Below, piece by piece: positions 1 to 21,017 of a DNA stretch of 21,017 nt (positions are counted from its first letter, which is position 1; every line of letters begins with the position of its first letter). Both the position numbers and the translations under genes were made by a program. The stretch comes from Bdellovibrionales bacterium (GTDB taxonomy: Bacteria; Bdellovibrionota; Bdellovibrionia; Bdellovibrionales; UBA1609), in contig CBDATP010000004.1 of NCBI GenBank assembly GCA_965199825.1, forward strand, positions 1-21,017, in the 5' to 3' direction. The notes below the pieces were generated by a model. That model worked only from the letters and a program-made list of their open reading frames with translations, did no database searches and had not been told where the DNA came from.

Positions 1-248
1 CAGTTAATTGTTTCACTCTATGAAAACAATATGGATAGCAATGAAAATTGCTTTTAAAATATGTTGAACACTTTGTAATCGCAGGTAAAATCGCAGGTGA
101 AATAACAAATCGAAAACTATTATACTGCCCCCGGGGCATGAAGAAAAAAGCTGAGACATTTGGTAAATACTTCATCGAAGTAACGATTGATGAAATAAAG
201 TCCGCTCCGGACCATCGAGGAGGTCGTCTCAGTAGCAGTATAATATTA

Positions 249-1136
249 CTGAAAATTAATGTGAGAATAAAATTAGTACACAAGTGGATGAATACCTTGT
301 ATCACATTGGTTGAAGCACGCCATTCAATAAAATCCAATCTATTTAATCACCTTGAAATTAATTGTATGATATAATATAACATTTTTAGAGTAATTACCT
401 TGATGGAAAACGCGTTCTTATCCAACTCGGGTACCTTGGGATCGTTAAACCCATCGAAGCGTTGAAACATCGCCCTGAGGTGTTGAAATGTTCAATCGTT
501 GAAGTCTTTCACTACAGTTCACGTCAATTCACTATAAGTCAATTCAGTATATGTCAATACAGTACACATCACTTCGGTACACACCACCTAAGTACACATC
601 ACTTCTCTGAAGAACATCTTCCTGAGGTGTTGAAATGTTCAATCGTTGAAGTCATTCACTACAGTTCACGTCGATTCACTATAAGTCAATTCAGTAAATG
701 TCAATACAGTACACATCACTTCGGTACACATCACTTCACTGAAGAATATCACTAACACAACACGAATCACCAGCACGCACACCAATCACATCACTATAAC
801 CTGAGAAAATAGAAGAAAAATATAATAAATTAGTTATTTCATTCAATTATAAATATATATTGAAATAATACCTTTGTGTAGCACCAATGTCTTACACTTT
901 TGCACGCATCTATGAAGCATCAGAGCTGGGAAATGTATGAAAAATGTTAATATTATGTGTTCATTCTCAAATTGATGAATATTACGTACCTCTTTAGAGC
1001 CACCAGTGTCGATATCGATGCTGTATGATGCTGTAGATGAACGTGTGATTGCTAGGAAAAAGATTAGGTCTTTTGCGGTGCTTTTTCGGAAATTCGTCGA
1101 AAAAAACTAAGTCTTTTTGGAAAAATCGGGCGTGAC
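249..1136 (-). other. Predicted spliced 5' leader of the RepHel gene (belonging to the upstream-truncated copy): GT-AG introns 295-249, 398-340, 871-801, 989-926 and possibly 1136-1052; repeated at +12187
   Basis: Minus-strand donors AAG|GTATT, AAG|GTAATT, AAG|GTATTA, GAG|GTACGT, CAG|GTCACG. Acceptors TTTTCAG, TTAAATAG, TTCTTCTATTTTCTCAG, ATTTCCCAG, TTTTTCCTAG. Introns are 47, 59, 71, 64 and 85 nt, mostly very AT-rich. Confidence 0.6.
474..750. repeat. 147-bp direct duplication with internal 9-18 bp subrepeats (AGTCAATTC, AGTACACATCACTTC); repeated at 12661-12937
   Basis: CCTGAGGTGTTGAAATGTTCAATCGTTGAAGTC occurs at 474 and 621; the second copy lacks one subrepeat. Confidence 0.9.
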
Positions 1137-1155
1137 CTGTGTACTGAGCTTCTTC

Positions 1156-1221
1156 GTAGTGTATCGGGGAACCGGGGGGAACCCAGAATTAGAGGCTCCC
1201 CCCGATTCCCCAACACACCAC
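1156..1221 (-). other. 28-bp stem-loop (10-nt loop) that pairs fully only on the minus strand; repeated at 13343-13408
   Basis: Arms 1156-1183 and 1194-1221: 23 Watson-Crick pairs and 5 A-C oppositions on plus, which are G-T/G-U pairs on minus. Confidence 0.8.
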
Positions 1222-1636
1222 TCGTTGCAATGTGAAGATAGTGTAGTTTAAAGTGTTTTTGTTGAAGTTATTATTAATAACAGGGGCATTGCCTCCCCTG
1301 GGCCCGTAGGCTCACTCGCCGTTAGAGCTAGGCTCAGCGCCGGCTGGGAATTACAGGCGATTCAAACCATTGGGTATGGTCCCAGTTGGCATCACTTTCG
1401 ATCATGTGCCTACACGCCACCGGGGGACTACATACCCGTACTCAGGTGCCCCCCGGCTTTGATCACTGGCCCGCCCGACCCTCGTAATACCCATGGGATA
1501 AATCCCATATGGGAACAAAAGCCCAAAAAAAGTGTGTATTTAGTTGTGCGCCTATTTTTGGATTTGCCGGGGATATACCCCCCCGGGCTGGGTACAGCCT
1601 CTAAGGAAAAAAGTTAAGTAAATTAAAATGAGATGA

Positions 1637-1674
1637 TAACCTAAATTAACCTAAACTAACCTAAGATAACCTAA
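1637..1674. repeat. Four TAACCTAA motifs at exact 10-bp spacing (TTAGG-containing on minus); repeated at 13824-13861
   Basis: TAACCTAA at 1637, 1647, 1657 and 1667. Confidence 0.85.
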
Positions 1675-1687
1675 AACTAAAACTAAA

Positions 1688-1842
1688 CACATTTTTAAAG
1701 TCCCACAAGGGGACTATAAAAGCTCCACTGTTATTTTAACAGTGGGCTTCACATATTTATAGTCCCCTGAGGGGACTTTAAAGGCTCCACTGTTATTTTA
1801 ACAGTGGGCCTCACATATTTATAGTCCCCTGAGGGGACTTTT
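1688..1842. repeat. 2.5 copies of a 62-bp unit, each with two hairpins that have 3-nt loops (AGTCCCC-TGA-GGGGACT and CCACTGTTA-TTT-TAACAGTGG); repeated at 13875-14029
   Basis: Units start with CACAT at 1688, 1750 and 1812; the palindromes are read directly. The first hairpin has one mismatch next to its loop. Confidence 0.9.
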
Positions 1843-1854
1843 TTATTTCCCTAA

Positions 1855-2108
1855 GTCCTATGACACATAGGACCCGGGGGGCCTCATGACACATGAGGCC
1901 CTTTCTAGGAGAGTTCTATGACACATAGAACTCTTCTTTAGGCCCTATGACACATAGGACCTTTATTAGACACCCATGAAACATGGGTGTCCCCTTAAGA
2001 GTTCTATGACACATAGGACTCTTTTAATAGAGCCTATGACACATAGGCTCCCCTTAGGGCCTCATGACACATGAGACCCTTTATAGATGTTCATGACACA
2101 TGAACATC
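1855..2108. repeat. Array of nine hairpins with a conserved ATG-ACA-CAT core and variable, self-complementary arms
   Basis: Cores at 1860, 1886, 1918, 1947, 1976 (ATGAAACAT), 2006, 2036, 2064 and 2093. Stems are 8-12 bp. Confidence 0.95.
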
Positions 2109-2144
2109 CCCTTAAAATAAACTATATAAACTTTATAACAGACG

Positions 2145-2740
2145 GGGCCCATAGACGAGTCAACGGGGGCCCCTTAACACCCAAGCTTCACCGCTCAACA
2201 CACAGGGCCCATAGACGAGTCAACGGAGGCCCCTTAACACCCAAGCTTCACCGCTCAACACACAGGGCCCATAGACGAGTCAACGGGGGCCCCTTAACAC
2301 CCAAGCTTCACCGCTCAACACACAGGGCCCATAGACGAGTCAACGGGGGCCCCTTAACACCCAAGCTTCACCGCTCAACACACAGGGCCCATAGACAAGT
2401 TAACGGGGGCCCCTTAACATTCAAGCTTCACCGCTCAACACACAGGGCCCATAGACGAGTCAACGGGGGCCCCTTAACACCCAAGCTTCTCCTCTCAACA
2501 CACAGGGCCCATAGACGAGTCAACGGGGGCCCCTTAACACCCAAGCTTCACCGCTCAACACACAGGGCCCATAGACGAGTCAACGGGGGCCCCTTAACAC
2601 CCAAGCTTCACCGCTCAACACACAGGGCCCATAGACGTGTCAACAGGGGCCCCTTAACACCCAAGCTTCTTCGCTCAACACACAGGGCCCATAGACGTGT
2701 CAACGGGGGCCCACTTAACACCCAAGCTTCTCTCAAAACA
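2145..2740. repeat. Ten tandem 60-bp repeats (GGGCCCATAGACGAGTCAACGGGGGCCCCTTAACACCCAAGCTTCACCGCTCAACACACA)
   Basis: Units start at 2145, 2205, ... 2685 with few substitutions; the last unit is degenerate. Confidence 0.97.
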
Positions 2741-2893
2741 ATACTTACCAAGTCTTCCCAATACTTACCAAGTCCTCCCCAATACTTACCATTACCCACC
2801 CAATACTTACCATTACCCACCCAATACTTACCAAGTCCCCCCAATACTTACCATTTCCCCCCAATACTTACCAATACCCACCAAATACTTACC
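2741..2893 (-). repeat. Eight 20-21-bp repeats with invariant ATACTTACCA (minus strand TGGTAAGTAT, a consensus 5' splice site/U1-complementary motif)
   Basis: ATACTTACC at 2741, 2761, 2782, 2803, 2824, 2844, 2864 and 2885, separated by variable C-rich spacers. Confidence 0.93.
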
Positions 2894-3094
2894 AGGTGTC
2901 ATTTTAGACACCAAGGCCCCCTATGGGTTAGCCTTAAGGTCGGAACCATTTTGGAAACCGCCTAAGTCTGGTCGGGGCCATATGGGCCACCGCCAGTGTG
3001 GTCCCCTTTTGGGCGACCACATTTCGGGCCAGTGCCATTTTAACAACTGCCCATATTCTGAGGGGTGCCTATACGGGCCTGACCCCAAATAGAA

Positions 3095-4200
3095 AATTTA
3101 TATTTCCTTAACTACAGGTCTGATATATGCACATGCCTATATAGATCGAATCTACTGGTCATAAGCTTTCCATCGATGTATCAATCAAAGCTCTACGATG
3201 AGTTTGAAAATTTCTCATTATAAAAATTTTCGAACCCGGAAGTAACTTTTAAAAATCAATAACTTAAAAAATATAAGTCTGAATTCGACATTCGATATGT
3301 CAATGGAAAGCTCTTGCCATAACCTTTCCGTCGATATACTTTTTATTTTCGTACGACGTTAATTCACGAAGTTAGTCATAAATAAAATTTGAGGCTCGTC
3401 CCGGCTCGAAGCCGAATATAAAAAATTGCGTAAAGCACCTATGTGATTCATCCAATGTATGTACATGCCTATATCGATTCAATGTGCTCATCGTCCCCTT
3501 TCTATTGATATACTATTCGATATCCCATGATGTGTTTGAAATTTTTTCCCATTATAAAAATAACCCGGAAGTAATTTCAAAAAATCATATCTCTGAAACT
3601 GTAGAGTTAATTATGTAAACATTGTATTTCGTTTTGAATTACAATTCATTAGGTATATTTTGGCATCAATAAAATTTCTCTACCTCCAACCTCGACGCTT
3701 TTTACATTATCCGGACATTGTTTTTTTCAGAGATGGGGCGAAAAATGATTTAAAATGAGCATAACTCTGAAACTCTAAGAGATAAAAATACACATGCCTA
3801 TTTCGTTTGAAACTATATTTTTAGTAGTATCTTTTGGCATCAAAAGATTTTTTCTATCATAATTTTGAAAATTTTGTCCATTATCGGGACATAGTTTTTT
3901 TCAGAGGTCGAATAAATAAACTTTGAAAAATCATATCTCAAAAACTGTAGATAGTAAAAATAAAATTTTAATATCATATTGTTCGATAATTTATTTTCTA
4001 TCTTGGTGAAAAAAATGCTCTATGTAGTACGCTTTGAACATATTAAAATTTTCGAATTTCCAAAAAAATCTCAAATAACTTTTTTTATGCTGCTAGAAGG
4101 TGCGTGAAAAAATCTTACCATTCGATAGACCACATATGGTTCTACAACGTTTTAATTAGGGTCTGAGCTGGGCCATCATTATTTACCGAGTTATTCGAAG
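3095..4200. repeat. Degenerate AT-rich tandem repeats of ~155-175 bp with internal dyad symmetry (about 6-7 units); repeated at ~15282-16387
   Basis: ACATGCCTAT at 3131, 3463 and 3792, with related motifs at 3288 and 3619. CCCGGAAGTAA at 3235 and 3564. TTTGGCATCAA and CATTATC(C/G)GGACAT each recur ~174 bp apart. Internal GGAAAG...CTTTCC dyad at ~3305-3329. Confidence 0.7.
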
Positions 4201-4503
4201 GGCTCACTTTGGCATTTTTCAAGGTGTTCCTGGGTAGCTCAAGGAGGCAGGACCTCCTTATTAAAGATATTATTCGAGAGGGCTTTGGAAGTACTATCAT
4301 TGCTATAAATATCATTATTCTAAGTTATAGGGTTTAAGAAATATAGCTGTTCAAAAATCGACGGAAAAATTTGGGGGAGGAGGGGGTCTAAGCCCCTGGA
4401 ATAATAACCGTTGTTTACCAATTATATTTTTTGGTTGGTGTGTGATGCTCTATCGAGTAGGTATAATTAAAAGTTACGGCCTCTTTAGTTGGTCGGGTCC
4501 GAA

Positions 4504-4564
4504 ATGAAATATAATAGCTACTGGCATCAAGCACCCCGATCGGCCAGTAGCTATTATATTTCAT
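4504..4564. repeat. Perfect 22-bp inverted repeat with 17-nt spacer (candidate terminal/junction or nicking structure)
   Basis: ATGAAATATAATAGCTACTGGC (4504-4525) and GCCAGTAGCTATTATATTTCAT (4543-4564), ~470 bp downstream of the RepHel stop. Confidence 0.9.
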
Positions 4565-4973
4565 ACGGGCGTGCGTTAGTGACCGCAGATAAACAGGAAT
4601 TATCAATTTAATCAGTAATATGTCAAATAGTAATTTTATTTAAATTAATGTGATGTTAAATAGCGGTTTCGTCTTTATTAAGACTCATCAGTATTACTTA
4701 GGACTCTTTATCCAGTAATAGACCGCATTTGGGGCCATTAAAAAATTTAAGTTTGAGCAGGTTTGAATTTTAAAAATATTTATTGAAAAATGATTATAAA
4801 AATGAATTATAAAAAAGAATACAAATTTATTTACAATAATATGAAACTTATATATGCCTTTAAAAAACGAATACAAATTGAAAGAAATTATAATTGAGGC
4901 TAAAAAACCGAAGCCATCTGATGTCCTTTAGTGCTGCCACGAAGTCGAATTGTCCTTTTGTTTGAAGTCATAA

Positions 4974-5034
4974 CTAGAACATGGATAAAAAATGTAATTA
5001 ATCAATATCAATTAATTTATATGATATTACATAC
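4974..5034 (-). other. Predicted 61-nt intron in the 3' UTR, starting 1 nt after the RepHel stop codon (copy 2: 17438-17498)
   Basis: TAAG|GTATGT donor and GTTCTAG| acceptor around an AT-rich 61-nt stretch. Several AATAAA hexamers follow on the minus strand (plus-strand TTTATT at ~4635-4835). Confidence 0.55.
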
Positions 5035-5035
5035 C

Positions 5036-8000
5036 TTATTCTTGAAGTATAAAATGAACATTTGGATAACGTCCTCGAAATGAATCATTTATTCTGTCGT
5101 CGTCACTGTCACGTCCAATCGGTAATAGATAAAATCGTTGATTGAGTTGTCTTGATGAAAGACAAGGATTTCCAAGTCTTGTTTGGCATGAATTAGTATC
5201 CGATCTAATTGGAATTAATGCTTGAAAATGTGTAGAACCACTTTCACCGACCATTTGTATTACTATTGGTCTAACTGAGACCGGGTATTTTTTCGAGCAT
5301 ATACGTCCACCTCTTCCTATAGAGTCAGGTTTAATCCAGAGATCAATTGGACGATTCACTACAATTGATGTCGCGATTTGATGTGGTAAATCAGCCCAAT
5401 GAAATGTGTTGGGACGAAGATTGTTGTCACCTTTGATGAACTTCTCGTAGACCTTTTCAATGTTGGGAAAAGGACTTGATGTTGCTATAGAGAAGCACAA
5501 TGGAGCTGGAGGCAATGCGAATATATTTGATAAGGGAGCAAAGTAGCCATCCCAGAATCTCAGAACTGCTGCAAGAGCGCCAAATCGAATAATATGGTAG
5601 TGTCTCTCTGTTGCAAACAAACACATGGAAACAGCTCTATACCAACAACTTCCGTCGCCAACCACATCAACTGCTTTATAATTGAGTTGAACATGTCTTT
5701 GAAGCCATTGTTGGCCTTGGAATCTTCGGATACTTGGCGGTAAGTCGTGAATTGTCTTGATATTAGCTGTGTTGAGCGTGTCTTTTACTCTCTTGGTTAA
5801 GGTTGGATAAAATTTCTTTATGAAATCATCGACGCTGGACTTTGATTCCTCAAGTAGAACGGAACTTATTAAAAGTTTGGTCAATGCATCCGCACATTCT
5901 GAGTCAAGATCAGTTAATATTTGAAATCTTGATTCAGTCGTATCACTTGAACTTGATGATGTAGATGGATGTGAGCGCTTCTGAGATGTATGTTCGGACG
6001 TGTCCATTTCGGATGGTGAAGGCAAGCCAGAGAGTGGTCTATTATCTGCATAAGTTGGATCAATTTGGGTTGAACCGGAGTAATTGATTGGTGGAATAAG
6101 ATTTTCAGTATCAAAAGGATACCAAATATCGTCGTGGATTTGTGGATTACCATCATGTTCTACATAACTAAATGATGTATCACTATTAGGAATTAGACAG
6201 TTGTAAAGTCTATGTTGAAAATCTAAAGACATGACGACAGATCTTCGATTATTTTGACTTCTTGGTGAATATCGGGTAACAACATTATGCTTTCCCATTA
6301 CCCAACAAATGTCTATTGGACGATCGATGGCTTCAGAAACGGCTAAGACTGCTGCGTTTTCGGCCCAATTAAATTGAAAGTCCAAAGTCCCCAATGGATT
6401 GTCGTCGCGTCTGAATCTTTCTTTATATGTGTCGTTAAATACTTTTTCTTTGATACCTTCAAATCTGACGGAAACAGCAATACTCAGGCATAAATCACAT
6501 GCGTTTCTGAATAGAGCTCCTTGATGCAAGTCCCATCTCTCCATTTGTTGACTCACACAAAATAGAGCAGCAAATCTAATAATTTGTTCGTAAGCTTGCT
6601 GTCCATAAAGAAGAACTGAAATTGAATAATAAAAGCAATTTCCATCGTGAGCAACATCGTATTGATGAAATTCGTTTGCGATGTTAGGAGGAATGAAGGG
6701 TTCGTGATAGTCTCGTACTCCATTCTTAATGGGGATACTCTGGTGATGTGTTGGTCCATTGATTGATAGAATTTCTTTCTGTCGAACTTCGTTAAGAACA
6801 TAAACGCCAAAATTAAACAAATCAATTTGACTGAAGGTTTGGCGAATAGTGTCATTGTCTCTGAAATGATTGAATCTGAATAACTGTCTGATTACTTCTT
6901 GCACTCTAGAAAGTGTTGATCCAGTTGTCGGAACAGTTATCCTTGGAATGATTGCAGATACAAAAGAAGTTCCAGGATGAGGTAGTGGCTGTGGTTGAGG
7001 TCTTGGTTGTGGTTTTGATGTTGGTTTTGGTGTTACTTTAGTCTCATGTTTAGGCTTGTCTTTAGATTGGGAGCTAATTTTGAAGTCTTTAAAGACATCT
7101 GCCATCTTCTGAGATGATGTGGGCTCTTCTGCTTCTTCTGCTTCTCCTTCTTCTTCTTCGTCTTTGCTTCTTGGATCTATGAATTTGTCGTCATATTTCC
7201 ATTGAGGGAAAGGGTAGTTTGGCTCCCTTTGATCTTCAGGAAGCAGAAAGTCATTATTCTCAATCCATTTTAGAAGTTCTTGATAATATAATTTGATGAA
7301 AATCTTCGTTTTATCGAATGCAATTAATCTCATATCGCTGGCACGTCTTGTTCTAGTAAGCGCAACATAAGCTTGTCCCGAAGCAAACATCTTCTCGTCA
7401 ACTGAAACATACACTTTGTCTAAAGTCTTCCCTTGAACGCGATGTACAGTTGCGGCCCAACCAAGTGATATTGGGAATTGTTGACGGATATATCTATTTT
7501 CGCCATAATCATCGATGGTTTGTTTCATTCTTCTGATTGGGAAGAATTCTTTGCCGTCTAGCGATCTCAAGATGATATAATTCGAATCTGGATGAATAGA
7601 ATCGACGATCGCTTGTCTTCCATTGACTAGGCCTTTGGCTACATTGATGTTTCTTCTTATGAATACTAATGCGTTCTTCTTGATTTTAAGAACGTTTTCC
7701 ATTTTCTCATCTTTTTCTTTAAGTCGTTTAAGTGATAATTCTGATAGTTTATGTCCAGACATATCAGTGTCGATAGCTTCGAAGCTGAATTCCTGTTCTT
7801 TTGATTTGGCTAATATATCATTGTTGAACTGATCTACTTGTGCGCGCAATGATACAATAATTGTTATGTTCTTCTCGAATGCAGACTGCTTCACGCGCTC
7901 AATATCTTTAACTACTTTAGACTTGAAATAATTGTTGACTTCTGGTGTGACATTGCCAACTCTGACGTATTGAAGCATTCTTGCGAATTCAGCATCTCCA

Positions 8001-11000
8001 GACTGTCTTACAATTTCTTTCATTGTGAAATTCTTAAACAATTTAAAGAACTGTCCATTGAACCATGGTGCGTATCGTGATGGTAATTGAGCTGGATCTC
8101 CAAACAGAATAATGTGTTTGCCGCCAAATTCTTTTCCTTTGTCGCAAAGTTTACAATTAATTCTGATGTTACGTTCCATTTCTTCCATCATCATTTCATC
8201 AATCATTGAAATCTCATCGATGAGGAAGACATCACAATAGCGCACGAGCCAAGATTCAATTGTGTTGGGCTGGATATGAGACTTGTACTTGGTGTCGAAT
8301 CTGAATTTTGAGTGACACGTTTGACCACCAAGTTGATGAGCAGCTGAACCAGTGGGAGCGAGGATTGAAAAGGACTTGTACGTTGATTCTTCTGTCTTGT
8401 CTTTAAATAGGGCACATAGCGCTTTGATGAGGAAAGACTTGCCTGTGCCTGCTGGTCCAACAATGTTCAATAAGACTTGTTCGTTTCTGCTTATCTGTTC
8501 TCGAATATAGTCGAAAACTTTGCGTTGATCTTCCGTGAAATCTTTTATGTAGTCTTCGAGTGGAAGTAAATCAACATTCGGACAAGGAAATTCACCAAAG
8601 TCTGGATCTGGGTCGATGCCTTCAATCAATTGTCCTTCGTCTAACTTATCGTTTTCCAGTAAGTGTGCCAATTGATGTGATTCGAAGAATGACTGGAATT
8701 GAGGATTACTAAGAAAATTGCCAGCTATGAGTTCGCCAGCTATTCTTCTCAAGTCATATTCGGTGAGTCCTTGGTTCTTTGCTGTCTCTAGAAATTGTTC
8801 ACCTATATTTGCATCGTTCCATAAGTTATTCTTGATGCAATATTCGAAATAACTTTTGCACTGATTCTTGGTTAAGAAGTCATCCCAATCTTCAGGTCGA
8901 AGTGGAACGCTTTCGAGGATGAGCTTCAAACAATACTTCTCTTGATCATCACCATATGGTAGAACGAAAGGGAAGTAAATAACAGCTGGTTTCCGTCTTG
9001 GCCGAATCTTGCGATGTCTTGAGTCAGTTAGTTCTAATTTCGGATCAGTGTGGACATCAGGTTGTGATTGATCCTCACATTCTTCGCCATCACCTTTGTC
9101 ATAATCATTGATTGCTTGAAGTGACTTCCTATCATAAGTGAATCTGCGCCAGAAGTCTGGATACGTGACATAATGTAGAATGCCAACATTTGGTCTGTGT
9201 AAATACTTCTCGAATTTTGATTGATAGAAGACATCTTCGGAATCCTCGTCTTTGGGCATATGCTCTTTTCGTTTGAGTGTTTTTCTCTTGACGTCTAATG
9301 GAATGTCTAGGAAAATGACCTCCACGTTCGAGACTTTTAGTGGAAATTGAAGTGAAATGTCGGCAATTTCAACAGCGCCCATTATTCTCATCTTCAAGTA
9401 CTTCTCATTCCAAGTCGCATTTTTGCTGAATGTCTGTCCGCCGAAAATTGGAAGCTTGACTGATGATTCAGGTTTCGATATATATTTTGCCAAATATATT
9501 TTCCAATATTCGCCATTAACTTCTTGGATATTACAACAAGATCTGAAGATGAGTAGCAATGACCAACAGTACGGAACGATAAACCGATCTTCTTCTTTAC
9601 GTCTCTTGTATAATACTCGAAGTCCGGAATCGTCTTTTCTTGCTTCGTTGACCAATGGCGCTGGAAAGTTGTACTTGCAATGGGGGAGAGCTTCGTTTCC
9701 TCTGATGAAACAGCGTTCCGGATAGTGGTCGTGTGTTTGCAGATCTTTGACGAGTCCTCGAAGTTTTTCGACGAATTCTATATCTGTTTCGTTCTTCGAA
9801 GTTGTTCGAGGCATCTCAGCTTTGACGACGTTTGCTCTTTTGGTGCCTTCCTCAATCCAAACAACACCATGGATATGCACCGCTCCTCTCTTCTGGTACT
9901 CTCGACGATACCAATGTCTCTCTACTTTACCCAACTCGCCACTTGGGTTATTGATAACATGTGTCATCCAAAGCTGAAACCTTTGATGGAATGAAATAGA
10001 ACTGAAGATAGGATAATCAGTTGCAGAATCTGCTTCTTTAGGCTTCGGTCGATGCGGGCATTGGTCACATTTGAAGCCAGGGCCATGTTTGATGAGAGAC
10101 TGCACTTCGGGCCAACTATCACTTGTCGTAACTGTGTAGAAGAAATCTGGCTCTCTCTTCATCTCATTTGCAATGGCCAATATCTCCTGTTGGCCTAACC
10201 ACCAGAAGCTCTTTGATCCGGGGATGTTTGCTGCGACCGCTGTGCCATATTTCTTGTATGCTTCTGATCTTGGGTCGATGAATTCTTTGGCTGTTGGCTT
10301 CTCCATCGCTCTATCACTATCTGCAGCCACATACATGCGTGCATGATTTACCATGCTGATTTTGATGTAACGGTCAATCAGGAAGAAAGGCAACACATTA
10401 TTCTGTCGGAAACGCCTGTCCAAATTCAACAGTAAGAATTTGATGTAATTACGATGACTAATGTGTTTCCAATCAGGGTCATAAGAGCCACGACCACTTG
10501 GAAAGTCACAAGGAAATGCCATTGCTTCTAGTCTTTTATCGAATAATGTGACACGAGTTTGTTTCCTGAGATCTGATACAGTGTCGTCTGTCTTTGGATG
10601 ACATATATGAGGATTGAAGTCATCTCCTTCGATGTCTTTGTCGCCAGTATAGTTTTCGCTGGGAATAACATAACCGATCCTCTCACGATCTAACTCGTCG
10701 ATGATGTCTGATCCTTTCGTCGTCTCTATTTCTCCTGGTTGAATCATCTCAAGGATGCTACCGCCCTTCAATTTGCCAAACAATGTTTGACAATTGGCAT
10801 AGAAACTTCTGAAATGAATGTTGTTTCTTATTAGCCATCGAAGCGCTTTTCTTGCGTTTTCGTGTTGTTGTCTTATGTTCTTCTTTCGTGCTTCGCATGG
10901 TCGACCGACTATGAGGCCATACATGTATAAGTAGGCCTGATCTACTTTACGCGCTAGGTTGACTTCACCGCGAAGATGGAGAAAATGCCTTAAATATTCC

Positions 11001-12103
11001 TTCTGACGTATGTTGATGTTGTGGTAGACAGCGAGTAAACCGATTAGTCCTCTTTCCAAATCAGTTGTGATATTCTTGAGAACTGGCGGCAAATCCATTT
11101 TGTGTGTCTCTGGATTGAGCACATCGATGTAGTCTGTGATGCATTTGCCTTTAGCACTGAGTTGAAAGCATACGCGACAAGTGTATATCTCATTGTTGTC
11201 TGTCTTGTATGGTAGATCTGCTTGTTGTGGGATGTCTTCTGCATTAAAGTGTTCTTCGATTGGAAACACAAATTCACTTTGACTGAAAGCATGCGAAGAA
11301 AACTTCTTATCGAATCGATTAATTTTCTTCCAGCGACCATTAATTCGTGAATCACCGAATAATAGTTTGGCACAAATGCAACACAAGCCTTTGAACATTG
11401 GTTCTTCGCCGTGGACATATCCGATTCGCCACATTCTTTTGATGTTATCGAGATTGTTTGGTAAGTTGTCTTCGATGTTAACAGCTTTGGCGAGATCTTC
11501 TTTGGTTAAGTCGTCTTCTACTTCTTTGATGATAGCTTGCACTTCTTTTGAATTCTTCTTCTGCTGTTCTTTGAAGATCTTGTTAAACATTTTCCTCAAC
11601 CACTCACTTGTGCCTTCGAAGTCAGGAAATTCACGCTTAAATTCTTCATACATTGGTGCCACATAAGGAATCATTAGTCCCGATCTTTCTTTCTCTCTTT
11701 CCTGTCTTCCTTGCCATTTGATGCCTATAGCCAGAAGTCGAAGTTGAACACCAATAGGCCAACGGAATTGTTTTGGTGCATCAGGATCTTTAACTGTTGG
11801 TTGCAGCAGTTTATCTAATTTAGTTCTGATGGCTTCGTTTGTTGGTCCTCTTCTTTTCAATAAACTCTTGAACTTTTGGGAAACACTATTAACATATTCA
11901 CTATAAGTCATTGACGATCTATCGAAGTCTTTAGAAACACTAAGTAATAGTTCCTCTGCTTCTTTATTCCACTGAAACCGCCACTTCTTGGGTCCACCAC
12001 CGCTAGTGTCTTGTTTGGTGAATTCTAAATGTTGTTCGAAGATGTCTTCAAACGATTCATGATCACACATGTCAGATGACATGACAGTCTCAAGGACTGC
12101 CAT
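5036..12103 (-). CDS. Helitron-like Rep/Helicase (RepHel) transposase: 2x Myb/SANT-like, CxxC..CxxC, HUH Rep, PIF1-family SF1B helicase, 2x OTU-like cysteine protease domains
   Basis: Intact ORF. The track starts it at a TTG (12127); the first ATG is at 12103, giving 2355 aa. Rep motif I PDFFYTVT (~10127-10150), motif II EYQKRGAVHIH (9869-9901), motif III YLAKYISK (9473-9496). Helicase Walker A GPAGTGKS (8435-8458), APTGSAA, IDEISM, FGGKHIILFGDPAQLP, QFPISLGWAATVHRVQGKTL, GQAYVALTR. OTU-like DGNCFYYSIS (~6620-6646) and DGSCWYRAVS (~5627-5656) with HFQAL (His 5228-5230). Confidence 0.95.
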   Translation of the reverse strand: MAVLETVMSSDMCDHESFEDIFEQHLEFTKQDTSGGGPKKWRFQWNKEAEELLLSVSKDFDRSSMTYSEYVNSVSQKFKSLLKRRGPTNEAIRTKLDKLLQPTVKDPDAPKQFRWPIGVQLRLLAIGIKWQGRQEREKERSGLMIPYVAPMYEEFKREFPDFEGTSEWLRKMFNKIFKEQQKKNSKEVQAIIKEVEDDLTKEDLAKAVNIEDNLPNNLDNIKRMWRIGYVHGEEPMFKGLCCICAKLLFGDSRINGRWKKINRFDKKFSSHAFSQSEFVFPIEEHFNAEDIPQQADLPYKTDNNEIYTCRVCFQLSAKGKCITDYIDVLNPETHKMDLPPVLKNITTDLERGLIGLLAVYHNINIRQKEYLRHFLHLRGEVNLARKVDQAYLYMYGLIVGRPCEARKKNIRQQHENARKALRWLIRNNIHFRSFYANCQTLFGKLKGGSILEMIQPGEIETTKGSDIIDELDRERIGYVIPSENYTGDKDIEGDDFNPHICHPKTDDTVSDLRKQTRVTLFDKRLEAMAFPCDFPSGRGSYDPDWKHISHRNYIKFLLLNLDRRFRQNNVLPFFLIDRYIKISMVNHARMYVAADSDRAMEKPTAKEFIDPRSEAYKKYGTAVAANIPGSKSFWWLGQQEILAIANEMKREPDFFYTVTTSDSWPEVQSLIKHGPGFKCDQCPHRPKPKEADSATDYPIFSSISFHQRFQLWMTHVINNPSGELGKVERHWYRREYQKRGAVHIHGVVWIEEGTKRANVVKAEMPRTTSKNETDIEFVEKLRGLVKDLQTHDHYPERCFIRGNEALPHCKYNFPAPLVNEARKDDSGLRVLYKRRKEEDRFIVPYCWSLLLIFRSCCNIQEVNGEYWKIYLAKYISKPESSVKLPIFGGQTFSKNATWNEKYLKMRIMGAVEIADISLQFPLKVSNVEVIFLDIPLDVKRKTLKRKEHMPKDEDSEDVFYQSKFEKYLHRPNVGILHYVTYPDFWRRFTYDRKSLQAINDYDKGDGEECEDQSQPDVHTDPKLELTDSRHRKIRPRRKPAVIYFPFVLPYGDDQEKYCLKLILESVPLRPEDWDDFLTKNQCKSYFEYCIKNNLWNDANIGEQFLETAKNQGLTEYDLRRIAGELIAGNFLSNPQFQSFFESHQLAHLLENDKLDEGQLIEGIDPDPDFGEFPCPNVDLLPLEDYIKDFTEDQRKVFDYIREQISRNEQVLLNIVGPAGTGKSFLIKALCALFKDKTEESTYKSFSILAPTGSAAHQLGGQTCHSKFRFDTKYKSHIQPNTIESWLVRYCDVFLIDEISMIDEMMMEEMERNIRINCKLCDKGKEFGGKHIILFGDPAQLPSRYAPWFNGQFFKLFKNFTMKEIVRQSGDAEFARMLQYVRVGNVTPEVNNYFKSKVVKDIERVKQSAFEKNITIIVSLRAQVDQFNNDILAKSKEQEFSFEAIDTDMSGHKLSELSLKRLKEKDEKMENVLKIKKNALVFIRRNINVAKGLVNGRQAIVDSIHPDSNYIILRSLDGKEFFPIRRMKQTIDDYGENRYIRQQFPISLGWAATVHRVQGKTLDKVYVSVDEKMFASGQAYVALTRTRRASDMRLIAFDKTKIFIKLYYQELLKWIENNDFLLPEDQREPNYPFPQWKYDDKFIDPRSKDEEEEGEAEEAEEPTSSQKMADVFKDFKISSQSKDKPKHETKVTPKPTSKPQPRPQPQPLPHPGTSFVSAIIPRITVPTTGSTLSRVQEVIRQLFRFNHFRDNDTIRQTFSQIDLFNFGVYVLNEVRQKEILSINGPTHHQSIPIKNGVRDYHEPFIPPNIANEFHQYDVAHDGNCFYYSISVLLYGQQAYEQIIRFAALFCVSQQMERWDLHQGALFRNACDLCLSIAVSVRFEGIKEKVFNDTYKERFRRDDNPLGTLDFQFNWAENAAVLAVSEAIDRPIDICWVMGKHNVVTRYSPRSQNNRRSVVMSLDFQHRLYNCLIPNSDTSFSYVEHDGNPQIHDDIWYPFDTENLIPPINYSGSTQIDPTYADNRPLSGLPSPSEMDTSEHTSQKRSHPSTSSSSSDTTESRFQILTDLDSECADALTKLLISSVLLEESKSSVDDFIKKFYPTLTKRVKDTLNTANIKTIHDLPPSIRRFQGQQWLQRHVQLNYKAVDVVGDGSCWYRAVSMCLFATERHYHIIRFGALAAVLRFWDGYFAPLSNIFALPPAPLCFSIATSSPFPNIEKVYEKFIKGDNNLRPNTFHWADLPHQIATSIVVNRPIDLWIKPDSIGRGGRICSKKYPVSVRPIVIQMVGESGSTHFQALIPIRSDTNSCQTRLGNPCLSSRQLNQRFYLLPIGRDSDDDRINDSFRGRYPNVHFILQE

Positions 12104-12169
12104 GGCTAGAAATTCTATAATAATCAATTTGTTAATAGGTTTTGACCTTTAATTATATTAGAATTATAC

Positions 12170-12511
12170 CTTTCGAACGACTATGTGCAGTTAATTGTTT
12201 CACTCTATGAAAACAATATGGATAGCAATGAAAATTGCTTTTAAAATATGTTGAACACTTTGTAATCGCAGGTAAAATCGCAGGTGAAATAACAAATCGA
12301 AAACTATTATACTGCCCCCGGGGCATGAAGAAAAAAGCTGAGACATTTGGTAAATACTTCATCGAAGTAACGATTGATGAAATAAAGTCCGCTCCGGACC
12401 ATCGAGGAGGTCGTCTCAGTAGCAGTATAATATTACTGAAAATTAATGTGAGAATAAAATTAGTACACAAGTGGATGAATACCTTGTATCACATTGGTTG
12501 AAGCACGCCAT
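12170..12511 (-). CDS. Candidate upstream coding exons of RepHel (12511-12483 and 12435-12170), adding 99 aa in frame
   Basis: ATG at 12511. Intron 12482-12436 (AAG|GTATT...TTTTCAG) and intron 12169-12106 (AAG|GTATAA...TTTCTAG|CCATGG). 29+266+2=297 nt, in frame and stop-free into the ATG at 12103. Inferred from splice consensus only; no recognisable domain in the extension. Confidence 0.45.
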
Positions 12512-14041
12512 TCAATAAAATCCAATCTATTTAATCACCTTGAAATTAATTGTATGATATAATATAACATTTTTAGAGTAATTACCTTGATGGAAAACGC
12601 GTTCTTATCCAACTCGGGTACCTTGGGATCGTTAAACCCATCGAAGCGTTGAAACATCGCCCTGAGGTGTTGAAATGTTCAATCGTTGAAGTCTTTCACT
12701 ACAGTTCACGTCAATTCACTATAAGTCAATTCAGTATATGTCAATACAGTACACATCACTTCGGTACACACCACCTAAGTACACATCACTTCTCTGAAGA
12801 ACATCTTCCTGAGGTGTTGAAATGTTCAATCGTTGAAGTCATTCACTACAGTTCACGTCGATTCACTATAAGTCAATTCAGTAAATGTCAATACAGTACA
12901 CATCACTTCGGTACACATCACTTCACTGAAGAATATCACTAACACAACACGAATCACCAGCACGCACACCAATCACATCACTATAACCTGAGAAAATAGA
13001 AGAAAAATATAATAAATTAGTTATTTCATTCAATTATAAATATATATTGAAATAATACCTTTGTGTAGCACCAATGTCTTACACTTTTGCACGCATCTAT
13101 GAAGCATCAGAGCTGGGAAATGTATGAAAAATGTTAATATTATGTGTTCATTCTCAAATTGATGAATATTACGTACCTCTTTAGAGCCACCAGTGTCGAT
13201 ATCGATGCTGTATGATGCTGTAGATGAACGTGTGATTGCTAGGAAAAAGATTAGGTCTTTTGCGGTGCTTTTTCGGAAATTCGTCGAAAAAAACTAAGTC
13301 TTTTTGGAAAAATCGGGCGTGACCTGTGTACTGAGCTTCTTCGTAGTGTATCGGGGAACCGGGGGGAACCCAGAATTAGAGGCTCCCCCCGATTCCCCAA
13401 CACACCACTCGTTGCAATGTGAAGATAGTGTAGTTTAAAGTGTTTTTGTTGAAGTTATTATTAATAACAGGGGCATTGCCTCCCCTGGGCCCGTAGGCTC
13501 ACTCGCCGTTAGAGCTAGGCTCAGCGCCGGCTGGGAATTACAGGCGATTCAAACCATTGGGTATGGTCCCAGTTGGCATCACTTTCGATCATGTGCCTAC
13601 ACGCCACCGGGGGACTACATACCCGTACTCAGGTGCCCCCCGGCTTTGATCACTGGCCCGCCCGACCCTCGTAATACCCATGGGATAAATCCCATATGGG
13701 AACAAAAGCCCAAAAAAAGTGTGTATTTAGTTGTGCGCCTATTTTTGGATTTGCCGGGGATATACCCCCCCGGGCTGGGTACAGCCTCTAAGGAAAAAAG
13801 TTAAGTAAATTAAAATGAGATGATAACCTAAATTAACCTAAACTAACCTAAGATAACCTAAAACTAAAACTAAACACATTTTTAAAGTCCCACAAGGGGA
13901 CTATAAAAGCTCCACTGTTATTTTAACAGTGGGCTTCACATATTTATAGTCCCCTGAGGGGACTTTAAAGGCTCCACTGTTATTTTAACAGTGGGCCTCA
14001 CATATTTATAGTCCCCTGAGGGGACTTTTTTATTTCCCTAA

Positions 14042-14295
14042 GTCCTATGACACATAGGACCCGGGGGGCCTCATGACACATGAGGCCCTTTCTAGGAGAG
14101 TTCTATGACACATAGAACTCTTCTTTAGGCCCTATGACACATAGGACCTTTATTAGACACCCATGAAACATGGGTGTCCCCTTAAGAGTTCTATGACACA
14201 TAGGACTCTTTTAATAGAGCCTATGACACATAGGCTCCCCTTAGGGCCTCATGACACATGAGACCCTTTATAGATGTTCATGACACATGAACATC
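14042..14295. repeat. Copy-2 array of nine ATG-ACA-CAT hairpins
   Basis: Identical by eye to 1855-2108 (+12187). Confidence 0.95.
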
Positions 14296-14331
14296 CCCTT
14301 AAAATAAACTATATAAACTTTATAACAGACG

Positions 14332-14927
14332 GGGCCCATAGACGAGTCAACGGGGGCCCCTTAACACCCAAGCTTCACCGCTCAACACACAGGGCCCATA
14401 GACGAGTCAACGGAGGCCCCTTAACACCCAAGCTTCACCGCTCAACACACAGGGCCCATAGACGAGTCAACGGGGGCCCCTTAACACCCAAGCTTCACCG
14501 CTCAACACACAGGGCCCATAGACGAGTCAACGGGGGCCCCTTAACACCCAAGCTTCACCGCTCAACACACAGGGCCCATAGACAAGTTAACGGGGGCCCC
14601 TTAACATTCAAGCTTCACCGCTCAACACACAGGGCCCATAGACGAGTCAACGGGGGCCCCTTAACACCCAAGCTTCTCCTCTCAACACACAGGGCCCATA
14701 GACGAGTCAACGGGGGCCCCTTAACACCCAAGCTTCACCGCTCAACACACAGGGCCCATAGACGAGTCAACGGGGGCCCCTTAACACCCAAGCTTCACCG
14801 CTCAACACACAGGGCCCATAGACGTGTCAACAGGGGCCCCTTAACACCCAAGCTTCTTCGCTCAACACACAGGGCCCATAGACGTGTCAACGGGGGCCCA
14901 CTTAACACCCAAGCTTCTCTCAAAACA
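14332..14927. repeat. Copy-2 array of ten 60-bp repeats
   Basis: Same unit number and same variant positions as 2145-2740. Confidence 0.97.
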
Positions 14928-15080
14928 ATACTTACCAAGTCTTCCCAATACTTACCAAGTCCTCCCCAATACTTACCATTACCCACCCAATACTTACCAT
15001 TACCCACCCAATACTTACCAAGTCCCCCCAATACTTACCATTTCCCCCCAATACTTACCAATACCCACCAAATACTTACC
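14928..15080 (-). repeat. Copy-2 array of eight ATACTTACCA repeats
   Basis: Identical by eye to 2741-2893. Confidence 0.93.
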
Positions 15081-16730
15081 AGGTGTCATTTTAGACACCA
15101 AGGCCCCCTATGGGTTAGCCTTAAGGTCGGAACCATTTTGGAAACCGCCTAAGTCTGGTCGGGGCCATATGGGCCACCGCCAGTGTGGTCCCCTTTTGGG
15201 CGACCACATTTCGGGCCAGTGCCATTTTAACAACTGCCCATATTCTGAGGGGTGCCTATACGGGCCTGACCCCAAATAGAAAATTTATATTTCCTTAACT
15301 ACAGGTCTGATATATGCACATGCCTATATAGATCGAATCTACTGGTCATAAGCTTTCCATCGATGTATCAATCAAAGCTCTACGATGAGTTTGAAAATTT
15401 CTCATTATAAAAATTTTCGAACCCGGAAGTAACTTTTAAAAATCAATAACTTAAAAAATATAAGTCTGAATTCGACATTCGATATGTCAATGGAAAGCTC
15501 TTGCCATAACCTTTCCGTCGATATACTTTTTATTTTCGTACGACGTTAATTCACGAAGTTAGTCATAAATAAAATTTGAGGCTCGTCCCGGCTCGAAGCC
15601 GAATATAAAAAATTGCGTAAAGCACCTATGTGATTCATCCAATGTATGTACATGCCTATATCGATTCAATGTGCTCATCGTCCCCTTTCTATTGATATAC
15701 TATTCGATATCCCATGATGTGTTTGAAATTTTTTCCCATTATAAAAATAACCCGGAAGTAATTTCAAAAAATCATATCTCTGAAACTGTAGAGTTAATTA
15801 TGTAAACATTGTATTTCGTTTTGAATTACAATTCATTAGGTATATTTTGGCATCAATAAAATTTCTCTACCTCCAACCTCGACGCTTTTTACATTATCCG
15901 GACATTGTTTTTTTCAGAGATGGGGCGAAAAATGATTTAAAATGAGCATAACTCTGAAACTCTAAGAGATAAAAATACACATGCCTATTTCGTTTGAAAC
16001 TATATTTTTAGTAGTATCTTTTGGCATCAAAAGATTTTTTCTATCATAATTTTGAAAATTTTGTCCATTATCGGGACATAGTTTTTTTCAGAGGTCGAAT
16101 AAATAAACTTTGAAAAATCATATCTCAAAAACTGTAGATAGTAAAAATAAAATTTTAATATCATATTGTTCGATAATTTATTTTCTATCTTGGTGAAAAA
16201 AATGCTCTATGTAGTACGCTTTGAACATATTAAAATTTTCGAATTTCCAAAAAAATCTCAAATAACTTTTTTTATGCTGCTAGAAGGTGCGTGAAAAAAT
16301 CTTACCATTCGATAGACCACATATGGTTCTACAACGTTTTAATTAGGGTCTGAGCTGGGCCATCATTATTTACCGAGTTATTCGAAGGGCTCACTTTGGC
16401 ATTTTTCAAGGTGTTCCTGGGTAGCTCAAGGAGGCAGGACCTCCTTATTAAAGATATTATTCGAGAGGGCTTTGGAAGTACTATCATTGCTATAAATATC
16501 ATTATTCTAAGTTATAGGGTTTAAGAAATATAGCTGTTCAAAAATCGACGGAAAAATTTGGGGGAGGAGGGGGTCTAAGCCCCTGGAATAATAACCGTTG
16601 TTTACCAATTATATTTTTTGGTTGGTGTGTGATGCTCTATCGAGTAGGTATAATTAAAAGTTACGGCCTCTTTAGTTGGTCGGGTCCGAAATGAAATATA
16701 ATAGCTACTGGCATGGCTACTGGCATCTAC

Positions 16731-17240
16731 TGGCATCAAGCACCCCGATCGGCCAGTAGCTATTATATTTCATACGGGCGTGCGTTAGTGACCGCAGATA
16801 AACAGGAATTATCAATTTAATCAGTAATATGTCAAATAGTAATTTTATTTAAATTAATGTGATGTTAAATAGCGGTTTCGTCTTTATTAAGACTCATCAG
16901 TATTACTTAGGACTCTTTATCCAGTAATAGACCGCATTTGGGGCCATTAAAAAATTTAAGTTTGAGCAGGTTTGAATTTTAAAAATGGCATCAAGCACCC
17001 CGATCGGCCAGTAGCTATTATATTTCATACGGGCGTGCGTTAGTGACCGCAGATAAACAGGAATTATCAATTTAATCAGTAATATGTCAAATAGTAATTT
17101 TATTTAAATTAATGTGATGTTAAATAGCGGTTTCGTCTTTATTAAGACTCATCAGTATTACTTAGGACTCTTTATCCAGTAATAGACCGCATTTGGGGCC
17201 ATTAAAAAATTTAAGTTTGAGCAGGTTTGAATTTTAAAAA
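16731..17240. repeat. 255-bp tandem duplication unique to copy 2 (equivalent to copy-1 4522-4776), preceded by two micro-duplications totalling 22 bp
   Basis: TGGCATCAAGCACCCC starts at 16731 and again at 16986. Extra GGCTACTGGCAT and CTACTGGCAT lie in 16715-16736. 22+255=277 matches the offset change. Confidence 0.93.
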
Positions 17241-17499
17241 TATTTATTGAAAAATGATTATAAAAATGAATTATAAAAAAGAATACAAATTTATTTACAA
17301 TAATATGAAACTTATATATGCCTTTAAAAAACGAATACAAATTGAAAGAAATTATAATTGAGGCTAAAAAACCGAAGCCATCTGATGTCCTTTAGTGCTG
17401 CCACGAAGTCGAATTGTCCTTTTGTTTGAAGTCATAACTAGAACATGGATAAAAAATGTAATTAATCAATATCAATTAATTTATATGATATTACATACC

Positions 17500-20400
17500 T
17501 TATTCTTGAAGTATAAAATGAACATTTGGATAACGTCCTCGAAATGAATCATTTATTCTGTCGTCGTCACTGTCACGTCCAATCGGTAATAGATAAAATC
17601 GTTGATTGAGTTGTCTTGATGAAAGACAAGGATTTCCAAGTCTTGTTTGGCATGAATTAGTATCCGATCTAATTGGAATTAATGCTTGAAAATGTGTAGA
17701 ACCACTTTCACCGACCATTTGTATTACTATTGGTCTAACTGAGACCGGGTATTTTTTCGAGCATATACGTCCACCTCTTCCTATAGAGTCAGGTTTAATC
17801 CAGAGATCAATTGGACGATTCACTACAATTGATGTCGCGATTTGATGTGGTAAATCAGCCCAATGAAATGTGTTGGGACGAAGATTGTTGTCACCTTTGA
17901 TGAACTTCTCGTAGACCTTTTCAATGTTGGGAAAAGGACTTGATGTTGCTATAGAGAAGCACAATGGAGCTGGAGGCAATGCGAATATATTTGATAAGGG
18001 AGCAAAGTAGCCATCCCAGAATCTCAGAACTGCTGCAAGAGCGCCAAATCGAATAATATGGTAGTGTCTCTCTGTTGCAAACAAACACATGGAAACAGCT
18101 CTATACCAACAACTTCCGTCGCCAACCACATCAACTGCTTTATAATTGAGTTGAACATGTCTTTGAAGCCATTGTTGGCCTTGGAATCTTCGGATACTTG
18201 GCGGTAAGTCGTGAATTGTCTTGATATTAGCTGTGTTGAGCGTGTCTTTTACTCTCTTGGTTAAGGTTGGATAAAATTTCTTTATGAAATCATCGACGCT
18301 GGACTTTGATTCCTCAAGTAGAACGGAACTTATTAAAAGTTTGGTCAATGCATCCGCACATTCTGAGTCAAGATCAGTTAATATTTGAAATCTTGATTCA
18401 GTCGTATCACTTGAACTTGATGATGTAGATGGATGTGAGCGCTTCTGAGATGTATGTTCGGACGTGTCCATTTCGGATGGTGAAGGCAAGCCAGAGAGTG
18501 GTCTATTATCTGCATAAGTTGGATCAATTTGGGTTGAACCGGAGTAATTGATTGGTGGAATAAGATTTTCAGTATCAAAAGGATACCAAATATCGTCGTG
18601 GATTTGTGGATTACCATCATGTTCTACATAACTAAATGATGTATCACTATTAGGAATTAGACAGTTGTAAAGTCTATGTTGAAAATCTAAAGACATGACG
18701 ACAGATCTTCGATTATTTTGACTTCTTGGTGAATATCGGGTAACAACATTATGCTTTCCCATTACCCAACAAATGTCTATTGGACGATCGATGGCTTCAG
18801 AAACGGCTAAGACTGCTGCGTTTTCGGTCCAATTAAATCGAAAGTCCAAAGTCCCCAATGGATTGTCGTCGCGTCTGAATCTTTCTTTAGATGTGTCGTT
18901 AAATACTTTTTCTTTGATACCTTCAAATCTGACGGAAACAGCAATACTCAGGCAAAAATCATATGCGTTTCTGAATAGAGCTCCTTGATGCAAGTCCCAT
19001 CTCTCCATTTGTTGACTCACACAAAATAGAGCAGCAAATCTAATAATTTGTTCATAAGCTTGCTGTCCATAAAGAAGAACTGAAATTGAATAATAAAAGC
19101 AATTTCCATCGTGAGCAACATCGTATTGATGAAATTCGTTTGCGATGTTAGGAGGAATGAAGGGTTCGTGATAGTCTCGTACTCCATTCTTAATGGGGAT
19201 ACTCTGGTGATGTGTTGGAACATTGATTGATAGAATTTCTTTCTGTCGAACTTCGTTAAGAACATAAACGCCAAAATCTAAACAAATCAACTTGACTGAA
19301 GGTTTGGCGAATAGTGTCATTGTCTCTGAAATGATTGAATCTGAATAACTGTCTGATTACTTCTTGCACTCTAGAAAGTCTTGATCCAGTTGTCGGAATA
19401 GTTATCCTTGGAATGATTGCAGATACAAATGAAGTTCCAGGATGAGGTAGTGGCTGTGGTTGAGGTCTTGGTTGTGGTTTTGATGTTGGTTTAGGTGTTA
19501 CTTGAGTCTCATGTTTAGGCTTGTCTTTAGATTGGGAGCTAATTTTGAAGTCTTTACCGACATCTGCCATCTTCTGAGATGATGTGGGCTCTTCTGCTTC
19601 TTCTGCTTCTCCTTCTTCTTCTTCGTCATTTGCTTCTTGGATCTATGAATTTGTCGTCATATTTCCATTGAGGGAAAGGGTAGTTTGGCTCCCTTTGATC
19701 TTCAGGAGGCAGAAAGTCATTATTCTCAATCCATTTTAGAAGTTCTTGATAATATAATTTGATGAAAATCTTCGTTATATCGAATGCAATTAATCTCATA
19801 TCGCTGGCACGTCTTGTTCTAGTAAGCGCAACATAAGCTTGTCCCGAAGCAAACATCATCTCGTCTACTGAAACATACACTTTGTCTAAAGTCTTCCCTT
19901 GAACGCGATGTACAGTTGCGGCCCAACCAAGTGATATTGGGAATTGTTGACGGATATATCTATTTTCGCCATAATCATCGATGGTTTGTTTCATTGTTCT
20001 GATTGGGAAGAATTCTTTGCCGTCTAGCGATCTCAAGATGATATAATTCGAATCTGGATGAATAGAATCGACGATCGCTTGTCTTCCATTGACTAGGCCT
20101 TTGGCTACATTGAAGTTTCTTCCTATGAATAATAATGCGTTCTTCTTGATTTTAAGAACGTTTACCATTTTCTCATCTATTTCTTTAAGTCGTTTAAGTG
20201 ATAATTCTGATAGTTGATGTCCAGACATATCAGTATCGATAGCTTCGAAGCTGAATTCCTGTTCTTTTGATTTGGCTAATATATCATTGTTGAACTGATC
20301 TACTTGTGCGCGCAATGATACAATAATTGTTATGTTCTTCTCGAATGCAGACTGCTTCACGCGCTCAATATCTTTAACGACTTTAGACTTGAAATAATTG

Positions 20401-21017
20401 TTGACTTCTGGTGTGACATTGCCAACTCTGACGTATTGAAGCATTCTTGCGAATTCAGCATCTCCAGACTGTCTTACAATTTCTTTCATTGTGAAATTCT
20501 TAAACAATTTAAAGAACTGTCCATTGAACCATGGTGCGTATCGTGATGGTAATTGAGCTGGATCTCCAAACAGAATAATGTGTTTGCCGCCAAATTCTTT
20601 TCCTTTGTCGCAAAGTTTACAATTAATTCTGATGTTACGTTCCATTTCTTCCATCATCATTTCATCAATCATTGAAATCTCATCGATGAGGAAGACATCA
20701 CAATAGCGCACGAGCCAAGATTCAATTGTGTTGGGCTGGATATGAGACTTGTACTTGGTGTCGAATCTGAATTTTGAGTGACACGTTTGACCACCAAGTT
20801 GATGAGCAGCTGAACCAGTGGGAGCGAGGATTGAAAAGGACTTGTACGTTGATTCTTCTGTCTTGTCTTTAAATAGGGCACATAGCGCTTTGATGAGGAA
20901 AGACTTGCCTGTGCCTGCTGGTCCAACAATGTTCAATAAGACTTGTTCGTTTCTGCTTATCTGTTCTCGAATATAGTCGAAAACTTTGCGTTGATCTTCC
21001 GTGAAATCTTTTATGTA
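17500..21017 (-). pseudogene. Frameshifted copy of RepHel (helicase plus OTU part; the 5' part lies beyond the window)
   Basis: Two 1-nt insertions relative to copy 1, at 19278 (C) and 19628 (A, creating TGA at 19626-19628). They split the frame into the 436-, 104- and 606-aa ORFs of the track. About 29 substitutions between ~18828 and ~20379. Could instead be sequencing or assembly error. Confidence 0.75.

Follow-up and report, generated by a model that had tools for sequence, protein, structure and literature searches.

What could keep nine neighbouring hairpins paired while their stems diverge from one another and their tips stay the same? The question is raised by positions 1855 to 2108 of the window (the whole stretch of DNA that was analysed, 21,017 nucleotides and an entire contig, called the hairpin contig below), which a first-pass annotation had described as an array of hairpins with a fixed core and co-varying arms in a Helitron-like context. 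The array and its neighbours are arranged as follows.

1156 to 1221, minus strand: 29-bp hairpin with 23 Watson-Crick pairs, the other pairs being G.T(U) in six of six cases
1636 to 1687, plus strand: degenerate (CCTAA)n-like tract, beside the hairpin block
1693 to 1841, no strand assigned: five hairpins adjoining the array, of two other types, in a 62-bp unit repeated 2.5 times, with loops TGA, TTT and one of 5 nt
1855 to 2108, no strand assigned: nine-hairpin array (H1-H9), stems of 8-14 bp, core ATG-ACA-CAT, co-varying arms
2137 to 2730, no strand assigned: ordinary 60-bp minisatellite, 9.9 copies at 95% identity, fold z -0.7
2739 to 2894, minus strand: 21-bp repeat with eight copies of GGTAAGTAT, a motif found nowhere else in the 12.2-kb unit

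All nine hairpins and their arm sequences were verified as originally listed, with cores at 1860, 1886, 1918, 1947, 1976, 2006, 2036, 2064 and 2093, and the reported core-to-core distance of 26-32 nt was reproduced. The core is ATGACACAT in eight of the nine units and ATGAAACAT in the ninth; it reads ATG-TGT-CAT on the minus strand, and the loop is inverted in none of the nine. Six stems are perfect and three (H4, H6 and H8) have one internal mismatch each, again as reported. Alternation of the spacers produces a period of two units, about 58 nt, from which the array appears to have grown as a two-unit repeat. The units are mutually 65-71% alike and their divergence is paired: arms differ between units at 0.57 per site, and Watson-Crick pairs fill 57 of the 63 arm cells. 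Permuting the right arms between units lowers the mean to 31.9, and 57 is attained in 12 of 362,880 permutations. All seven variable arm pairs have changed on both sides (21 cells; matched in 0 of 500 shuffles, which is not a probability since the units are related). We therefore agree that the arms co-vary with pairing kept, and that minisatellite drift alone would not have preserved it. As DNA the array folds at -73.9 kcal/mol (z -15.2, with none of 200 shuffles as low). It is not a chance product. A coding explanation was rejected, as no open reading frame of 100 aa covers the array.

Two parts of the original description needed narrowing. The core is fixed in all nine units (one with an AAA loop) but in only nine of the 14 hairpins of the surrounding block, and related copies carry deletions in it. 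The arms, called distinct, do differ overall, but H2 and H8 share a left arm, as do H3 and H6, and cross-pair at 6-7 of 7 positions. Since these units cross-pair and the minimum-energy fold of the minus strand as RNA is nested and long-range, not a comb, the statement that each hairpin can fold only locally was too strong.

The array is the bigger part of a block of 14 hairpins within 416 nt (1693-2108; fold z -22.7), 13 of which have 3-nt loops; the maximum number of such hairpins per 420 nt is four in the 2.78-Mb bacterial chromosome of the same assembly versus 14 on the hairpin contig. Between copies 1 and 2 of the adjoining 62-mer, an A.A mismatch has been exchanged for T.T, and an A-T pair has become G-C by a double change past a bulge. 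The minus strand of the 62-mer contains TATAAATA twice, with CAGT 31 nt downstream. Four tandem arrays lie between 1688 and 2894, among them the GGTAAGTAT repeat 640 nt upstream of the nine hairpins (motif positions 2749-2893), whose motif is the 5' splice-site consensus, the complement of the U1 5' end. This repeat likewise has a constant core with variable flanks, here G-rich spacers. On the minus strand, alternate spacers of the nine-hairpin array read TATAAA, ATTAAA, AATAAA or TAGAAA, and AATAAA follows the last unit. The 29-bp hairpin is of pre-miRNA size, lies 100 nt before a predicted splice acceptor and has no Rfam family.

The hairpin contig belongs to an assembly made up of the bacterial chromosome and four small repeat contigs, and it has no match in that chromosome. 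One of the other small contigs (C2) carries a Ty3/gypsy-type pol. A bacterial or phage origin was rejected on the missing chromosome match, the predicted spliceosomal introns and this neighbour; the hairpin contig and C2-C4 are eukaryotic strays in a bacterial assembly. Element DNA, or part of it, occurs in 11 sequencing runs from five studies, four of the runs labelled lichen metagenome and none of those listed being RNA. Our guess at the host, from the short introns and the CCTAA-like tract, is a small invertebrate. In two of the runs (X2 and X5) the tract shows excess depth and CCTAA-type loose ends.

A 12,187-bp unit is repeated in tandem on the contig, 1.7 copies in all, with these main parts.

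1 to 1052, minus strand: predicted spliced leader of RepHel, with five predicted introns of 47-71 nt
4504 to 4564, minus strand: tandem junction with a 22-bp perfect inverted repeat and an 8-bp palindrome
4528 to 16714, minus strand: complete Helitron-like unit of 12,187 bp, its ends inferred from the tandem junction and its junctions being element-element only
5036 to 12103, minus strand: RepHel open reading frame, 2355 aa, with Helitron_like_N (E 2e-22), PIF1 (E 1e-22) and two weak OTU-like stretches
14042 to 14295, no strand assigned: second identical nine-hairpin array, lying 2.4-2.7 kb from the inferred 5' end of the complete element copy, with the RepHel ATG 1.9 kb further on
16706 to 17241, minus strand: second junction, where short 5' termini of 10 and 12 nt are repeated and a mini copy of 255 nt occurs

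The second array is part of the tandem duplication (offset 12187, no mismatch before 4528) and is not independent. The two Pfam matches of RepHel are PF14214 and PF05970, with an HxH motif, and together with the asymmetric inverted ends they bear out the Helitron-like context. Its N-terminus gives a weak Myb/SANT-like lead (score 0.78), and Pfam finds no Myb domain, AP endonuclease or DUF6570 in the protein; among seven relatives scanned, DUF6570 fell below cut-off in three. The predicted leader (1-1052 and 12104-13239, minus strand) is 840 nt long, with 17 upstream ATGs and a 147-bp duplication inside; its last two predicted exons are in frame with the RepHel open reading frame and would add about 100 codons, and a predicted splice acceptor lies at 1052. 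A second RepHel copy (17500-21017) is 99.2% identical and frameshifted, while the first 4.5 kb of that copy, which is non-coding, is an exact match to the first copy. At the second junction the mini copy consists of 6 nt of the 5' end joined to the last 249 nt, and three separate duplications break at one point, inside the inverted-repeat loop; this shared break point likely marks the nick site.

Does the array then belong to a known kind of element? The fused HUH Rep and Pif1 helicase is that of Helitron-like elements. The ends do not have the HLE1 form (5'-TC, CTRR-3' and a single subterminal hairpin): on the strand of the open reading frame the junction reads CTTG and then ATGCC, with ends inferred, and CTTG is described as an alternative end of Helraiser. 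Rep motif 2 is WYRREYQKRGAVHIH, with GAVH in place of the GLPH of HLE1, and GAVH is neither of the two diagnostic forms (GLPH, GSPH) given in PMC4067079. One arm of the inverted repeat lies 2 nt from 4527, the inferred 5' end, and the other 15 nt from 4528, the inferred 3' end, which is the asymmetric plan of Helitron2/HLE2 (a 5' arm within 0-2 bp of the terminus and a subterminal 3' arm; PMC3627910). The 5'-terminal hairpin of HLE2 is absent (first 70 nt, fold z 0.37), and at the 3' end an 8-bp palindrome is present, with a fold z of 0.6 for the final 43 nt. In a quick tree of 44 relatives, midpoint-rooted and without labelled reference proteins, RepHel falls in its own supported, mostly GAVH-type clade beside mostly GSPH-type rows. 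We call the element HLE2-like, from these sequence traits, rather than a member of HLE2, because the 5' hairpin, DUF6570 and the C-terminal AP endonuclease of Helentrons are missing and because of its GAVH motif. A GAVH-motif RepHel clade with 22-bp asymmetric ends thus fits poorly into the described groups. This clade has 47 representatives at E below 1e-30, and RepHel clusters suggest tandem copies elsewhere, with two members each on contigs of 39.6 kb and 26 kb.

The element resembles HLE2, HINE, DINE-1 and Cg_HINE (PMC3627910, PMC4067079, PMC7492417, PMC11417382) in a RepHel with OTU-like domains, asymmetric inverted ends, internal tandem arrays and tandem copies, and the Fusarium Helitrons FoHeli (PMC5148889) in having multiple 5' termini. 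It differs from HLE2 in the length of the inverted ends (22 bp versus the 8-15 described), the lack of a 5' hairpin and DUF6570, and GAVH instead of GSPH. Central repeats of HINEs are already known (PMC4067079, PMC7492417), and the four arrays here likewise stand between the terminal modules; those repeats, however, are satellite-like monomers free of structural constraint, and the descriptions consulted mention no palindromes whose arms co-vary around a fixed tip, whereas units of the present array diverge in pairs. Satellites inside Paramecium Helitrons are also known (PMC13085455), and these share with our element ordered internal satellites, dissimilar units of uniform size (Mosaic) and compensatory changes in the terminal RTS stem-loops. 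Mosaic, in contrast, comprises 11 unrelated 44-nt segments not described there as shared-core hairpins, and the co-variation lies between elements rather than between tandem units.

The constraint pattern across the nine units matches that of the Helraiser 3' terminator hairpin (PMC4778049), in which the loop and closing pair matter and the stem is exchangeable. Helraiser, however, is an HLE1 element with a single hairpin, adjacent to its 3' end, whereas here there are nine, internal, 2.4 kb from the 5' end and with another loop; moreover, the core motif is absent from both ends of our element, so it is not the terminator. Outside Helitrons, baculovirus hrs (PMC4535591) are tandem 24-bp palindromes serving replication and transcription with an effect that scales with their number, but they are highly conserved, occupy several loci per genome and belong to a duplex virus, unlike arms that differ at more than half of their sites. 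CsrB and RsmZ (PMC4894983) present one short loop motif to one protein on many stem-loops; they are free-standing bacterial RNAs with GGA loops, whereas the array is eukaryotic, known from DNA, and has loops ACA/TGT without GGA. LIMP/HyLIMP of Lobosphaera mitochondria (PMC4524435) combine an invariant loop with variable stems showing complementary changes, and LIMP have been proposed as origins, but they are dispersed, with internally repetitive stems and loops in both orientations, and the proposed function is likewise unproven. In the open literature that was searched, we found no published description of an internal array of fixed-tip, co-varying hairpins in a Helitron, in line with the original remark that no description of this architecture in Helitron-like elements was known.

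The first-pass annotation had left a choice between selection on structure and a fold-back mechanism that rewrites one arm from the other. The two are better read as acting together, with the near-perfect stems consistent with fold-back and selection required to hold the 9-nt core invariant. Fold-back template switching can make compensatory stem changes in one step and its intrastrand form spares the loop (PMC8794818), and strand switching regenerates the origin palindromes of a rolling-circle virus (PMC2690592). Such a process can account for the paired arms, for the indels mirrored between array units and for the exchange of A.A for T.T in the 62-mer. Under it, neither the loop nor the inner pairs would change more slowly, which is why the core is likely kept by selection, even with five of the 14 block hairpins using other cores. 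The core has one change in six independent sites versus 11-15 changes over seven arm columns (11 by states minus one, 12-13 on an edit-distance tree, 15 by parsimony), giving P of 8e-4 to 4e-5, or 0.008 with only eight events allowed; the three-nt loop alone versus the arms gives P of only 0.01-0.05. The nine units are partly chosen by their core, since five neighbours carry other cores. Of 54,000 neutral fold-back simulations, 34,416 matched the arm diversity (ungapped, in a model without indels), and none of these had a core with at most one change.

Related copies bear on the same question. Contigs from four of the 11 runs were aligned to 1000-2136, all at about 93% identity or above at the DNA level; two (X2 and X3, from other studies with other organism labels) cover the array, and coverage of the other two (X5 and X7) ends at about 1840. 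Both X2 and X3 have the array joined to the element flanks, with variants of their own, which largely refutes the idea that the array is a host satellite captured by this copy only. The mismatches of H4 and H6 are paired in X2 and X3, and the terminal G.T of H3 is G-C in both; because X2 and X3 pair them, these flaws look recent in the copy on the hairpin contig. Substitution sites occur at 10 of 65 spacer bases versus 3 of 209 stem and core bases (P 5e-5), with six of the ten spacer changes coming from one contig of depth 4.8. As the density in stems and core equals that of the flank (12 of 842), the contrast is one of fast spacers, not of slow stems. Two-sided changes were not seen between relatives.

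Homologues without the array, or with arms decaying unpaired, had been named as evidence against the proposal. The array is kept in X2 and X3, but related copies do show damage: a 3-nt deletion at 1949 in the H4 core of X2 (49 of 86 depth), a 2-nt deletion at 1893 in the H2 core of X3 (4.8 of 12.6 depth), a pair broken at 1957 (G>A), a 3-nt gap at 2020 (a contig end lies too close for its partner side to be read), and the loss of unit H3 in one variant. Damage that segregates among copies, yet is missing from the nine units after their long divergence, would be expected if active lineages are under selection and their units are redundant; the same segregating damage to cores and pairs would also fit weak or no function.

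Searches further afield returned no relative of the array. Protein-based scans of viral, metagenome and genome contigs found no homologous DNA with flanks. A scan for the core pattern gave 60 viral loci with unrelated repeats (two with 4-5 paired flanking bases, none an array), 19 metagenome loci with unrelated ATGACACAT repeats and one genome-contig locus with an unrelated 11-bp repeat; none of 79 pattern loci matched the whole sequence by tblastn or blastn. The splice-motif pattern gave no loci, and 40 related bacterial genomes gave one weak 38-nt match, to the CCTAA-like tract. Rfam returned nothing at gathering score (4 and 31 weak matches in two scans). All 19 metagenome repeats have at most four paired flanking bases, so the core alone does not breed arms.

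We tentatively favour, at less than even confidence, a selected multi-site DNA docking array, whose tips would likely be read by RepHel or a replication factor on the displaced strand and whose arms would likely be re-paired by fold-back. Units may have multiplied by slippage or unequal exchange, as the two-unit period and the unit lost in a relative suggest. During rolling-circle replication, when the strand is single, fold-back template switching would copy a mutation in one arm to the other; selection would act on the tip sequence and on the presence of a stem roughly one helical turn long, whatever the stem sequence. Nine copies could then provide avidity and redundancy, with single damaged units tolerated; binding might load or pause RepHel or prime the second strand of the circle. 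The constancy of the core relative to the arms and the simulations speak for docking, as do the 3-nt loops of 13 block hairpins. In Helraiser, a swapped stem kept about 90% of activity, and an altered 3-nt loop and closing pair were equivalent to deletion (PMC4778049). Reading the ends as inferred from the tandem junction makes the minus strand the top strand of the element, which in Helitrons is the strand that is peeled off (PMC4778049, PMC13085455). Against docking stand the lack of the core motif at either terminus, the distance between this element and Helraiser as an HLE1 element, and the core deletions, broken pair and lost unit in relatives. In a bolder form, the comb would be an internal cis-element that the picture of Helitron replication has lacked, serving as a multi-site single-strand origin or a loading platform for RepHel and turning the peeled strand into a replicating circle, with self-renewed stems and selected tips; this strikes us as quite improbable.

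The same stems could instead act as RNA. In a primary transcript of the minus strand (first intron or leader), a CsrB-like scaffold of UGU tips would tune splicing or premature polyadenylation of RepHel; we regard this as a minority possibility, on the unlikely side. The array does lie between the eight 5' splice-site motifs and the predicted acceptor at 1052 with its spliced leader, its alternate spacers carry poly(A)-signal-like hexamers, and the wobble pairs of the 29-bp hairpin all point to the minus strand (6 of 6, P 0.016), which indicates that this strand is selected to fold. The first non-Watson-Crick pair per unit is a minus-strand G.T in six of nine units, but three related units and three changes private to this copy enter into that count. 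As DNA the two strands differ little in energy (-73 and -76 kcal/mol), while the RNA energies favour the minus strand (-135 vs -127), although the minimum-energy RNA fold is nested and not a comb. Array stems are far poorer in wobble (2 of 91 minus-strand G.T pairs) than the 29-bp hairpin 470 nt away (6 of 29; P 0.002), and this near-absence fits DNA-level pairing or erasure by fold-back better than RNA. Moreover, the gene model is a prediction, and the Rfam scans yielded no family. Roquin CDE (UGU triloop) and TIGR/CRISPR-like arrays were dropped on a misfitting closing stem and misfitting partner genes.

The core could also be read as duplex, nine binding sites forming an enhancer or iteron, hr-like, by the TATA/CAGT-like promoter of the 62-mer, with neutral arms made palindromic by fold-back. 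This reading, which we judge unlikely, accounts equally well for the fixed core, the free arms and the missing wobble bias, and for it speak the regular spacing, the paired TATAAATA and CAGT motifs and the Myb/SANT-like stretch of RepHel, a lead only, for which Pfam shows no Myb domain. The core is one base from the AP-1/GCN4 site. In a baculovirus, palindrome arrays are origin and enhancer in proportion to copy number (PMC4535591), but hr repeats are highly conserved throughout and these arms are not. Fold-back would be needed often enough to give 88 of 91 perfect pairs, yet three one-sided changes persist in both tandem copies, and the uniform stem length and the 3-nt loops of the other five hairpins would be left unexplained. 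A functionless palindromic minisatellite, amplified by slippage and with arms homogenised by fold-back on an exposed single strand, seems to us rather improbable. Template switching that creates and maintains stems while its intrastrand form spares the loop, palindromes regenerated in a rolling-circle virus origin, and the internal satellites common in HLE2 and Paramecium Helitrons, all from the sources cited above, fit it, as do damaged units segregating at high depth and stems that change no slower than flanks. Loops and innermost pairs are nearly invariant, however, though fold-back gives them no protection; none of the nine contiguous units has decayed, and the 19 unrelated metagenome repeats lack arms. 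Finally, Helitrons capture host DNA and the contig has strayed into a bacterial assembly, but a host satellite captured by a single copy or an assembly artefact is very improbable given the arrays of X2 and X3, in their element flanks and with their own variants, and the absence of the array from contigs C1-C4.

Overall, the array is probably selected, and its design is unusual. The internal repeats of Helitrons are mostly regarded as passengers from which satellite DNA arises, and functions have been tested only at termini; the clean split between sequence constraint on tips and structural constraint on stems points to a possible third cis-element. The array lends itself readily to a series of mutants (altered loop, disrupted arm, compensatory repair) and is a compact natural test of whether template switching alone maintains hairpins; even a neutral array would preserve an unusual trace of fold-back mutations in an element that replicates by rolling circle.

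Other repeats accompany the array. At 2930-3060 there is a further GC-rich hairpin cluster (z -4.6), and 3127-3951 contains diverged repeats with periods of about 174 and 330 bp. Contig C2 also has two orphan open reading frames and a 320-bp repeat. C3 and C4 consist of non-coding tandem repeats of about 3.46 and 2.135 kb, which share 1.67 kb at 96% and are unrelated to the ends of the Helitron-like element.
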